DNA of 59,042 nucleotides, taken from a virus. Lineage: Duplodnaviria > Caudoviricetes. Both the position numbers and the translations under genes were made by a program. Of this stretch, positions 1-59,042 are shown piece after piece. The DNA is taken from IMG/VR virus record IMGVR_UViG_3300030110_001528, positions 1 through 59,042 of that record; one strand, written 5' to 3'. Numbering within the stretch: position 1 is the first letter of the stretch; each line of letters begins with the position of its first letter. The notes under the pieces are model-generated. The model made no database searches. It saw only the letters and a program-made list of their open reading frames with translations, and was not told the DNA's origin.

Positions 1-79
1 AACGTGTTTGCATCTGTGTTACTAGTCGCTCCTAGTACAATACCTTTTCCAGCAGTTGAGAAAAAGATGTCACCTGTTT
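1..79. repeat. Terminal direct repeat, left copy (circular assembly overlap)
   Basis: 1-79 is identical to 58964-59042, and a reading frame runs through the junction. Confidence 0.95.
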
Positions 80-3000
80 TTATATCAACATCACCATCAT
101 CTTTAATTCTCATTCTTTCTACAATTGAACCAGCTTCTGGTTTAGTTATAAATTGTAACTCCCCACCAGAATCATCCCCAGCGTTAGAATCGCTTGTTGT
201 TGCTATTCCTCGTATCCATGCAATCGTTTGTCCTTGTGCACCTGTACTACTGTCTGCTGAACCATTGTTAGTATTTATAAACCCAAGATGCCCTACCATA
301 TCTGCATCAGCGTTAGACCCTTTACCAAGAGCTAAATAACCACCATTACTCCCGCCTACAACAACTCCTTCTGTGTTTGATGCACCTAACATTGCAGTAC
401 TTGCTGTGTCTGTGGTAAGCACTCCAATACCACCACCAGAATTTATCCTCATTTTTTCTGCTAAAGTAGTACCACCATCAGCAGTAGTCCAAAACTCAAT
501 TCGTCCAGGCATATCGTTGCTTCCTGGAGTACCATCTACAGCACCACGAATTGAAGCTACAGGATGCGCTCTATCACTACCATCAGCACCTACAAAATTA
601 ATAATTCCGACATCATCCCCATCTTGAATAATCGTATCAGAATTTACAGAAGTTCCTCGGCTTTTACCTAAAACTAAATACCCACCAGCATCATCATTTG
701 CATTTCGCCAAACACTTAAAGAACCTGTGTCATACGTTGTACCCTCTACTTGAACTCGTGGTGAGATACCACCGATTGTTTCTGGTGTACTAAATCCTAC
801 TAAAACCTTACCAGCAGATGTTAATCTCATTTTTTCTGCAGCTGTTTCACTTGCACCAGTTTTAAATACAAGAGAGGTTGCATTTGAACTTGAACTGAAA
901 TCACCTTCTGATATTGCATCAATGCCAGCTGCAACTAATACTGCATCTGTACCTGCTCCCTCATCTGGTGCTTGGAAACTAATTGTGCCTAAAACATCAT
1001 CAGCAGCAATGTCATTGTCACCAGCTTGAAAGGTCAATGTAGGATATGTGTTGTCTGCTGTTCCAACCATTTTTAAAACAAGCCCACTATTATGAACATG
1101 ACGCAATTCTATTTCGCTATCAGCACCATAAAAAATAGAAGATCCATCTGTTAATAAATTAAGATCACCACCAGAAGTTAAACTCATCTTCGTAGCTGCT
1201 GCTTCACTGGCACCTGTCATAAAGTCTATTGACGTAGCATTAGCATCTGCTGCAAAATTACCTTCACTTCTTGCTTGGATGGCTGCTGATACTAATATCG
1301 CATCTGTCCCAGTTCCTTCATCTGGTGCTTGAAATGCTATTTTTCCTATTACATCATCTGCAGCTAAATCGGTCTCCCCTGTTTGCAATGTAAGTAAAAA
1401 TGGGTTATCGTCTGCTGTTGCTGTTGATTTTAATATTAATCCGTCATCAGGGTCATGGGTGATTGTTACATCTAAATCAGCACCAAAAGCTAAAATAGCA
1501 CCATCACTTTTTAATTGCACATCATGGTTAAATATTGCTGTTCCAGCATCGCTTCCATCTAGTGTAAGAAAAGTTGTATCAGAACTGCCATCAGTACCTT
1601 TAAATATAATGTCCGTATCATTGCCTTGTGCATCAATCGTAATATTACCAGACGATGTAGAAAGAGTAACAGCGGCATCACCAACCGTTAAATCATCAGA
1701 AGCCAAACCACTTACAGTAGCTGCTGCCCAAGAAACATCAGTACCATCAGATTTTAAAAATGTACCACTAGAACCAATAGCTAAAGCTGCTGGATCTCCA
1801 CTACTATCACCATAAATAATTTTACCTCTAGCCAACCCAGCCATTTTTGCTAATGTTACAGCATTGTCTTGTATGTCGGCTGTTTCAATAGTGTCATCTG
1901 GAAAAACGGGAACTTGTGCAAATGTAACAGCACCACCATCGGCTATCGTCATGGCATTGTCACCATCAGTATAATCAATCGTAGCTGTTTCAAGACTACC
2001 CGAATTGACAGTTAAACCAGTTGAATCAATTGTTACTCGTTTTGTATCATTTGCATAAAAATTAATTTGATTGGCTGTTTCAAAATCTATCTTTGTTTCG
2101 TCATCTTCTCCGATCTTAATATCCGTAGCAAGAAGAGAAGTAATGCCAGTTTGTGCTGCATCTACATTTAAAGTATTTGTAGATAAACTTATACCAGTTC
2201 CAGCAGTTAAGGCTGTTTTAGATACAGCAATAGCTGCACTAGATTTTATATCAGCGTTAACAATGTTTGTTATTGTGTTATTGTCAGAATCTATACTTTT
2301 GTTTGTTAAAGTATCTGTTGATAAACGAGATACTAATGTTGAGTTACCACCAGTAGGCAATGTTAAAACATCTGAAGCACTTGCAGAGTGTGGCTGTGCC
2401 TGTAGTGTCTGTGCGTGAGCATTACTAGATTCACAGTAAAACTTTAGCTTGGCAACTGATCCACTATCTGTTTTTAAGTCTATCTGACCACCTTCAACTG
2501 TAAGGTCATCTCCAACTGAAACATCCCCTGAGACAGTTACGTTCCCCTCATGGGTCAATCGCATCTTCTCAGATGCTGCTTCTGAAGCTCCTAATTTAAA
2601 TACCAAATCCGTATTATTAGCATCTGCTGCAAAAGTTGCATCTGCTTCAGCAACGATTGATGCAGACGTTAATATAGCATCCGTTCCACTAGCTTCATCA
2701 GGTGCAGAAAATTCTATTGCCCCCAATACACTTCCATCTGTAATAGTAGTGTCAGAAGATTGTAACTTTAGTATTGCACCATCGGAAGATTTTAAAGTGA
2801 CATCATCGGAAGCATCTAAAAACACTGCCTTGTCAGCAGGATATGTCATAAAGATTGTTCTTGTACCAGATGACCAGTTCACAGCATTGTTAGAATTAGA
2901 ACTAGCCAGAACAGTTGTTCGGGCAAGCGTTGTTCCAGAAGACGTAAAAGTTCCTAGTCCAACCTCAAAATCTGTATTGTCCGTACAAGCGTAATAAGTT

Positions 3001-3125
3001 GTGTCGCTGTTGCTTAAATTAGCCGTAAAAGTCTCAAAGCCAGTAACAGCACCAGCAAGCGTGTACGTTCCTGTACCTGTTGTGGTTGTGGTTTCCTTAA
3101 CTCTGTCTTTTATTGTTAAAGCCAT
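1..3125 (-). CDS. Long tail fibre protein, 5' part (continues across the junction to 58537; about 1183 aa in total)
   Basis: ATG at 3125 gives MALTIKDRVKETTTTTGTGTYTLAGAVTGFETF, a typical fibre N-terminus. It is absent from the ORF track, consistent with running off the end. It is in frame with 58965-58537 and has repeated ~75-aa modules. Confidence 0.85.
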   Translation of the reverse strand, partial: MALTIKDRVKETTTTTGTGTYTLAGAVTGFETFTANLSNSDTTYYACTDNTDFEVGLGTFTSSGTTLARTTVLASSNSNNAVNWSSGTRTIFMTYPADKAVFLDASDDVTLKSSDGAILKLQSSDTTITDGSVLGAIEFSAPDEASGTDAILTSASIVAEADATFAADANNTDLVFKLGASEAASEKMRLTHEGNVTVSGDVSVGDDLTVEGGQIDLKTDSGSVAKLKFYCESSNAHAQTLQAQPHSASASDVLTLPTGGNSTLVSRLSTDTLTNKSIDSDNNTITNIVNADIKSSAAIAVSKTALTAGTGISLSTNTLNVDAAQTGITSLLATDIKIGEDDETKIDFETANQINFYANDTKRVTIDSTGLTVNSGSLETATIDYTDGDNAMTIADGGAVTFAQVPVFPDDTIETADIQDNAVTLAKMAGLARGKIIYGDSSGDPAALAIGSSGTFLKSDGTDVSWAAATVSGLASDDLTVGDAAVTLSTSSGNITIDAQGNDTDIIFKGTDGSSDTTFLTLDGSDAGTAIFNHDVQLKSDGAILAFGADLDVTITHDPDDGLILKSTATADDNPFLLTLQTGETDLAADDVIGKIAFQAPDEGTGTDAILVSAAIQARSEGNFAADANATSIDFMTGASEAAATKMSLTSGGDLNLLTDGSSIFYGADSEIELRHVHNSGLVLKMVGTADNTYPTLTFQAGDNDIAADDVLGTISFQAPDEGAGTDAVLVAAGIDAISEGDFSSSSNATSLVFKTGASETAAEKMRLTSAGKVLVGFSTPETIGGISPRVQVEGTTYDTGSLSVWRNANDDAGGYLVLGKSRGTSVNSDTIIQDGDDVGIINFVGADGSDRAHPVASIRGAVDGTPGSNDMPGRIEFWTTADGGTTLAEKMRINSGGGIGVLTTDTASTAMLGASNTEGVVVGGSNGGYLALGKGSNADADMVGHLGFINTNNGSADSSTGAQGQTIAWIRGIATTSDSNAGDDSGGELQFITKPEAGSIVERMRIKDDGDVDIKTGDIFFSTAGKGIVLGATSNTDANT

Positions 3126-3571
3126 TACTTCAACTCAATACTCAAGTTTGTTGCGTTAATTCTAAATATATCATTCTGTGCTAATGTCTTACTTGCATCC
3201 AATTCTCCAACAAACAGTATGTTACCACTTGAACTTGCATCGGCTATAATCACATGAGTAATCGTTACATTGCCACTATCTGACTTTGCTGGAAACTCAA
3301 TTGCACTTGTGTTCTTGGCTGTCTGTGTATCTGTTGAGTCAGCACCTATTGTTGTCCAACTAGCTGCGGCAACTTGCTGTCTTGCATAAGCACCAAAACT
3401 TGCTTCTGTTACTGAACCTGTTTCAGCGGCAGATACGGCTGTTGCTAGTCCTACATAAATACTGTCACCAGGACTTGCAAAAGTAACGCCTCCTATAGCT
3501 GCATTGTTTTTAAATAAAAAGTTTAACAACCTTCTTTCTAAATAATTGGTTGCTGCATTTGAAGTTGCCAT
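3125..3571 (-). CDS. Virion/tail structural protein
   Basis: 148 aa with YVGLATA...YARQ...IEFP...DASSSGNILF, a pattern common upstream of fibre genes. Confidence 0.65.
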   Translation of the reverse strand: MATSNAATNYLERRLLNFLFKNNAAIGGVTFASPGDSIYVGLATAVSAAETGSVTEASFGAYARQQVAAASWTTIGADSTDTQTAKNTSAIEFPAKSDSGNVTITHVIIADASSSGNILFVGELDASKTLAQNDIFRINATNLSIELK

Positions 3572-3581
3572 ATTTTATCTC

Positions 3582-4436
3582 CTATGTTCTTTGTCTTCTA
3601 GGTAGCCCTTGCCTATAAGCATCAGCGTTTTCTCTGGATTCAGCAAAATCTTTTAATCGGCTTACTTCTTCCATAAATCTATCACTATACATTTTTATCA
3701 CATCTGGTTCACCTTTCATAAATATATACGCTTCTACAAGCGATCCGTAAAGCATAGCGTTAATAGAGTTTTTACTTAACCAAGTTGTTGTTGTATCACT
3801 TGATATAGCTGAAATAGCTGAACTGTGAGAAGTTGTACCACCTGTAACTGTTTCTCCAACAGTAAAATCTGTTGTTGGAACTATTATTGTAAGTTTATTT
3901 GTACTATCATCTTTACTGCTAATTGTAGCCGTTGCACCACTAGCAGCACCAGTAATTGTTTCATTAACGGCAAAGCTACTTGTTTGTCCAACAGTCAGAA
4001 CAATTGTACTATCTGCCAAACTAGTTGGTTTGTAATAGTAATGTAATTCACAAGTGTAATTACTATTTGGTGTAGGAGCTAATATAAAGTTATCAACATC
4101 AAATCTTGCATAATATTTGGGAACACCTGTAGTTGCAGGATTAGGATTATACTCTTGTACAAAGTTAACATCTTTTTCTAATAAAAATTGAACATTACTA
4201 GAATTAGTTATTGACAAACTAAATGGAGAAAAAAAGTCTGTCGGTACAGATAAAAATTTATCAGAAGAACTTGTTGCACTTGTTACATTTTTACGAAATA
4301 CTTCAAAATCAATCATTTTAAAAAGACGATTTTCTGTAGATCTAATAAAATTTCTTAAATTATTTTTAAAAGTTGTTTCAGAATTTTCTGTATAATCTTG
4401 AATAGCTGTTTTTAATGTTGTTAATGTATAACTCAT
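3582..4436 (-). CDS. Tail tubular/adaptor-like protein with a beta-rich insertion
   Basis: 284 aa with GVPKYYA, LAPTP..Y..ELHYYY and LYGSLVEAY motifs. Confidence 0.65.
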   Translation of the reverse strand: MSYTLTTLKTAIQDYTENSETTFKNNLRNFIRSTENRLFKMIDFEVFRKNVTSATSSSDKFLSVPTDFFSPFSLSITNSSNVQFLLEKDVNFVQEYNPNPATTGVPKYYARFDVDNFILAPTPNSNYTCELHYYYKPTSLADSTIVLTVGQTSSFAVNETITGAASGATATISSKDDSTNKLTIIVPTTDFTVGETVTGGTTSHSSAISAISSDTTTTWLSKNSINAMLYGSLVEAYIFMKGEPDVIKMYSDRFMEEVSRLKDFAESRENADAYRQGLPRRQRT

Positions 4437-4946
4437 TTAATTCTCCAATGTTACAGGACCAGCCGAAGCTATTTTACCGCCACCTTTTATCGAACCTGTT
4501 GTAGCTGTCGCAGAAACACTAACTGTATAATTGTCTGTATCAACAACACTTGCTATGGCATAACCTATTGCTAGTTCCATTACAGAAGAAGATATACCAT
4601 CAAAAGGAGCCACATCTCTAAAACGAACTTGGCTAGAAACGGTTCTTCCATGTGAATGTTCTTGAACTGTAATTGTAGTAGAGCTTTGTCCTGATGTTCC
4701 TGTTGTAAAAGGATTAACTCTTAACAATACAGATACTACAGGTTCTGATCTTGAAGGTCTTGAATTACGCAATGATTCGAGATCAGCTTTTTTACGAGTA
4801 GGGTCAAGTTGCGGGTGCTTTACTTCAAATTCATCTTTGCCAACCATAAATCCTGTCCACTCTTTACGCATATCTCCTAAACGATAACGAAATCCAGAAC
4901 GATCTGAAATTCCCCATGCGTTTTTCGGGTTTGCAAATTTTGACAT
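4437..4946 (-). CDS. Virion structural protein
   Basis: 169 aa; SDRSGFRY N-terminus and a beta-rich C-terminal module; structural operon context. Confidence 0.55.
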   Translation of the reverse strand: MSKFANPKNAWGISDRSGFRYRLGDMRKEWTGFMVGKDEFEVKHPQLDPTRKKADLESLRNSRPSRSEPVVSVLLRVNPFTTGTSGQSSTTITVQEHSHGRTVSSQVRFRDVAPFDGISSSVMELAIGYAIASVVDTDNYTVSVSATATTGSIKGGGKIASAGPVTLEN

Positions 4947-5614
4947 TAACCTACCTTATAGTAATCCATACTAGGAGTTATATTAAAAGATGATCTATCT
5001 CTATCTTCTGCCATAGCACGATCAAATTCTTCTTCATAAATATTTTTTAATAATTGTATACGATCTGGAGCACGTTTTAAAGATATATAATATGCTAAAC
5101 CTGCTGTTAAACATGGGTAAAAACGAAAAGGTACTTCTACAGTGTTTGTATGAGCATCAGCATCATTCATACGTGTCAAAGCGTCATAATAAAGAACGTC
5201 TGTGGAATTTTCTGGTGCGGGCCATATTTTAAGATTAGGAGTTATTTGTCTATCTAAAAAATATTGCGTGGGTCTTCCTGTCGTTGCTTTGTTAGGAATA
5301 GTTAAATAATCATCACGACTTATTCTTGTTACACTGTAATCTGTACTGCTTCTTCTAAGAACAACAGACAATATATCAATAACATCTGTTCCAAGAGAAT
5401 ATTCTGTATCATCAGCTGCTAATGCTTGAGTTCTTTGAACAATTGTCCATTGATTTAAACCACGATTAGCCCATTCAGCTAACATTAAATTAAGTGATCT
5501 TTTAGCAGTTTTTAAATCATAACCTGTACGAATTTCTAATCCACATCGTTCAAATGCTTCTTCTATATAGTCATCTACAGCAGGTTCAAAATCAGTCGAT
5601 CCAGATAAAGCCAT
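4946..5614 (-). CDS. Head-tail adaptor / tail tubular A-like protein
   Basis: 222 aa with IEEAFERCG, RSLNLMLAEWANRG, GRPTQY and CLTAGLAYY. Confidence 0.7.
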   Translation of the reverse strand: MALSGSTDFEPAVDDYIEEAFERCGLEIRTGYDLKTAKRSLNLMLAEWANRGLNQWTIVQRTQALAADDTEYSLGTDVIDILSVVLRRSSTDYSVTRISRDDYLTIPNKATTGRPTQYFLDRQITPNLKIWPAPENSTDVLYYDALTRMNDADAHTNTVEVPFRFYPCLTAGLAYYISLKRAPDRIQLLKNIYEEEFDRAMAEDRDRSSFNITPSMDYYKVG

Positions 5615-5621
5615 TTTTACC

Positions 5622-5807
5622 TCATATAATTTGCGTAATAAGAATTAAAACCAAAGAACATAGTTGAGCGATAGCTAAGATAACTATCGCCCATATTTTT
5701 TGGCTTAAAGATTTAATATCTTCCTTTAAATGAACAAGGTGATTATTTTCTATAGTATCTAATCGTTGATTAATTACTTTTATATCACCTTGTATTTTGG
5801 AAGACAT
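5622..5807 (-). CDS. Small coiled-coil plus TM protein
   Basis: 61 aa; IENNHL followed by a hydrophobic C-terminus. Confidence 0.55.
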   Translation of the reverse strand: MSSKIQGDIKVINQRLDTIENNHLVHLKEDIKSLSQKIWAIVILAIAQLCSLVLILITQII

Positions 5808-6208
5808 TAGTACCCTTTTCTTACTTGCATGATAATTGTATAAGTATCAGCACTTGAATGTCCAACGGTAGTAAACTTTATATCACCTGTTTTACCACCT
5901 CCAGAATTGTTCGGAATACCGCCAAAAGGAGTATAATCGTGATAACCAGATTGATTTTCTCCTAGTTGTATTGCTAAAATATCTGTTGAAGCATCAAACA
6001 AAATACTTACTTTCATGCCTGTACACTGCCACCATATTTTTTCAATGGTTGCATCAGTACAAGCTCGTCCACTTGCATCGGATGCTAAAGCACTAACATC
6101 AACTTTTGCAACAGCACTTTCTCCACTGCCATCACTAATGTTTGTAAACTTTAAAACAGCCGTTTTTAAGCCATCTTGTATAGTTTGACTTGCTACTGCA
6201 TCAGCCAT
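5807..6208 (-). CDS. Probable virion protein
   Basis: 133 aa, strong AGGAGG RBS, structural operon. Confidence 0.6.
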   Translation of the reverse strand: MADAVASQTIQDGLKTAVLKFTNISDGSGESAVAKVDVSALASDASGRACTDATIEKIWWQCTGMKVSILFDASTDILAIQLGENQSGYHDYTPFGGIPNNSGGGKTGDIKFTTVGHSSADTYTIIMQVRKGY

Positions 6209-6226
6209 TTAATCCTCCTAAAAATG

Positions 6227-6249
6227 TAGGGGGGGAATTTCACCCCCAT
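6227..6249 (-). terminator. GC hairpin (possible terminator or processing site)
   Basis: GGGGG...CCCCC stem in the intergenic gap. Confidence 0.4.
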
Positions 6250-6255
6250 TTATAA

Positions 6256-7134
6256 TTACTCGTTAATTATTCTACTCATTTTTACATAATGACAATGAAT
6301 TGCTTCTGCAGCTCCTGCACCAGCTTCAATCCCAATGTAAGGAATTAAATCAATATCATCAGTCATTGCAGCTGATTTAGTTGTTCCAGTAGTAACCGCA
6401 GTTCCACCTGTGCTTCCAGATGTGCTTGTTACGTTGTACTGAACACCATTTACAAAAATAGACATTTGTCTTGAACTATCAAACTCTATTTTTAAATGAT
6501 AAATTGTAGAAGCAGCTACAGTTATTGGTAAAACACTAATATGATCAGTGCCACCAATACTATGAATAAAATGCAGTTTTGTAAAATCATCAAACGCTTC
6601 AGAGTTTGTAGCATCTGTTTGAAACTTAAAGTATGCTTGGTTAGCATCTGTCGCTACTAACTGGTCATTCGTAAGTTTTAAACCAGCCCAAGACTTTTGG
6701 TTGTCAATTGCAGGTAATGCTATTGATGTTTCCCAATGAACTTGGTTTTCAGTGCCCCATAAACATCCAGCCCATGCTGTTGCAGCAGTATCTAAATGTG
6801 GAGTAAGTATTGCTTGGTCTTCGTCTGCACCTGCTGTAGTTGCCACAATTCCTGCTGATGTTGTATTAAATGTACATAACGCTGTAGTCATATTAGTTCC
6901 AAGTGCTTCCCAGTTTCTGTTCAAAGCTCTTTGAACTTCAACTGTAGATACTTGGTCAATATTTGCATTTAAACCTGGTCTTTGTAAAAACCATTCGTCT
7001 AAATAAAAACGTCTTGTATCTTGTGGGTAATCTCCAAGAGTTCTATCTGATACTAAACCAGTAGTAGAATCTTTACTGATTAGTTTCATCCCATTTTGTG
7101 ACCGTATTGGTCCTGAAAAAGTTGAGTTAGCCAT
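6256..7134 (-). CDS. Probable head decoration/fibre protein
   Basis: 292 aa; MANSTFSGPIRS start typical of the gene after the capsid gene; beta-rich. Confidence 0.55.
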   Translation of the reverse strand: MANSTFSGPIRSQNGMKLISKDSTTGLVSDRTLGDYPQDTRRFYLDEWFLQRPGLNANIDQVSTVEVQRALNRNWEALGTNMTTALCTFNTTSAGIVATTAGADEDQAILTPHLDTAATAWAGCLWGTENQVHWETSIALPAIDNQKSWAGLKLTNDQLVATDANQAYFKFQTDATNSEAFDDFTKLHFIHSIGGTDHISVLPITVAASTIYHLKIEFDSSRQMSIFVNGVQYNVTSTSGSTGGTAVTTGTTKSAAMTDDIDLIPYIGIEAGAGAAEAIHCHYVKMSRIINE

Positions 7135-7196
7135 GTCAATCTCCTTGTCTTGGCAAATGTCTACTTAATTGTAGTCAAGGTTTTTTTTACTATATA

Positions 7197-7228
7197 ATAA
7201 AAAAAGGCGACTTGTAAAGTCGCCCTTT
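7197..7228 (-). terminator. Rho-independent terminator after the capsid gene
   Basis: Minus strand GGCGACTT-TAC-AAGTCGCC followed by a T run. Confidence 0.75.
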
Positions 7229-7249
7229 AACATTTGTTCGGTTTATTAT

Positions 7250-8158
7250 TTAAGCACCCGGTGAACCAAAAACACAGCGAGGGTCAGAATATCCAAAAGA
7301 ATATCTTTCTCTTGCTTTAAATCTCATGTTACCAGTGTCAAAATCATCTTCCATCTGAGTCTTTAAAGGAGTTCTTTCAAAGTGTAAGAAACCTCTTGGA
7401 GCATCAGTTTTGATAAAAAACGCATCTGTATCAGTTAAAAAATGGTTTACAACGTAGCCATTTGGCAACATACCCATATTTTTCATTGCATTAATATCAT
7501 TGTCAGAAGTACCAGGTCTTAAAGTAGACTCTAATAAACGATCTGCAACAAATTGTAGTTGAGGCGGAATAATTAATTTCATGCCACGAAGAGCAATAAT
7601 CATATTTCTCTCATCAACAAATGTTGAAATGTCAATTAAAGCGTTCTCTAATGATGTTTCATTCAAATCAGCCGCAGTTGAAGGCTCATTTGCAAATGTT
7701 CCACCACCACCCAGAGGATGATCAGTAGCACAAAGCTCCTTACCATCACCACCAGTGAAAGAGCTACTAAACGCATTGTTTAGTGTAGCAGCAGCTTTAA
7801 CTTGTTTGCTGTGAGCCATAGAACGAGCTAATGCTCTTGTATATCTTGCACCTAATCTATCGTACAAGTTATCTTCCATAGCCTCTTGCGTTAAAGCAAA
7901 TGCTAATGCAATAGTTTCGTGAGTGTAACGAGCAGTATAAACTTCGTTAGCACTATCAAAACTTACTCCAGCACCTTCCGACTTAGTTGGGGCGTTGCCA
8001 AATCCTGACAACATTACTTCTTCCTCAAATGCACGATCAGAATTTTCCTTATCGTATATTTCAGTATGCTCTGCATCGTATCGGTCATATTCCATGCCGA
8101 ATAACGCATTTAAACCTGGCTCTAATTCTTTTGCCAGTTGTGCTCTACTTATAGCCAT
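7250..8158 (-). CDS. Major capsid protein
   Basis: 302 aa, MAISRAQLAKELEPGLNALFG...RFKARERYSFG; follows the scaffold gene. Confidence 0.9.
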   Translation of the reverse strand: MAISRAQLAKELEPGLNALFGMEYDRYDAEHTEIYDKENSDRAFEEEVMLSGFGNAPTKSEGAGVSFDSANEVYTARYTHETIALAFALTQEAMEDNLYDRLGARYTRALARSMAHSKQVKAAATLNNAFSSSFTGGDGKELCATDHPLGGGGTFANEPSTAADLNETSLENALIDISTFVDERNMIIALRGMKLIIPPQLQFVADRLLESTLRPGTSDNDINAMKNMGMLPNGYVVNHFLTDTDAFFIKTDAPRGFLHFERTPLKTQMEDDFDTGNMRFKARERYSFGYSDPRCVFGSPGA

Positions 8159-8171
8159 CTATCTATCTCCT

Positions 8172-8756
8172 TTAAGCTAACCCGGCACCTTTGACACCGA
8201 ATACATGATTACAAATTACAACATGCACGTTAGTATGTGCAGTTGCGACATCTGAGTTTTCAGGGTCTTGAGAAATGTCTATAGCCTTTAAAGGTAAAGT
8301 TGTTCCTGTACCTCCATCAGTGACTTGTAACTCAGCTCCAGAAATTCCAGTAGTAGTGCTACCAGAAGATGTATAGACAATATCAAAGTTACCCAAAAGG
8401 TCTGCTACTGGGAAAGCAATTGCAGCTTGAATTTCAAAAATAACCATAGGGTCATCAATGATAAAAGCAATTATATCTGCTGCAGCAGTACTTGCTGGAT
8501 AGTAGTTACTATAAACTTGCTCTCCAGATGTTGGGTCAGTATATTGACATCCATTAAATACACCAACAATAGGTACAGTTCCACCATCTGCGTGGACTTC
8601 TATGCCCCCACCAGTGACTTGCATTACCATGTCACCTTGAAATATAGCTGTATCATAATTGTTAGCAATTCTATATCGGCTTTGTCCTCCAGTGTAAGGT
8701 GTTCCACCTATTCTACCTACAGGACGCATTCCAAAAGCGGCATCTTTATTTGCCAT
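8172..8756 (-). CDS. Capsid cement/decoration-like protein
   Basis: 194 aa immediately upstream of the capsid gene; AIFQGD, VGVFNGC and DDP motifs. Confidence 0.6.
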   Translation of the reverse strand: MANKDAAFGMRPVGRIGGTPYTGGQSRYRIANNYDTAIFQGDMVMQVTGGGIEVHADGGTVPIVGVFNGCQYTDPTSGEQVYSNYYPASTAAADIIAFIIDDPMVIFEIQAAIAFPVADLLGNFDIVYTSSGSTTTGISGAELQVTDGGTGTTLPLKAIDISQDPENSDVATAHTNVHVVICNHVFGVKGAGLA

Positions 8757-8770
8757 TTTCTTTCTCCTTA

Positions 8771-9241
8771 TTATTCATTAAAATTGCGATTTTTCCCAAA
8801 AGAAACATTAGAATTTCTTTGAGGTTTTAATTTTGGCATATTAGGATTATTTTCCCTCATCCAATCACTATCCACCGCATCCATTTGTGCCTGTGTTTTA
8901 TTTCTAAAATATTTGTCACGCTGTTCAACAATTTCTTCTGGAACTCTCGCTAACAACAATCCACCAGTGCCGATAACACCAGCGTTTTTGCCTTCATCAA
9001 TAACAGGAGCATCAAAATCTGGGTACTCTTCTGCTTTAACAAGTTCATAACCTTCTCGCCTTCTTTTAAAGACGTTATTACGATCATCATATTCCATGAC
9101 GGATTCACGTATCCACCTATGTTTGTATCCTACAGGTGCTTCAGGTGCATCTAAAGCTGACGGTGGTTTCCATTCGGCTTTTCGCTCTGTTTTTTCACGA
9201 GATTGCGAATCTCGACTTTTGCGATCTAAATTATCAACCAT
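8771..9241 (-). CDS. Conserved head-module protein
   Basis: 156 aa with WKPPSALDAP...HRWIR...REGYE. Confidence 0.6.
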   Translation of the reverse strand: MVDNLDRKSRDSQSREKTERKAEWKPPSALDAPEAPVGYKHRWIRESVMEYDDRNNVFKRRREGYELVKAEEYPDFDAPVIDEGKNAGVIGTGGLLLARVPEEIVEQRDKYFRNKTQAQMDAVDSDWMRENNPNMPKLKPQRNSNVSFGKNRNFNE

Positions 9242-10188
9242 TAGCTTTGTCTCCCTGCTTCTAGTTTAGCAACTTCTTTTGCATAACGCTCAAGAGGAAT
9301 ATTCATCTTTTTTGCAAATGCAACTTGGCCCGGTGACAATTCCACCGTCTTTTTTCGCCCAGATTTTACAGACCGTCCATTAGACGTTGCAGGAGCAACA
9401 GTTTGGGCGTTTTGCCGTTTCTCCTGAAATTTGTTTGGAAAACTTTCTTTCATTCTTTTATCTATTTCAGCATAGTAATCATCTGAAGTAGGATCAAAAC
9501 CTTCTGAACCAACAAGTTGTTGATGCAATCCTTGAGCAGCACCTGTCATAACCATATCTGTACCAAACCAATTATTAGACTTCATCCATGTTTGTAACTT
9601 AGGATCAAGGTCTTCTACTTTTGGTGGTTGTTGTGGTTGTTGTTGAGCCTGTTGTTGAGCCTGTTGTTCTTGTTGCTGTTGTTGAGCTACATTTTGTTCA
9701 GAACGAGCCTTCTGAATACGAAGCCTTTCTTTTTCAATAGCTAATTTAGCAAGAACATCTTGTGCTTCTGCCATTTTTTCAGAATCACCAGAATCATAAG
9801 CTTCTTTAAAAAGTCTTTTAGCTTGATCATTTTGACTTTCAACACGAGTTCCATATTCATTAATGTAACCTTGGTCTAAATCATTAAGACGTTTTTTTAA
9901 ATTTTCATTTTCTGACTTTTGCTGTTGTGCATATTGTAAAGCAGCTTGAGCTTCTTCTAAAGCTTGTTTTCTTTTTGCTGTTAACTGATTAATTCTTTTT
10001 TTAACATTGTCAGAATAATCTGTTAATTCATCTTCTTGTGCTGAAACTTCTTTTTCCTGAACATTTGTTCGGGTTTCTTCTTTTTCAACAACTGGTATTT
10101 CAGTAGTTTGTTCGGTAGAATTTTCTTCTTCTACTTCAAAAGAAACAGCTTCATTATCTTCTACAGCATTTTGTGTCTCAATATTCAT
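9241..10188 (-). CDS. Capsid scaffolding protein
   Basis: 315 aa acidic coiled coil; W..NNWFG; LSPGQVAFAKKMNIPLERYAK C-terminus. Confidence 0.75.
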   Translation of the reverse strand: MNIETQNAVEDNEAVSFEVEEENSTEQTTEIPVVEKEETRTNVQEKEVSAQEDELTDYSDNVKKRINQLTAKRKQALEEAQAALQYAQQQKSENENLKKRLNDLDQGYINEYGTRVESQNDQAKRLFKEAYDSGDSEKMAEAQDVLAKLAIEKERLRIQKARSEQNVAQQQQQEQQAQQQAQQQPQQPPKVEDLDPKLQTWMKSNNWFGTDMVMTGAAQGLHQQLVGSEGFDPTSDDYYAEIDKRMKESFPNKFQEKRQNAQTVAPATSNGRSVKSGRKKTVELSPGQVAFAKKMNIPLERYAKEVAKLEAGRQS

Positions 10189-10206
10189 ATCTTTTCTCCA
10201 ATCTCT

Positions 10207-10695
10207 TTATACATAGGAAATATCACTAGGGTCAAGTATTGTTGCGATAATATTGTCATCATTTATCAATCTTACCTCTAAATTCTCAACTTTAAAGCGA
10301 TTTCCAGCATATCTTCCCATAAGAACCCAACTTTTCTCAGAACACCACGCTCCTGTTGGGAATTTCCCATTGTCAGAATAAGCATCTGGTCCAAGTTTAA
10401 CGACATAAGCGGCTACTGTTGCAAAACTTTCACGATCTCGTGTTGCATCAGGTATGTAAACACCGCCTTTTGTTTGAGAACCCATATAATAAGGTATAAC
10501 AAGTATCCTATATCCTACAGGTTGGGGAAGCCTTTCCAAAGCAGAACTGTCTAATTTGGAAGGGTCTTTTGAGTTTGGGTCAGTTTCTTGTTTTGGAAAT
10601 CCTTGTTTTATTGCGTTTGGGATTTCATTTGTTGCTCCTTTTTTACGTGCGTTAGCAATTCTTTCTGGCACGAATAGTTTTTTAACCATCTTCAA
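10207..10695 (-). CDS. groES: Co-chaperonin GroES/Cpn10 with an N-terminal extension
   Basis: PVGYRILV...TKGGVYIPD...GPDAY...RYAG...RLINDDNIIA. Confidence 0.85.
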   Translation of the reverse strand: MKMVKKLFVPERIANARKKGATNEIPNAIKQGFPKQETDPNSKDPSKLDSSALERLPQPVGYRILVIPYYMGSQTKGGVYIPDATRDRESFATVAAYVVKLGPDAYSDNGKFPTGAWCSEKSWVLMGRYAGNRFKVENLEVRLINDDNIIATILDPSDISYV

Positions 10696-10879
10696 TCTCT
10701 AAACCTTTCATCGCAGCTTTTATTTCATCTTCAGCGTAAGTCATGCCACGTATCTGACCTACAATGAACCGATAGTCCTCTATGGATTCTATCGCACCAT
10801 CCGAAAGCGTAACCATAAAGTTTTGTTTTCGCTCTCGTATGTTCTTTAACAAATGTTCGGCTAAATGTATTCCGTCCAT
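10682..10879 (-). CDS. Hypothetical protein
   Basis: 65 aa with EDYRFIVGQIRG; coupled to groES. Confidence 0.65.
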   Translation of the reverse strand: MDGIHLAEHLLKNIRERKQNFMVTLSDGAIESIEDYRFIVGQIRGMTYAEDEIKAAMKGLEIEDG

Positions 10880-11281
10880 TTATTTACCTTTTTTATTCAT
10901 TAATTGCAATCCTGTTTTACCGAACCTGTATCCAAATGAACTTCCAATACAAATATACAAACAGGTGGAGAACCAATTTGGCGTGGACTCCTCAAGAAAT
11001 ATAAATCCTTCCCTAACATATTCTTGCGAAAAAGGCAAAAATGAAGCCACTAGGATTGCCCCAAAAATTAGGGTCCAAAATTCATCTTTCCATGATCCTG
11101 CCATTTGTGCTGTAAGGTTTTGCTCATTAAGCATATCTGATGTCGCAGAAGTCTCATAGACCTTCGCTTCGGCTTTGGCTCTAGCGACTTTTACTTCTGT
11201 TTCAGCTTTGGCTTTATCCATTTTCCCTTGAATAAATGTACCAGCGATATTAGCAATAGGGCCTATTAATGAAGCAAACAT
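10880..11281 (-). CDS. Holin-like membrane protein
   Basis: 133 aa; SWKDEFW then two hydrophobic helices and a basic tail. Confidence 0.55.
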   Translation of the reverse strand: MFASLIGPIANIAGTFIQGKMDKAKAETEVKVARAKAEAKVYETSATSDMLNEQNLTAQMAGSWKDEFWTLIFGAILVASFLPFSQEYVREGFIFLEESTPNWFSTCLYICIGSSFGYRFGKTGLQLMNKKGK

Positions 11282-11682
11282 TATATAATCTCCGCTTTAC
11301 CACGTTTTTCTAGTAGTTCTGCAAAATCTTTTTCTTTTTTACCGCCATCATACGCCCAAGCATATCCTTCATCAATCATTAATTGATTGACAGATACAGG
11401 AGAGCCATCAGCATAAATCCAGCCAAGCATTCTTCCATATTTTCCATCTTTCTCTGTAGCTATTGTCAATACTTCAGCTTCTCTTAATTTTCTTTCTAAA
11501 ACGATTTTAGCTTCTATACCAAATTTTTTTTCATCCCCATCACTTGTTCGACTTTCAGGGCTGTCTATCCCCGCAACACGAACACGTTCTTTTTTTGTAA
11601 GACTAAAACCTAAGTCAATATTGACATCTACAGTGTCTCCATCAACAACTTTAACAACATCTTTTATTTTATATTCATACAT
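11281..11682 (-). CDS. Thermonuclease (SNase-like)
   Basis: VVDGDTVD, RVRVAGIDSPE and GKYGRMLG motifs; probable start at ATG 11682 (TAATG overlap). Confidence 0.85.
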   Translation of the reverse strand: MYEYKIKDVVKVVDGDTVDVNIDLGFSLTKKERVRVAGIDSPESRTSDGDEKKFGIEAKIVLERKLREAEVLTIATEKDGKYGRMLGWIYADGSPVSVNQLMIDEGYAWAYDGGKKEKDFAELLEKRGKAEII

Positions 11683-11972
11683 TAGCACTTCCACCTTTTT
11701 CTAGCTTGTCGTAAACGACTGTTTGGATTTTTAGCTGCTTTAGGGAATTTTTTCATTTGTCCTGCACTTCTAGCACAATACGATTTTCTACGCTTAGAAG
11801 CTTTACTACCTTTTTTTACTTTTCCTGTCACAGCACCTTTTAATTTACTACCAGGATTATCTCTACGATATTTAGCAATACCTTTCTTGGTCATACCAGC
11901 ACCTTTTTTAGTAGCTCTCTTATGACCCCCACCTATGGTATGACCTTTCATACTACCTTTTTCTTTTGCCAT
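11682..11972 (-). CDS. Basic conserved phage protein
   Basis: RRKSYCARSAG...PNSRLRQARKRWKC; probable start MAKEK at 11972. Confidence 0.7.
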   Translation of the reverse strand: MAKEKGSMKGHTIGGGHKRATKKGAGMTKKGIAKYRRDNPGSKLKGAVTGKVKKGSKASKRRKSYCARSAGQMKKFPKAAKNPNSRLRQARKRWKC

Positions 11973-12648
11973 CGTTATCCTCATTATATAAATTATCAAA
12001 AACTTTGTTTACATCTAATGTATAGTCTAAATTAGATTTTGAATAATGTATATGTTGTGAAGGTAAAAAATCTGGAGCACCTTCACCTGTTTCAAACCAT
12101 GCTGGATGTGTAACACGAACTCGGTTATTTGGCAATGCTACTATGTTTCCTGTCCATTCTCCTGCATCAAGTAAATACATAACGTGACTTTGTTTATGTT
12201 GTGCTGGATCATCAGCAATCTCACTATCTGTATAATCAACTGTAAACAAATACTTTGCTGGATACATCTCCCCACCTATCTTTGCAAGCCAAGGACATGG
12301 AGTAGCTCTATCTAAAGTATAGACAGCATGCGTGTGAGATGAACAATCCCAAGGTTGAACATCATGTACTTCCATAGGTTCGGGCCATTCTTCGACAGGT
12401 ATGTCAGACATTAAAGCAGTTATAGGCATTCTAGCCCACATAGCTCCGCCATGCACATTTGATTCGTCTGTATCGTCTGTCTCACAACCTGTGAATATTA
12501 CTTGAAAACTTAAACATCTGTTAGGCATGGTTGTTACAGCTATAGCCATAGCATGTAAAAACTCTCCGTGATACCTAAGATGATTACAAGTATATTCCCT
12601 TCTCACCCAACATTTAAATTGAGGAATATTACTTTGCAAATAGGGCAT
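11953..12648 (-). CDS. Conserved hypothetical phage protein
   Basis: 231 aa with GGAMWARMPI, QPWDC, YLFTVD, QHKQSH and PNNR. Confidence 0.75.
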   Translation of the reverse strand: MPYLQSNIPQFKCWVRREYTCNHLRYHGEFLHAMAIAVTTMPNRCLSFQVIFTGCETDDTDESNVHGGAMWARMPITALMSDIPVEEWPEPMEVHDVQPWDCSSHTHAVYTLDRATPCPWLAKIGGEMYPAKYLFTVDYTDSEIADDPAQHKQSHVMYLLDAGEWTGNIVALPNNRVRVTHPAWFETGEGAPDFLPSQHIHYSKSNLDYTLDVNKVFDNLYNEDNDGKRKR

Positions 12649-12815
12649 TACTTCTTGACTAGTTTGTAGCCTTTCTTATTAGCCGCTGATCTAATCTGTG
12701 CTACAGTCATTACTTTACCGCCATTTTTCATGCCTTTAGACTTAACTTTACCGCCATTTTTCATGCCTTTAGGTCTAACTTTACCGCCATTTTTATAGCC
12801 TTTTTTCTTCATCAT
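12648..12815 (-). CDS. 55-aa basic protein with three KG(M/Y)KNGGKV repeats (below the ORF-track cutoff)
   Basis: MMKKKGYKNGGKVRPKGMKNGGKVKSKGMKNGGKV...; AGGAG RBS; 33-bp tandem repeat. Confidence 0.7.
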   Translation of the reverse strand: MMKKKGYKNGGKVRPKGMKNGGKVKSKGMKNGGKVMTVAQIRSAANKKGYKLVKK

Positions 12816-12825
12816 TGTAATTCTC

Positions 12826-13107
12826 CTATGTTTTTTTTCTTCTTTTTAATGATTTCACTCTTCTAGGTCTACCCGCAGGTTGCCCTAATCTTTTCTTTTG
12901 TGCTATTCTAGTCCTTTTTTCTGTCTTTGTCATCTCCCCAGATGTTTTAGGAGTCTTTTTTGATATTCTTTTACTTGGTCTGCAATACGGAGTGCCTCGT
13001 TTCTCACCTTTTTTTCTTCCACAAGCCTTTCCTGTACGGACATCTTTCCAATCTTCTTTAAACCATCTTTTTAAAGCTAAACCTGATTTTGTTTTACGAA
13101 CAGCCAT
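12826..13107 (-). CDS. Basic protein, DUF5872-like
   Basis: LKRWFKEDWKDV...CGR...PYCRP. Confidence 0.7.
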   Translation of the reverse strand: MAVRKTKSGLALKRWFKEDWKDVRTGKACGRKKGEKRGTPYCRPSKRISKKTPKTSGEMTKTEKRTRIAQKKRLGQPAGRPRRVKSLKRRKKT

Positions 13108-13337
13108 TAAAAAATCCTAGTTGTTTTCCGTCTTGAATTTTCTACTTGACCACAGCCTTTAGCGATAAAACCACCTTTATTCATCTTTACAACACCACCT
13201 AATGCTTTTTTTACAGTTGATTTACCATAATTGGCAGCACCAACTTTTCGACATTTTGCAATAGCACCAGAAGCATAAGCTGATGGAAAAACTTTATAAC
13301 GTGCTTTAACTTTTCTATAACAAGCATCTTTTGGCAT
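13107..13337 (-). CDS. Basic hypothetical protein
   Basis: KDACYRKVKARYKVFPSAYASG motif. Confidence 0.7.
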   Translation of the reverse strand: MPKDACYRKVKARYKVFPSAYASGAIAKCRKVGAANYGKSTVKKALGGVVKMNKGGFIAKGCGQVENSRRKTTRIF

Positions 13338-13398
13338 ATTTTACTCCTTTTGGTGAGGGGTATCAATGGCACCCCTGCGATAAATACCCCTCATAGTA

Positions 13399-13710
13399 TT
13401 ATTCAATTACTACATCTTCTGTGTACAATGTAACTTTCTGCTCTAACAACTTTAATTGTATCTCAATATCTCTCATTCGTACAATACTTTCGCTTACAGA
13501 TTTTGGTGGCTCCCATTCATCTATCCATGTATCATTTTCTTCCACTTCAATAGTCAACATATCCATTTGGTGTTCAAGAAATGTAAGTCTTTCGGTTAAG
13601 CCAAAGTACAGCCATACTGATAGTCCTGTTAACGCAATCATAGATATTAAATTCCTTAAAGGAATATTGATATGACTGTCATCACTGATTTTTAATTCTG
13701 ATTTACTCAT
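13399..13710 (-). CDS. TM plus coiled-coil protein
   Basis: 103 aa with one hydrophobic helix. Confidence 0.55.
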   Translation of the reverse strand: MSKSELKISDDSHINIPLRNLISMIALTGLSVWLYFGLTERLTFLEHQMDMLTIEVEENDTWIDEWEPPKSVSESIVRMRDIEIQLKLLEQKVTLYTEDVVIE

Positions 13711-13814
13711 TATTATTTCTCACTAAGTATGATTCTTTTTCATCAAAAACAAAAATTGCTTTTTCTTTTTCTGTTTCCTTAACTAATTCTTTTTCAAACT
13801 TTTTTTTAAATTTA

Positions 13815-14054
13815 TTAATTCTCATTCTTAATCGTATTACTTTTTCTTCTAAATCCATTTTTTTGTTTACCACTTAAATATTTAGGGTCATTACTCTCCT
13901 TTTTTAGGTATGCAGTAAGTCGTGACGTAAACCCTTGAAAAAGCCGTTTGCTGATGCACGTTCTGGGAGCGGACCTTTTCTGCATATCTAAGGCACGTAT
14001 CCAGATCATTGAAATAGACATCTTCTTGTATCTCCGTTCCGTGTAAAATGACAA
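13815..14054 (-). CDS. Hypothetical protein (start uncertain)
   Basis: ORF in operon orientation. Confidence 0.35.
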   Translation of the reverse strand: MSFYTERRYKKMSISMIWIRALDMQKRSAPRTCISKRLFQGFTSRLTAYLKKESNDPKYLSGKQKNGFRRKSNTIKNEN

Positions 14055-14070
14055 TTAAGACCCATATCAC

Positions 14071-14805
14071 CTACTGGGAAACATTTGCTTGTGTATTAGA
14101 AACATTTGAACCATAACCACCACCAAACATACTCCCAAACATACCACCTAAACCACCCATAAATGGATTTTGCATCATATTATTACCTCCAAAACCAGGA
14201 AGTTGTTGAAAAGGTTGCTGAGTAGGTTGTTGTTGAAACATCTGACCTCTTCCACTTCTTCCAAACATACCACCCATGAATGGACTCATCATTCCACCAA
14301 ACATTCCATGTCCACCATATCCACCATAAGGTGACATACCAAACATACCTAATCCACCAAAGGGTGATCCATAACCACCCATCATACCCCCAAAAGGTAA
14401 ACCAAACATACCTCCCATTTGACCCATAAAAGGTCGAGGTTGTTGAAAACGATTTTGATTAAATTGTTGTCGAGCTAAATCCATCATTTTTTGGTATTGT
14501 TCGTTAATATCCATTGGTTCTGAAGGTGGTTTTACAGAAGGATCATATATAGGTTGGTCAAATTCAAAAGAGTCTTCACTAGGTTGTGGTGTTGGGGAAC
14601 CATCTAAATCACCCAAAAGTTTTTTTAACTTAGGCAATTTTGTTTTATCATCAAAAATACCTCCAGTACTAAAAGGATTTGGACTTTCTCTTTCTTGTTT
14701 TTGATAATCTTCAGCCGTATATTGAGGAAAAGGTCCTGTACCATATTTATGAAAACCATCTGCTGGGCCTGAATATCCTGTTGGATAAAACATTTGAAAT
14801 CCCAT
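14071..14805 (-). CDS. Low-complexity G/M/F/P/Q-rich protein
   Basis: 244 aa with repeated GGMFG / PFMGG. Confidence 0.65.
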   Translation of the reverse strand: MGFQMFYPTGYSGPADGFHKYGTGPFPQYTAEDYQKQERESPNPFSTGGIFDDKTKLPKLKKLLGDLDGSPTPQPSEDSFEFDQPIYDPSVKPPSEPMDINEQYQKMMDLARQQFNQNRFQQPRPFMGQMGGMFGLPFGGMMGGYGSPFGGLGMFGMSPYGGYGGHGMFGGMMSPFMGGMFGRSGRGQMFQQQPTQQPFQQLPGFGGNNMMQNPFMGGLGGMFGSMFGGGYGSNVSNTQANVSQ

Positions 14806-15134
14806 TATTTACCATTCTCCTTTGAACGAGTGAAAGCAGTCGTTCCCATAAAAGTAGCAACAATACCTAAATTTGCCACAACATACGTTGAAAGTAAAGC
14901 TGTTACCATTTCAACTCTTGTATCGGGTATTATAGGTGACATAACCAAAACAATAAGAAATATAGAAGACAAAGACGATACCCAACAAAGCATACGCTGT
15001 TGATCTTGCATTTTATCATTATTCTCAAGGCGTATCATTCGCTCTTCACGAGCTATTTCTTCATCGGTGACAATTCCGTCACCATCCAGATCATGTTTTA
15101 AAAATTTACTGTCTTTTTGAAGTTGTTTTGCCAT
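14805..15134 (-). CDS. Membrane protein with an EF-hand-like loop
   Basis: DLDGDGIVTDEE plus two TM helices. Confidence 0.65.
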   Translation of the reverse strand: MAKQLQKDSKFLKHDLDGDGIVTDEEIAREERMIRLENNDKMQDQQRMLCWVSSLSSIFLIVLVMSPIIPDTRVEMVTALLSTYVVANLGIVATFMGTTAFTRSKENGK

Positions 15135-15361
15135 TACTTATCGGTAAGCCATTTAAAAAACGGCTTCCTCTTTTTAGACCCAACAAATTCTTTAACCAAA
15201 TCCATAATGGTTTTTTTGTTTTTTACCCATGCTTCATTGGCTTCTGTAAAAGGGTCATCCCCTATGTATTGACCCTTTTCATCTCTTGCTCGTTTTAAAT
15301 CTTCTGTGCTCATCATAATTATCCTTGTTGTCGTTTCATGTAAATTAAATAAAATATCCAT
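15134..15361 (-). CDS. Hypothetical protein (true start probably later)
   Basis: RARDEKGQYIGDDP.T..NEAW motif. Confidence 0.5.
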   Translation of the reverse strand: MDILFNLHETTTRIIMMSTEDLKRARDEKGQYIGDDPFTEANEAWVKNKKTIMDLVKEFVGSKKRKPFFKWLTDK

Positions 15362-15798
15362 ATAAAAGCAATACCTATAACCGTTGCTCCAATAATAATA
15401 CTTGCTATTTCTAATACTTTTCTACGCATTTCAGCTTGAGCATACAAAGTTTCCTGACGCTGTTTTCTAATCTTAACTTGCATTTTTAACAAATCATTCC
15501 AAGCATTCGGTCCATGCGTCATATTTATCCAAGTGCGAAGTTCGTCTTCCATAGCTTCAGCTTTCTTCTTAGCAGCAAAAGCATCCATTGCTTCCTGTTC
15601 AACTGAAGAACCCGCAAATAATTTCTTAAACATAGGAGGGTTCTTCGCCATATCAACAGAATGGTTAACATCTGAAATAGCCCCCATCCAACGCCCTAAA
15701 TCCGAATACATAGATTCCACGTCACGCCCTGCGGAAAAGCCTTTTTTAATTAGCGTGAAAGCGGAACTAGCCGCAGCGATTGCCGTTACGGGGTCCAT
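15319..15798 (-). CDS. Conserved protein with C-terminal TM helix
   Basis: 159 aa, MDPVTAIAAAS start. Confidence 0.65.
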   Translation of the reverse strand: MDPVTAIAAASSAFTLIKKGFSAGRDVESMYSDLGRWMGAISDVNHSVDMAKNPPMFKKLFAGSSVEQEAMDAFAAKKKAEAMEDELRTWINMTHGPNAWNDLLKMQVKIRKQRQETLYAQAEMRRKVLEIASIIIGATVIGIAFIWIFYLIYMKRQQG

Positions 15799-15814
15799 TT
15801 AAAAAACCTTGCAA

Positions 15815-16240
15815 TTAATAAATCCCACTATTTCTTTTGCCACTTGTTTGGCTGGAAGTTCCACCTGTTACTGCTCCACCTTTACTATAGTTTTTAACTT
15901 CTTTACCTGTTCTTTTTCTTGAACCAACTTCAGGAATAGGTGTATCTATAGTTTTTTGAAGATTTTTAAATGTTGTAGCTAAACCTTTAGTTGATATATC
16001 ATAAGGCATTTTTAAAACTTGACCAGTACGTTTTGCAACTTCTTTAAACTCATCAAATTTTGTATATTCTCTACCTTTTCTTCTTGAAGCCATAGAGCCA
16101 CTCTTTTTAGCTTCACCACCTCCATTATAGCCTTTAACTTCACCACCTTTTTTCATAAAACCCATTTTATTACGAACTTCAGTTGGTAATTTACCTAAAC
16201 CTTTATTACCTTCAGGTACTGACTTTAAGTTTTTTCCCAT
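15815..16240 (-). CDS. Basic protein with xxGG motifs
   Basis: 141 aa; GLGKLPTEVRNKMGFMKKGG. Confidence 0.65.
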   Translation of the reverse strand: MGKNLKSVPEGNKGLGKLPTEVRNKMGFMKKGGEVKGYNGGGEAKKSGSMASRRKGREYTKFDEFKEVAKRTGQVLKMPYDISTKGLATTFKNLQKTIDTPIPEVGSRKRTGKEVKNYSKGGAVTGGTSSQTSGKRNSGIY

Positions 16241-16242
16241 AA

Positions 16243-16473
16243 CTATTTCTCCTTCTTCTTTGGTCTACCTTTTTTCTTTGCCTTTGGCTCTGTAACTTTA
16301 GGTGTAGCTTTTACCTCACCACTGTCAACCACCTTTTCCACTACAGGTTCTTCAACCTTTTTTACAATAGTTTCTGCTACAGGTTCAGGTATTACACCTT
16401 CTTTAACTTGTCTTCTTTCTACCTTTTTCTGTTTTTCAACTTGATAGACTTTTGCCATTACTGAACTAACCAT
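16243..16473 (-). CDS. K/E/V-rich protein with an AT-hook-like tail
   Basis: Start at 16473 after AGGAGG; ends KKKGRPKKKEK. Confidence 0.6.
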   Translation of the reverse strand: MVSSVMAKVYQVEKQKKVERRQVKEGVIPEPVAETIVKKVEEPVVEKVVDSGEVKATPKVTEPKAKKKGRPKKKEK

Positions 16474-18922
16474 TTTTAGACCTCCTATTGTTAGCGTTAA
16501 ATACTGCAATATCTTTTTGAGCCTGTATACGCTCTTCTGCAATACGTGTTTTATCATCTAATGTCTCCTCTTGGATATCAATTCTCTGTTGATCGACAAG
16601 ACGCTGATTTCTTTCTTTTTCACGTTCAAGTTCTTGTTTCTTTTCAAATTCTTCAGCTTTACGCTCTACATCCGCACCTTTTATAGACAATTCCTGTTTT
16701 CGTATTTCTACTAACGGGTCATCACCTGAAGATGGGGAAATTGTTTGAGCATACTTTTCTGTTAACTCACCAATAATCTCAGCAGCACGATTTTCAACTT
16801 GACTTTGAATCTGTTGCATCATTTGTGGGTTTTGTTGCATCATCATTTGTTCTTCTGGCGGTATTTCTGACATAACTTCGGCTTGTGCCATAGCTTCAGC
16901 CATCATACCTATGTGCTCTTGTATATGACCTTGCAATGTCATAACAATAGAAGCATTCATTTGTGCAACAGGCGTAGACAATATCGCCAGATGTGCTTCA
17001 ATATGAGCTTCGTGATTTTGTTGAGGGAATGCCTGTAATCGACCACCTCTCATTGCCTCTTGGTTTTCTTTAGCAGGGTTCATCGGCATTGGTTGTTTTG
17101 GTTGCGGTAATAACTGATCAATGTTCGATACACCTAAAGCTTCATACATCTTACGATAAGCTTGATACAAACCTTGTTCACCACCATGAATTTGGGGATT
17201 GCTTTGCACAAGTTGCAATTCAGTCTGTGCCAACGAGATACGTTGCGACATTGAAAAAATGTTCGGGTCACTTACTGGAATAACATCAATACGGTCATCA
17301 AAGTCAGTTTGCTTCACCATAGGAGGAGCACCGGGCACTTGATACGGATAAGGTGTTGCAACTTTAGCAAAAACTTGAGCTAAAAGTTTAAATTCCTGTT
17401 TTTGTGAATAATGAAGCCTTTTATGGATAGCACTCATTACTTTTGTACCACGTTCCATAATTGCCATCGTTGTTCCAACAGGTGTTTCTCCACCCATCTC
17501 ACTAATTTTCATGTCAGCCATAGAAGCAAAACGTCTACCTGAATCAACCAACGTACCAAGCAATTGATACAATGTTCCAGATGGCTCTTTAAAAGGTAAT
17601 GGCATCAATGATTGACGTATATCCATACCTGCAACATCAATGTCTCTAAACTCACCGGGTGATAAAGGTGTGTCTTCATCTCGTATTCTTGCACCCCTTG
17701 CTTTAAAGCCCGCAGGTAAATTACTTAATGTTCCTGCATCAATAAGCTGTCTTAATAAACTTGTAGAAGCTTTTGCAAGACCCCCCATCATGTGGGTTAA
17801 GCCAAAGCCATAAAATCCCAAACCGGGGAGAAACTTATAATGCACAAAATATTGTTTTTTACGCATTAAAGGATCAGATTCCTCATAATTCCTTCTTATA
17901 GAAAGTATATCACCAGTTTTTTCTAAAATAGATACAATGTAAGGAAATTTAAGTCCTGTCGGCTCTCCTTGTTCATCCATATCCTCAAAACCTTGCAAAT
18001 CAAGGTTAGTATGAACTTCATGGATAACCAAGTCTTCATCGTTAGATGAAGGAGACATACCATCAGATTTATCCAGTTCTTCTTGAATATCTGTGTAGTC
18101 ATTAGATGATGAGCTTAATTCGGGGAGGTCAATATCTTTATAAAACCCTGTAATTTGCAATTTACGCACATCATTTGTACTCATTGTCACAACATGAGTA
18201 ACACGACTTGCCGTTAATAAATCTGTAGCAGAATAAGGAACAATAACATCTTCTGCATGGACAAACTTACTTACAGCTCTTTGCAAAAGAGGATCAAAAT
18301 AGATTTTCTTAAAAGTTGAACCTACAATTGGCAAATAAAACAACATCTGGTCTAACTCTGGGTCAAACTCTTCCATTGTGCAAGTTATCTCATAATTCAT
18401 GTAATTCTTAACACGTTCTGCCTGTTGAACAACTTCGGGTGTTTCTTGACCCATAACATGAACTCTTACAGGTCCACCCGCTGGAAGTAACTCACGATAA
18501 GCTTGAGCTTGAAATTGTGTTATGCTTTCTGAGAGAAGCGGATGGATAACACCTGTTGCTCCCTCAAAAGGCTCAGATCGGTCTTCGTAGTTAACACCAA
18601 GAAGTTCTAAACCTGACTTATATATTTTTTCCCAATCATCACGAGATGATAAATCATCTTGAATGGATTGTGTTAAATCGCCTGAAACACGACCTAATTC
18701 ATCTTCATCTACAAAATCAGCCAAGTTAGCATCAAAAGGTATCTGTTCTGTTGGCATAGGTTCGTCTTGAGGAAGTTCACCTATAACAGCACTGCCATCA
18801 TCCATTTCCATAACATTTGGAGCCGCTGGCATCTCAACAACATCAACAGGTACGTCTGGAATTTGCCCTAGACCTTCTGGGATTATTGGTTCGCCACCTG
18901 GTCCTAATGGAATCTCAGCCAT
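16466..18922 (-). CDS. Portal protein (P22-like podoviral)
   Basis: 818 aa with SRDDWE, HPLLSE, GSTFKKIYFD and GFYGFG; coiled-coil C-terminus. Confidence 0.9.
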   Translation of the reverse strand: MAEIPLGPGGEPIIPEGLGQIPDVPVDVVEMPAAPNVMEMDDGSAVIGELPQDEPMPTEQIPFDANLADFVDEDELGRVSGDLTQSIQDDLSSRDDWEKIYKSGLELLGVNYEDRSEPFEGATGVIHPLLSESITQFQAQAYRELLPAGGPVRVHVMGQETPEVVQQAERVKNYMNYEITCTMEEFDPELDQMLFYLPIVGSTFKKIYFDPLLQRAVSKFVHAEDVIVPYSATDLLTASRVTHVVTMSTNDVRKLQITGFYKDIDLPELSSSSNDYTDIQEELDKSDGMSPSSNDEDLVIHEVHTNLDLQGFEDMDEQGEPTGLKFPYIVSILEKTGDILSIRRNYEESDPLMRKKQYFVHYKFLPGLGFYGFGLTHMMGGLAKASTSLLRQLIDAGTLSNLPAGFKARGARIRDEDTPLSPGEFRDIDVAGMDIRQSLMPLPFKEPSGTLYQLLGTLVDSGRRFASMADMKISEMGGETPVGTTMAIMERGTKVMSAIHKRLHYSQKQEFKLLAQVFAKVATPYPYQVPGAPPMVKQTDFDDRIDVIPVSDPNIFSMSQRISLAQTELQLVQSNPQIHGGEQGLYQAYRKMYEALGVSNIDQLLPQPKQPMPMNPAKENQEAMRGGRLQAFPQQNHEAHIEAHLAILSTPVAQMNASIVMTLQGHIQEHIGMMAEAMAQAEVMSEIPPEEQMMMQQNPQMMQQIQSQVENRAAEIIGELTEKYAQTISPSSGDDPLVEIRKQELSIKGADVERKAEEFEKKQELEREKERNQRLVDQQRIDIQEETLDDKTRIAEERIQAQKDIAVFNANNRRSKNG

Positions 18923-21900
18923 ATAAACTCTCTCCTAAATCAAATATGTTAATATTATCCAACAAACTTACTCTTCCACCTTCTTTATAAGCTCTTAATG
19001 ACTTTCCTGACAAGTCTTTGTTTACAGGTATTACCAAATGAGTATTATTTAAATTCTCAGTCCAACCTTCCCATTTAATTGTATCAACATCTACACCCAT
19101 CTCTTTTGCAACAGATTTAAAAGCAGGTATAGTTGTGTTTTCATATCCTTTTTGTAATTTATTTTGCTTTTCTACAGAAGGGTCCCAATCATACTTTCCT
19201 CTACCACCAGCGTTAATATAAGCCTGTGCGTTTGGTAACACTACACCATCTAATCCTTTATCCGCAGCTACCCGCATTAAATCTCTCATCAGCACTTTTG
19301 TCCATTCACTTTGTGCAGGTAAAGGAGCATAAGGAATATCGCTAATGTTTGTAGTTTTTTCAAATGCTCTATCTTTATCCATTTTTGCAACAATATATTT
19401 TTTTACTGGTTCTGAACTAGTGTCCATTTTAAAATCTGTAGATGATGAATGCAGTTTCTTTAAATATTTTATATTTCCTTCAACATCATCGTCAAATTTG
19501 TTTGGTCTAATTAACCAATCTATATCACTAATAATTAGTGCAAGTTGACGATCTCCTTGACCCAATTCAATATGTTCAGCAATTTCAAGAGAACCATCTG
19601 GATCAGCATTTTCAAAAAATTTATTTCTTATATACTCTTGTTTTTCCTCTAATGAAACATTGCTTCTTCTTATTTTTTGAAATTCTGGGTCTTTTTTTAA
19701 ATCTGAAGCTGTTTTCCAAAGATTATCATATATGTCAAAGGAATGAGTGCTACCAATTGGATCAAGTAAATCTGCTATTTCACCATGTAAAGAACTAATT
19801 TTACTAAAACTTTGATCATTTGCATTAACACCTTCACTCATTGCTCTTGCTAATTTATGATTGAAGTCTAATTCATCTCTTGGGTTGGGTATTCCCCCCA
19901 TACCTTCCCACTCACCTAATTTACCACTTATACCCGCTTTTTCAATTAATGCTTGTTTTGCGTTTTGATATTTAATAACAGCAGGAAATTTCTGTAATTC
20001 TTTTGTTCCCTCATAATTTGGAATAGAGTATGCAACAAATTCTGAAAGAGCATTAAAAGATTCATTAGACTTACTACCCTCATAACCCATTTGATCGAAC
20101 AATACATTTTTAGCTTTTAAATTATCTAGGTTACTACCTAAAACTTCAAGCATGGCATCTTCATGTAATTCTTTAAGTCGAATTAAATCATTTGAATTTT
20201 CACCTAATATTGAATAATTTGGTTTTATTTCATTAGGAACATCTGAAGCATTTTCTAATTTTAAATCAACAATTTTCTGTTCATATATTGTGCCCAATTC
20301 ATTGCTAGGACTAATTTCATTTATTAAGTTTTTTTCTTCTATATTGTACGCTTCATTTTTCTGACTATAATCTTTATCTAGTCGTAATTGTTCGTGTTCA
20401 GTTAATTTATACCCTTTCCCTGGTCTTCCTTGTGTTCCTTGAGCTTTTGTATGTAAATCAGATTGAAACTCTTCTGGAACAAGATATTTTTTACCATTAG
20501 GATGTTCTCTTACAGAAACCCTTGACCAAGCAATGTTACCCCTAGAAAGTGCAGAAGGAGAATCTGAAGATATATGTGCTGTAAAATCAGAAGAACCAGA
20601 CGCATCATTAATTGTAATCATTCCATAATCTATGGATTCTTTTCCTGCCAACTCTTTACCACCTATTCTTTGGGTTTCTTGAAACATTTGTGGGATATTA
20701 CCTACATAAATACCACCACCTAGTTCGTTGCCAGTAAAAGGTACGTCATCAAAATCTTTTGGGTCTAGCTTGCCATAATCACTCATAAAATTGCTTCTTG
20801 AAACAATTTTATTTTTGTTTAGAGGAATATTTAAATTTTTGATTTTAGACTGCCATTCCTCAGACAAATTCATTAAAGCTCCTGTGCTTAATTTTTGAGG
20901 ATTAGTTTCATTTATTAAAGTTTGTTGATCAGAACTTAAACTAAAAATATCATCACTATCTTTTAATTGATTTAATCCTGTATCAACTAATTCTTTATCT
21001 TTGATACCGCCATCTTTTATTTGAGCATTTTTAATTTGATTATATATCTCTTTACCTGTTAACTGACCATCAGGACTGTCTATAAGAGTTTGTCGAGCAA
21101 TCACTGTTGAATTAAAATGAATAGGTCTTTCTCTAACAAATTGTGAATCTGGATCACCATAATTTTGTGCGTTATAACTTGTTCTTGATAAATGTAATTT
21201 AGCTCTTTCGTTAGGAGTGCCTAGACTCACAGTGCCATAATCTTGACCCTGTGCTTCTAAATACAACTTCTGGTCTTTAGGAAAAGCTTCTTCTGGCGAG
21301 ATAAAATTAAGATTTTGTTTTTCAGGAACTTTAGCTCCTTTTGCTAATGTATTTAATTCAGAATTAATCATTTTAACAATAGCTTCTTCAGGAAGCTTAT
21401 TGTCGTTCATCATTCTTATTGCACGATTATAAATATCAGGACGTTCTTCTTGAAAACTTTTCACCATATTTGTAAAATCTGACGTATATTCACCTTTAGC
21501 GGGAATCGTTTTAATTGAACCTAAATTTGCCAAAAATCTTTTAGTTTTTAAGGGAAGTTTCATGCCAGCACCAATAGCCAAAGCAGGAATTGCACCAACA
21601 CCGCTTGCTATACCCGCCATTTGAACTGTATCGCCAGCCGTTCCCAAAGCTTGAAGAGCAGATTCCAAACCTTTACTTGCACCACTAACATAATTGCCTT
21701 GTTGAAATTGTGATATGGCATCAGTAACATTCGCCCCAATAGATGGCAATTTGCCTTCCCCAAAAGGATTAGCAGCAAAACCTGCTGCGTCTGCAATACC
21801 ACCACCCGGTCCTAAACTAGCACCAAATTCTGTAATACCTGTAAGAATAGATTTTGCTTTTTCAGGTGTTATTAAGGGTGCTGAAGATATTTTCGGCTCA

Positions 21901-21977
21901 AACCCAGCAACCATTTCGGGCATTTTAATTGACAAATCTCTTTGATTAGATAGATCAAATATGTCTTCTACACCCAC
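18915..21977 (-). CDS. Large probable internal virion/injected protein
   Basis: 1020 aa between terL and portal; EEFQSDLH and AADKGLDGV motifs. Confidence 0.55.
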   Translation of the reverse strand: MGVEDIFDLSNQRDLSIKMPEMVAGFEPKISSAPLITPEKAKSILTGITEFGASLGPGGGIADAAGFAANPFGEGKLPSIGANVTDAISQFQQGNYVSGASKGLESALQALGTAGDTVQMAGIASGVGAIPALAIGAGMKLPLKTKRFLANLGSIKTIPAKGEYTSDFTNMVKSFQEERPDIYNRAIRMMNDNKLPEEAIVKMINSELNTLAKGAKVPEKQNLNFISPEEAFPKDQKLYLEAQGQDYGTVSLGTPNERAKLHLSRTSYNAQNYGDPDSQFVRERPIHFNSTVIARQTLIDSPDGQLTGKEIYNQIKNAQIKDGGIKDKELVDTGLNQLKDSDDIFSLSSDQQTLINETNPQKLSTGALMNLSEEWQSKIKNLNIPLNKNKIVSRSNFMSDYGKLDPKDFDDVPFTGNELGGGIYVGNIPQMFQETQRIGGKELAGKESIDYGMITINDASGSSDFTAHISSDSPSALSRGNIAWSRVSVREHPNGKKYLVPEEFQSDLHTKAQGTQGRPGKGYKLTEHEQLRLDKDYSQKNEAYNIEEKNLINEISPSNELGTIYEQKIVDLKLENASDVPNEIKPNYSILGENSNDLIRLKELHEDAMLEVLGSNLDNLKAKNVLFDQMGYEGSKSNESFNALSEFVAYSIPNYEGTKELQKFPAVIKYQNAKQALIEKAGISGKLGEWEGMGGIPNPRDELDFNHKLARAMSEGVNANDQSFSKISSLHGEIADLLDPIGSTHSFDIYDNLWKTASDLKKDPEFQKIRRSNVSLEEKQEYIRNKFFENADPDGSLEIAEHIELGQGDRQLALIISDIDWLIRPNKFDDDVEGNIKYLKKLHSSSTDFKMDTSSEPVKKYIVAKMDKDRAFEKTTNISDIPYAPLPAQSEWTKVLMRDLMRVAADKGLDGVVLPNAQAYINAGGRGKYDWDPSVEKQNKLQKGYENTTIPAFKSVAKEMGVDVDTIKWEGWTENLNNTHLVIPVNKDLSGKSLRAYKEGGRVSLLDNINIFDLGESLYG

Positions 21978-22204
21978 TAAAAAACACCTTTAAACGCTGA
22001 TTTTCTTTTTACTTTCACAACGCCACCTTTGTTAAAACGGAATCTTAACTGACCTGTATAAGGATCAATATTGAATTTTACGTTTCTTTTTTTATTATCT
22101 TCTGCATTTTTTAATGTTCTTTGCATGGCATTAAAATATTTGTCAGGCATCTTTAACAAGCCTTCTAAATCTGTTGGATTTGCAAAACCAAGCCTTTTAC
22201 TCAT
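21977..22204 (-). CDS. Small protein with an xxGG motif
   Basis: 75 aa; FNKGGVV...FKGVF. Confidence 0.55.
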   Translation of the reverse strand: MSKRLGFANPTDLEGLLKMPDKYFNAMQRTLKNAEDNKKRNVKFNIDPYTGQLRFRFNKGGVVKVKRKSAFKGVF

Positions 22205-23682
22205 TAGTAATATTCCCTTTTTTCATCTCTATAGGAATCTTCATCTTCATAGTCACTTGGAGTTACAATAAACCCTCCTTGGCGAAAACGCAAGATAGCT
22301 TGAGTCATACTATCCGCTAAATCGTCATGTTCTCCATTGGGAAAGGCCGCACATTCTTCAACAACCTCATCGGCAAAATCCTTATCGGGCCTCCAAACCA
22401 TGCCACTTTCAAAAACGGGAGCACACGCATTCATACGTGTAAATTTGTCAGCACCACGGCTTGGAGTAAAGGGGGTTACAGGAATACCCATACGTCTTAG
22501 CTCATGGGTTAATGGTGTTCCTGTCGCCTTTTGTTCTATTAAAATCATATCGGGATCAAATTCTGTATAAAGTCTTTGAGCTACTTCTTTAAGTTCTGGA
22601 AAATCCCAGCGACCTCTTTCAGCATCAAGGAGTATAATCGCTTCAGGTTCTCCGTCTTCAGGTTCAAATATACCCCAAGTCGTAATGGCAGAGTAGTCAG
22701 CTCTTTCAGACTTGCTGTAAGCCGTATCATACGATTGTATAACGTAACTAACATACGGAGGTTCATCTTTTTCCCAAACATTCCACCATTCCCTTTTAAT
22801 TATCGCCCCTTCTTCGGCTGTCGGATTCTGAAGATATTGTGCGTTCCACTTCCCTATTGGGATTGATGACTTTACCGCTTCCAACTCTTTTTTCTCCCAG
22901 TATTGGGGCCACAACACGTTGCCTGTATCTGGAAATATCGCTGGAAATTCTACCACTTCCCATTGGTCAGCTCCTCCCTCTGCTTGTTTCTTTAAAACTT
23001 TTGCAGTCAAATCTCGAATACTCCATCGTGTCATCACAATAATAATAGCCCCACCCGGCTGAAGTCTCTGTCTTGGACCTGACGTATACCATTCATAAAT
23101 ATTATCCAAAGTCGTTGGACTCATAGCATCCTGTTCCGAAACAGGGTCATCAATAATCAGCAAATCAGCACCACGACCCGCCAACGCACCACCAACACCT
23201 ACAGCATAATACTCACCACCCTTATTCGTTGACCATCTCCCAGATGCTTTTGCATCAGATGCTAACGAAACATTAGGAAAAATATCGGCAAACTCTGGAG
23301 AATCAATCAAGTTCTTAACCTTACGACCAAAACCTACCGCCAACTCGGATGTATGTGTCGCCTGTATAATCTTGCTTGTCGGCTTCCTTCCCATCAACCA
23401 TGAAGGAAACAAATAACTCGCAAACTCTGATTTGGTATGTCGAGGAGGCATATTAACAATCAAACGATTGGATTTGCCATCAGCGACATTCTGTAACTTC
23501 TCAGCATATATCTTATGATGCTTACCCTCAATAAAGGCGGGCCATACATGCTTTACAAAATCAATAAACTTAGTCTGGTAAGTCTCTCTGTCATCAAGTT
23601 CCGACAATCGGGTGACAATCTCACCCAACTTTGTCATTTCATCGTCAGTTAAATACTCTGTCGGTATGTTGAAGTCGGTCAT
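22204..23682 (-). CDS. terL: Terminase large subunit
   Basis: MPPRHTKSE Walker A, LLIIDDP Walker B, SYDTAY and HDDLADS nuclease motifs. Confidence 0.95.
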   Translation of the reverse strand: MTDFNIPTEYLTDDEMTKLGEIVTRLSELDDRETYQTKFIDFVKHVWPAFIEGKHHKIYAEKLQNVADGKSNRLIVNMPPRHTKSEFASYLFPSWLMGRKPTSKIIQATHTSELAVGFGRKVKNLIDSPEFADIFPNVSLASDAKASGRWSTNKGGEYYAVGVGGALAGRGADLLIIDDPVSEQDAMSPTTLDNIYEWYTSGPRQRLQPGGAIIIVMTRWSIRDLTAKVLKKQAEGGADQWEVVEFPAIFPDTGNVLWPQYWEKKELEAVKSSIPIGKWNAQYLQNPTAEEGAIIKREWWNVWEKDEPPYVSYVIQSYDTAYSKSERADYSAITTWGIFEPEDGEPEAIILLDAERGRWDFPELKEVAQRLYTEFDPDMILIEQKATGTPLTHELRRMGIPVTPFTPSRGADKFTRMNACAPVFESGMVWRPDKDFADEVVEECAAFPNGEHDDLADSMTQAILRFRQGGFIVTPSDYEDEDSYRDEKREYY

Positions 23683-26174
23683 GCCACACTACGTAATGAT
23701 CCTAAAAAGTTATCTACAGCAGTATCAAGCGTGTTAACCGAACCACCTTGGTTCATCGTTGCCGCTGGAACACCTTGCATCTTAAATAAATTCCTTAACA
23801 ATTCTGGCGAAATACCTGATGGCAATATAGGTAGTTGTTGCCTTTGAGGAATAACAGGCATGTTAAACTGTGGATACGGTGATATTTGATTAACATCAAA
23901 GTTCGGAATCCTATCAGAAGGAACAACAACACTGCTGTAATCAGGAGCTGTCTCTTCAACAGGGTCTGTCGGGGCAGCAATCGGTGGTGCAGGATCACCT
24001 GCAACCTCTGCTTCTGGCAACATACCAGAAATCATGTCACGCAACCTCTGCTCTTCGGCTAGTTTTCTCTGCTCTCTGTCTTGCTGACGACCTCTCTCAC
24101 GTTCATCAGCCTCATTGCGTAAAACGGAAGCTTGTGTATCAGCATAATACTGTCCAGCCCCAGCAGGAGTGCTCGTATCATAACCCATGAAATCTATGAT
24201 AGGTCGAGTAAATTGATTAAATCCAAATGTATTGTCAGGTGCACCTTGACCTGCTGTATAACGTGTTGCCTCTGGTTGAGTTATTGGTGTAAATGGTGTA
24301 ACAGGCAAAGCCGCCATTTCATCTATATTTGAATCATCAAATTGATCGCCTGTGAATACAGGTTGAGGAAGCATATAACTAGCCGCTCTTTCTCCTGCAT
24401 CTATATTTGGAATAGGATCAAAAATAGGAGTAGCACTACCTAGATTGTCAATATCACCACTTGGCTCATAAATACCACTTTCATCTAATTCAGTTTGTAA
24501 ATTTGTTCCATAGCCAGAACCATATTTACTGCCAGCACCTGTGGCTAAAGTAGACCGTGTAAATAGGTCGGGTTGCATAATTTTAAGCCTTCTTGCAACA
24601 TTTTCTGCATCTCTAGCAGTTTCTTTTTCTTTTGGTGTTAAATCTCTTGTTTTCAAATTCGTTGTAAAACCACCATTCCTAAAACCCTGAACAATGCCAC
24701 CTGTGTTGAAATTACTTCCGTAATCTTCAGCTTTTGCCCTTAAAGAAGGAGAAAGACTAAGACCTAACATACCACCCATTAATCCAGATTTGTCAGATTC
24801 ATTTAACAATTTAAGCATAGGAAATAATTGCGGGTTCATTTTTAAAAGTTCCATCAAACCACTCAATTTTCCCTCTTCTTCTCCTGAAGATGTCATTGGC
24901 TGTGCACTTGAACTTATCTGTTGCATAATATCTTCTAAGCTAATTTCAGGTTGCCTGTCTTTAGTAGGATATTGTGCAACAACAGGAGAACCACTACCAG
25001 CAACGCCTGTTTGTGCTGGAGCAAAAACGTCATCAATGCCTACATCGTAATTCGGCATATCAAATACAGGAACTTCAGGCCCTGACAGCTTTTCACCTTC
25101 TAAAACCATTCTTCCTATCTGATCCATTCCTTCAGGAGAAAGTCTTCTTTTCGCTAACTCTCTTTCAAGAATAAATGGGTCAACTACATCTATCGGTTTA
25201 AAAGTATACTCGCCTGTAGCTTCATCATAAATACCTTCAACTGGCTTATCAATTAATGCCTGTCTTTCTACACCACCACCAAATCTGTTAAATTCACCTG
25301 TATCTAACAAAGGATCAGAAATATTCAAATCATTTATAGGATAGTTTCTTGTTGATAACTTCTTCTCTATTGTTGATAACTCTTGCGGTTCAGAAGAAGA
25401 AGGTCTTGGAATCGGTAATGGAATAGGTCTTGATACTGGCAACGAAACACCAGAGCTTGGAACATCTTCACCAACCCTCAACATGTCAATATCCATTGGT
25501 AAGTTCGGCTTTGAAGTCGGCAAACCAATATCAGAGGTTTCTGGCTCAACATTCGTTGTTGTATAGTCAGGAACACCTTTCAATGAATCATCGGCTATAA
25601 TATTGTTAAGAATAACATCTTCAATAACTTTATCTTCTTCTTTTTGTCGGATAACATTCGCTAAACCACCACCTAAAGCTGATTGTTTCATAGCATTGGC
25701 TTCGTCACGAGAAATTATCTGCGATACCATACGACCCCTGTCTTCATCAAATACAGGTCGGGTTGAAATCCTACCCGTATCATCTGTCTGTATAATTGTA
25801 CCACCCTCTCGCATGTGGACAGGATCAAAAACATCAACCGAACCACCCATGTTCATCATCATCGGTGGTTGAGGTGGCATCATCCCCTGTTGTTGGGGCA
25901 TCATACCCTGTGGAGGCATTTGAGGCATCCCCATACCTTGACCTTGTGGCATCATCGGAGGCTGACCCATCGGGGGTTGCGGTGACGATATGTTCGGAAG
26001 AAGATTGTTCATGGTATTCATGGTTTTTGACTCTATAGCCGCCTTATAACCTTCCATGTAATCTTTCAATGCACCTCTTTTTTCAGAAGATACATGCAAA
26101 TTCATTGATTGTGGCTGATTTTGACCACTTTGAACAGGTGGTTGAAAAGGTTGAGGGGGTTGACCATATGCCAT
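23679..26174 (-). CDS. Large P/Q/M-rich, probably disordered protein
   Basis: 831 aa with several xxGG motifs; overlaps the terL start. Confidence 0.6.
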   Translation of the reverse strand: MAYGQPPQPFQPPVQSGQNQPQSMNLHVSSEKRGALKDYMEGYKAAIESKTMNTMNNLLPNISSPQPPMGQPPMMPQGQGMGMPQMPPQGMMPQQQGMMPPQPPMMMNMGGSVDVFDPVHMREGGTIIQTDDTGRISTRPVFDEDRGRMVSQIISRDEANAMKQSALGGGLANVIRQKEEDKVIEDVILNNIIADDSLKGVPDYTTTNVEPETSDIGLPTSKPNLPMDIDMLRVGEDVPSSGVSLPVSRPIPLPIPRPSSSEPQELSTIEKKLSTRNYPINDLNISDPLLDTGEFNRFGGGVERQALIDKPVEGIYDEATGEYTFKPIDVVDPFILERELAKRRLSPEGMDQIGRMVLEGEKLSGPEVPVFDMPNYDVGIDDVFAPAQTGVAGSGSPVVAQYPTKDRQPEISLEDIMQQISSSAQPMTSSGEEEGKLSGLMELLKMNPQLFPMLKLLNESDKSGLMGGMLGLSLSPSLRAKAEDYGSNFNTGGIVQGFRNGGFTTNLKTRDLTPKEKETARDAENVARRLKIMQPDLFTRSTLATGAGSKYGSGYGTNLQTELDESGIYEPSGDIDNLGSATPIFDPIPNIDAGERAASYMLPQPVFTGDQFDDSNIDEMAALPVTPFTPITQPEATRYTAGQGAPDNTFGFNQFTRPIIDFMGYDTSTPAGAGQYYADTQASVLRNEADERERGRQQDREQRKLAEEQRLRDMISGMLPEAEVAGDPAPPIAAPTDPVEETAPDYSSVVVPSDRIPNFDVNQISPYPQFNMPVIPQRQQLPILPSGISPELLRNLFKMQGVPAATMNQGGSVNTLDTAVDNFLGSLRSVA

Positions 26175-26224
26175 GCGTAATGTCCTCTTAAAATAGCTAT
26201 TAAGACGACACTACGATATTTTTT

Positions 26225-26608
26225 TTATTTTGACAATATGTTATCTAATTCTTTTATTGTCTGACGACACATTCTAAAAATATGACCGAACTGAATGTCA
26301 TCTTCGCCTTTTTTTAACTCTTTTACTATACCATCACGCAATCTTTCCATGCGTTCACGCTCAAATGACGTTAATTGAGCAAATTCTTCCTCACCAAAAT
26401 GCTTTTCTACCAGATATTTCATCGCATACTCCATTGAAAGTGACACCCTCGTATGTCCACTTTCATAAAATCTGTACATGCGGGGTGAAACTCCTATTTT
26501 CTCTCCCATTTTAGCTTGTGTCAAGCCAAGTTTATTGCGATATTCACGTAAATCATCTGGTTTCCATTTACTGTACGCACTTTTATCTCTTTTAGCTATT
26601 TTGTTCAT
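26225..26608 (-). CDS. XRE/Cro-family HTH regulator
   Basis: LREYRNKLGLTQAKMGEKIGVSPRMYRFYESG. Confidence 0.85.
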   Translation of the reverse strand: MNKIAKRDKSAYSKWKPDDLREYRNKLGLTQAKMGEKIGVSPRMYRFYESGHTRVSLSMEYAMKYLVEKHFGEEEFAQLTSFERERMERLRDGIVKELKKGEDDIQFGHIFRMCRQTIKELDNILSK

Positions 26609-26846
26609 TAGAAACCTCTACCAACATACCCGATGAAAGCAAATCTTTAACGAAAGAATCCTTAGAATCATACCTAAATGATTTTCCTGACCACATACTT
26701 GCCATTTTTGCGGTTTTTCTTAGAAATTCTTTGTCATTTTGACTCGATGACCAAGAACCTTTACGTATAAAATTAACAATGTCACCAGCATTTTCAGCCT
26801 GAAACGTAGAATAACTATCTCCATCCTTGTATTTAAAAGTTCTCAT
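26592..26846 (-). CDS. Hypothetical protein
   Basis: Start MRTFK at 26846, preceded by AAAGAAAGAGAGGTG. Confidence 0.6.
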   Translation of the reverse strand: MRTFKYKDGDSYSTFQAENAGDIVNFIRKGSWSSSQNDKEFLRKTAKMASMWSGKSFRYDSKDSFVKDLLSSGMLVEVSNEQNS

Positions 26847-27074
26847 ATAACACCTCTCTTTCTTTATTGTTTTTGTAAACGATACAAAACTAAGAACGGG
26901 CAATAAGGTCTACCTTCCCTCCAACATATACCCCCTAAAGATCATCAGATGTTGTATCTCTGCTAGTACCTACGATCATAGCCGTCTAGAACAACTCCCG
27001 TCCATTAGCTCATTTCTAATACTACCAAATCACTCGTATATGTCATTCACTTAATTTTGTATCGTTCATATTTA

Positions 27075-27105
27075 TATATAGGCATTTTGTTACCTAAAAT
27101 CAAGT
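27075..27105 (-). promoter_or_regulatory. Sigma70-like promoter with operator-like spacer
   Basis: TTGATT-17 nt-TATATA; spacer resembles three other sites. Confidence 0.55.
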
Positions 27106-27315
27106 GAGATTTTTTAAAAAAAATTTTTTGAAAATTTTTCGTGACCGTTTCTCTGAAACTCGCCCCGTGAGGGAACCGAGCGGGGTCCCCCCTTTTGGGG
27201 GGTCTTCCAGGCGAGCGGAGCGAGCCGATTTCCGATCCCAGAACGTAGGGTACCTGCCGATTTAAAGCCCATGAGTTGGATACAAATCCCGATCCCGTGT
27301 GTAACACGGGATATA

Positions 27316-27374
27316 AAAAGCCCTGCGAAGCAGGGCTTTTTTTCTCTTTAGGCCCCTCGAAGAGGGGCCTTTTT
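27316..27374. terminator. Tandem terminator hairpins
   Basis: aaaaagccctgc-gaa-gcagggcttttt and aggcccctc-gaa-gaggggccttttt. Confidence 0.75.
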
Positions 27375-27390
27375 AATGAGGCTGAGAGGG

Positions 27391-28548
27391 TCAAGAAAAT
27401 GTTTGTGCTCTCGTGTTGAAATACTCAAACAACTCATCGCTTACTTCTGACCATATGGAAGGATTACCTGCCCTATTCGCTGAAAGCATTGTTACATCTG
27501 TTGAACCGCTTCTAAAAGTCTTTAGAATTTTATAGCTTGCGAACTCGTCACCGCTACCGTATGATCTGCCGTTAGCTTGTTGCGTGTTGGTAACAATGGC
27601 ACCGTCACCAAAACGTGCTCTCATCTCTGAAATTCTACCTGCGATATTTGAACGTGTTGTACCAGTAGCCATCATTAAATCCTGCACTGTCGAACCTTCA
27701 TCGGTTCTACATAATTGATATATTTGATCTAGTCTTGTGCCTTGTCTGTATGGTTGATCGGGTGTTGTTGTCTCTGCTAGGTCATTTTGATATTCTAGAA
27801 AATGATTATCAGTAGTTTTATACAAAGTATAAATTAATTCTATCCAATTCATTATCTTTTTGCATTCAGTAGAACCGCTATTTTGTCTAAATTCTATAGT
27901 GCCTTTATACCTTCTACTTGTTGGATCGGATGGTTCAAAATTCACAGCATAAAATTTTCCACCAATAATAGAATTAAGTTCACTTAAAGTTGTTGCACGG
28001 TTCCAACGTGAACTGCTCGTCTGTCTGTCAATTGGTTTGCAATAGCTGTTATCAGTTCTACTATTAGGTAAAATATTATTGATTAATAATTGGTTCATAC
28101 CGTAACGTGTAGCTACTGTTTTCATTAAGTAAAAAGGCATTGGATCGGCTTTATTTTCGGAATAAAAACCGCTATTACCTTGAACTATATGATTAATTTG
28201 TTCTTTGCAAAAGTCTTCTGGATGCATTTTAGTATTGTCTAGCCATTCAATGCCAAAATGAACATGACCGCCACATTTAGTGGTAATACCTGCGTTAAGT
28301 TCTAGAAGTGCACCTTCAATTGTTAACAATTGATTATTAAGAAACGGACAAATAGCCATTGGCGGTAAAACAATTTCAAAGACTTGTTGGTCACTGCTTG
28401 TTGCGTCTGTGATAACCTTGCACCAATTTATATTATTACTTCTTAAAGCATTGGTAATTACTTCAATTCCACTTTGTCTTCTAGTAGTTGAACTTAAAAC
28501 TATTTCAATCTCTATTCCTATTATTGGTGTTTTATTAAATGTATACAT
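27391..28548 (-). CDS. Putative amidoligase (COOH-NH2 ligase type 2) with a C-terminal winged-HTH-like region
   Basis: GIEIE, EIVLPP, CGGHVH, KFYAVN and GTIEFRQ motifs. Confidence 0.8.
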   Translation of the reverse strand: MYTFNKTPIIGIEIEIVLSSTTRRQSGIEVITNALRSNNINWCKVITDATSSDQQVFEIVLPPMAICPFLNNQLLTIEGALLELNAGITTKCGGHVHFGIEWLDNTKMHPEDFCKEQINHIVQGNSGFYSENKADPMPFYLMKTVATRYGMNQLLINNILPNSRTDNSYCKPIDRQTSSSRWNRATTLSELNSIIGGKFYAVNFEPSDPTSRRYKGTIEFRQNSGSTECKKIMNWIELIYTLYKTTDNHFLEYQNDLAETTTPDQPYRQGTRLDQIYQLCRTDEGSTVQDLMMATGTTRSNIAGRISEMRARFGDGAIVTNTQQANGRSYGSGDEFASYKILKTFRSGSTDVTMLSANRAGNPSIWSEVSDELFEYFNTRAQTFS

Positions 28549-28594
28549 GATTTTTTCCTATGTTGTTTTAATATATGGGATTATCCCATACACT

Positions 28595-28625
28595 AAATAT
28601 ATCATGTAACATATTCCCTATCAAG
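28595..28625 (-). promoter_or_regulatory. Sigma70-like promoter of the amidoligase gene
   Basis: TTGATA-17 nt-TATATT. Confidence 0.6.
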
Positions 28626-28755
28626 TAAAAAAAACAATTAAATACCAATAAAATCAATAACTTAGCGAGCCCTGCGGGCTCGTGTTTTCCAGCCCTGCGG
28701 GCTGGTTTTAGCCCAGCGGGCTGGGCTTAACGAACAATTGTTCGTATTTACCAGT

Positions 28756-28781
28756 AAAAAAAAGGGTGGCGAAGCCACCCT
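28756..28781 (-). terminator. Rho-independent terminator
   Basis: Minus strand AGGGTGGC-TTC-GCCACCCT followed by a T run. Confidence 0.7.
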
Positions 28782-28829
28782 GCGGGGGAAATCCTGCGTC
28801 AGATTTTCCCCGATCAAGTTATTTCCCGA

Positions 28830-29303
28830 TCAAATCTTTACCCGATGAAATGATCTGACCGAATTTTTTCTTGTCACGTTATCAAATTGCTGTGACTTGA
28901 ATTGCGACCAACCAAGTGATTCGTAAAGGTGATTGGTCTTGAGTCCAAAATCCTTGTACCCATCTAAGATACCATTAAAATAATGTGTGCTTGGCGGTAA
29001 CAAATCTTTTTGATTCATTACGTAAGTCATCATACCGTTAACAGTAATCTTGCGATACAAATGCGGGAATCCCTCATAGATATCTAAACTGTTTTCACAT
29101 TCGTCAGTGATCTGCCACACACCAACGGGTAAAAGGTCGTCAGCATTTCTGCTCGGCTCAATGTCAGCAACACCCCTAAACACTAATCTCCAATTAGGAA
29201 TGTAAGCAGAACCTAATTGTTTTGCATTAGGGCATCTCTTAGCCATTTGGGTCAAATTAAGATTTGACCCATAAGCAAAGTATAGTTTATTTTTTTCGTT
29301 CAT
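28830..29303 (-). CDS. Gamma-glutamylcyclotransferase (AIG2-like)
   Basis: YFAYGSNL, RCP and LDIYEG.P..Y motifs. Confidence 0.85.
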   Translation of the reverse strand: MNEKNKLYFAYGSNLNLTQMAKRCPNAKQLGSAYIPNWRLVFRGVADIEPSRNADDLLPVGVWQITDECENSLDIYEGFPHLYRKITVNGMMTYVMNQKDLLPPSTHYFNGILDGYKDFGLKTNHLYESLGWSQFKSQQFDNVTRKNSVRSFHRVKI

Positions 29304-29415
29304 TGTTTTTTCTCTCTTTCTCGCTCTGTAATTTAAAGTTCATATCAAATGCAACTTTGGTTTTAAACTTATTAATCGCTTGTCTATGTCGTCTTGAAAT
29401 TGATTTTACGTACAT
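29287..29415 (-). CDS. 42-aa basic peptide (below the ORF-track cutoff)
   Basis: MYVKSISRRHRQAINKF...; AAGGAG RBS, directly downstream of a promoter. Confidence 0.45.
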   Translation of the reverse strand: MYVKSISRRHRQAINKFKTKVAFDMNFKLQSEKERKNNERKK

Positions 29416-29443
29416 TTAAACTTTCTCCTTTTTGTTTATATAT

Positions 29444-29475
29444 ATAATATAGGTATTATGTTACATGATGTCAAG
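29444..29475 (-). promoter_or_regulatory. Sigma70 promoter
   Basis: TTGACA-17 nt-TATATT. Confidence 0.7.
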
Positions 29476-29876
29476 GGAATAAATAATTTAATTTAAATTA
29501 ATTTTACAACAGACTCTCCTGTAAATCGACAGCACGCTGTACTCCTGTTTACGAACAATTGTTCGGGTTCAGGGATTCTTCAGGGAAATCAAAAAATCCC
29601 AGCGACACCACATCGCTGGTAGTTTGGGAGGAAATAATGAGTCGCTGGTTAAGCGATCCATTTAAATTTACTTCGAGAAGCAACTGCCGTCCAGTTAAAA
29701 ATCCGAACAATTGTTCAATCCAGCAGGATGTCGTCCTGCTGGCTACCTGTTGGGAGTACGAACAATTCTTCGGGTTCAGGATCAGGAACAGCGAATCCCG
29801 ATCCCGATTCCCGAACATTTCTGTGTTACGCTGGGAATCTCAGGTTCACGCTGGGCGTTTACCCCCCGTACCAGTG

Positions 29877-30413
29877 TTATTTCCCAGAATCTCCCAGCTC
29901 TTCGCTATTATCGACTATCTCAACCCGAACATCTTTTGCTGGCGTGACGTTACGCATCCTTCCTTGAGCTAATTTCTTAAATTCTTCCAGTTTCTCAATG
30001 ATTTGATCCCGATTAAGTCCGTTCATATCCTCGTGCATAATGTGTTGCTTATTAACCAGTAGTCCAGTTGCCTTCAATCTCAGTTCTTCCGCACGTATTG
30101 CTTCCCCGATTTTACCATTATCCCAAGCTTCGTTACGCATCTTGAGTAAATCCCGAACAGACTTCTCAACAGTTACCCCGAACCTTGCGTTTGCTTCCAT
30201 ACGCATCTCTTGATATCGCTCCTGTACAACAGGATTACGCAACAACCTTACCGCATCAACAGTTGGATTACTGTATCCCGCTTCTCTTGCCGAAGCCGTT
30301 TGTGTCATATCCCGATACATGAAGTTATCCAAGAACCGTTGTTGTTTAGCAGTAAGTCTTTTCCACCCTGCTTTACTTTGTTCTTTCGTTAATGTTTCAC
30401 CAACCTTGCTCAT
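29877..30413 (-). CDS. terS: Terminase small subunit
   Basis: LTAKQQRF...TASAREAGYS...RLLRNPVV HTH signature. Confidence 0.8.
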   Translation of the reverse strand: MSKVGETLTKEQSKAGWKRLTAKQQRFLDNFMYRDMTQTASAREAGYSNPTVDAVRLLRNPVVQERYQEMRMEANARFGVTVEKSVRDLLKMRNEAWDNGKIGEAIRAEELRLKATGLLVNKQHIMHEDMNGLNRDQIIEKLEEFKKLAQGRMRNVTPAKDVRVEIVDNSEELGDSGK

Positions 30414-30499
30414 ATATTCTCCTGTTTAGTATGGGTGTGAATGTTCCTTCTTCGTAATCCACACCCGAACAATTTATCGTGCTGGACGCTAAAAAAAAT

Positions 30500-30725
30500 A
30501 TAGGGGGAGGTGGTGGGTTACTTACCACCCCCCTATACCCCCTATAGGGGGTAAGTCTCGGTAAGTTGGTAAGTTGTAATAAAATCAATGACTTAGCAAG
30601 CACAATTAACTTACCATAACAGGATGTAACCACCGTAACCACTTCCCGATTAATGTAATAAAAACAAACACTTAACAAGTTACCAACCAATCTACTTACC
30701 ACCGTAACTTCGTAACCCGTAACCT
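30500..30725. repeat. Iteron-like GGTAAG/GTAAC repeats around a palindrome, with an IHF-like site (candidate origin or pac region)
   Basis: cccctatagggg at 30539-30550; ggtaag three times; multiple cttacc/gtaacc; aatcaatgactta at 30583-30595. Confidence 0.5.
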
Positions 30726-30743
30726 GTTGTTCACGTTTCGTAC

Positions 30744-30926
30744 TCATTTTTCACCTTGTTCGTAACTACAATCAACACACAAATAGGTGTGGTCATTATA
30801 TAAGATAAACCAATCTTCTTCTTTTGTTATTTTGCATCTTGGACATTCTAAACTACTTGTCAACAACAGTTCTCTTTGTTGTTTTTTCTTATTACTTTTA
30901 ATAGGAAACGCAATAACTTCACCCAT
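30744..30926 (-). CDS. Small zinc-finger protein
   Basis: CPRC...CVDC. Confidence 0.55.
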   Translation of the reverse strand: MGEVIAFPIKSNKKKQQRELLLTSSLECPRCKITKEEDWFILYNDHTYLCVDCSYEQGEK

Positions 30927-31363
30927 TACTCATACTCCCATCTATAAAAACAATGCGTGTCAATGCAAACGGTATTGGTGAACGCATTAGCCCAATAAGG
31001 TTGAACATAATTAGCATGATAATGGGTTGAACCATCAGTAACGTCAATAGTAATTTGTTCGTTTATGACAACCCATGCGATACTTTCAGCCCAGCCGTAT
31101 GCCTGTTTGTCAGCAATATGTTCGGGTTTGCCATCACAATAGAAGCTAAAAGCACATTTATCCCGAACAATTTTACTGCTATCCCATGAATACCTCAACC
31201 CATCCGTGACAACTTCGCATACTGTGTTCGGGAAACGATAATCGTTTACTCGATTCATAACCACTTGAGCCACCGCTAATTGAGCCACCGTTGATTCCGA
31301 TCTTGCTTCAAAGTAGATAGCATAACTCATGCACGTTAAAGCCGTTGCGGTTTCAAGTAACAT
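30926..31363 (-). CDS. Cell wall hydrolase (SleB/Hydrolase_2)
   Basis: IYFEARSE, VAQVVMNRV, FPNTVCEVV and THYHANYVQPYW. Confidence 0.9.
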   Translation of the reverse strand: MLLETATALTCMSYAIYFEARSESTVAQLAVAQVVMNRVNDYRFPNTVCEVVTDGLRYSWDSSKIVRDKCAFSFYCDGKPEHIADKQAYGWAESIAWVVINEQITIDVTDGSTHYHANYVQPYWANAFTNTVCIDTHCFYRWEYE

Positions 31364-31869
31364 TATAACCCCCTATTCTTCAACATGCGTTCAACTCTAT
31401 TAAGAGGGCGATTGCGAATAAGTTTATTTTCGGGAACCCTGCGTTTTTTATTACCACTTGATGTACGTGAATATTTTTTTTGACCATCATAGTCGGATAT
31501 TTCATCCAAGACATTTCGTGTTAGCACAGCTATTGAACCGTTAAAGGATATTTTACCATACTTATCGTACTCTTCGGCTCTTGGATCATCAACAAACTTA
31601 CCCCTACCCCAATCCTCAGCAAGACGTTTCTTTTTCGGCATATGTTTTGGTAAAGTCCATGATGGTTTATGCCATTGCGATTGTTGACGAGGGGAATTGT
31701 TCGGTTTCTTTTGATAAAGAATGTTTTTTACTTGCTCTACACTAAGACCAAATTTCTTGGCAACATCTTCTGTGGTGTGTATTTTGTCATGCTTGTATCG
31801 TTTCAATAACATTCCTTTTTGATGAAATGCTTTAACTTCTTTTTTAAATTCTTCTGAATACTTCGTCAT
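31363..31869 (-). CDS. Hypothetical HTH-like protein
   Basis: KYSEEFKKEV...DVAKKFGLS. Confidence 0.55.
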   Translation of the reverse strand: MTKYSEEFKKEVKAFHQKGMLLKRYKHDKIHTTEDVAKKFGLSVEQVKNILYQKKPNNSPRQQSQWHKPSWTLPKHMPKKKRLAEDWGRGKFVDDPRAEEYDKYGKISFNGSIAVLTRNVLDEISDYDGQKKYSRTSSGNKKRRVPENKLIRNRPLNRVERMLKNRGL

Positions 31870-32077
31870 TTATTTATTCTCATTTTAATTGAAATACATG
31901 TGGGTAATCTATAAATTTTGTCGCCATGACTTAGAATGTTCTCGACATTTTACACAAATATTAAACCCTTTATAATAAACAATCGGGGGGGGATAATAAT
32001 ACTGTGATCTATAGTTTTGACGTACCCACTCGCCAATGAAAGGAACGAAAGTGAACATTTCCCCCCTATTCCTTTAA

Positions 32078-32260
32078 TTAAATTCCGTTATGTAAGTATT
32101 CTTCTTGTTGAATTTCTAATTCATTGTTGTAACAATCTAAACATATAACGTCATTGGGTGACTTGTGATCTATGTTCGGAAATCTATAATCCGCAGGATC
32201 ACTATCACCAACCCAATCGGGTTTAACATTTTCATCATTACATTCTATGCACCTATACAT
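32078..32260 (-). CDS. Small zinc-finger protein
   Basis: CIEC...CLDC. Confidence 0.55.
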   Translation of the reverse strand: MYRCIECNDENVKPDWVGDSDPADYRFPNIDHKSPNDVICLDCYNNELEIQQEEYLHNGI

Positions 32261-32457
32261 AAACTTCTCCTCATGTGGTATTCATAATTTTCTATTTGGG
32301 AATCAATCTCATTGATAGTTGACCAATAAACCTCTGAATTACTGCCTAATCTAGGTTTAGATTGTTTTGCTCTGAACGGTTCTTCAACAACAAAAGAGTA
32401 ACCAACTTCATAGTCATCAAAATCTTTGTCAATGAGCGATGTAAATGCTTTAACCAT
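32245..32457 (-). CDS. Hypothetical protein
   Basis: Translationally coupled ORF. Confidence 0.5.
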   Translation of the reverse strand: MVKAFTSLIDKDFDDYEVGYSFVVEEPFRAKQSKPRLGSNSEVYWSTINEIDSQIENYEYHMRRSLCIGA

Positions 32458-32900
32458 TATGCCACCTCTTCAAAATGGCAGGAAACAACTTTAACTGTTC
32501 TGAAGTTTTTAGCATATTCGCAAATCTCCATCCAAATACCCTCAAATTGACCCTCTGTAACACCGTAGGACATTAAAGCACGTTTCATAATTCTACTAGC
32601 CGTATCTGTCCATACAAGAGAGTTAGCAACTGCAAACTTCCATGCACCAATCTCTTTTTCAAGAGTGTCATATTGCCACCCTTGATTACAACCAATAATG
32701 TGACCAATCTCATGCAAAGCCGAAACATAAAACCCCGTATTCTTCGTAGGTCGAATGCAGATAGTTCTTGTTTTTTGGTTTGCATAATACCTTGGAGTAA
32801 CATCTTTTAATGGTTGATAAATTACTTTGATCTTATGGTTTGCACATAACTCTTGTACGTGCAAAGCCATATCAATACGTTTTACTAATGCTCTAGTCAT
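32457..32900 (-). CDS. HExxH metallopeptidase-like protein
   Basis: ALHEIGH...EKEIGAW. Confidence 0.7.
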   Translation of the reverse strand: MTRALVKRIDMALHVQELCANHKIKVIYQPLKDVTPRYYANQKTRTICIRPTKNTGFYVSALHEIGHIIGCNQGWQYDTLEKEIGAWKFAVANSLVWTDTASRIMKRALMSYGVTEGQFEGIWMEICEYAKNFRTVKVVSCHFEEVA

Positions 32901-33270
32901 TTAACACCTCACTTTCTTTAGCCAAAATTGTACCGCCATCCTCGGTAACTAATTCCCATTTACCTTCGTAGTCAAAATTTTCAAATAATTTTGCAATTTC
33001 ATCTAATGTTTTTTTACCACTAGATGACATTCTATCGTAATCAAAATGTAAATCATCAATTAGACTAATAATTTCCAATTTTTTAATAAGAAATAAAACC
33101 TTATCTTTAGGAAAACCGTTATCTTCAATACAGTATTCAGTTTCACCTTTTAAAAAACTATTTACATAATCAATTACCTCTTTTGGTTTTTGACCTGCAA
33201 AATCTAATTTATGATTAAATTCAAAATCAAGAATTTTAACTAACTCTTTATAATCTTTATTTTTGTTCAT
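32893..33270 (-). CDS. Hypothetical protein
   Basis: 125 aa coupled ORF. Confidence 0.55.
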   Translation of the reverse strand: MNKNKDYKELVKILDFEFNHKLDFAGQKPKEVIDYVNSFLKGETEYCIEDNGFPKDKVLFLIKKLEIISLIDDLHFDYDRMSSSGKKTLDEIAKLFENFDYEGKWELVTEDGGTILAKESEVLND

Positions 33271-33500
33271 TAGGCAGTCCTCGTAACTAAAAGTTTATTA
33301 TTGTAACTTGTAACAGAAACTTGTTTGTCAACATCAAGATTGCTTACGTTAATTAAATCTTTCTCATATAAGCCATATACTTCTGTATTTAGCACATCAC
33401 CCGATACATCATATTCATCATTATCAAAAATACCATTAGTCTTACCTACATAATGGATGGAAAACTTTCTGTCTGATGGGATATTAATATTTTTGTTCAT
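33270..33500 (-). CDS. Hypothetical protein
   Basis: 76 aa with a GAGGTG RBS, first gene after a promoter. Confidence 0.55.
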   Translation of the reverse strand: MNKNINIPSDRKFSIHYVGKTNGIFDNDEYDVSGDVLNTEVYGLYEKDLINVSNLDVDKQVSVTSYNNKLLVTRTA

Positions 33501-33539
33501 TTAGCACCTCTCTTTCGTTCTTTTGTTAGTGTATGATAG

Positions 33540-33570
33540 TTATATAAGTATTATGTTTCCTAAGTCAAGT
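33540..33570 (-). promoter_or_regulatory. Sigma70-like promoter with operator-like spacer
   Basis: TTGACT...TATATAAC with an upstream T tract. Confidence 0.6.
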
Positions 33571-33750
33571 AAAAAAAACATTTTTTTTATTTTTTTTATT
33601 TTTCCTTATTTTCTTTAGGTAAATAAACAAGTACAAAACTATTACAATTTGGACATGATAAATTCGTAACCATCATATACTCTTCATTATCATCTTCTTC
33701 AATGTCGTGATCTCCACCCCAAATTAATTCTTTATTACAATGCCAACAAT

Positions 33751-34404
33751 TCATTTTCTACCTCCTACTGCATAACCCATAAAATTATACGATTGCCAAA
33801 TTTTAGAAACATTACCCAATTGTTTTAATTCTTCATTCAATTCTCTTTCAGTTTTACAAAACATCGAAACGGCTAACTGGGTATCTTTATCCAGAATCTC
33901 CTGATCCTGAAAATTTGTTCGCTTTTCCTGAACGTGCATCCTGTGTATAAGTGTCTGGATAATTGTGTTGTCAAGATATACTTTCTCAGCGATTAATAAT
34001 ATTGCACCCCGATTGATTCGTTCTTTTATCAACTGGAGTATACGTTTTCTTTTTCCCGATCCGAGAAACTGGAGCGTGAACATAGATATGATTACCGAAA
34101 CATTGTTCGGCTCTGGTAATATATCCTCGATGTCACCCAGTTTAAAATCAAACCCCGAATGGATTGTTTTTAATTTATTTTTATCAATCCCGATGTATTC
34201 ACAGTTTTCAGCTTTTGGCATCTGGGATAGAAACCGACCCGTTGAACACCCGATGTCAATGACTGCACTCTCTGGTTGAGCATATTCACACCCGATTCCT
34301 GTAAATATTTTAGTGAGCGAAGAATAGTTCGGGATTGACAACTCGATATGTTTGTCAAAATCCTCTATTGCTTTAAAATTAAATATTTTATAATGATGTG
34401 TCAT
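33751..34404 (-). CDS. CmoA-like class I SAM-dependent protein (candidate carboxy-SAM synthase)
   Basis: FDKHIELSIPNY, DIGCSTG, FTLQFL, IAEKV and WQSYNF match the CmoA family pattern. Confidence 0.75.
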   Translation of the reverse strand: MTHHYKIFNFKAIEDFDKHIELSIPNYSSLTKIFTGIGCEYAQPESAVIDIGCSTGRFLSQMPKAENCEYIGIDKNKLKTIHSGFDFKLGDIEDILPEPNNVSVIISMFTLQFLGSGKRKRILQLIKERINRGAILLIAEKVYLDNTIIQTLIHRMHVQEKRTNFQDQEILDKDTQLAVSMFCKTERELNEELKQLGNVSKIWQSYNFMGYAVGGRK

Positions 34405-35545
34405 TTTCTTGCACCTGTTTTATTCTAGTTCCGAGCCATTCCATAACATTAATAGACATAGCCCGACCACAGGCTTCATATCTTTTTGATACAGGACATT
34501 CCTCCTTTGATTTGCCACGATAAGGTATTTGCGTGTAATTATCAGGCAAACCCTGAAGCCTTTCACATTCCAATGGCGTTAATCTCCGAACAATAGTGTT
34601 CCGAGCAACGCATGGTTGTCTGTTACCCCCTGTCATTGCGTTAAGCGTGGGAGAAACTTCCTCTTTTCTCACTCTTGGTGCTCCTCCATCAGGCGATCTG
34701 GGTTCAAAAACCACACAGGAAGAATTGTTCGGTTCACGCATCAGGACGGAATGATGATCGTGAGCTGTAATTTTGTACATAGCTCCATTCTGGTTTAATC
34801 CACTACCATTTGACTTTGAATGCCCCGATGCAATAGCAACCAAATCGGTGGCTGACTTGTAATCACGAGCGGCTATTGTTCCTGCGATGTCGTCTTGAGT
34901 GTATTGATCGCTTCGTGTAAGGCGGTGCGTAATTGTTCGGGTATCTTCTTCCCTTTTCTTCCTGCTCGGCGGAGGATTCCATGACAATGCTTTTCCGTCA
35001 AATAAAACCTTCGCTGGATTTCGCCAGTTTCGAGAATGTCCGACAACGAAGATACGCCTTCGCATTTGCGGGATTGCTCTTGGGAATCGTTGTGTTCGTA
35101 TGTATTGAGTGTCAAGAACCCTGTAGGCGAACCCATACCCGCATTCTGCCAACCCTCCGAGGAAGGAAGCAAGGTCTTTTCCTCCGTTAGATGACAAGAC
35201 ACCGGGGACATTTTCCCAAAGTACCCACTTGGGATTAATTCTTTTAATAAGGCGTATAAACTCAAGTGCGAGATTTCCTCTATCCGATTTAACTCCCTCC
35301 CGAAGTCCTGCCACGCTGAAGGTAGCACATGGTGTTCCTCCAACCAAGACATCTGGAGATTTTCCTCCGATGTTTTTCTTTTCGATTTTCGTAAAGTCGC
35401 CATAATTTTTTACCTCTGGGTAATGATGTTTTAAAATAGCAGAACGGAAAGGTTCTATCTCAGACACACCTATACATTCGTATCCAAGAGGTTCCCACGC
35501 CACACTTGCACTCTCTATTCCGCTACATATTGATAAAAATTTCAT
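34388..35545 (-). CDS. DNA cytosine-C5 methyltransferase family (candidate carboxymethyltransferase)
   Basis: SGI motif I, GTPC catalytic motif, WENV, QMRRRIF and RRLTPLECERLQG; motif X reads CGRAM. Confidence 0.9.
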   Translation of the reverse strand: MKFLSICSGIESASVAWEPLGYECIGVSEIEPFRSAILKHHYPEVKNYGDFTKIEKKNIGGKSPDVLVGGTPCATFSVAGLREGVKSDRGNLALEFIRLIKRINPKWVLWENVPGVLSSNGGKDLASFLGGLAECGYGFAYRVLDTQYIRTQRFPRAIPQMRRRIFVVGHSRNWRNPAKVLFDGKALSWNPPPSRKKREEDTRTITHRLTRSDQYTQDDIAGTIAARDYKSATDLVAIASGHSKSNGSGLNQNGAMYKITAHDHHSVLMREPNNSSCVVFEPRSPDGGAPRVRKEEVSPTLNAMTGGNRQPCVARNTIVRRLTPLECERLQGLPDNYTQIPYRGKSKEECPVSKRYEACGRAMSINVMEWLGTRIKQVQENDTSL

Positions 35546-35718
35546 TGTAATTTTTCTTTTTCTTTAGCTTCTTTTTTGTTTATTTCTTTAAGCTCCCGAT
35601 CACAAGCTCCACAACGAACATGTGTTGGGTCTTCTTTGTAAATTCTTCCTCTGGTCATCATGCCACACCAATCACAGTCAATGAAATTTTCATAATATCT
35701 TAAATAAGTATCACTCAT
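35542..35718 (-). CDS. 58-aa zinc-ribbon protein (below the ORF-track cutoff)
   Basis: MSDTYLRYYENFIDCDWCG...CGACD; ATGA overlaps at both ends. Confidence 0.6.
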   Translation of the reverse strand: MSDTYLRYYENFIDCDWCGMMTRGRIYKEDPTHVRCGACDRELKEINKKEAKEKEKLQ

Positions 35719-37877
35719 ACGTTATCCCTCGCAGTTGTTGCCTCATATTCACCCCGACTCATAGTTCCATCAATAAGACCAAGCCACTTACGACCTCCTG
35801 CCGTGCTGAAACTAAACTTGTCAATTCTTCCTTCTGTAATCAATTCCCGAACAATTCCATCCAAAACTCTCTGGGATAAGTTTTGCAAAGCGTCTGGTGC
35901 ATCTAAATCAGTCAAGCGGTTACTCAAAGAATCAGCACCACCCTGTTGGCACAAAGCACGACCTTCATTTTCACAACGTCTAATCCATTCATGCAATGCC
36001 GTTTTTCTTAAATCCCGATTCGTTCCACTATTTAATTGAACAACATCATCAGTTCTATCCATCAAAAGACCTGTATCTAAATCCCGAACAAATTTTCTTA
36101 TTTGTCTTTTTGCTGGACCGTTTGACTTAACAACAGCACCATCGAAACATCTGTTCCTCTGGTATTCTATATCTAATTCTTTGCACTGGCGTTTCGCTGT
36201 ATTCTCATCCAGTTGCCACAAGGCAAAAGCACAACGAACACCATCAACAATGGCTGATGTACCCCGAATAAGATTACGAGCTTGTTCTGGTGTTGATATA
36301 ACTGTATCATCTTTAACTTTTGTCATGTGGTGGCACATCATAACTGACGCACCTGTTTCCGAACAAATCTTCGACATTAACCCAGTAAGTGCGGCTCCTG
36401 TTGCTGGATCAGAATTTACGTCTGCGTGAACAAACGAAGCCAACGGATCAAATATAATTAACTTCAGGTTGTTAATCTGTAATATTTGTTCGTATATACG
36501 CTCAAACTCTGCTGACGTTGTAAGTTCCCCATGAATACTTTGAAGAACAGGGAATACACCACCAACATTCGGCAATGATACAACCCGAAGTTCATTTTCA
36601 TACTCTAATCTTTCATTTCTTGGGTCTAAACGCTCTATTCTTCTGTGCATTTCGTCCTCATCATCTTCTGCTGTAAAGATAACGACATTACCAAACTCGG
36701 TAACATTACCCCCGAATGAATTACGCATTGGGTATCCACCAGTAACCTTCATAGCTAAATCAAGTGTAAGCATCCCCTTACCAGCATCTCCTGCGGCTGA
36801 TAATATAATTGGCACACCTAAAGGAAATGTACCGTCTACTATGAATTTTTGTTCGGGTGCTGGGCCAACGAATCTCGATATAAGTAAGCTGTCATCCAGC
36901 AAATTTATGTTTTGCTTGGTAAAATTGTTCGTAGTATTAAGAAAATCACTAATATCAAACCCTTCAGTTATGGCATCTGCCACATCCCATCTTTCAGGCT
37001 TGCCTCTGGGAAGAGTAAGCATTTTAACGGACTTCACGTTAGCATTCAGGGCTAATTCCTGAACAAGTTCAGCCAGTTTCTTACCTGCATTATCATTATC
37101 AGCCCATAATATAAGCTCTTTGCCTTGCAATGGAGAAAAATCGTACTGCGAAGCTGACTTTTTAGTAAGCATACCCGCACCACCCATCGTGCAAGTCGCT
37201 GTATAGCCCATGTTGTTAAGTGCATCAGCACATTTTTCACCTTCAACCCAGATAACTGTATCTGACGCTAAAATGTTCGGGATATTATACAATGGTCTGA
37301 CATCTGGCATCCGAGGATATGGGTGTTCGCCAGTAAATTGCCTAAATTCTTTCTTGGGTTTGCCATGCGTGTCCAGTACAGGATTACCTGATCCATCCCG
37401 AACAAGATACTTCCGAACCGAACAAATTGCCTGACCATCGGAGTTTTTATATAAATACTCAGAATCGTAGGGCGTTTGCCTGTTAATACTAACTTTTACT
37501 GGATTTTCTGCTGGTTGTTCCCGAACAAAGTTTTGAGGTTCACCTATGTATTCCGAAAACATCTCTTTAATTTCAGGAAGTCGCAAACCTCTACCCTCCA
37601 TTAATATCTTTACGATACCTCCGATACCGACACCTCCATTAAAATCCTGACCCTTCATAAAGTATGGACTTCTTGGGTTGATGTCGATCTTCAGGGATTT
37701 ACCCGATTCGCCTGAAGTCGAACCGATTGTAAACAAATCACCTGTTACTCTCCCTTGAGGAAAAGTATTACGAAGAACATCTATTTGAACCTGTCTTGGC
37801 ACTTTATTACTAATATTTTCAACTAGCTCACTTGCCGACATACTAGATTTAGTATTGTCAAATGGTAAAACACGCAT
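35715..37877 (-). CDS. Primase-helicase (Toprim plus RepA/AAA_25)
   Basis: VEGEKCAD, WADNDNAG and WDVAD; GDAGKG Walker A; IIFDPL; HHMTK. Confidence 0.9.
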   Translation of the reverse strand: MRVLPFDNTKSSMSASELVENISNKVPRQVQIDVLRNTFPQGRVTGDLFTIGSTSGESGKSLKIDINPRSPYFMKGQDFNGGVGIGGIVKILMEGRGLRLPEIKEMFSEYIGEPQNFVREQPAENPVKVSINRQTPYDSEYLYKNSDGQAICSVRKYLVRDGSGNPVLDTHGKPKKEFRQFTGEHPYPRMPDVRPLYNIPNILASDTVIWVEGEKCADALNNMGYTATCTMGGAGMLTKKSASQYDFSPLQGKELILWADNDNAGKKLAELVQELALNANVKSVKMLTLPRGKPERWDVADAITEGFDISDFLNTTNNFTKQNINLLDDSLLISRFVGPAPEQKFIVDGTFPLGVPIILSAAGDAGKGMLTLDLAMKVTGGYPMRNSFGGNVTEFGNVVIFTAEDDEDEMHRRIERLDPRNERLEYENELRVVSLPNVGGVFPVLQSIHGELTTSAEFERIYEQILQINNLKLIIFDPLASFVHADVNSDPATGAALTGLMSKICSETGASVMMCHHMTKVKDDTVISTPEQARNLIRGTSAIVDGVRCAFALWQLDENTAKRQCKELDIEYQRNRCFDGAVVKSNGPAKRQIRKFVRDLDTGLLMDRTDDVVQLNSGTNRDLRKTALHEWIRRCENEGRALCQQGGADSLSNRLTDLDAPDALQNLSQRVLDGIVRELITEGRIDKFSFSTAGGRKWLGLIDGTMSRGEYEATTARDNV

Positions 37878-37912
37878 TATATTGTACTCCTAACCCCTCT
37901 TAACCCGAACAA

Positions 37913-38743
37913 TTAAATTTGTTCGGGTTTCACCCAGCAACTACTTTTAAATTCACACCTCTTACACTGATAATAATCAGAGTTCATAGCAACTCTAGGT
38001 AAAATCTCATTATGTTTAACTGCTGTTAAAATTTCAGCAGCTTTATCACTTGTTTTTTGAGCCAGTATTTTATCAAAAGCAACCAACTCATAATATATCT
38101 CAGAATTATTTTTATTAACTACCGTAAACAATGCAGGATTATCTGTCAAATTCATGTACGCTTGATACAATGCAATCTGTGAAGCATACGTTTGATTTGT
38201 CTCAGCTACACCCTTGCGAACAAATTCATTAAAACTTTTATCATTTGCTGATTTGCACTCCCAAAGCATAGGATATTTTATACCATCAGGACCCCCGCAT
38301 ACTACACCATCTATATGACCTTTTACCTGATCTTCTGCTATAGAAAACCCAAATTGTTCGCCATTTTTATCAGTGCTTCTTAAATCAAACCCTGCTTTTA
38401 TCAACCAACCATGAGCCATATCTTCAATTGTATGACCGAACTGGAATATTCTTAACAACTTAGCACTAAACTCGCTCTCTTTATCTGGCTTCTGACCCAT
38501 GTACCTGTACTGTATTTTACGAGAACATGAATCACCTAGAGAAGAAGCTCCAAGATATGTTCGTCTTTTCTGACTTTTGTTCGCCTCCTGAATCGCATCG
38601 TCAACTTTTTCCTTTATCATCTCGCACATTTTCTCCGAATGGGAAGTCTGTGTTTTCTTCTCCGATTGTGTATTTAAGCCAGATTGCTGCCAAATAAGTT
38701 TGTTCAAATTCATCTTCCACTCTCTCCATTCCTTGCAAAACAA
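37913..38743 (-). CDS. PD-(D/E)XK exonuclease with a Cas4-like Cys cluster (start probably near 38629)
   Basis: YLGAS..G..C.R, GHIDG, WECKS, QIALYQ and CKRC....C. Confidence 0.8.
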   Translation of the reverse strand: MFCKEWREWKMNLNKLIWQQSGLNTQSEKKTQTSHSEKMCEMIKEKVDDAIQEANKSQKRRTYLGASSLGDSCSRKIQYRYMGQKPDKESEFSAKLLRIFQFGHTIEDMAHGWLIKAGFDLRSTDKNGEQFGFSIAEDQVKGHIDGVVCGGPDGIKYPMLWECKSANDKSFNEFVRKGVAETNQTYASQIALYQAYMNLTDNPALFTVVNKNNSEIYYELVAFDKILAQKTSDKAAEILTAVKHNEILPRVAMNSDYYQCKRCEFKSSCWVKPEQI

Positions 38744-38870
38744 GTATTAAAAATAAAATCTCCTGTTCATTAAGCTCAGATAACTTTTTATTCCAACCAA
38801 ACTTACCGAACAATTTACCTACTTCTTTTAATGTATTGTTTGGTTTTCCATTGATACCATTTTTTCCCAA
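38601..38870 (-). CDS. Hypothetical protein
   Basis: 89 aa; GWNKKLSELNEQE. Confidence 0.5.
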   Translation of the reverse strand: MGKNGINGKPNNTLKEVGKLFGKFGWNKKLSELNEQEILFLILVLQGMERVEDEFEQTYLAAIWLKYTIGEENTDFPFGENVRDDKGKS

Positions 38871-39118
38871 TTCCCAATCTCCTCTAAATTTGTTTTCATA
38901 AATGACATTGTAAATAATTCTTCATTTTCATGTATAGCTGTAGCGTAACCACTATCAGCAATGATGCCATTTTCTAACACTTTTTTTTCTATTATACTGC
39001 CTATCCTATCTATAACATCGTCATCTGATAAAAAAACACCGTCAACAGAAGTAAAAAAATCTATATTCTTTTCCCCTTCCTTAGTGTTTAAAACAATTTT
39101 TATTTCTACCTGTGTCAT
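38828..39118 (-). CDS. Hypothetical protein
   Basis: 96 aa, coupled to the helicase stop. Confidence 0.55.
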   Translation of the reverse strand: MTQVEIKIVLNTKEGEKNIDFFTSVDGVFLSDDDVIDRIGSIIEKKVLENGIIADSGYATAIHENEELFTMSFMKTNLEEIGNWEKMVSMENQTIH

Positions 39119-40794
39119 TATGCCGCTTCCTTTTTAATTGCATTGGTTATCATCGCATCAATTGCATCTTTATTCCACAAATAATTTAAATAACAAGCAC
39201 CTCTGTACTTAGTCCATGAAAAATCAAATCCTGATATTATAATACCTGACCTAGATAACATTTCTTTTTGTTTGTCGCTTATTCTTTCATTCAACCACCT
39301 CTTTCCTTTCTTAGCACTATTACTGTCTTCAATCTCTCTCAGAAAGTCATCAGCCGATGCAATAGCCTGTTGCTTAGTTCCAATACTAACCATTCTTGCA
39401 CGACCACCAGAACGCTTTACAATGCCACAGGATAAATCACCTAAATCTGCTACCAAAGCAAAACCATTAAACCCTGTCGCTGACAAACACTTACCTGTAC
39501 CGAACAAATCCATCCACCGAAAAGGAGAACGATCAATAAGATCAATCTCTGTCATATTAAACTCTCTAAGATCAGTGTCTTGGTCTTTACCAAACTCGTA
39601 ACCACACATCGGACATTCTCTGACACTTAAAGGAACAACTGATTTGCACTCTGGACAAACCTTTTCTGGTGCTTGTCCTTGTAATTCTGATTCAGAACCC
39701 TCTAAATTAACATCATCTTCTAAAGAACCGTGTGTTAATACTGACGTTCCAAAGTCCAGCACAACGCAATCAGTTTTAATTATGTTCGGGTGTTCATCTG
39801 GATTTATAGTTCTAAGACCTCGACCAATCATCTGTACCATCGTTGCCTTATATGAACAGGGTCTTGTTAAAATAATACAGGATACAGGAGGTGCATCAAA
39901 GCCTTCAGTAAGCACTGCTACATTAACAACAACTTGCAAATCACCATTTGTCAAATCGTTCAGGATGTTAGCCCGAACATTTTTGTCTGTTTCACCAGTA
40001 ACAACCTCTGCTCTTACATTCTTTCCAACAAATTCATCACACAAATCTTCAGCATGAGCTACTGTTGAACAGAATACAACTGTCTTTCTGTCACTTGCTT
40101 TTTCCAACCACTCATCAACAACACGTTCATTGATAGCTCTCTTATTCATAATACGAGCTACTTGATCCATATCGAAATCAACCACAGTTTTCCGAACATT
40201 TTGTAATTCAGAACGTACACCAACGTCAATGACGTAGGTTTTTGGGGTGACAAGGAAACCTTCACGAATGAGTGTCGATATTTCAATTTGATGGGAACAA
40301 TTGGTAAAGACCTCACGTAAACCTTTCTTATCCCCACGATTAGGCGTAGCAGTAAACCCAACGATCTCAACTTTGTCGTTAGCATTTTTAGCATGATTAA
40401 TAATCCGAGTATAGGTATCTGCAACAACGTGATGACTTTCATCGACAACCACCATATCTATTTTTTTCATGTTTTCTAAATTGTTCGGTCTGGATAATGT
40501 TTGCACCATTGAAAATACAGTATCACCAGACCAATTTTTTTGTTCAGCATTAACTACACTGGTAGATATGTTCGGGTTAATACGCTGGAACTTATCTATA
40601 TTCTGATTAACCAGCTCATCTCTATGTTGAAGAACCAGAACATTTTTTCGTGAACCATGACGTTTGCCAATGAGAGATGATAACATTATTGTTTTACCCG
40701 CACCCGTTGGAGCAACAACAACAGTATTGCCATGCTTATCCAAAGCTTCCGATGCAGAATCAACTGCAACTTCTTGATACGGTCTTAATAACAT
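39118..40794 (-). CDS. SF2 DEAD/H helicase (RadD-like, zinc finger)
   Basis: LRPYQ, PTGAGKT, DESH, TATP, QMIGRGLR and CPEC..CPMC; start at 40794 after AGAAAGTGAGGTG. Confidence 0.9.
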   Translation of the reverse strand: MLLRPYQEVAVDSASEALDKHGNTVVVAPTGAGKTIMLSSLIGKRHGSRKNVLVLQHRDELVNQNIDKFQRINPNISTSVVNAEQKNWSGDTVFSMVQTLSRPNNLENMKKIDMVVVDESHHVVADTYTRIINHAKNANDKVEIVGFTATPNRGDKKGLREVFTNCSHQIEISTLIREGFLVTPKTYVIDVGVRSELQNVRKTVVDFDMDQVARIMNKRAINERVVDEWLEKASDRKTVVFCSTVAHAEDLCDEFVGKNVRAEVVTGETDKNVRANILNDLTNGDLQVVVNVAVLTEGFDAPPVSCIILTRPCSYKATMVQMIGRGLRTINPDEHPNIIKTDCVVLDFGTSVLTHGSLEDDVNLEGSESELQGQAPEKVCPECKSVVPLSVRECPMCGYEFGKDQDTDLREFNMTEIDLIDRSPFRWMDLFGTGKCLSATGFNGFALVADLGDLSCGIVKRSGGRARMVSIGTKQQAIASADDFLREIEDSNSAKKGKRWLNERISDKQKEMLSRSGIIISGFDFSWTKYRGACYLNYLWNKDAIDAMITNAIKKEAA

Positions 40795-40977
40795 TTGCAC
40801 CTCACTTTCTATAATGTGGGAAGTTTTGCGTCCTACGTACTTCCCAAACGTAGTCCTAACGCACATCGAGGTGTTGACGCTAGAGAACTAAAAATCTTAT
40901 ATTTACAGGGTACAATCATACACGGATATGTCAATTGCACCTTCTTACAGCCTTTAAAACAAGCCGTTTTTTACCAA

Positions 40978-41634
40978 AACAGCCTTAACTCACCCCAACT
41001 GAATTTAACTCAGCCAACCTCAACATATCGAAACCCAACTGCCTAAACATGACTAACAGCACCTCTCCCCAAAATAACACAACTCAACTCAACTGCCAAA
41101 ACCCAACCAAGCACATCTCAACATACAACACCTTAACTGCCTGAACTTAACTGATCTTATCGCACACCAACATGACATATCGCACCTCACCCCAACTGCC
41201 TCAACTCAACTCAACTGAACAAAACTTAGCTTACTCCACCCAAAGGAACCAAACCCAATCTTACACAACCCAAACTGCCGTAACATAACAGAACTTAACC
41301 AACCGAACACTACCCGACCCAGACGAAATGCACCATACCTCAACTGCCATACCGAAACGCAAGTTAACTCAACGCAACTCTCCTCACCTCAACATATCAA
41401 CGGAACTGCCTTAACCAAACTTAAATTAACTGACCCGAACTGACCCAAGCAAACCCAACCCCAACTGAACTGCCGAAACATAACTAAGCAAACCTCACCC
41501 CAACTCAACGCAACGCAACTGCCTTAACAAAACCTAACTGACCTGACCCCTCCTCAACACTACACACCAAAACAGGCTGACCACAACGCACTAAAACCTG
41601 CCTAAACATGACTAACAGCACCTCTCCCCAACTT
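40978..41634 (-). ncRNA. Pentamer-periodic guide-like RNA array: about 11 units of (NN-GNU)n-NN-GGCAGUU
   Basis: AACTGCC at 41037, 41091, 41135, 41194, 41273, 41342, 41404, 41468 and 41517, with variants at 40978, 41571 and 41595. Spacings are 5n+4 except one of 62. It lies downstream of a RAMP-like gene. Confidence 0.8.
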
Positions 41635-41962
41635 CTTCATTTCTTCTTCTATATGCTTTGGATTTACACCCATTATTTTTGTATTTTGTTCCATCCTTAA
41701 ATTTTGAGGAAGGATTAATTATAATACAATCGTGAGTGCAATTTTTTCCAGATGGTTCTCCATAAGTTTTTCTATACTCGCAAATCTTTGCTTTTATTTT
41801 TATGTTAGTTTTTATAGAGGTGTCATGTTTATGACCAACAAACTTTAAATTAATGTCAATAGGAACACTAATTAATTCACAACCATCTTCTTCTCTAGTT
41901 TCTTGTATTTCATGGTCAGAAATTAATTTATTTATTTCCTTTAAAATATTTTTATCCATCAT
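41612..41962 (-). CDS. Hypothetical protein between the partner gene and the array
   Basis: 116 aa, AT-rich, GGGAGAG RBS; its last codons lie in array sequence. Confidence 0.55.
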   Translation of the reverse strand: MMDKNILKEINKLISDHEIQETREEDGCELISVPIDINLKFVGHKHDTSIKTNIKIKAKICEYRKTYGEPSGKNCTHDCIIINPSSKFKDGTKYKNNGCKSKAYRRRNEEVGERCC

Positions 41963-42004
41963 TCACTCTCCCATTGATAAAATATGTGTCTTAATGAAGT
42001 GAGG

Positions 42005-42538
42005 CTATACAGCCTCACTCTTCACACTTTCTGATTCTAATGAGTCAGCAATTTCTGATAGTGAATCAATATCAATACCTTTTAAAGCACAGATACCATC
42101 ATGTCTATTAATCCATGCTCTTAATTCTCTACAGGCTTGACGACATAATTCAGCTACAACTTCTGGGTTGTTTAAATCAAATCTTTGATAGCCACCACCT
42201 TGAGCACGATTATCTATAGGTGAAATAAATGTAGGAAACCGAACAACTTTTTCATCTACAACTGTAATTGAGTCAGATATATCTATTGTTTCAGTCGGTA
42301 AATCCTTATATTGAAATGTAATTTTACAACCTGTAGCAAATTGTCTAGCTATTTGAATACGTTGCTTTAAAGCCATCTTTGCATCATCGTCAAAACCGAA
42401 CAATTTATAAACAGGATGATCTGGATTTCCTTGTAGCCAATCGACAAACTCGGCAGGAACATAACTGTTCCTGCCTGTCTGGTTAAGGTAATCGTTAATT
42501 ATTTTTTCACGATCCTTCTTACCAAATCTTTTTGCCAT
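42005..42538 (-). CDS. Partner protein of the RAMP-like gene
   Basis: PAEFVDW...PDHPVY..F.FDD...A..QRIQIARQ; start MAKRF at 42538, right after the upstream stop. Confidence 0.7.
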   Translation of the reverse strand: MAKRFGKKDREKIINDYLNQTGRNSYVPAEFVDWLQGNPDHPVYKLFGFDDDAKMALKQRIQIARQFATGCKITFQYKDLPTETIDISDSITVVDEKVVRFPTFISPIDNRAQGGGYQRFDLNNPEVVAELCRQACRELRAWINRHDGICALKGIDIDSLSEIADSLESESVKSEAV

Positions 42539-42539
42539 A

Positions 42540-43316
42540 CTATGCAACTTCCTTCAGAAGATCGGCTCTTTTAACTCTTTCTTCCTGCATTGCTTCGTAT
42601 AATTGATGGCTAGTATTATCATGTGACTCAATCTCTGGATTTTCCAAAGCAAGTTTCTGACAAGTAGCACCTTCTTCTTTGGTCAACTCATCCCAAAGTT
42701 TTTGGTCTGAAGTTTCCTTGAGTTTATAACCACCCATAGGACCACCTTTCTCTATTCTCCAATCACCAAGACCACATAAAGTTCCTGCATTAGTCAAAAG
42801 AGAAGTAATATTCAATTGACTAAAAGTAGGACTAATATATCGAATAGTAACCTCAGAACACCATCTAGGTAGTTTAGCTCTAGTGCGAATATCGGGAGTT
42901 CTATTTATATCAGAAGAACGAACCACAGACATATTCATATAAGGTTTACCCCAAATATTAATATGTTCACCTACAACGTAGATACCACGATTAATACCTG
43001 CTTTAGTAACACCTTCAGTTTCAAGGGCAGAAGTTGCCATACCTCTCTTGATACCTGTAGAAGGAAAACTAAGATAAGAACCATCTTGACCATTGATGTA
43101 ACAACTATCCACAAATTCTTCTTCGGGATTGTGCTTGATATCCTTCTTCTGTGCGGCTGTTTTTTTAGCGGCTCCCATAAACAACGTACTCATAGCCTTG
43201 AGTGACATTGAATTATAAATTAAAGGACCTGTACCAACAATCTTCAATTTTATTGTTGATTGCTTTAGTCTTTCAACAGTTAATCCTGTTGATTTAGTTT
43301 CTTTTTTAATTGGCAT
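42540..43316 (-). CDS. Stand-alone RAMP/Cas7-like RNA-binding protein
   Basis: KIVGTGPLI (beta1), FPSTGIKRGM (P..S.KG-type motif) and a Gly-rich loop GLGDWRIEKGGPMGGY. Confidence 0.75.
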   Translation of the reverse strand: MPIKKETKSTGLTVERLKQSTIKLKIVGTGPLIYNSMSLKAMSTLFMGAAKKTAAQKKDIKHNPEEEFVDSCYINGQDGSYLSFPSTGIKRGMATSALETEGVTKAGINRGIYVVGEHINIWGKPYMNMSVVRSSDINRTPDIRTRAKLPRWCSEVTIRYISPTFSQLNITSLLTNAGTLCGLGDWRIEKGGPMGGYKLKETSDQKLWDELTKEEGATCQKLALENPEIESHDNTSHQLYEAMQEERVKRADLLKEVA

Positions 43317-43345
43317 TTAACACCTCTCTTTCTTTAAAATTAAAG

Positions 43346-43948
43346 TTATTTCGCCCAATCTGGAACATTGTTGTCAATTTGATTGACAGTAGGTTGCGAT
43401 GCAGTGTTGGACGGTGCCGCATTAGGAGTAGCACTTCCTGCAATGTAACCTGTTTGGTTAGGAGTTAGAGGAGCAACTAATTTGTTACGATCTGCGTAAC
43501 CATTAGTACCTTCCTCAATACCAATCTTAATACATAATTCCATACCATTTAATTGCTCAATACTACTAAGCTGTCTGCCCTGTTGGGCTTCTGGTGAATT
43601 ATCATCGGGATTGATACCCCTTGCACTTTCGATAATCAAACGCATAGTCCGTAAACCTATTTCTTTGGCTACAGGCACGTTACGTTCTGACATCTTATCT
43701 CCGTCAACAAAAAGTCTGTGCCAAACTTTTCGTCCATTGTGACCACTACCGATTATCGTAAATTCTAGTGGCAACCACTTTGCTCTTTTACCTGCTGAAC
43801 TAGACTTAAAAAAATTACCTTGTCCAAACTCTGGTATTTGTGTATCGCCACCTTGTAAAGATAAAACGACACGAGCAATTGTATTATTTGGAATTAATTC
43901 AAATTCCCCCAAACTACTGTCTGGTTGTATATCATTAAAATTAAGCAT
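43346..43948 (-). CDS. ssDNA-binding protein (DUF669-like)
   Basis: FELIP, LEFTI..G...GRKVW and a PDWAK tail; adjacent to a Sak4-like gene. Confidence 0.75.
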   Translation of the reverse strand: MLNFNDIQPDSSLGEFELIPNNTIARVVLSLQGGDTQIPEFGQGNFFKSSSAGKRAKWLPLEFTIIGSGHNGRKVWHRLFVDGDKMSERNVPVAKEIGLRTMRLIIESARGINPDDNSPEAQQGRQLSSIEQLNGMELCIKIGIEEGTNGYADRNKLVAPLTPNQTGYIAGSATPNAAPSNTASQPTVNQIDNNVPDWAK

Positions 43949-44804
43949 TTTTATCTACCTCACTTTCTTTATCTGCTAATTCAAAATTAAGAGGACGTTC
44001 ACTTAATGGTTTGTTACCAGACATCTTTTGTAATAGTTTGCCAAGATGTGGCTCTTCTATTAAATCTAATCTGCCCGATCTATCTTTTGCAGGGTAATTC
44101 CATTCGTTTAATGTATGACAAACAAATGCCCTATATGCAGGATTATTCTCATCACCAGACATTATTGCCATAGTAATGACTTCATCAACAATACCGGGAA
44201 GCTCCCGACCTGTTTTAGAACCTTCAATTTGAAGGTCATGGATAGGGCGACCAAAATCGTCTACCCTACTATCAAGGATGCCAACAAATACAACATTTTT
44301 ATCTCTAATATGTTGTAAATGTGTTAACCACCCCATCATCTCTCTGCCTTGCATACCATAGGCAGCACGAGTGTCTAATCGACCATTCGATGTTTTACAA
44401 TCGGGTTGATTTTGACACCATTGGAAACACAATCTTCCTGCAACAGTAATACTGTCTATAAAAATTGTATCATATTTCGCTAATAATTCTTTTGGATTAC
44501 CGTAAGTTTGACAAACAGAATCATAATGTGCTTGAGAATATATTTGCTCTTCATTAATAGCAGGATTTGCACCGCCAAGATAACAAGCAAAATCACGGCA
44601 CTCAGCCCATGTTCTAGGACGAATAACATCTATGGGCCAAGCTTCAATAGCCGCATCCCCTGCTTCTAAATCCATAAACAAAGTTTTTTCTGAATCCATT
44701 GTACGGACAAGTGAAGTTTTACCGACCCCACTTGGTCCTACAACAACTATTTTATGACCACGTTTTTCTTTTAAACGATCTTCTGCTGAAATAATATTTA
44801 ACAT
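43941..44804 (-). CDS. AAA_24/Sak4-like ATPase
   Basis: GPSGVGKT, DLEAG, FIDSIT and AKDRSG. Confidence 0.85.
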   Translation of the reverse strand: MLNIISAEDRLKEKRGHKIVVVGPSGVGKTSLVRTMDSEKTLFMDLEAGDAAIEAWPIDVIRPRTWAECRDFACYLGGANPAINEEQIYSQAHYDSVCQTYGNPKELLAKYDTIFIDSITVAGRLCFQWCQNQPDCKTSNGRLDTRAAYGMQGREMMGWLTHLQHIRDKNVVFVGILDSRVDDFGRPIHDLQIEGSKTGRELPGIVDEVITMAIMSGDENNPAYRAFVCHTLNEWNYPAKDRSGRLDLIEEPHLGKLLQKMSGNKPLSERPLNFELADKESEVDKNA

Positions 44805-45226
44805 TACTCTTGCTCCTCAAAACTTACTTTGACACCTTGCAAGGAAACTGTACGAAACTCTTTAAGTTTTTCCTGCATCGTGGGTAAAGCATTTGTAAAT
44901 TTAGCCTCTGGAACACTAATAGAAAATTTTGCTAAATGATTAGCCTCTTCGGGAGTTAACTTATTAAGAAAATTAGTTAGTTTCTCTTGATCCCACTCTA
45001 CTTTTTTGCGTAACTCAACCTTTACTTTTTGGTTGCCATCAAAAATACTTGCAGTTCCAAAATCTTTGCCATCTTCGTGCAATTTTTCTTGGGCTTGTTC
45101 AGTATAACGATCTTCTAAAAATTTATTAAAATCATGTAATTGTTTTTGAGCTTCTTTAAGCTCATCCATCAATCTTGCTTGCGTTAAAGCTAAGTTAAAT
45201 TGATCAACACTTCTTACTACTGGCAT
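44804..45226 (-). CDS. Conserved replication-module protein
   Basis: 140 aa; KDFGT...KKVEWDQ. Confidence 0.65.
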   Translation of the reverse strand: MPVVRSVDQFNLALTQARLMDELKEAQKQLHDFNKFLEDRYTEQAQEKLHEDGKDFGTASIFDGNQKVKVELRKKVEWDQEKLTNFLNKLTPEEANHLAKFSISVPEAKFTNALPTMQEKLKEFRTVSLQGVKVSFEEQE

Positions 45227-45259
45227 TAGACACCTCGCTTTCTTTTTTTTATTAGGAAT

Positions 45260-45292
45260 CTTTAATATGGGAATTTCCCATAATAAGTCAAG
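45260..45292 (-). promoter_or_regulatory. Promoter with a palindromic operator
   Basis: TTGACT followed by the TATGGGAAATTCCCATA palindrome. Confidence 0.55.
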
Positions 45293-45662
45293 GGCTTTTT
45301 TTAGAAATTTTTATTTCTATGCCGAAAACAGCTTTCATTAATTTTTTTTTTAGTTTAAAATCAGCAGTTTGCACCCCTTTTGCATCTTCAACAATTTTTT
45401 CTTCTTTTTTATTTTCATGTATTAATGTGTAAACAAAATCTGCAATATAACGACAAATTTTTTGATCGTTTACTATAATATCATACTTAACTTGACGTTC
45501 TAAATCTTTTATTACACCACCTAATACCATAGAAGATAATTGACCATAACGCTCTGCCTCCCATTTAGAGTCAAATTTATATCCCATAAATTCTGTTTTT
45601 TTAGCGTTATACTTATTATACTTCCCATATCGTGTGGGATAGTGTATATTTTTTTTAAACAT
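45288..45662 (-). CDS. DUF1064-like PD-(D/E)XK endonuclease
   Basis: KYNAKK, FDSKWEA, YIADFVY and VEDAKG. Confidence 0.85.
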   Translation of the reverse strand: MFKKNIHYPTRYGKYNKYNAKKTEFMGYKFDSKWEAERYGQLSSMVLGGVIKDLERQVKYDIIVNDQKICRYIADFVYTLIHENKKEEKIVEDAKGVQTADFKLKKKLMKAVFGIEIKISKKSP

Positions 45663-45683
45663 ATCTTATAAAGGATACATGAA

Positions 45684-45875
45684 ATGGCATCAAATGAAAA
45701 GTGGAAAAGTGTTAGTGTTGGAATAAAAACATATAAACAATTAGTTAAAATTGCAGAGGAAGAAGATCGTAAAGTTGGTCAGCAGATAGCTAATCTTGTT
45801 AAAAAAGAATACGAATTAAGATACGGCAATAATATTTCAGAGTTAGGATTAGCTTCAGCTAAATCAAATATTTAA
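45684..45875 (+). CDS. Ribbon-helix-helix-like regulator (only credible plus-strand gene)
   Basis: WKSVSV...TY..L..IA..EDR...QQI..LV; AAGGA RBS. Confidence 0.7.
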   Translation: MASNEKWKSVSVGIKTYKQLVKIAEEEDRKVGQQIANLVKKEYELRYGNNISELGLASAKSNI

Positions 45876-46315
45876 GATACTTTTTCCATACGTTCACAAA
45901 GTCTTTTCGCCCGTTTCGGGACCTGAGAAAACCACCTCGAATCAGCCATTTGAACGGATGCTTCTTTCCAATCGCCATCTTTTACAGCTTGTATCTTCTT
46001 TTTAAACTTGCTGTAACGAGGAAATCCGAGATTAAACATCATATTAGCACATATAAGCTGTACTTCCTCTGGGAGTTTAAACCAATCATCATACACTTTC
46101 TTACAATCATTAATGGTTGTTTGTATGTCTTGGTCAAACAATTCATTACATCTTTCCTGTGTAATGGGCGTTCCTACGGGAAGCTCAAACTCTTCGTCAT
46201 CTTCTCGACATAGATGCCCTATGCCGCACGTTTTAAGCCCAAGATGATCCAAATAGCTGACTAGCTTCACTCCTTCATCAACGGCTAATTCTTCTCTTAA
46301 TCTGTTTAAATTCAT
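45872..46315 (-). CDS. Lysozyme/endolysin (T4-like GH24)
   Basis: DEG....YLDHLG..T.GIGH, NMMFNLG and SRWFSQVPKRA. Confidence 0.9.
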   Translation of the reverse strand: MNLNRLREELAVDEGVKLVSYLDHLGLKTCGIGHLCREDDEEFELPVGTPITQERCNELFDQDIQTTINDCKKVYDDWFKLPEEVQLICANMMFNLGFPRYSKFKKKIQAVKDGDWKEASVQMADSRWFSQVPKRAKRLCERMEKVS

Positions 46316-46316
46316 T

Positions 46317-49310
46317 TTAAATTTTCCCTTGTAATGCCTGTGCTAATGCCAGTGTTTGTGGATTAGGATTAACACTTGGATTTGTTGCAAAAGGACTAAT
46401 ACCTCCAGCACTTGATGCTGCAGACGTTGGTTGCCCTACATTGATTTGTGCTAAACCCGAAGAATTGTTCGGAATTGATACATTCTGCTGGAGCTGAGAT
46501 AATTGTTGGCTCAATCCTGTATTATCCATTAATGCTTTAGCTTGTTTAGCTGTTTCTTGAAAACCGCTTTGTATAGCTTGACCTGTTGCCTGTCTTGCGG
46601 TGGGTATAGATGTCTTTAAAACAGCTCCAAAAGCTCTAGCAAAAGCACTTCTTCGATCTACATTTTTATTAAATTCTTTTCCGTATTTATCTAATACTTC
46701 TTTATAGAAGTTTCTATCACCCAGCAATCTGTTTAAAACAGCGTAACGAGCAATTTTACCTAAATTTTGTAACGGGCTGGCGGCAATGTTAGCTGCTACT
46801 AGATCACCACCTTGTACAGTTCTTGATACAAAATCCATTTCTTTACCGAAAGCAAACATATCTTTAGCTAAATCCTCACCAAAAAATTCTTTTAATTTAC
46901 CAGAGTTATTACTGTCTATTAATCTTTTTGCAAAAGCACTTAAACTTTTTGCATCAGTTAAAGGAGTAGAACCAAAATCTCCTATTAAAGACTTTAAATA
47001 AAATCCTTTTACTTTTTCTCTTGCTGGATCATCTAAGCTTCTAAGTATTCTGGATACTTCAGAAGCTTGTATATTGTTTTGAGCCAGTGCATCAGCGGCT
47101 TGCAATTCATTAAATTTACCTTCACTTACTTGTCTTAGAAAATTAAACTTTTTAACATTAGCTTCTTCTTTAGATGCTTTAAGAACATTTTGCAAAGCTT
47201 GCATAGTATCAGGACTGTCTTTCCATATTTGTTGAATTGTTTCCTCTGACAAATCATTAAAGTTTGTTTGAGCTATTTTTTGAGCTAATTCACGAATCTT
47301 TCCAGTTTCATTGCCGAACAATTCTTTAGCTGTGTTTCCTAGCTGGTCTATTTCTTTTAAAAACATTTGTCCGTTAAATTTATTTGGCGTTAAAGAATCA
47401 ATATTTGATTTTGTCATGGCGTTTCTTAACCATTGACCTGCCATCAGTTTCCTAAAATCTTCTTTCTTTCCAACTCCTGCGATATCACCTGTACCAATAG
47501 CATCAAAAGCTTTTCTTAATGTTTCTGGCTCATTGTTTTTAACAAGTGATCCCATCATGTCCTTGACATCAATATTTTCACCTGTTTGAACAGCGTTTCT
47601 AAGATTTTTTATACCACTTGCTGACTCTACATCTGAAAATATTTTCATTGTTGAATTGTACAAATTACGGTGTTCTTTAATTAATTTATCAGCTCTACTA
47701 AGAATGGTATCTCCAGCACTATCTTTAATAAAACTACTTTGACTGCTTAAAAAATCTTCTAAACTTCTAGGAGTCATAAACTTGTCTAATTCCTTTATGA
47801 CATCATTCATTTGGTTTAAGCCTTTTTGTGTGATGGCTGTCTTTACTCCTCTTGCTGAAGGAATATTAAAATTTTTACCTTTTAAAGTCTCTATAGCTTC
47901 TCTTAATTGATACATTTGAGAAAAAGATAAACTTGCTCTATCCCCACCGCCACGTTTAAATTTTGTAAATTCTTCTATTTTTTTAGATAAAGCGATTAAA
48001 TCTTTTTGGTCTGTATCAAGAATAGTGTCATCTATACCTTTTTTAATGCTTTTTAAATAATTTAATTCTAAACCGCCTTCTCTAAAAATTCCTTGTTGAA
48101 AAACAGGATTTTGTAAGATTGAATCTACTTGTGTAGCACTTTCAGTTATATTATCAGTAGCTTTTGTAAAAGCTGTTGTTAGATAATCTAACGCTTCTCC
48201 ATCTAAATTAGCATTTTTAGATGTAGCCGCTCCCATGTGTCTAATCAAATCATCCATCTGATTTAACACTACTTGTTGTGCTTTTACTTGAGAGCCTTGT
48301 ATGCTTTTATACATATCATCACTTGCTTTTAATAATATACTTCCTATTTCTTCAGGAGTAGCATCTTTGCCAACTTTTGCTTTGTAATCGTTAAGTATTC
48401 TTTGAATATTATCATTGTTATTTTTTAATCTAGTTGATGTACCAAATATTTTTTCACCAATAGCCTGTGCTCTTGCCAACAATGATGGAGCACCAACAGA
48501 GCCTAAAGCAGGTGTAACAGGAACTAAAGTTTCTTTACCGTCTATCATAACTTTTCGGTTAAGAGCACCACCAGCTGCTTCTATTTCTGCTTTTGATAAT
48601 TCTTTACCTGCACCAAAAGCTTTATAAACTTTACTTAATCCCCATAAAGGAATACCGACACCAAGCTCTACACCACCCGCTAGTAAAGCTTCACTACCAA
48701 CATCTTTAGCAACTTCACCAAAAGTTTGTCCTTGTATTCCTGCAAGTGTTTCACCTACTTCTTCTATCGCTTGTCCACCACCTGCACCAACGGCAGCTCC
48801 TGCTGCACCTGCACCAACCATTGCTAATGGACCAAATGGTGCGGCTAAAGCAGCACCTTTTACAGCACCTGAAACACCACCTGCCAGTTCAGGAGCTATA
48901 CCAGTAAGATCAAGAAAGTCATATTTACTAAACCCAGACTCATCAACAAGTGTAGGCATTTTTAAATCTAAACCTAACTTTTTACCTCCTGAAGGCAGGA
49001 TAGCAAGTCTACCTCTTTTATCACGAGTGTAGTCATCTTCGCCTAATCCATAGCTTGCAAGGGTTTTAGCTTCATCTTTAGCATCATCAGCAAGACCTAA
49101 TGTTGCACGTAACCCAGCAAGACGCACCCCTGATTTAGTATCGAACATTTGTTCGTCTTTAGATTCTTTTTTAACAGATGGTTGTTTTCCTAATCTTTTT
49201 CTTTCTGTTATAAATTTATTAATTTTTAATTGTTCTTCAACAGTTGGTGTATCACCAGCAATATTAACAACCACAGATTCGTTAGGTAATTTTATTCTTA
49301 TTTTTCCCAT
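46317..49310 (-). CDS. Internal virion/ejection protein (large)
   Basis: 997 aa helical protein with a Gly/Ala hydrophobic stretch, downstream of the tail genes. Confidence 0.65.
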   Translation of the reverse strand: MGKIRIKLPNESVVVNIAGDTPTVEEQLKINKFITERKRLGKQPSVKKESKDEQMFDTKSGVRLAGLRATLGLADDAKDEAKTLASYGLGEDDYTRDKRGRLAILPSGGKKLGLDLKMPTLVDESGFSKYDFLDLTGIAPELAGGVSGAVKGAALAAPFGPLAMVGAGAAGAAVGAGGGQAIEEVGETLAGIQGQTFGEVAKDVGSEALLAGGVELGVGIPLWGLSKVYKAFGAGKELSKAEIEAAGGALNRKVMIDGKETLVPVTPALGSVGAPSLLARAQAIGEKIFGTSTRLKNNNDNIQRILNDYKAKVGKDATPEEIGSILLKASDDMYKSIQGSQVKAQQVVLNQMDDLIRHMGAATSKNANLDGEALDYLTTAFTKATDNITESATQVDSILQNPVFQQGIFREGGLELNYLKSIKKGIDDTILDTDQKDLIALSKKIEEFTKFKRGGGDRASLSFSQMYQLREAIETLKGKNFNIPSARGVKTAITQKGLNQMNDVIKELDKFMTPRSLEDFLSSQSSFIKDSAGDTILSRADKLIKEHRNLYNSTMKIFSDVESASGIKNLRNAVQTGENIDVKDMMGSLVKNNEPETLRKAFDAIGTGDIAGVGKKEDFRKLMAGQWLRNAMTKSNIDSLTPNKFNGQMFLKEIDQLGNTAKELFGNETGKIRELAQKIAQTNFNDLSEETIQQIWKDSPDTMQALQNVLKASKEEANVKKFNFLRQVSEGKFNELQAADALAQNNIQASEVSRILRSLDDPAREKVKGFYLKSLIGDFGSTPLTDAKSLSAFAKRLIDSNNSGKLKEFFGEDLAKDMFAFGKEMDFVSRTVQGGDLVAANIAASPLQNLGKIARYAVLNRLLGDRNFYKEVLDKYGKEFNKNVDRRSAFARAFGAVLKTSIPTARQATGQAIQSGFQETAKQAKALMDNTGLSQQLSQLQQNVSIPNNSSGLAQINVGQPTSAASSAGGISPFATNPSVNPNPQTLALAQALQGKI

Positions 49311-49318
49311 AAAAAACC

Positions 49319-51247
49319 TTATTTAGTAGCATCAAATTCTAACATTCCGTCTTTACCTATTGTAGGGTCTTTAAAATTGATAGTGCTTTGATAAACAGAA
49401 GAGTCTTGTAATATAGACATTACATCATTAAAAACATTTTTATTTATATACATACTTGTATCTCCTAATGTTTTCAAACCATTTTCTATTTCTGCATTTC
49501 TACCTCTAAAAATTCCTCTTAATTGTTCTAATCTTTCTCTTTTCTCTGCTCCACTTAATGTTGCAGATGTTATATCACCAACAAGTTTTTGTAATCTTAG
49601 ATAATCACCCTCAGATATACCATTACCTGTTTCTTTACTTAAAAATCTTTTACTTTCTGCTAAAATTCTATCTGTCAAAGCTGAAGCTTTTGAAGTATTT
49701 GTTAAACCGTCATACTTTGTGCCATCTTCAGCAGTAAAACTTTGTCCCAAGTCTATATCTAAACCTATATTTTTAAGTTGATTTTGAACTTTTGAAAATA
49801 TAGTTCCAACAGCGTTAGAACTTAAAAACCCACCATCTTCGTCTGACATATCGTTAACAATACCTTCTAAAGTATCAATTAAACTCATAGTTTGGGTAAC
49901 ATTTCCGTGAGCTACAGCATAATTTCTAGCGGCTGTTTTACCATTCATAACGTATTGCATACCTGATTTAGTGTCAGAGGCTGTTTGAATATATAGGGTT
50001 TTTTCCATTCCTTGTACACCCATTTTATCAAAACCTTTTAAATCAAATCCTTGATTAGAAGCTTTTATAAGTTCTTTATTAATTTCGTTTTTATATTCTA
50101 AGTCTTTTTCTTTAGCAGTTAACTGAGCTTTCAAAATTTCTAACTGTTGTTTTTGTGCAAAATCAAGATTCTTTACATTAATTTCATTTAAGGCGGCTCT
50201 TTGTTCTTTTAACAATGCAGATCGTGATGCTTCATCTTTAGCAATTTCTCCAAGAGCATATTTACCACCAGCTAATTGACCTGCTTTAGCTTCTTTAATA
50301 GCAGATTCAGCTAATGGTAAGGCAGCTTCTCCAGCTTTACCAACTTCATTTAACATCTTTCCTACATTAAATTTCTTTCCTGCTTTGTTTTGCATAAGAT
50401 GTAAACCTAAAGCTGTCATAGCTGCTCTCATATCTGGTTTACCCGAAGGATCAATGCCTGTTGCTTCAAAAAATTCTTGTTTATATTTTTGTATATCTTC
50501 ATCTCTTGTATTGCCTTTTGAATCTTCAGCTAACAGTTTAGAATATTTATCTGCTGTTTCATCTACTAAATTTTGAGTGTATTTATCTAAATCTGATTGT
50601 TTTTTAGTAGGGTCAATAAATTCAACAGAAGGTAAACCTTGCTCTTCTGGTCCTTCACCTTCGGGAATAGTTGGGTCGGTTGCACCTGCACCTGCACCTG
50701 TTGTGTTTACAACTGTTGTGTTTGCACCATCTCCATCTGTAATAGCTTTAGGTATGGTTTTAATTTGATCTGGAATTTTTAAAGCATCTAATTGTTCTTG
50801 TATTATTTGTGCTGGGTCGTCTTTAATTTGATCTGGCACTCCCATAGGTTTGTTAAATAATTTATTAAAACCACTTAAATCATTTTTTTCCATATAATCT
50901 TGAAAGTTATCAGAAAAAGTATTTTTATCTTCGGGTTTTTTAGCTAAAGGACTTTTTGATCCAAGTATTGCAGGTATGTTTAAAATACCTTGTGCAGGTC
51001 GCATCCCAAAATCGTACAAACCTAAAAGAGTTTCTAATCCAGCATCAGTAGCAGAACCTAATCCTTTAAGAAGAGTTTCACCAATTGTTATATTTGGATC
51101 AGTGTAGTCTTTTGCAAGAGAACTAAATCCTTTATCTTTTCCAACAAGATACCTTTTACCACCTGTTATATCTAAACCTGCCAAACCCGGTAAGTTTGGG
51201 TAAGGGTTGAATATTTTATTTAACAATGGTCTATTATCTTCAGCCAT
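49319..51247 (-). CDS. Internal virion/ejection protein
   Basis: 642 aa coiled coil in the same block. Confidence 0.6.
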   Translation of the reverse strand: MAEDNRPLLNKIFNPYPNLPGLAGLDITGGKRYLVGKDKGFSSLAKDYTDPNITIGETLLKGLGSATDAGLETLLGLYDFGMRPAQGILNIPAILGSKSPLAKKPEDKNTFSDNFQDYMEKNDLSGFNKLFNKPMGVPDQIKDDPAQIIQEQLDALKIPDQIKTIPKAITDGDGANTTVVNTTGAGAGATDPTIPEGEGPEEQGLPSVEFIDPTKKQSDLDKYTQNLVDETADKYSKLLAEDSKGNTRDEDIQKYKQEFFEATGIDPSGKPDMRAAMTALGLHLMQNKAGKKFNVGKMLNEVGKAGEAALPLAESAIKEAKAGQLAGGKYALGEIAKDEASRSALLKEQRAALNEINVKNLDFAQKQQLEILKAQLTAKEKDLEYKNEINKELIKASNQGFDLKGFDKMGVQGMEKTLYIQTASDTKSGMQYVMNGKTAARNYAVAHGNVTQTMSLIDTLEGIVNDMSDEDGGFLSSNAVGTIFSKVQNQLKNIGLDIDLGQSFTAEDGTKYDGLTNTSKASALTDRILAESKRFLSKETGNGISEGDYLRLQKLVGDITSATLSGAEKRERLEQLRGIFRGRNAEIENGLKTLGDTSMYINKNVFNDVMSILQDSSVYQSTINFKDPTIGKDGMLEFDATK

Positions 51248-51249
51248 AT

Positions 51250-52305
51250 TTAAGCACTCGTTCCACGAGGAGCTACACCTTGTAAGGCTGTATAAGCTCC
51301 CACACCTGATAAGAAAGGATTAGGGTCAGGTGTCGCTGCTGATTTAAAGGTGCTGGCTATACTAGAACTTGGCATACCTGATATAAAGTTTGAACCAAGT
51401 TGAAGTCTTGTAAATGGCTCCATAATACCTTGCATTTGATTTTGTCTGTAGGCATCAAGAATTTGTTGTTGGTAATCTCTTCCAAAATTACCCATACCCA
51501 TCATTTGGTTTAAATCAGCTCTACCAAGTTCAGATGTTAATCTTCCAAGATCGCCTGTAGTTCCTGCAAAACGATTGTAAGCATCACCCATACCAGTAAA
51601 TTTACCACCAATATCTCCAAATCGACTACCAATCATTCCTAACTGTCCACCAAGACCACCCATAAGCTGTGTTCCTGTTAACATATTTTTCATAGCACCT
51701 TGGAAACCACCAGAGCGTAGTTTACTTAATGCACTTGCTTTTGTATCAGCAACATTTTTTGCAAGTTCTGCTTCTAAAACAGCCCCACGACCACTGCCTC
51801 TTGTGCCTTGACCCTTTCTCTGTAAATTGCTTAACAATTTGTTTCGTTGTTTTGTAGCACCTCTATCAATATCAGCTTCTGTTGCACTTACAACATCTTC
51901 CAAATAAGGGTCCATATATTGTTTGTATGCTTGACCAGGGTCAGCTAATTGTCCTAATCCTGCACCGATAGCTGTTGAACCAGCTCCTAAAGACCCCATT
52001 CCTGTGCCTAAAGCTCCAGCTCCAGCACCTAAAGAACCAAGACCTGCACCGACTTGATCCGATGCACTTTGCATAAATGGTGCATAAGACCCGAACATTT
52101 GTGGGGCATACGCCATCGCCATTTGTTGCATTGGGTCCATTCCTGCTATTTTAAAGTCAGGTAAATTAATAGGTCTGTCTATTAAACCAGGCGTTGTTTG
52201 AGAGTCACCATCAAATTGACCGAATACACTTTGAAGAATACGTTTTTGTAAACCCTCTAAGTAAGGAGGTAATCTATTCATTGATTCTACAGTTTGAACT
52301 GCCAT
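51250..52305 (-). CDS. Internal virion/ejection protein
   Basis: 351 aa G/Q/A-rich; QYMDPY..DVV motif. Confidence 0.65.
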   Translation of the reverse strand: MAVQTVESMNRLPPYLEGLQKRILQSVFGQFDGDSQTTPGLIDRPINLPDFKIAGMDPMQQMAMAYAPQMFGSYAPFMQSASDQVGAGLGSLGAGAGALGTGMGSLGAGSTAIGAGLGQLADPGQAYKQYMDPYLEDVVSATEADIDRGATKQRNKLLSNLQRKGQGTRGSGRGAVLEAELAKNVADTKASALSKLRSGGFQGAMKNMLTGTQLMGGLGGQLGMIGSRFGDIGGKFTGMGDAYNRFAGTTGDLGRLTSELGRADLNQMMGMGNFGRDYQQQILDAYRQNQMQGIMEPFTRLQLGSNFISGMPSSSIASTFKSAATPDPNPFLSGVGAYTALQGVAPRGTSA

Positions 52306-53150
52306 TACGCCATCCCTTCTAAATTACCCATCATATCATAGGCTCTTTGTATTCCAAGATTTTGATTTCCATTACCTAAACCTTTTACAGCATCTTTTGT
52401 CAACACAAATTCTCCTGCTGTTAACATAGCAGGTACGTCATCAACCTTACCTCCACCTTCGTATGGCATTATCGCACCATCTCTTCGAGGGAAACCCGGT
52501 TTACTAATCTGTTGTGGCATAGCAGGTCCACCCATTGCTGCGTACCGTATTCCACCTATTTGACCACCAGGTCCACCTTGTCCAAAAGGCATTCTTTGGT
52601 AATTAAATGGTGATGAAGTATCTTCGTCATCATCTCCTGCAAGAAGTTGAGCTAAAAGACCTGCAGCTAATCCTTCACCTAATTTAGAATTTAATATACT
52701 TCCTAAAAAATTATCTTCCAGACCTATTTTTTTAAGCATATCATACGAAAGAGTATTCTTTGAAGGATCACTAGAACTACTAGAACTAGTATTAGTTTGT
52801 GATGGGGATACTCCTTTTTTCATACCTTCGTTAAAAGCACCAGTTAAAATATTTGATCCAGTGCCAGCCCTAACAGGAACATTTGTTCGGGTTTGAGGAA
52901 TAATATTAGGGAATTTTTCTTGCAAAGCAGTTCCTCCAATGCCACCTAATAAAGCTGATTTAAGGGCATCTTTTGGCTTACCACCCATTACCAAGCTTCC
53001 TATTCCACTTGTCAAAGCTTTGGTTATAAAAGGATTAGACCCCGCTGTTGTCAGCCCAAGAGCTTTCAAACCAGTTCCAGCCATAGGGCCAAGAAAAGTA
53101 CCAGCAGCGGCAGGAAGAACAACTTTTTTTAATATATCACTTAAACCCAT
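52305..53150 (-). CDS. Internal virion protein
   Basis: 281 aa; DDVPAMLTAGEFVLTKDAV C-terminal motif. Confidence 0.65.
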   Translation of the reverse strand: MGLSDILKKVVLPAAAGTFLGPMAGTGLKALGLTTAGSNPFITKALTSGIGSLVMGGKPKDALKSALLGGIGGTALQEKFPNIIPQTRTNVPVRAGTGSNILTGAFNEGMKKGVSPSQTNTSSSSSSDPSKNTLSYDMLKKIGLEDNFLGSILNSKLGEGLAAGLLAQLLAGDDDEDTSSPFNYQRMPFGQGGPGGQIGGIRYAAMGGPAMPQQISKPGFPRRDGAIMPYEGGGKVDDVPAMLTAGEFVLTKDAVKGLGNGNQNLGIQRAYDMMGNLEGMA

Positions 53151-53158
53151 AACGTATC

Positions 53159-53482
53159 CTAACTTATTTCTAAATAACTAGCAACTATATGTAAACGATT
53201 ACCTGTAGCTACTTGTGCTTTTAATATTTCAGAATCTTGTAACACTAAAGGCTGTGTTAATAGTTCAACTGTTGCTTTTGCTGATATAGCCTTATCTTTA
53301 AATATAGGTATTACGGCAGAAGCGGTATCTGTTATTGTTATCGTAATTGTATCAGCATTATTACTGTCCTCTGTTACAAGTATAGATTTTATTATATTTG
53401 TCGCACCCGCAGGTGTTGTTAATATAGTTTCATTATCTGTATCAGTAAAATCAAATTTTGCGTTTTTATATGTATTAGCCAT
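53159..53482 (-). CDS. Small tail protein
   Basis: 107 aa beta-rich; IIKSILV...SYLEIS. Confidence 0.65.
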   Translation of the reverse strand: MANTYKNAKFDFTDTDNETILTTPAGATNIIKSILVTEDSNNADTITITITDTASAVIPIFKDKAISAKATVELLTQPLVLQDSEILKAQVATGNRLHIVASYLEIS

Positions 53483-53643
53483 TAATCAAAAAACCAACTT
53501 ACTGCTTCATTACTGTTTGACACAGACGATGAATTTGTTTGTGTTATAAATAATTCTAATGCTCTTGTTAAGTCTTGCATGTATTGTCTATCAATTTGTT
53601 CAGGAGGTTCTGGTAATCTCGGTGGAACAAGTATAACTGACAT
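53482..53643 (-). CDS. 53-aa tail-module protein (below the ORF-track cutoff)
   Basis: MSVILVPPRLPEPPEQIDRQY...VSWFFD; coupled at both ends. Confidence 0.6.
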   Translation of the reverse strand: MSVILVPPRLPEPPEQIDRQYMQDLTRALELFITQTNSSSVSNSNEAVSWFFD

Positions 53644-55763
53644 TATCGCCTCCCATCAGGTCGAATATCAATTCTTGGAGAACCTAATTTCCATTTCATT
53701 TTTAAAGCACTTGATGCAATTCGTAAAGCAAAAGATCGACCTCTTGCCCTTAAATGTAATTGATTTGTGTACTCTTCAACAGGTGAAGTAGATGTTCTTG
53801 TAGTTACTCCACTGTCTGTGTCATTAAAATTATTACCGGGGAAATTACGAGCTTTAATTGTAAAAGTTGCCGCAGGGCTACTGCTCGTAAGTGAACCATC
53901 AAACGTAAGATCGGGGATAACTCGTTGTATCAAACTAAAACGATCACCATCACCAATATCCATAGAACCTGACTCAACATAAGAACTCATAGCCGAACCA
54001 TCATCATCATATCCAAATTCATGGTTGTAAAGATAACCTCCCCCTGCGGCTATGGGGTAAAAACGTGTTCCACGATCAATCCATGATGTTCTTACAATTG
54101 ATCCATAATACCAAACTTTTTCAGCATAATTGTAAACAACATAACGATCATTTTCGCCTGTGCCATCATTTGCTAATGAATTGCTTTCGGAAGGATAAAA
54201 CCAAATAACTTCGCTAAACTCGGAGTTAATTGATGCGTACACTTTATCTTTTTGCGAACTATTAAAATCTAAAAAAACTTTATCTTTGACAGTACAAGGC
54301 AATTGTTGCGTTTGACCAGCATAAACGTAAAAGTTATCAGTTCCCATCCAAAAAACAACATCTTCTGTAGCCACAGCTGCTTTAGGCCCCATAATTGTAA
54401 TGTTTGATGATAACTGACTAATACCATAATATAAAGGATCACCAATATATCGCAATGTATGCAATGATCTATCTGTCCAAACAAGTATCTCACGTTTTGT
54501 TTCAACTGCTTGTATAAAAGAAGAACCAGAACCTATACTTAAAAAACTAGCACTTGTGTCTGAAGATACAGTCCACACAAGAGGGTCATTATAAGTTGAA
54601 AATCGTATTAATAACGGGTCTTGAACTGTTGTTCCATAAGTATTTGCTCCAAATGCAAAAGTATGTCCTTGGTCACTAACAAGAACTTGTTTTGCAATAG
54701 TTGGAACATTAGCAGCTCCTGATACTGTGCTTATCTCTACGGCACGAGTTGTAAGACCATTGGTTTTATCCCAATAATAAATAGCACCATCTCTAGGATT
54801 TATTAATAAATCCTCATTAAAATTATCATGCGACCATGTTCTCAATTCGGTTTTAGTAGCTACAGTACTAGCATTACCCCAGCCTATAAAATCATCGGAC
54901 GCTGTAGCGTTGCCTTTTGCAAGCCGAACAATTGTGTTGTCAGCATGAGTAGCTGCTGTTGTACCACCATGATTTCTTGTAACATTTAAGGTGTTATCAT
55001 CAGTATCCCCTGCAACCAGCATAAGTTCTTCGTCAATTAAAATAACATCCCCTGCGGTGGTTATGCCTGTTTCATCGTCAACATCAATAGCTGTTTCACT
55101 GTCATCAAGGGCTTCGGCTAATTGTGTTGTCAAGGCTCCTGCTGTTGTTCCACCAAATAACCCAGAACCCCAACCTGTACCACCAACTTGAGAATCAAGG
55201 CCCGTGGACAATTGATAAGCAGCATCCGTAGCACTGCCCCCTGTGCCAGAATCAGAAGCATTGGCTGCTACACTAGCCGTAAAAGTGTATACGTTTGCGT
55301 TTGTAACCGAAACAACCTGATGTTCTGCGTTAAGTATGGTTGCTGTAATAACGCCTCCTAAACTAACAGCAGAACTAAAAGTAACAAAGTCACCTACGTT
55401 AGCTCCGTGGTTTGATTCCGTAACGGTTATAGTTGTTGAACCATTCGTTGCGGCAAAAGTTGTAGAGTTTGTTGTTGAAGTACGAAGAGGTGTTATATCA
55501 CTAAACGATGCCCCCTCTTCAATGTAATATTTAAGGTGCGTTCCTATTCCTAAATAATCTGATCCGTCTAACGCTATCCAATTATGCAACCGTCTTGCTG
55601 TGCCTTGGTACGTAGAAGCTGAATACTTTTCCCAACCCCCTATTTTCTCTGGATAACCCATTCTAAACCGAACTTTATCACAATCAGACCAACCTCCTTC
55701 GTTACTATACGAAGTAACTTCTCTATTTATACCTGGTCTAAATTGTAGTTTTGTTAAGGGCAT
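53643..55763 (-). CDS. Tail nozzle / tubular B (P22 gp10-like)
   Basis: 706 aa; VRFRMGYPEKIGGW, EVIWFYPS, YVVYNY and C-terminal PDGRR. Confidence 0.75.
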   Translation of the reverse strand: MPLTKLQFRPGINREVTSYSNEGGWSDCDKVRFRMGYPEKIGGWEKYSASTYQGTARRLHNWIALDGSDYLGIGTHLKYYIEEGASFSDITPLRTSTTNSTTFAATNGSTTITVTESNHGANVGDFVTFSSAVSLGGVITATILNAEHQVVSVTNANVYTFTASVAANASDSGTGGSATDAAYQLSTGLDSQVGGTGWGSGLFGGTTAGALTTQLAEALDDSETAIDVDDETGITTAGDVILIDEELMLVAGDTDDNTLNVTRNHGGTTAATHADNTIVRLAKGNATASDDFIGWGNASTVATKTELRTWSHDNFNEDLLINPRDGAIYYWDKTNGLTTRAVEISTVSGAANVPTIAKQVLVSDQGHTFAFGANTYGTTVQDPLLIRFSTYNDPLVWTVSSDTSASFLSIGSGSSFIQAVETKREILVWTDRSLHTLRYIGDPLYYGISQLSSNITIMGPKAAVATEDVVFWMGTDNFYVYAGQTQQLPCTVKDKVFLDFNSSQKDKVYASINSEFSEVIWFYPSESNSLANDGTGENDRYVVYNYAEKVWYYGSIVRTSWIDRGTRFYPIAAGGGYLYNHEFGYDDDGSAMSSYVESGSMDIGDGDRFSLIQRVIPDLTFDGSLTSSSPAATFTIKARNFPGNNFNDTDSGVTTRTSTSPVEEYTNQLHLRARGRSFALRIASSALKMKWKLGSPRIDIRPDGRR

Positions 55764-57466
55764 TATAGTTTAACTATATAGTTTAAGATTATTGTAGGTT
55801 GTACGTTGTTGTGTGCTTGACCTCCTGTTATGTCAACGCCAGAGGAATTAGCCAATGGACCAGCATTAGCATCCACACCTACGTTCCCTGTACCCGATCT
55901 ACTTAATCCTGTTGTATTTGAACCACTTGCTAGATTAGCTTCGTTAGTCCTGTTTGGAATGTGTGTGTGTTCTGCAAGTTGTACAGCAGTTAATGTATGC
56001 GTTTCAGAACCACCTGTGTCTCCCAATGTATCTCCATTCAAACCACCCGTTTGATCTGTAAGTCTGTTCGCTGAAGAACCCCCCATGTCATCTTGACCTG
56101 CAACAACACGACCTCTTAGATCGGGAATACTAAAATCGCCAGAACCACCAGAACCTGATCCATAAGTTGTTCCTATTGCTGCATGAAGAGCATAATAGGT
56201 TGATCCAGAGGAACCTTGTGTTACAGCTTGTCCATAACAAAAAACCCACCCTGTCGGTGCTGATGTTCCTCCGTAAGGTACAATAACACCTGCTGGAAGA
56301 GGAAGTACACTAACACCTGCAATAGTAAAAGCATCGGTTTCCAATGTACCATCAACATCAACGTCACCTGAAATGTCTAACTCTATCGCTGATAAAACAC
56401 CAGCAGAAGACAACGCCATTTTTTCTGTGGCTGCTTCGGAGGCACCTGTTTTAAAACTTAACTTTGTAGCGTTGTTATCTGCAGCAAAAGTACCTTCAGC
56501 AACTGCTTCAATAGCTGCGGCTATGGCTACAGCATCAGTGCCATCAGTATCACCTGCTGTAAAAGTAATTTTTCCAATTACATCATCCGCAACAATTGCA
56601 TCTTCTTCTGATTTAAGATTTAGTGCAACTGGACTATCATCTGTTCCGTTAACAGTATTTGTTAACGTCAACCCACTGTTATGAACATGAGTTAGCGTTA
56701 TCTCACTATCTGCACCAAAATTAATTGACTTGCTATCTGTAACTATATTTAAATCACCTTCATGGGTTAAACGCATTCTTTCTACAGCAGCATTATCACT
56801 ACCAACTGTTGTAGCCAATTTAAGCACTAAATCAGTTGCGGTTGAATCATCATCAAATTCATCGTCTGCTTCAGCAATTATTGAAGCGGCAACTATTTGT
56901 GCATCACCATCACTGCCATCACCTTCGTTGGGAGCTTGGAACTGTAACGCACCTAGAACGTCACCATCGGTAATGGTTGTATCACTTGTTTGAAGTGTTA
57001 ATAACGCTCCATCAGATGTTTTTATTGTTACATCAGAGGTAAAAGATTCTGTTCCTGTTTCTATAGAAGCGACTGCTGCTCCTGAACCTGCACCATCAGC
57101 ATATACAATAGCTGTTTTACCCGTTGTAATCGTAACTGTGTCACCCGTGCCTTGTTTTATGATAATAGATTGGCTTGTACCATTTTTGATAAAATAAAGT
57201 TTATCCTGATCGTTTGGAGATATTGTTACAGTGTTCGTTCCACTCGGACTACCACCAAATACAAGAACTTTATAATGACCATCAGAAGCTGCTCCATCCG
57301 TTGTCGTTAAAGTATGTGTAGTTCCAGATAACGTAATGGCACCAACACCATTAATAGCTCTATCAATTATATCAAAGTTTGTGTTGGTGGTTGCACCCCA
57401 AGTACCTGATTGATCTCCTGTACCTATTTTTTCTATGCCGTTATTAACGGTATACGTACTTGCCAT
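55763..57466 (-). CDS. Tail fibre with tail-collar domain
   Basis: GTWGATTN N-terminus; PAGVIVPYGG..APTGW..C.G, F.IPDLRGR and AHNNVQPTIILNYIVK. Confidence 0.85.
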   Translation of the reverse strand: MASTYTVNNGIEKIGTGDQSGTWGATTNTNFDIIDRAINGVGAITLSGTTHTLTTTDGAASDGHYKVLVFGGSPSGTNTVTISPNDQDKLYFIKNGTSQSIIIKQGTGDTVTITTGKTAIVYADGAGSGAAVASIETGTESFTSDVTIKTSDGALLTLQTSDTTITDGDVLGALQFQAPNEGDGSDGDAQIVAASIIAEADDEFDDDSTATDLVLKLATTVGSDNAAVERMRLTHEGDLNIVTDSKSINFGADSEITLTHVHNSGLTLTNTVNGTDDSPVALNLKSEEDAIVADDVIGKITFTAGDTDGTDAVAIAAAIEAVAEGTFAADNNATKLSFKTGASEAATEKMALSSAGVLSAIELDISGDVDVDGTLETDAFTIAGVSVLPLPAGVIVPYGGTSAPTGWVFCYGQAVTQGSSGSTYYALHAAIGTTYGSGSGGSGDFSIPDLRGRVVAGQDDMGGSSANRLTDQTGGLNGDTLGDTGGSETHTLTAVQLAEHTHIPNRTNEANLASGSNTTGLSRSGTGNVGVDANAGPLANSSGVDITGGQAHNNVQPTIILNYIVKL

Positions 57467-57475
57467 TTTATTCTC

Positions 57476-57958
57476 CTAACTTGTGCTTACGTCTGTCCAA
57501 GTATCGCCTGTGTGTGTAATATCTGTCCAAGTATCGCCAGAATGTGTGACCTCTGTCCACGTCACAGTAACACTCGGTGTAACTTCTGTAAATAACAATT
57601 CTCCAATAGATGATTGCGTTACATTAAAATCTTGTGTAGATACGCCTGTTAAAATAGCTGTACTTACGGACAATTGTTCGGCTAAAAATTCTATATTTGT
57701 TTCTAATTCTGTGCCTTTAACAAATCGTCCAGGAATATCGCCTAATCCAAGATTAAAACTTATACTGGTAACAGGGATGTCAGGAACAGACGTACCAGCA
57801 GAGGTTTGAGTATATATCGCTGATATATCGGCAATACCTGTCAATATACCTATTCCAGCAGATGCTTTAGAAGCAATGCCACTCATCTCTGCATTAGCTT
57901 CAAGTATTTTACTTATACTACTAATCGGTGTTTCAGAAAAAGCGACATGACCTAACAT
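57476..57958 (-). CDS. Virion protein with C-terminal TWT repeats
   Basis: MLG..AFSETPIS start; TWTEV/TWTDI/TWTDV. Confidence 0.6.
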   Translation of the reverse strand: MLGHVAFSETPISSISKILEANAEMSGIASKASAGIGILTGIADISAIYTQTSAGTSVPDIPVTSISFNLGLGDIPGRFVKGTELETNIEFLAEQLSVSTAILTGVSTQDFNVTQSSIGELLFTEVTPSVTVTWTEVTHSGDTWTDITHTGDTWTDVSTS

Positions 57959-58191
57959 TACTGAGTAACTTCCTCTTTGGCTTTAAACTCATCTTTTTCT
58001 TCAACGGAATTTATTAAGGCTCCTGTAAAGGCGTTTTTGGCTATTTTCTTCTGATCTAATTGAAATGCCAACTCGTCTTCTTGCGTTTGCAAATCTTTAA
58101 TCTGACGAATAATGTAGCGTTGGTTCGCTGTCATCTCATCTTGGTTGTATTCATTGCCGTTAATATTTATTACGTTTGTTTTGTCTGTCAT
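57958..58191 (-). CDS. Hypothetical protein
   Basis: 77 aa coiled coil. Confidence 0.6.
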   Translation of the reverse strand: MTDKTNVININGNEYNQDEMTANQRYIIRQIKDLQTQEDELAFQLDQKKIAKNAFTGALINSVEEKDEFKAKEEVTQ

Positions 58192-58231
58192 TTTATTCTC
58201 CTGTTATGCGACTAAATCTGCTAAAACGCAT

Positions 58232-58522
58232 TTATCTTTTACTTTCAATAAATGTTTTATATTCTGCTTTTATTGCATCAGTCCAAGCAGATTCAGCTAC
58301 AGACTTTACTTGAGTTCCGTCAAAAGCTGATAAGTCAGTATCTGTGTGGGTAAATTTTCCATCACTATCTTTCTCTGTATGATATGGAACTAATGTACCT
58401 CTTTCAAAAGTTCTTGAAATTTCCTTATCATCTCTCTTAATAACGAGTGCTTTTCTCCACTCAATATTCCACTTTAATTTTACAGTTACAATATCGTATT
58501 CTGTTGATTCACTTAAAGCCAT
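58232..58522 (-). CDS. Fibre-associated chaperone-like protein
   Basis: EISRTFER...AWTDAIKAEY; follows the fibre gene. Confidence 0.55.
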   Translation of the reverse strand: MALSESTEYDIVTVKLKWNIEWRKALVIKRDDKEISRTFERGTLVPYHTEKDSDGKFTHTDTDLSAFDGTQVKSVAESAWTDAIKAEYKTFIESKR

Positions 58523-58536
58523 TTTTTTCTCCCTAA

Positions 58537-58963
58537 CTAATCTACAAAGTATGTGGCATTAATTATAAAATTTGTACTGCTATCTATATTTAGCCAATTA
58601 CCACTAGTTGCTGCTATGTCTGTAGATGTCGTGTCATAGATATAGATTGCAGTAACATTATTGTTTATCCTTGCATAGACTCGACCAGAATTAGAACGAC
58701 CTGTTCCAGGGTCAGCACTTATTCCCCAAACTAGTATGTCAACTGCGGCATAATTCGTAACACCACTTCCAGATGTAAAAGGTAAATTCCCTAAAATTAT
58801 AGTTCCACTTGGGCTGTTCGTACTCGTTGTATAAAGATAACCACCGATATGAACGGCTTTTCCAACCTTTCTGTAAAAGAGAGTGTTGTAACTTGAGTTC
58901 CATGCAAAGTTTCCACTATCAGCATAAGAGGATGGCACGAATGAACCTTCTTCATAATCCTCC
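58537..58963 (-). CDS. Long tail fibre protein, 3' part
   Basis: ANTLEDYEEG, YRKVGKAV and NLPF; in frame with 3125-1. Confidence 0.85.
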
Positions 58964-59042
58964 AACGTGTTTGCATCTGTGTTACTAGTCGCTCCTAGTA
59001 CAATACCTTTTCCAGCAGTTGAGAAAAAGATGTCACCTGTTT
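58964..59042. repeat. Terminal direct repeat, right copy
   Basis: Identical to 1-79. Confidence 0.95.

Follow-up and report, generated by a model that had tools for sequence, protein, structure and literature searches.

A VIPR-type locus with a GUU-rich staggered guide array in a marine phage, and a candidate guide against hsdM

Introduction

What kind of system is encoded where a lone Cas7-like gene, a coupled partner gene, and a tract of five-nucleotide units follow one another on one strand of a phage genome, and against what might it be directed? The question was raised by a sequence-only reading of a 59,042-nt stretch of a Caudoviricetes genome (IMG/VR record IMGVR_UViG_3300030110_001528, hereafter the window), which proposed an RNA-guided system resembling recently reported VIPR systems. 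VIPR (Viral Interference Programmable Repeat) is described as a CRISPR-related RNA-guided DNA silencer, first reported in 2026 (bioRxiv 10.64898/2026.04.26.720920, 10.64898/2026.04.26.720927), with 667 published systems (bioRxiv 10.64898/2026.04.26.720920). According to the cryo-EM study of the SUSP1 system, one subunit sits on each pentamer of the guide and displays its two variable bases (NN) for gapped pairing (bioRxiv 10.64898/2026.04.26.720927). Here, we report that the locus is very probably a VIPR system of a ~59-kb marine phage, including a staggered vrRNA array. Its kind is already described, the phage locus being a further member of the type known from the 2026 preprints.

Results

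The Vipr homolog and its neighbors

The minus strand carries all features of the locus, namely vipr, the partner gene, a 116-aa ORF, and the array. They are embedded in a replication/recombination module on one strand, which consists of genes for a Sak4-like ATPase, vipr, vap, the array, a helicase, and a Cas4-domain exonuclease. The gap upstream of vipr is only 29 nt (43317-43345), leaving no room for a vrRNA 5' of the gene.

The vipr gene (42540..43316, minus strand) encodes a 258-aa stand-alone RAMP (Cas7-like) protein with the G-loop NAGTLCGLGDWRIEKGG. No Pfam family was found for it, and its lone PHROG is phrog_4652, function unknown. A single-sequence AlphaFold model reached a pLDDT of 36, and the alignment-based AF2 model was used instead (pLDDT 83.8, pTM 0.79). 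A Foldseek search of the PDB with this model returned 73 chains at E<=0.001; the top matches were all Csm3, Cmr, or type VII Cas7 proteins, the best being 6xn3_F, 9g9k_I, and 9j9e_D1 (E 1e-5 to 2e-5). The modeled fold is Cas7/Csm3-like, with an RRM core, a glycine-rich loop, and a thumb. The RAMP protein and coupled partner gene of the sequence-only reading were both recovered as ORFs, and the fold comparison with Cas7/Csm3 that it had suggested bore out the RAMP assignment.

BLASTP aligned the 258-aa protein with SUSP1 Vipr at 23% identity over 186 columns (E 4e-8; residues 22-191 against 4-183), and a profile of the family (31 relatives) matched the PDB chain 36pp_D, 'SUSP1 Vipr protein', with E 3e-5. 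The G-loop GLGDWRIEKGGPMGG is present in the protein, and the G-loop motif NAG.LCG.GDWR is common to it and SUSP1 Vipr. The cryo-EM preprint names the RNA-contact residues of SUSP1 Vipr, among which H17, R138, D177, W178, and R179 hold the triplet (bioRxiv 10.64898/2026.04.26.720927). By alignment only, the contacts correspond here to R146 (R138), D185 (D177), W186 (W178), R187 (R179), K52 (K33), and N35 (H17). The aligned positions are invariant in the 31 family members except W186, and N35 is itself family-invariant. The protein differs from SUSP1 Vipr by a ~60-aa helical extension at the C terminus, which makes it 63 aa longer. Sequence comparison identifies the 258-aa protein as a homolog of SUSP1 Vipr. 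Together with the staggered layout described below, this homology upholds the likeness to VIPR that the sequence-only reading had put forward.

The partner gene (vap-like accessory gene, 42005..42538, minus strand) encodes 177 aa from its likely ATG at 42538, which lies 2 nt past the vipr stop and couples it to vipr, or 180 aa if translation starts from a TTG at 42547. It is kept beside vipr in relatives down to 28% identity, and the motifs GGGY and W..R are invariant among its relatives. Searches of Pfam, PHROG, PADLOC, a protein atlas, and the PDB by profile gave neither relatives nor a function for the partner protein, and it is dissimilar to SUSP1 vap1.

Between vap and the array sits a Cys-rich ORF of 116 aa (41612..41962, minus strand), which the sequence-only reading had missed. 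Its last codons overlap the first 34 nt of the array. In ten relatives (L001-L003, L005-L009, L012, and L015), homology stops at 41997 or 42024; that to L001 restarts exactly at 41631, and that to the other nine restarts deeper in the array. A longest common substring search detected a 34-nt exact duplicate on the minus strand (41598..41631, second copy 41072-41039), which comprises the 3' part of the hsdM guide (see below) plus its delimiter. The duplicate forms the junction between the ORF and the array and coincides with the restart of homology to L001. Only three homolog clusters were found for the ORF, and no family was found apart from a weak PADLOC endonuclease match (E 0.015). From these comparisons, we regard the 116-aa ORF as an insertion between vap and the array, outside the core VIPR system.

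A staggered array of G-N-U-N-N pentamers

The array occupies 660 nt of the minus strand (40980..41640), close to the ~650 bp first estimated, and consists of 10-11 units, each built of 8-15 G-N-U-N-N pentamers and closed by GGCAG. The last G of this delimiter doubles as the first base of the next unit; the overlap of 1 nt shifts the register by -1 at each unit boundary. GGCAGTT occurs 12 times in the window, nine of them at 41037-41523, and the remaining delimiters of the array are GGCAGGT at 41602 and GGCTGTT at 40984. From 41602 down to 40984, the delimiters are spaced by 79, 49, 64, 62, 69, 79, 59, 44, 54, and 59 nt. Nine of the ten spacings fit 5n+4 (binomial p = 4e-6), and the odd spacing of 62 belongs to a unit with a 2-nt slip. 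The sequence-only reading had described this same rule with its one 2-nt-deleted exception; most values of its spacing list also agreed, except that its final '54 and 24' proved to be one 79-nt spacing split at a degenerate GCCTGTT near 41577 (54+25).

The nine regular units comprise 104 pentamers. Position 1 is G in 89 (86%) and position 3 is T in 95 (91%), while position 2 is T in 56 (54%) or G in 36 (35%) and positions 4-5 are mixed. The canonical GGY triplet is not the prevailing one, because GGT accounts for just 25 of the 104 pentamers against 47 for GTT, followed by GAT (6), GCT (5), and TGT (5); the earlier hand count (~43 GTT and ~26 GGT of ~100) came close, and the 'GUU-rich variant' drawn from it is confirmed. 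The fixed triplet thus departs from canonical GGY at position 2, where U is commoner than G, and that of this phage's array is a GUU-rich dialect. The minus strand has 38 occurrences of three G[GTC]T.. pentamers in a row, and 33 of these fall within 40980-41640; the plus strand has four. G makes up 37%, T 38%, and C 8.5% of the array strand. Tandem-repeat and spacing analysis detected periods of 5, 10, and 14 only, and an Rfam search returned nothing beyond a sub-threshold CPEB3 match on the opposite strand.

Conservation of the array beside vipr

Homologs of vipr are present in Tara and other seawater assemblies, and Megablast of 12 kb of the window found no match among GenBank phages. A search for similar arrays next to homologs, which had been suggested as a check, was positive: a same-strand period-5 array accompanies the vipr homolog in 51 of 55 related IMG/VR loci, and the other four end within or just after the vipr gene. 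No opposite-strand array was found among the 55 loci with the first search pattern. Homologs down to 28% identity retain same-strand pentamer arrays. In Gordonia phage Ecliptus, whose homolog is ~30% identical, gene 19 is followed by a GGC/GGT-NN array with GGCAGG boundaries. The boundary context is GTT-NN-GGCA-GTT across 158 distinct boundaries in relatives, and of 218 spacings from 26 related arrays, 177 equal 4 mod 5. By exact-string comparison, no array unit is common to the window and its relatives; when only the NN strings are compared, six of the ten window guides can be assigned to families that recur in 3-24 related arrays.

A guide matching hsdM

One unit (41044..41093, minus strand) specifies ten NN dinucleotides, which are read with one base skipped between them. 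They correspond to codon positions 1 and 2 of the HsdM motif [ED]DVIG[ED]AY[IM]Y, which lies in the most conserved stretch of hsdM, and all 20 specified bases match over a 29-bp site. Exact matches were found in three viral contigs and 29 genome contigs. Every one of the 32 (3/3 and 29/29) lies in a single gene family, in frame, and in each the skipped base is the wobble base. The matched gene encodes HsdM_N and N6_Mtase domains and is the first in an hsdM-hsdS-hsdR operon. By reading the first two codon positions and passing over the third, a single guide would cover hsdM alleles of 38%-69% GC.

At least 17 of 27 related arrays retain the hsdM guide. Its lone variable dinucleotide across relatives is GT, AT, or CT, corresponding to Val, Ile/Met, or Leu. 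Metagenome hsdM alleles at that codon comprise 35 V, 68 I, and 2 L, as counted in the 105 of 120 metagenome matches that passed a strict HsdM test. The version of the guide in relative L001 has 11 NNs, and the one allele that it matches at 22 of 22 bases is that of genome G001, with 39% GC. Genomes G001-G003 are three of only four genomes of one order in the collection searched. We estimate that a random 20-base gapped pattern would have ~1 chance match in the 596-Gb genome collection, and therefore that the chance expectation of an event with at least 29 matches would be at most ~0.04.

These results suggest that at least one clade-wide guide probably targets hsdM, the leading gene of type I restriction-modification (R-M) operons in an alphaproteobacterial lineage. 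Its likely purpose would be to repress that operon, or a rival element carrying the operon. No Vipr homolog was found in genomes G001-G003 or G006, and the window contains no tRNA gene, so the host is without an independent link.

Searches with the other guides

A candidate target is known for just one of the ~10 guides. For six others, no coherent target was found; patterns from five guide units were searched in viral contigs, and six guides in the candidate host order. In viral contigs, the units at 41196, 41344, and 41275 and the 41039 guide family had no match, and the single match of the unit at 41470 was out of frame and failed on extension, as expected of chance. None of the six guides had a match, with up to 2-3 mismatches allowed, in the four genomes available for the candidate host order. 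The commonest guide family (41196 core) had two matches in 401 Alphaproteobacteria versus two for the control. A site in a Roseovarius contig was rejected, as a related guide matched at 16 of 18 bases and the window's own version at only 15 of 24. Within the phage loci themselves, the window guides gave nothing coherent against the window and the 55 loci, and for 74-78 clade guides against the window and the 55 flanking loci (441 kb), a skip of one base was no better than skips of 0, 2, or 4.

Discussion

By homology to SUSP1, the array would be transcribed into 10-11 short vrRNAs. Each pentamer may be bound by one Vipr protomer, which would hold the G-N-U triplet and expose the two variable bases, and the resulting Vipr filament would pair with dsDNA, skipping every third base, and block transcription there. 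The VIPR criterion is worded as GGY or 'a related consensus' (bioRxiv 10.64898/2026.04.26.720920), and therefore a non-GGY triplet is compatible with membership. If the triplet is held in this way, position 2 of 'GGY' tolerates U in a system whose protein has retained the residues that contact G2; this bears on the strictness of the RNA code and on the design of orthogonal Vipr/vrRNA pairs.

The tract could instead be a DNA-level replication element, such as an origin with iterons or a strand-biased recombination hotspot, with the RAMP-like protein binding RNA or DNA for another purpose. Its place between the genes for Sak4-like, helicase, and Cas4-domain exonuclease proteins, its pronounced strand bias (G and T together make up 75% of one strand), and promoter and terminator scans that stayed at chance level would fit such an element. 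We consider it very improbable, because the array accompanies the vipr homolog in unrelated contexts (in Ecliptus, it is flanked by HTH regulator genes on one side and the tape-measure gene on the other), always on the strand of vipr, because the pattern of three fixed and two variable bases with 1-nt-overlap boundaries fits the vrRNA arrays as published, and because the residues that contact RNA in SUSP1 Vipr are conserved in the protein. Even less credible is a degenerate or minimal CRISPR-Cas remnant, that is, a Cas7 gene with a decayed repeat-spacer array, although the fold search yielded CRISPR Cas7-family chains only and the Cas4-domain gene is 2.3 kb distant. The array repeats every 5 nt, without direct repeats of 25-40 nt, and the nearest sequence relative is SUSP1 Vipr rather than any Cas7. 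No cas1, cas2, cas5, cas6, or large subunit gene was found among ten neighboring ORFs scanned with Pfam and PHROG, in accord with the initial judgment that the locus is not CRISPR. The sole Cas-named match among these ORFs, at 38743-37913 on the minus strand, belongs to the phage recombination exonuclease family phrog_1990 (E 6e-71).

A closer rival accepts the VIPR system and regards the hsdM match as coincidental or as an evolutionary relic; as in the published systems of SUSP1 and Pseudomonas fulva, the true targets would be rival phages, satellites, or prophages of an unknown host, which are missing from the collections searched. Satellites, prophages, and other VIPR loci are the targets published so far (bioRxiv 10.64898/2026.04.26.720920), marine satellites and prophages are poorly sampled, the six other guides lack a target, and about one chance match of a 20-base gapped pattern would be expected in the collection. 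We nevertheless hold this explanation to be the less likely one, because all 32 exact matches fall in one family in the wobble-skipping frame, because the guide recurs in most related arrays with its sole variation tracking the natural Val/Ile/Leu alleles, and because the 11-NN variant is perfect over 22 bases against a low-GC allele.

If the match to hsdM is real, it matters more than the presence of the system, since the locus by itself mainly adds abundant marine phages to the range of VIPR. With hsdM, a natural VIPR target would for the first time belong to host defense and not to a rival mobile element; host defense genes are not mentioned as targets in the main texts of the VIPR preprints searched. 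The guide would exemplify the use of a wobble-skipping code against a protein motif across divergent alleles, a synonymous change in hsdM would give no escape from it, and an uncultured phage would gain a candidate host lineage. We tentatively entertain the further possibility that a lytic marine phage clade keeps the guide against the defense of its own host, with binding shutting down hsdM-hsdS-hsdR, which would amount to RNA-guided anti-restriction. The benefit of silencing the R-M operon is uncertain, as enzyme that pre-exists when the phage DNA enters would stay.

Among known systems, the type II VIPR of Escherichia phage SUSP1 (Vipr, vap1, and vrRNAs; PDB 36pp) is likewise a two-gene phage locus with a homologous RAMP protein, and in both systems the arrays are pentamers of a fixed triplet and variable NN on the strand of the gene. 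The 1-nt-skip rule, which the 2026 VIPR preprints demonstrate only for type II (SUSP1) VIPR, would be followed by one guide here at its candidate hsdM site, with the skipped base at the codon wobble position. Whereas the SUSP1 vrRNAs are ~100 nt long and each has its own structured 3' tail of ~40 nt, which is visible in the sequence of the SUSP1 locus, the units here abut, separated by GGCAG with a 1-nt overlap only. The triplet is G-N-U (GUU > GGU) here versus GGY in SUSP1, N35 stands in place of H17, the accessory protein is unrelated to vap1, Vipr is longer at the C terminus, and no vrRNA lies upstream of vipr. Staggered arrays, in which vrRNAs overlap by 1 nt so that the end of one is the start of the next, are described for other VIPR types in a figure legend (fig. 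S18 of 10.64898/2026.04.26.720920), and the 5n+4 spacing with a shared G implies the same layout here. Non-canonical arrays with a non-GGY or degenerate triplet beside Vipr-like folds are reported for 21 of 99 period-5 clusters (bioRxiv 10.64898/2026.10.21.760802); the motifs named in that text are GAC, CAC, WGT, and TGH, not G-N-U/GUU, and none of the alternatives NNNGG, YNNNG, and NNNNG (10.64898/2026.04.26.720920) is literally G-N-U-N-N.

The Cas7 proteins of class 1 CRISPR (Csm3, Cmr4, and type VII Cas7) share the fold and the principle of one subunit per fixed step of guide RNA. The step here is 5 nt instead of 6, with presumably three guide bases sequestered per step versus one flipped, and the locus is without the crRNA repeat handle, Cas5, Cas6, the large subunit, and the adaptation module of class 1 CRISPR. 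As for anti-restriction, Ocr and ArdA are DNA-mimic proteins that block the type I R-M enzyme at once. If the hsdM guide is functional, the outcome would resemble theirs in that type I restriction of the host is disabled; in contrast to Ocr and ArdA, the putative mode is RNA-guided repression of operon transcription, which would act on new synthesis only.

Organization of the locus

The single virus record of 59,042 bp has a GC content of 37%. Its minus strand carries vipr, a 258-aa ORF (43316–42540), and a vap-like partner ORF (42538–42005) whose ATG lies 2 nt past the vipr stop, followed by a 661-nt pentamer tract without a long ORF (41640–40980). The sequence-only reading had recognized these three elements; a Cys-rich 116-aa ORF on the same strand (41962–41612) was absent from its account. 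Upstream of vipr are genes for a Sak4-like AAA_24 ATPase and a 200-aa protein, and downstream of the array are a DEAD/ResIII helicase gene, the next after the tract (start at 40866), and a Cas4-domain exonuclease gene. The ATPase, helicase, and exonuclease place the locus inside a phage replication/recombination module. The order vipr-vap-array is that of the window's clade, and the related loci L028, L032, L033, L035, and L054 have vipr-array-vap; in L046–L049, vipr and vap are separated by a short array, and vap is followed by another.

The 116-aa ORF is an insertion without counterpart in the ten relatives examined, where homology ends at 41997 or 42024; in the related locus L001, homology restarts at 41631. 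At the 3′ junction of the insertion, a 34-nt stretch (41598–41631, minus) is identical to 41039–41072, the 3′ part of one guide (41093–41044, the hsdM guide discussed below) plus delimiter, so the last codons of the ORF are array sequence. Homologs form only three clusters (80–92% identity) in a collection of 5.8 billion proteins. A PADLOC match (E 0.015) was too weak to regard the product as an endonuclease.

Pentamer structure of the array

Delimiters consisting of GGCAG, then T or G, then T occur on the minus strand at 41602, 41523, 41474, 41410, 41348, 41279, 41200, 41141, 41097, and 41043, and a closing GGCTGTT at 40984. The resulting spacings, from 41602 down, are 79, 49, 64, 62, 69, 79, 59, 44, 54, and 59 nt, nine of the ten obeying a 5n+4 rule (p = 4e-6). 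Cutting from the last G of each delimiter, we obtained 104 pentamers from the nine regular units. Position 1 was G in 89 and position 3 was T in 95 of them, position 2 was mainly T (56) or G (36), and positions 4–5 were mixed. GTT (47) and GGT (25) were counted as triplets. The array previously described, down to its hand counts, was confirmed. A three-pentamer pattern occurred 38 times on the array strand, 33 of them inside the array, versus four times on the opposite strand.

A degenerate delimiter, GCCTGTT, lies near 41577 inside the first 79-nt unit (41577–41602 region). Guides of the same family in relatives begin immediately past the equivalent point, and thus the array probably starts with a remnant unit of 25 nt, the next unit being 54 nt long. 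Pentamers flanking GGCAG boundaries, in the window as in 26 related arrays, were GTT in 91–99%, though GGT is common elsewhere, and just 1% of 158 distinct boundaries had G as the base directly preceding them. These observations suggest that the boundary signal extends beyond GGCAG.

The Vipr protein and its relatives

Pfam holds no family for the 258-aa protein, and its sole PHROG match is annotated as of unknown function. BLASTP aligned it across nearly the whole Vipr of SUSP1, an Escherichia phage with a type II VIPR system (E 4e-8, 23% identity), whose gene lies in KT454805 between two intergenic regions bearing pentamers. A profile built from 31 relatives matched PDB 36pp, 'SUSP1 Vipr protein' (E 3e-5), and both proteins share the motif NAG.LCG.GDWR. 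According to the cryo-EM preprint text, SUSP1 Vipr contacts GGY through a loop (D177, W178, R179), the thumb residue R138, and H17 (10.64898/2026.04.26.720927); the aligned window residues are D185, W186, R187, R146, and N35. The AlphaFold model computed with an alignment (pLDDT 83.8) had Cas7-family backbone subunits (Csm3, Cmr, type VII) as all of its best PDB matches. Together with the homology to Vipr, this bears out the earlier assignment as a RAMP/Cas7-like protein.

Residue 186 (42759–42761), whose SUSP1 equivalent W178 stacks on G2, is one of W, F, and Y in most family members. In L035, L038–L041, L044, and L045, on two separate tree branches, Asn takes its place (GDNR); well-supported branches force at least two changes, and independent events are few. 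The Asn branches show the most U-rich position 2 (57–84% T). The window's clade keeps W186, yet has 47–62% T there, so U at position 2 does not depend on Asn.

We found 354 vipr homologs, mainly in seawater assemblies, and compared 55 IMG/VR loci. A search for similar arrays beside homologs, as the sequence-only reading had proposed, found a G-N-T-type array on the gene strand in 38 of the 55 and on the opposite strand in none; 13 further loci had G-period-5 arrays under a looser pattern, and the last four are cut off inside the gene or shortly past it. GC-rich relatives (36–41% identity) carry canonical GGC-NN arrays with GGCAGGC boundaries, and AT-rich clades carry GTT-NN arrays with up to 84% T at position 2 (L040). 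Across the 26 related arrays, spacings were 4 mod 5 in 177 of 218 cases. Homologs without arrays of this kind, named in the sequence-only reading as grounds for refuting it, were thus not seen among the loci that extend past the gene. In Gordonia phage Ecliptus (OP820472.1, 1492–2383), gene 19, annotated 'hypothetical protein', is a Vipr homolog (~30% identity), and the 262-bp unannotated gap past it is packed with GGC/GGT-NN pentamers, GGCAGG marking the boundaries. Homologs are likewise annotated as hypothetical in 25 Mycobacterium phage and four further Gordonia phage records.

A conserved guide and its candidate target

Of the ten guides in the window, six are members of families common to 3–24 related arrays, a sharing not visible by exact-string comparison. 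Members differ only by single dinucleotides, so the arrays, besides gaining and losing guides, also evolve through point variation within them.

Each guide was read as NN-x-NN-x, where x is a skipped base. No target was found in the window or 55 flanking loci. The ten-NN unit at 41093–41044 (minus) had exact matches at three sites in viral contigs and at 29 in a genome collection. All 32 lie in one gene, hsdM (HsdM_N + N6_Mtase), in the reading frame that puts the skipped base on the wobble position, and encode [ED]DVIG[ED]AY[IM]Y. The site is located some 470 nt into hsdM. When 78 clade guides were scored against five hsdM loci, four reached 0.9 or more with one skipped base, all of them versions of the hsdM guide, and none did with zero or two. 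At least 17 of 27 related arrays retain this guide, L001 and L019 have it in addition, and it is mostly the last or next-to-last unit. Its one variable dinucleotide is GT in the window and nine loci, CT in four, and AT in three, reading as Val, Leu, and Ile or Met, respectively. A metagenome scan allowing all three listed at least 120 matches; among the 120 listed, 105 passed a strict HsdM test (V 35, I 68, L 2), and the other 15 comprise one truncated HsdM and sequences without the HsdM motif, which look like chance matches. For the 11-NN version in L001, the 39%-GC hsdM allele of G001 was the only one matched at all 22 bases. The collection searched includes only four genomes of the alphaproteobacterial order to which G001, G002, and G003 belong; the fourth gave no match at up to three mismatches.

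By our estimate, a random 20-base gapped pattern would occur about once per 596 Gb on both strands, so an event of at least 29 matches would be expected at most 0.04 times, to be multiplied by one third for the right frame and by about seven guides tried. On this estimate and the pattern of guide conservation, we consider hsdM a fairly probable target of the guide. Several points count against it: six other guides gave no coherent target in the scans run with them (viral contigs, genomes of the candidate host order, and, for one guide family, Alphaproteobacteria); the skip-1 rule is, in the preprint texts, proven only for type II VIPR; and silencing the operon does not remove restriction enzyme present at DNA entry. 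The guide could equally target restriction-modification modules on rival elements rather than the host. In G002, hsdM leads an hsdM-hsdS-hsdR operon, with no integrase in the 20 kb examined. The surrounding chromosomal defence island (L095, 2810–14410) contains hsdM, DUF2806, hsdS, hsdR, a YgjP-like peptidase, and DUF3800, as well as another two hsdS-like genes and one for a ThsB-like TIR protein. A guide that is conserved and has a host type I restriction-modification gene as its candidate target is a potentially new lead.

Comparison with described VIPR systems

VIPR systems were first described in 2026. In the preprint texts, Vipr is a stand-alone RAMP, vrRNAs are built from GGY/NN pentamers with one protomer per repeat, dsDNA pairing passes over one base in three, transcription is silenced as a result, and the targets in nature are satellites, prophages, and other VIPR loci (10.64898/2026.04.26.720920, 720927). 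One figure legend (fig. S18) describes 'staggered arrays with overlapping vrRNAs', whose positions overlap by 1 nt, and the text allows 'a related consensus' of NNNGG, YNNNG, or NNNNG (10.64898/2026.04.26.720920); a later preprint text gives non-GGY motifs in 21 of 99 period-5 clusters (10.64898/2026.10.21.760802). The shared G and 5n+4 spacing seen here are what such 1-nt-overlap staggered arrays mean. A G-N-U triplet is absent from the motifs spelled out in the running texts of the preprints.

Unlike SUSP1, whose array has a structured 3′ tail per guide, the window array has no such tail, and the locus lacks an upstream vrRNA. The window protein has N35 in place of H17 and carries a C-terminal helical extension of ~60 aa. 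Its accessory protein, unrelated to SUSP1 vap1, is conserved throughout the clade and gave no recognizable domain in Pfam, PHROG, PADLOC, PDB profile, and protein atlas searches. The RAMP protein, pentamers, and staggered layout fit described VIPR, and the locus therefore belongs to a kind already known: it is a genuine VIPR system whose fixed triplet is relaxed at position 2.

What the first reader, a model, noticed from the sequence alone, without database searches (positions are those of the whole stretch)
41404..41467. One guide unit spells the Vsr endonuclease signature, indicating a wobble-skipping code
The 12 variable dinucleotides on the minus strand are CA GG TG TT TG CA CG CA AA AA TG AA. 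As codon positions 1-2, all 12 fit H-G-C-F-W-H-R-H-K-N-C-K, the HGCFWH motif of Vsr very-short-patch endonucleases. This implies the target is read as NNxNNx with every third base skipped, so synonymous mutation would not allow escape. vsr genes commonly accompany C5-MTase/R-M loci, so a host defence island or rival element is the likely target. No vsr gene is seen in this phage.
Basis: partly seen in the sequence, partly recalled or inferred. Interest (0 to 1): 0.92.

Follow-up and report, generated by a model that had tools for sequence, protein, structure and literature searches.

The report
Phage VIPR guide aimed at vsr genes

Summary
Written as NNx codons, the pattern has 16 exact matches in 596 Gb of genomes (about 0.004 expected). 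All 16 lie in frame in Vsr-sized ORFs, and 14 read HGCFWHRHKNCK. Pfam called 2 of 2 tested ORFs Vsr.

The unit belongs to a 10-unit array downstream of a 258-aa protein. That protein's model matches CRISPR Cas7-type RAMPs, and its profile aligns with the studied SUSP1 Vipr protein across the G-loop.

This is therefore a VIPR system, described in three 2026 preprints. In VIPR, NN dinucleotides pair with DNA, every third target base is skipped, and the skipped base usually falls on the wobble position. Other units read a tyrosine-integrase motif, an ARPP-1 motif and, tentatively, a ParB_N motif. A related phage's array reads C5-methylase motif IV.

Differences from the studied type: the scaffold is G-K-U rather than GGY, units have no tails and are separated only by GGCA, and the targets are family-wide catalytic motifs.

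Expression, host and effect are untested. I file it as a new member of a known kind.

The parts
42540..43316 (-). vipr candidate, 258 aa, a RAMP (Cas7-like) protein
   Evidence: AF2 model: pLDDT 80.3, pTM 0.74. The listed Foldseek PDB hits are all chains of CRISPR effector-complex entries (type III Csm/Cmr, type VII, Cas7-11/gRAMP, type I Cascade), 8 with E <= 0.001, best E 1.5e-4, TM 0.28-0.49; reading those chains as Cas7-family subunits is my inference. hhalign of its family against SUSP1 Vipr: Prob 95.5, E 1.6e-8, across NAGxLCG(V/L)GDWR. No Pfam family; phrog_4652, unknown function.
42005..42547 (-). accessory ORF, 180 aa (vap-like by position only)
   Evidence: Lies between vipr and the array in the 7 close relatives checked. 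No Pfam or PHROG family. No similarity to SUSP1 vap1. AF2 pLDDT 61.5, too low for a fold search.
41999..42018 (-). hairpin over the stop codon of the 180-aa ORF
   Evidence: GTGAGGCTGTATAGCCTCAC. In L044, L026 and L061 the same hairpin is followed by a T-run and then directly by the array.
41612..41962 (-). 116-aa Cys-rich ORF inserted between the accessory ORF and the array; not part of the system
   Evidence: No homolog in any of the 11 loci searched. No Pfam or PHROG family. Its 3' end is a copy of the 3' part of unit 9.
41598..41631 (-). 34-nt direct repeat, copy of 41039..41072 (3' part of unit 9 plus GGCAG)
41524..41602 (-). unit 1: irregular 5' part, then GCCT + 10 pentamers (41577..41524) spelling [FL]VV[DE]G[HQ][HQ][RS][FL][KN]
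   Evidence: Viral scan of 9 NN gave 3 hits, all in frame as VVDGH[HQ]R[LF]K. ParB_N PF02195 was listed for 2 of 3, one above the Pfam cut-off. Tentative.
41475..41523 (-). unit 2, 9 pentamers, target not found
   Evidence: Compared only with loci in hand.
41411..41474 (-). unit 3, the finding: GGCA + 12 pentamers; NN spell HGCFWHRHKNCK of Vsr, sense orientation
41349..41410 (-). unit 4, 62 nt, register broken by a 3-nt insertion (TAT); target not found
41280..41348 (-). unit 5, 13 pentamers; read antisense it spells V[IM][RS]FHDLRHEAIS, the tyrosine recombinase motif
   Evidence: Viral scan of 9 NN: 78 loci, 77 read FHDLRH[ED]AI, 72 in ORFs >= 150 aa. The window unit matches 20-23 of 26 read bases. 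Phage_integrase PF00589 in 3 of 3 tested.
41201..41279 (-). unit 6, 15 pentamers, target not found
   Evidence: Viral scan gave 6 hits with no coherent family.
41142..41200 (-). unit 7, 11 pentamers; spells GEAIIGAKQN(R) of ARPP-1 proteins, sense orientation
   Evidence: Metagenome scan of 9 NN: 38 hits, 10 form one low-GC family. The window unit matches 20-21 of 22. ARPP-1 PF20208 in 3 of 3 tested.
41098..41141 (-). unit 8, 8 pentamers, target not found
   Evidence: One 15/16 match in L149 in a short frame, probably chance.
41044..41097 (-). unit 9, 10 pentamers, conserved in related arrays, target not found
40985..41043 (-). unit 10, 11 pentamers, conserved last unit, target not found
40961..40984 (-). 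hairpin at the array end, followed by GUUUU (terminator-like)
   Evidence: 10-pair stem; z -2.05 for the 146-nt stretch. Conserved in L062 and L064. Not found by the consensus terminator scan.

Best explanation
The 64 bases are one guide (vrRNA unit) of a VIPR system: a phage-encoded, RNA-guided DNA-binding system made of a small RAMP protein (Vipr), an accessory gene and an array of pentamer repeats. By analogy with the studied SUSP1 system, the array is transcribed with the minus-strand genes. One Vipr protomer binds each pentamer and buries the scaffold triplet (here G-K-U), presenting the two variable bases. Those dinucleotides pair with two target bases, one target base is flipped out, and so on along the filament. 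Bound DNA is silenced. In unit 3 the 12 dinucleotides equal codon positions 1-2 of HGCFWHRHKNCK in Vsr endonucleases, so the guide would pair with the template strand of vsr genes whatever their synonymous codons. Shown here: the spelling, its exclusive match to vsr, the RAMP fold and homology to SUSP1 Vipr, the vipr-array linkage, and the 1-base skip. Inferred: transcription, processing at GGCA, filament formation, DNA binding, repression, and why vsr is a target.
For: (1) Spelling: 16 exact genome matches against about 0.004 expected, 16 of 16 in frame in Vsr-sized ORFs; Pfam Vsr in 2 of 2 tested. In viral contigs the first 9 NN gave 5 hits, 4 of them in Vsr-like ORFs.
(2) Protein: the 258-aa ORF models as a RAMP and aligns with SUSP1 Vipr, Prob 95.5, E 1.6e-8. 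The alignment includes D185-W186-R187, C181 and R146, which line up with D177, W178, R179, C173 and R138, the residues the structure paper says hold the scaffold triplet.
(3) Linkage: a vipr homolog lies just upstream of the array in 9 of 10 array-bearing loci, down to 26-27% identity.
(4) Array: over 707 pentamers in 66 units, position 1 is G in 86%, position 2 is T 63% / G 26%, position 3 is T 93%, and positions 4-5 are near even. Units hold 8-15 pentamers. The array body folds no better than shuffles, z +1.17.
(5) Skip rule: 35 units not used for fetching gave 0, 7, 0 and 0 near-perfect matches at skips of 0, 1, 2 and 3.
(6) Other guides read conserved motifs with the skip on the wobble base: integrase, ARPP-1, C5-methylase motif IV next to vsr, a DExH helicase motif.
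(7) Homologous guides switch between synonymous codon families: CG/AG at Arg in the Vsr unit and TC/AG at Ser in unit 6.
(8) Guides occur in both sense and antisense orientation, as expected for DNA targeting.
(9) Published mechanism.
Against: There is no evidence of expression: the two sequencing-run tools could not be used (one search was answered 'closed'). The scaffold is G-K-U, not GGY. There is no 3' tail or pseudoknot after each unit, unlike SUSP1. The accessory ORF is unrelated to SUSP1 vap1. Six of the 10 window units have no identified target (U2, U4, U6, U8, U9, U10), and only U6 of these was scanned in a collection. In homologous units the NN columns do not vary less than the scaffold columns: 8 and 6 of 95 variable, against 11, 14 and 5 of 95. 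Fold-search TM-scores are modest (0.28-0.49). The exact vsr matches come from Verrucomicrobiota, Kiritimatiellia, Lentisphaerae, Spirochaetota, KSB1 and Rhodobacteraceae, none shown to be a host. With up to 2 mismatches only 1 of 401 genomes of one class matched, and that was the seed genome itself.
Confidence: 0.88

Rival explanations
1. The Vsr guide, and the array as a whole, is a counter-defence weapon against the host rather than against rival viruses. It would silence host R-M-linked vsr/methylase operons and other conflict genes such as ARPP-1.
For: The vsr hits sit beside C5-methylases, and in L003 beside a BpuJI-like restriction enzyme. In L107 the ARPP-1/DUF2130 pair lies next to BrxA/BrxB. 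The phage has its own C5-methylase, so a mismatch endonuclease tied to 5-methylcytosine could plausibly matter to it; that last point is inference.
Against: The integrase guide matches 78 viral contigs. 4 of the 5 viral-contig hits of the 9-NN Vsr pattern lie in Vsr-like ORFs, and one (L068) has a methylase next to vsr. L089 carries ARPP-1 beside a phage-like helicase. These all fit mobile elements. The published natural targets are satellites, prophages and other VIPRs. PADLOC gave no hit for ARPP-1 proteins.
Confidence: 0.3
2. The units are orphan or decoy guides that serve or misdirect another element's Vipr, as described for satellite-borne solo vrRNAs.
For: Solo vrRNAs exist. L046 has an array of the same build with no vipr detectable by tblastn.
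Against: In the window and in 9 of 10 array loci a vipr gene lies directly upstream on the same strand.
Confidence: 0.05
3. The array is a periodic protein-binding RNA or DNA (like the TRAP site of GAG triplets with 2-nt spacers, or replication iterons). The NN would be meaningless spacers and the Vsr spelling a coincidence.
For: 5-nt periodicity with a conserved triplet. The array lies in the replication module between Sak4 and helicase genes.
Against: 16 exact matches against 0.004 expected, all in one protein family and in frame. Independent units spell integrase and ARPP-1 motifs, and a related phage's unit spells the methylase motif. Only the 1-base skip gives matches.
Confidence: 0.02
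4. The guides pair with mRNA, not DNA.
For: Unit 5 is antisense to integrase mRNA.
Against: Units 3 and 7 have the same sense as the mRNA and cannot pair with it. The studied system binds double-stranded DNA on either strand.
Confidence: 0.03

Closest known systems
Type II VIPR of Escherichia phage SUSP1 (bioRxiv 10.64898/2026.04.26.720920, 720927 and 2026.10.15.759431)
   Same: A small RAMP protein with the same G-loop motif. vipr, then an accessory gene, then the array, all on one strand. Pentamers made of a scaffold triplet plus NN, 8-15 per guide. 1-base skip aligned to the wobble position. A guide aimed at a recombinase catalytic motif.
   Different: The scaffold is G-K-U, with position 2 mostly U, rather than GGY. 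There is no ~40-nt tail or pseudoknot and no spacer between guides, only GGCA. The protein is 258 aa against 195 aa. The accessory gene is unrelated. The phage is a marine HTVC023P-like podophage by TerL. The targets identified are family-wide motifs: Vsr, integrase, ARPP-1, ParB_N.
'Staggered' vrRNA arrays mentioned in the same preprint (legend of fig. S18)
   Same: Guides abut without tails. Unit lengths are 5n+4 for 8 of 9 window units. That equals whole pentamers overlapping by 1 nt if GGCAG is counted as a pentamer sharing its G with the next GTT.
   Different: I saw only the legend. The figure and supplements are not held, so identity of architecture, type number and scaffold consensus cannot be checked. 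The text says this architecture was not among those confirmed by sRNA-seq.
Class 1 CRISPR Cas7 filaments (Cascade, Csm, Cmr)
   Same: RAMP fold. One protomer per repeat of the guide, with periodic flipped bases.
   Different: No CRISPR repeats or spacers, no cas genes nearby. The period is 5 nt with 2 paired, not 6 with 5 paired.
TRAP-RNA recognition (recalled from memory, not from a call)
   Same: A conserved triplet with 2-nt spacers at a 5-nt period.
   Different: Here the 2-nt 'spacers' carry the information. The protein is a RAMP, not a TRAP ring.

Membership tests
VIPR system | A Vipr protein: minimal RAMP fold with G-loop and thumb | tested here: met
   AF2 model pLDDT 80.3. The top PDB matches are all chains of CRISPR effector complexes (type III, VII, III-E, I), which I read as Cas7-type RAMPs. 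hhalign to SUSP1 Vipr: Prob 95.5, E 1.6e-8, over the G-loop.
VIPR system | Residues that hold the scaffold triplet (SUSP1 D177, W178, R179, C173, R138; paper 720927 section 5) | tested here: met
   They align with D185, W186, R187, C181 and R146. D185, R187 and R146 are invariant in 37 relatives, and W186 is not among the invariant or nearly invariant columns; the consensus has F there. H17 was not covered by the alignment.
VIPR system | Array of tandem pentamers, a conserved triplet alternating with hypervariable NN, about 9-16 per guide | tested here: met
   707 pentamers: G .86 / T .63 and G .26 / T .93 / N / N. 8-15 pentamers per window unit.
VIPR system | The scaffold triplet is GGY | tested here: not met
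   GTT 384, GGT 135 and GAT 29 of 707. The preprint allows 'a related consensus' and lists NNNGG, YNNNG and NNNNG variants; G-K-U is not named in the text I could read.
VIPR system | NN pair with the target under the 1-nt skip rule | tested here: met
   By sequence only: and the skip 0/1/2/3 comparison giving 0/7/0/0. Binding was not tested.
VIPR system | The skipped base falls on the codon wobble position | tested here: met
   16 of 16 Vsr hits, 10 ARPP-1 hits and 77 of 78 integrase hits.
VIPR system | An adjacent accessory (vap) gene | tested here: inconclusive
   A conserved 180-aa ORF lies between vipr and the array in the 7 close relatives but not in L029 or L031. It has no known family, no similarity to vap1, and a poor model.
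VIPR system | Invariable 3' tail, a pseudoknot in the SUSP1 clade (type II) | tested here: not met
   Units are separated by GGCA only. SUSP1 shows tails. There is a single hairpin at the array end. This is a feature of type II, not of all types.
VIPR system | vrRNAs are expressed and bound by Vipr; targets are repressed | not testable with these tools
CRISPR-Cas | Direct repeats of 20-50 nt separating unique spacers, with cas genes | tested here: not met
   No such repeats. No cas families in the 28 ORFs scanned with Pfam, apart from a weak PDDEXK_1 hit to the ORF that PHROGs names a Cas4-domain exonuclease.

The most novel reading that the evidence does not exclude
This marine VIPR lineage carries 'family-level' guides. 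Each reads the most constrained catalytic motif of a whole protein family: Vsr, C5-methylase motif IV, tyrosine recombinase, ARPP-1, ParB_N, DExH motif II. One phage could then silence that gene class in any host or rival it meets, across phyla, including host defence and repair genes. That would make VIPR a broad-spectrum RNA-guided counter-defence system, not only a weapon against one known satellite.
Probability: 0.3. Interest if true: 0.75.

Novelty: new member of a known kind. Interest (0 to 1): 0.55.

Why it matters

This locus extends VIPR in four ways.
- It sits in an uncultured marine podophage lineage.
- It uses a different scaffold triplet (G-K-U).
- Its array is very compact, with no tails.
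- Its guides spell textbook catalytic motifs of Vsr, integrases and a conflict-system protein. A related phage's array also spells C5-methylase motif IV.

Such guides can be decoded by eye into protein motifs, which offers a direct way to read what uncultured phages are fighting. The G-K-U scaffold, set against conserved D-W-R residues, also tests how Vipr reads its scaffold.

Tried and rejected
- Rfam gave no match in the window, and there are no tRNAs.
- blastn of the array against GenBank phages gave no match.
- My first idea was a TRAP-like protein-binding RNA with NN as spacers. I dropped it.
- I asked whether the whole array (about 120 pentamers) encodes a complete Vsr. It does not: the neighbouring units do not continue the Vsr sequence.
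- The wobble base is not encoded by the scaffold. Reading NN plus the next G gives the wrong residues.
- No unit matches the phage's own genome above shuffled controls at any skip. Relatives' helicase guide does not match their own loci or the window.
- The unit 7 pattern gave 0 hits in viral contigs.
- Unit 5 and unit 7 patterns with up to 3 mismatches gave 0 hits in the 5 genomes holding L016, L006, L012, L013 and L003.
- I first read the single hit of the 10-NN unit 5 pattern (L071) as chance, in the wrong frame. The ORF list showed an integrase on the other strand, which led to the antisense reading.
- Unit 6 gave 6 hits with no common family.
- Of the 38 metagenome hits for unit 7, 28 belong to no common family and look like chance or unrelated matches.
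- I expected NN to be more conserved than the scaffold in homologous units. It is not clearly so.
- The 180-aa ORF model was too poor for a fold search, and the ESM Atlas gave only viral hypothetical clusters.
- Papers: none of the 8 listed of 16 papers holding two of vrRNA / vsr / very short patch / ARPP holds vrRNA. 'vsr' and 'methyltransferase' occur 0 times in the main text of two VIPR preprints. I did not check the structure preprint for these words. Supplements, including target tables data S3 and figs S17-S18, are closed and may already cover this lineage, its scaffold or such targets.

Full report
**The observation.** The window is a complete 59,042-bp virus record with terminal repeats. 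All long ORFs lie on the minus strand. Between a helicase gene (39118..40866) and a 116-aa ORF (41612..41962) lies a stretch of about 650 nt. It is A/C-rich on the plus strand and holds no ORF of 60 aa or more.

On the minus strand this stretch breaks at each GGCAG into units of 79, 49, 64, 62, 69, 79, 59, 44 and 54 nt. Eight of these nine lengths are 4 plus a multiple of 5. After the GGCA, each unit is a run of pentamers: a triplet, mostly GTT or GGT, followed by two variable bases.

The unit at 41474..41411 has 12 pentamers.

**Is the Vsr spelling chance?** No.
- The pattern with one free base after each dinucleotide has 24 specified bases. It found 16 exact matches in 596 Gb of genomes. I expect about 0.004 by chance.
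- All 16 are in frame in ORFs of 137-190 aa. Fourteen read HGCFWHRHKNCK, one reads ...HKKCK and one ...HKNCN.
- Pfam names 2 of 2 tested ORFs as Vsr.
- The first nine dinucleotides found 5 places in viral contigs. Four are Vsr-like ORFs reading HGCFWHRHKGC, and one is a short unrelated frame.
- The phage itself has no such site and no Vsr family match.

**What the array is.** A scan for the delimiter plus three GTT pentamers, followed by a scan for relatives of the neighbouring 180-aa ORF, brought in related arrays. After removing duplicates (L043 = L029, L057 = L018, L063 = L062) and one plain tandem repeat (L050), there are 10 array-bearing loci.

Over 707 pentamers in 66 regular units the composition is G 86% at position 1, T 63% / G 26% at position 2 and T 93% at position 3. 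The last two positions are near even. The G/T-rich strand is always the coding strand of the flanking genes.

Arrays gain and lose whole units. L064 and L065 are otherwise near-identical but differ by three units.

The Vsr unit recurs with informative changes:
- AA to GG at the tenth position, giving HKGCK, a real Vsr variant.
- CG to AG at the Arg position.
- Unit 6 switches TC to AG at a Ser position.

**The protein.** Upstream on the same strand lie a 258-aa ORF and a 180-aa ORF, neither with a Pfam family.
- The 258-aa ORF has 354 relatives at E <= 0.001 in the protein collection.
- A model built from 37 of them has pLDDT 80.3.
- Its best PDB matches are all chains of CRISPR effector complexes (type III Csm and Cmr, type VII, Cas7-11/gRAMP, Cascade), which I read as Cas7-type RAMP subunits. 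Best E is 1.5e-4 and TM-scores are 0.28-0.49.
- A homolog sits directly before the array in 9 of 10 array loci, including two at 26-27% identity. L046 shows none.

**The literature.** A text search turned up three 2026 preprints on VIPR systems.
- The first I read as abstract, Results and two Methods sections, plus word searches that showed a Discussion passage and figure legends. It describes a phage-encoded minimal RAMP (Vipr) and an accessory gene. The vrRNAs have 9-16 pentamers in which a GGY triplet alternates with NN. The NN pair with double-stranded DNA while one target base is skipped. The skipped base mostly falls on the wobble position. The outcome is transcriptional repression.
- The structure preprint I read as abstract and two sections. 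One protomer binds per repeat, the triplet is buried, and the named contact residues are D177, W178, R179, C173 and R138.
- The third I saw as abstract and passages. It reports a guide on a satellite recombinase's catalytic core, and solo vrRNAs.

I fetched SUSP1. Its Vipr aligns with my family profile at Prob 95.5, E 1.6e-8, across NAGxLCG(V/L)GDWR, and the named residues line up.

**A test of the skip rule not biased by my own searches.** I took 35 distinct units that had not been used to fetch anything and compared them with 181 loci (1.45 Mb) at skips of 0-3. Near-perfect matches numbered 0, 7, 0 and 0.
- Five of the seven are a related phage's unit GG GG CC CC TG CA GC TT. It matches 15 of 16 read bases in C5-methylase genes at GGPPCQ, next to the vsr genes. 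Pfam confirmed methylase in 3 of 3 tested.
- One is a relative's unit on a DExH helicase motif in L089.
- One, unit 8 on L149, is probably chance.

**Other units of this window.**
- Unit 7 matches GEAIIGAKQN(R) in ARPP-1 proteins of low-GC contigs, 20-21 of 22 read bases. These genes pair with DUF2130. In one locus they lie beside BrxA/BrxB, and in another beside a phage-like helicase.
- Unit 5, read antisense, matches (R)FHDLRHEAIS of tyrosine integrases. Of 78 viral loci, 77 carry the motif, and Pfam confirmed integrase in 3 of 3 tested.
- The 3' half of unit 1 matches VVDGH[HQ]R[LF]K in 3 of 3 hits. Two carry ParB_N, one above the Pfam cut-off. This is tentative.
- Units 2, 4, 6, 8, 9 and 10 remain without a target.

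**Differences from the studied system.**
- The scaffold is G-K-U rather than GGY.
- No tail follows each guide, whereas SUSP1 has tails of about 40 nt plus spacers.
- The array body is no more structured than shuffled sequence.
- A single hairpin closes the array.
- The accessory gene is unrelated to vap1.
- TerL places the phage near Pelagibacter phages HTVC027P and HTVC023P at 56-62% identity.
- The legend on 'staggered' arrays with 1-nt overlaps may describe this build, but I could not see the figure.

**Limits.** Nothing here shows expression, binding or repression. The host is unknown. A targetable vsr is rare: 1 of 401 genomes of one class, and that was the seed itself.

**Verdict.** The kind is already known, so I file this as a new member, with a distinct scaffold, distinct array build and distinct target set.

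Noticed in passing
41612..41962 (-), with 41598..41631 and 41039..41072: A 116-aa Cys/His-rich ORF sits between the accessory gene and the array. It has no family and no homolog in the 11 loci searched. Its 3' end is a 34-nt copy of the end of unit 9, which suggests it was inserted by recombination within the array.
   Followed up: partly
34388..35545 (-): The phage's own C5-cytosine methylase (PF00145, E 7e-50) has GGTPCATFS where the methylases next to the vsr hits read GGPPCQ. A relative's GGPPCQA(F) guide would therefore mismatch it at three dinucleotides.
   Followed up: partly
L046:2016-2480 (+): An array of the same GGCA + GTTNN build, very regular, with no vipr homolog detectable upstream. 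One unit spells GLGK[S/R]T[S/R]LL, which resembles a Walker A motif (recalled). It may be a solo array or have a very divergent Vipr.
   Followed up: no
L050:11303-11420 (-): Four tandem copies of GGCA + GTTCC GTTCG GTTCC GTTCG GTTCC GTT in a viral contig. It could be a plain tandem repeat, or a repeated guide of the same scaffold.
   Followed up: no
L107:455-5372 and L089:201-4135: ARPP-1 (PF20208) is always followed by a DUF2130 protein. In L107 the pair lies beside a sigma-54-type AAA protein and BrxA/BrxB. In L089 it lies beside a split phage-like ResIII helicase. It may be a mobile two-gene conflict cassette; PADLOC does not know it.
   Followed up: partly
GenBank phages: Distant relatives of the 258-aa protein (25-30% identity) occur as 'hypothetical protein' in 25 Mycobacterium, 5 Gordonia and 1 Pseudomonas phage records. 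I did not check whether pentamer arrays lie beside them.
   Followed up: no
12712..12803 and 57492..57559: Tandem repeats of 33 nt (2.8 copies) and 30 nt (2.3 copies) inside other parts of the genome.
   Followed up: no
40874..40903 (+): A promoter-like site (TTGACG, 18 nt, TATATT; 10 of 12) on the plus strand points into the array from its downstream end. The number of such sites in the region is not above shuffles.
   Followed up: no

Follow-up and report, generated by a model that had tools for sequence, protein, structure and literature searches.

A probable VIPR guide in an uncultivated marine phage, with variable letters that match codons of the ParB/GmrSD_N catalytic motif

A unit of tandem pentamers on the minus strand of a phage genome, at 41521-41577, is probably (we would put it at roughly 0.8) a guide vrRNA of a phage VIPR (Viral Interference Programmable Repeat) system, which here comprises a vipr gene, a gene for a 180-aa protein and a staggered array of about ten guides. 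The variable letters of this guide match DNA coding for the ParB/GmrSD_N motif, and its effect is likely to be silencing. The window, i.e., the whole stretch of 59,042 nt that was analyzed, represents a 59-kb virus record that is complete and has terminal repeats, and its genes lie nearly all on the minus strand. The array, the homology of the Vipr protein and the co-occurrence of the components in related loci together lead to the assignment to VIPR.

VIPR has been described only in bioRxiv preprints from 2026, in the available portions of which the examples come mainly from E. coli phage and a Pseudomonas prophage. The type II examples are Escherichia phage SUSP1 and a Pseudomonas fulva prophage (bioRxiv 10.64898/2026.04.26.720920). 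According to the available text of the same preprint, the parts of the system are a phage-encoded minimal RAMP protein named Vipr, an accessory gene and vrRNAs of 9-16 pentamers, each with a conserved GGY and a variable NN. The NN letters are described there as pairing with double-stranded DNA while skipping one base, which is usually a codon wobble position. Seven VIPR types are distinguished, some of them with staggered arrays that overlap by 1 nt (bioRxiv 10.64898/2026.04.26.720920, fig. S18 legend), and the scaffold may also be "a related consensus," for which the variants NNNGG, YNNNG and NNNNG are listed.

The features of the array region are as follows.
40978-41602, minus strand: putative vrRNA array of about 10 abutting units, each with 8-15 NN-G-K-T pentamers, punctuated by GGCAGTT
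41517-41523, minus strand: GGCAGTT punctuation, which closes the guide unit (AAGGC being its last pentamer) and opens the next unit
41521-41577, minus strand: guide unit, made up of a GCCTGTT leader and ten pentamers; the array's first full unit
41598-41631, minus strand: 34-nt exact repeat at the 5' edge of the array, duplicating 41039-41072, where the penultimate unit ends

The array is a non-coding tract of about 620 nt whose minus strand is rich in G+T, with only 8% C. Its period is five: between 40980 and 41630 the same-base autocorrelation reaches 0.50 (lag 5) and 0.46 (lag 10), whereas lags 1-4 and 6-9 give values of 0.22-0.31. GGCAGTT or a near copy interrupts the tract every 44-79 nt, and the unit lengths are 79, 49, 64, 62, 69, 79, 59, 44 and 54 nt, the pentamer counts per unit being taken from a fixed-register parse. 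The heptamer occurs 12 times in the window, as against an average of 6.3 in shuffled whole windows, and nine of the copies lie within the array. When 1072 pentamers were pooled from distinct units of regular length (5n-1 nt) in the window and 28 related loci, positions 1 and 2 were near-uniform across the four bases. Position 3 was G in 84% of these pentamers, position 4 was T in 49% and G in 35%, and position 5 was T in 90%, so the middle base of the scaffold is degenerate. Spacing of 5n-1 nt was found for 175 of the 220 units in the window and the related loci, which fits guides with an overlap of 1 nt, the arrangement called staggered arrays.

Tandem pentamers with a scaffold and a hypervariable NN are thus present as in a vrRNA, the middle G being degenerate. 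The number of pentamers per guide, about 8-15, is similar to the published 9-16, with two variable letters in each. In contrast to the published GGY, the scaffold here is G-K-T, with the second G in only 35% of the pentamers. Also unlike type II VIPR, the units have no structured 3' tail or pseudoknot and abut at the 7-nt GGCAGTT. The lack of an invariant 3' tail argues against type II, not against VIPR. The 34-nt repeat marks a recombination scar beside a 116-aa ORF that is specific to the window, and the last codons of this ORF run into the repeat, whose sequence is array-derived.

Several other identities were considered for the tract. No minus-strand ORF of at least 50 aa runs through the array and a short plus-strand ORF occurs at its edge only, so a coding region was rejected. 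A known RNA family was likewise rejected, as an Rfam scan of the whole window returned 0 families, including no CRISPR family, and a structured RNA was rejected because the array RNA folds no better than shuffled sequences (z = +1.0). A search of the array against GenBank phages by blastn gave no match. An ops-like element was dropped in view of the Vipr homologue and the co-occurrence of the module. With regard to CRISPR-Cas, the window holds no repeats of CRISPR length and no repeat-spacer array with cas adaptation or effector genes, the neighboring genes being those of recombination and replication. Targets of the array within the phage itself were absent at up to 3 mismatches, and at skips of 0-3 none exceeded the shuffles. 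A lack of self-targets is also stated for VIPR in the portion available of bioRxiv 10.64898/2026.04.26.720920.

Upstream of the array lie three genes that bear on its identity.
41612-41962, minus strand: 116-aa ORF, found in the window only; inserted between the candidate accessory gene and the array
42005-42547, minus strand: candidate 180-aa accessory (vap-like) gene, the constant companion of vipr and the array in related loci
42540-43316, minus strand: vipr gene, encoding a 258-aa putative minimal RAMP (Cas7-like) protein; two genes upstream of the array

The 258-aa protein has no Pfam, PADLOC or NCBIfam family and corresponds to PHROG phrog_4652, which is of unknown function. It has 354 relatives at E <= 0.001. 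A profile built from 34 homologues, however, matches the PDB chain 36pp_D, "SUSP1 Vipr protein," with an E of 2.7e-4, and the match spans the region from the thumb Arg to the G-loop G-D-W-R. Residues R146, D185, W186 and R187 of the window protein correspond in the alignment to R138, D177, W178 and R179 of SUSP1, and these four are the GGY-contacting residues of the SUSP1 Vipr according to the available part of bioRxiv 10.64898/2026.04.26.720927. The AF2 model of the protein (pLDDT 79, pTM 0.75) found its best Foldseek matches in the PDB among Csm3, type VII Cas7, Cmr and gRAMP, with a best E of 3.2e-6 and a probability of 1.0. The protein is therefore predicted to have the features of a Vipr, i.e., of a minimal RAMP with an RRM core, a glycine-rich loop and a thumb. 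At 258 aa, with a C-terminal helical extension, it is longer than the 202-aa SUSP1 chain.

The candidate accessory protein is less well characterized. Only 27 close homologues of the 180-aa protein were found, and it belongs to no family in four libraries (Pfam, PADLOC, NCBIfam and PHROG among the annotations). Its AF2 model is weak, with a pLDDT of 60, and gave no fold match, while Atlas returned viral hypothetical clusters only. In this it differs from published VIPR, as the accessory protein here is without a recognized fold. The system has in common with published VIPR that it is phage-encoded, that its small RAMP carries the G-loop D-W-R and the thumb Arg, and that a single small accessory gene is present.

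The array sits inside a recombination and replication module, which is a further difference from the published systems. On the minus strand the order is a Sak4-like AAA_24 protein, a 200-aa protein of unknown function, the 258-aa protein, the 180-aa ORF, the 116-aa ORF and the array. Past the array, on the same strand, follow a ResIII/DEAD helicase, a Cas4-like exonuclease, a Toprim primase-helicase and a C-5 DNA methylase. A helicase-based search returned 80 related viral loci, of which 28 carry the same kind of array. Co-occurrence was counted in the 59 related loci that include the whole interval between the flanking genes. Both vipr and the 180-aa gene were present in 19 of the 19 array-bearing complete loci, and either one was present in 0 of the 40 array-less loci, for which reason the module is taken to be an insertion between core replication genes. 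As in VIPR, a single locus holds vipr, the accessory gene and the guides. The helicase and the Cas4-like nuclease were rejected as VIPR accessory genes, since the 40 loci that lack VIPR have them both. The 116-aa ORF had no convincing match in the 80 related loci, the sole match having 32% identity over 73 aa (L015).

Comparison of the arrays among related loci shows that families of units recur in different order and number, like cassettes, and the clade has about 115 distinct guides in all. Between homologous units, the fraction of invariant bases is 0.88 and 0.86 at positions 1 and 2, and it is 0.83, 0.77 and 0.91 at positions 3-5. The two NN positions are thus conserved among homologous units and are not neutral spacers. 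This mode of variation separates the array from CRISPR, where spacers are acquired, as the guides here are hard-wired cassettes. Moreover, no CRISPR repeats, no cas genes among the ORFs scanned and no Rfam CRISPR family were found, and the period of 5 nt with 2 read bases differs from the 6 nt with 5 read bases of CRISPR. The likeness to the CRISPR class 1 backbone (Cas7/Csm3) lies in the RAMP fold, as the Foldseek matches indicate. An arrangement in which each protomer covers a short RNA segment with flipped bases, as in CRISPR class 1, is described in the portion available of bioRxiv 10.64898/2026.04.26.720927.

Read from 41570 to 41521 on the minus strand, the guide unit consists of the pentamers TTGGT, GTGTA, GTGTT, GAGGA, GGGGT, CAGGT, CAGTT, AGGTT, TTGTT and AAGGC. 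It is preceded by a degenerate punctuation, GCCTGTT (41577-41571), and AGTT at 41520-41517 follows directly after the tenth pentamer. The NN letters are TT GT GT GA GG CA CA AG TT AA, and when they are taken as codons with a free third base they read [FL]VV[DE]G[HQ][HQ][RS][LF][KN]. A preliminary description of this DNA had given the same NN string and the same peptide. The former was reproduced exactly and the latter follows directly from it. That description had also called the unit a guide, which is now borne out by the adjacent Vipr homologue and by a module that co-occurs with the array.

The mode of action that can be proposed for the guide is modeled on SUSP1. The array would be transcribed and processed into separate guides, and one Vipr protomer would bind each pentamer. 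The scaffold G-K-U would be buried by Vipr and the two variable bases presented, so that the NN bases may pair with double-stranded DNA, every third base of the target being skipped. The skipped bases would be codon wobble positions, and therefore one guide could cover many synonymous variants. In this way the guide is predicted to specify the DNA of a conserved catalytic-core motif of the ParB/Srx fold, which is found in ParB-like nuclease domains and in GmrSD_N/DUF262. By homology, a Vipr filament formed on each guide would lead to gene silencing on a competing element. Its role is most likely to shut off transcription of a gene with this motif, either in the host or on a mobile element that competes with the phage (a phage, a satellite or a prophage island).

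That vrRNAs target active-site codons has already been argued in the portion available of bioRxiv 10.64898/2026.10.15.759431. There, a SUSP1 vrRNA targets the active site of a satellite recombinase in wobble alignment, so that escape requires changes to active-site amino acids. The suggestion of the preliminary description that the guides aim at conserved active-site codons agrees with this passage. Like the SUSP1 recombinase guide, the present guide would be in wobble alignment with catalytic-core codons. In contrast to that guide, which addresses one satellite family, the motif here belongs to the ParB/Srx-fold superfamily and is widespread across unrelated elements. A word search for ParB, DUF262 and GmrSD gave no mention in the text of bioRxiv 720920 and 759431, supplements aside.

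The DNA pattern that would follow from a skip of one base, TTxGTxGTxGAxGGxCAxCAxAGxTTxAA, has 20 fixed bases, and by arithmetic estimate about one chance match is expected per ~10^12 positions. A gapped search with annotation of the matches had been proposed in the preliminary description, together with the expectation that matches would be enriched for ParB/Srx, DndB/DGQHR and DUF262 proteins. The matches obtained show such an enrichment. Among metagenome contigs there were 14 exact matches to the full pattern. Three of them look like chance; the other 11 fall within open frames (84 aa or longer), in frame 0, and spell [LF]VVDGQ[QH]RL[KN]. In ten of these the peptide is [LF]VVDGQQRL[KN] and the protein has FQR..VW as well; the eleventh (L083) reads FVVDGQHRLK and has no Pfam family. 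All five of the metagenome ORFs tested belong to Pfam GmrSD_N (formerly DUF262, PF03235), with 66-108 bits compared with a cut-off of 33.2, and the other six in-frame matches were classed by motif only. When four ORFs were tested with PADLOC, NsnA was the best match in all four and PD-T4-2_A the second. Genome contigs gave two matches, one in the same family and one in frame but apparently due to chance. While the full 20-base pattern had 0 matches in viral contigs, the pattern without its first dinucleotide (9/10 NN) had three there, all of which read VVDGH[HQ]R[LF]K within frames that are 489-1112 aa long.

Versions of this guide in related phages extend the comparison. The core GT GT GA GG CA CA AG was found in 24 related loci, and in all of them it is unchanged and belongs to the first unit. 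These relatives retain the VV[DE]G[HQ][HQ][RS] half, whereas the 3' half varies, reading [IM]A[GA][IM][KN], [IM]AT[IM] or [KN]AS[IM]T. This variation is protein-like, in that the encoded series (hydrophobic, Ala, small, hydrophobic, Lys/Asn) stays ParB-like. The 18 bases common to five relatives' versions were scanned as a shared pattern in viral contigs. All 25 matches were in frame, and 24 of them read VVDGHHR[WV]A[AG][IM]. Pfam was run on two of these 24 ORFs, one of which (L099) is ParBc_2 and the other (L104) has no family. The remaining match, L123, is a gene with both GmrSD_N and GmrSD_C. A control with the same dinucleotides reversed in order gave one match compared with 25. The version of the guide in L024/L025 matches the L123 gene at 22 of 22 NN bases, which is weak when taken alone because the scan had fixed 18 of these bases and left 4 free; we estimate that chance alone would give about 0.5 such matches. 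One relative's full 26-base pattern had 0 matches in viral contigs, and its 18-base version had a single match, in a non-coding frame and due to chance.

The in-frame, same-family tallies for a skip of one base are therefore 11/14, 1/2, 3/3 and 25/25, with one match for the reversed-order control, and all concern one guide family. These in-frame matches would accord with the one-base skip on the codon wobble that is described for VIPR. When skip rules were compared on local sets of 731 and 326 kb, no rule stood out, and the high scores of skip 3 in one of the comparisons were probably due to unmasked remnants of arrays. The 18-base core of the most widespread other unit had 0 matches in viral contigs. 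There is some circularity in the matching test, since a pattern that happens to spell an abundant motif is bound to match the corresponding family. For the same reason of abundance, the matches cannot pinpoint the natural target.

Within a VIPR system, the guide might serve counter-defense, silencing a host or prophage gene of the GmrSD/DUF262 type (type IV restriction, NsnA/PD-T4-2_A-like) and thereby protecting the methylated DNA of the phage. GmrSD-family enzymes attack modified DNA, and genes for a C-5 cytosine DNA methylase and a second methyltransferase are present in the phage. Such a role would also suit the FQR..VW plus DGQQRL signature in all ten of the DUF262-context exact matches, the uniform GmrSD_N and NsnA assignments of the ORFs tested, and the complete GmrSD_N+GmrSD_C gene matched at 22/22 NN by a related phage's version. 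No match, however, falls in an identified host, and that GmrSD gene is itself on a viral contig. The matches in viral contigs concern large phage proteins with ParB-like DGHHR motifs and not defense genes. Furthermore, defense proteins pre-exist when a lytic phage enters the cell, and a block to transcription would therefore be of little help. The natural targets of VIPR in the available text of bioRxiv 10.64898/2026.10.15.759431 and 10.64898/2026.04.26.720920 are mobile elements. For SUSP1, several guides of a single array are reported to converge on the same element. On balance, a role in counter-defense seems rather unlikely. Equally doubtful is a broad-spectrum form of it, in which a lytic marine phage would direct its first guide against the invariant VVDG(Q/H)(Q/H)R codons of both GmrSD/DUF262 and ParB-like genes, so as to cover many alleles, with the 3' half being retuned to local alleles by its relatives. 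The link to escape from modification-dependent restriction, which was raised as speculation in the preliminary description, remains speculative.

A genuine VIPR guide could also resemble ParB/DUF262 by chance, its true target lying elsewhere and possibly in non-coding DNA. Many units were examined with a degenerate two-of-three reading, which invites the spotting of motifs, and abundant motifs gather matches whatever the purpose of the guide. No other unit tested gave matches, and the frequency of TG dinucleotides (Cys, Trp or stop when taken as codons) in the forward reading of other units means that not all guides need wobble alignment to coding DNA. Such a coincidence is nevertheless improbable, given that the 11 in-frame matches to one motif, ten of them in a DUF262 context, stand against an expectation of ~one per ~10^12 positions and three apparent chance matches. 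The collapse from 25 matches to one in the reversed-order control also speaks against it, as does the conservation of the core as first unit in 24 related loci with a 3' half that varies and yet keeps the ParB-like peptide. Least probable of all, and very unlikely, is that no guide array exists and that the tract is a protein-binding RNA (TRAP-like), primase-site or origin DNA, or a decaying pentanucleotide microsatellite in the replication module. The placement of the array between recombination and replication genes and the extreme strand asymmetry, with a G+T-rich minus strand of 8% C, would suit these possibilities. GTT and GGT triplets resemble the recognition sites of phage primases, and the 5-nt period resembles TRAP sites, the TRAP-binding RNA of Bacillus having triplets separated by 2-3 nt. 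While the array shares with TRAP RNA a 5-nt period made up of a constant triplet and a 2-nt spacer, its "spacers" are conserved among homologous units and spell coding sequence, and the partner protein is a RAMP, not TRAP. In addition, the array is absent from 40 of 40 loci that have the same flanking genes but no vipr, and its anatomy fits the vrRNA of 9-16 pentamers with variable NN in the available text of bioRxiv 10.64898/2026.04.26.720920. A TRAP-like RNA and a primase-site or origin element were dropped after the Vipr homologue and the co-occurrence emerged.

As a VIPR locus, the array adds to this class of systems a well-populated clade of uncultivated marine phages, with arrays in 28 of the 80 related loci. 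The clade is distinctive in three ways, namely its G-K-T scaffold, its staggered arrays without tails and the cassette-like recurrence of its units. It also offers natural comparators, in that close relatives have the same flanking genes and no VIPR module. The guide yields a concrete prediction of a target that can be tested, the catalytic motif of the ParB/GmrSD_N superfamily. If the target were an immunity gene, VIPR would also be a tool of counter-defense, beyond the conflict between phages and satellites.

The runs that contain the phage locus are marine, and none is on record as RNA. The exact matches to the guide, by contrast, come from mixed metagenomes, including an activated-sludge record, which speaks against the proposed reading. 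The cluster names of close relatives provided no clues to the host. During the search for such clues, a homologue of the Vipr protein with 50% identity was seen in the chromosome of Tranquillimonas rosea.

A VVDGHHR ParB-like motif lies in very long open frames of 24 viral contigs (L099-L122), as well as in those of L125-L127. These frames range in length from about 400 to more than 2400 amino acids, and when two of the ORFs were tested against Pfam, one scored as ParBc_2 and the other had no family. The frames in these contigs are candidate guide targets in competing phages.

Two close relatives, L016 and L018 (helicase 84-85% identical), possess the same flanking genes as the window and lack vipr, the 180-aa accessory gene and the vrRNA array. 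The same flanking genes, again without vipr, the 180-aa gene or the array, are found in further close relatives, L038-L081 with the exception of L059. All of these loci provide natural VIPR-null comparators.

Two features mark the 5' edge of the array in the window:

41612-41962, minus strand: 116-aa ORF, flanked by the accessory gene and the array
41598-41631, minus strand: exact 34-nt copy of 41039-41072, at the 3' end of the 116-aa ORF

The 116-aa ORF has no family, and no counterpart was found among the 80 related loci. The source of the 34-nt copy is the end of the array's penultimate unit, and the unit immediately upstream of the motif-spelling guide is truncated. Together, the ORF edge with its copy and the truncated unit look like a recombination scar within the array.

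In relatives such as L003, L019, L036 and L037, just upstream of the array, the 180-aa gene closes with a GC-rich hairpin, next to which come a T run and, immediately after it, the first GGC[AT]GTT. The hairpin is also present in the window, at about 41999-42018, but without the T run. Transcription of the array may occur either by read-through or from a promoter of its own. The first unit of L022, L026, L028, L031 and the L004-L012 group contains one "pentamer" of 6 nt, directly after AG; this step adds a single base, and downstream the register returns to normal. In the window, the array unit at 41474-41411 (minus strand) carries four stretches of three or more consecutive Gs, with the spacing of a G-quadruplex motif. 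This pattern may be a simple by-product of the G-rich scaffold.

Elsewhere, the window encodes four possible modification genes, of which the first two lie near each other:

27391-28548, minus strand: Amidoligase_2 protein
28830-29303, minus strand: GGACT (gamma-glutamyl cyclotransferase-like) protein
34388-35545: C-5 DNA methylase
33751-34404: second methyltransferase

In combination, they may hint that the phage modifies DNA or protein.
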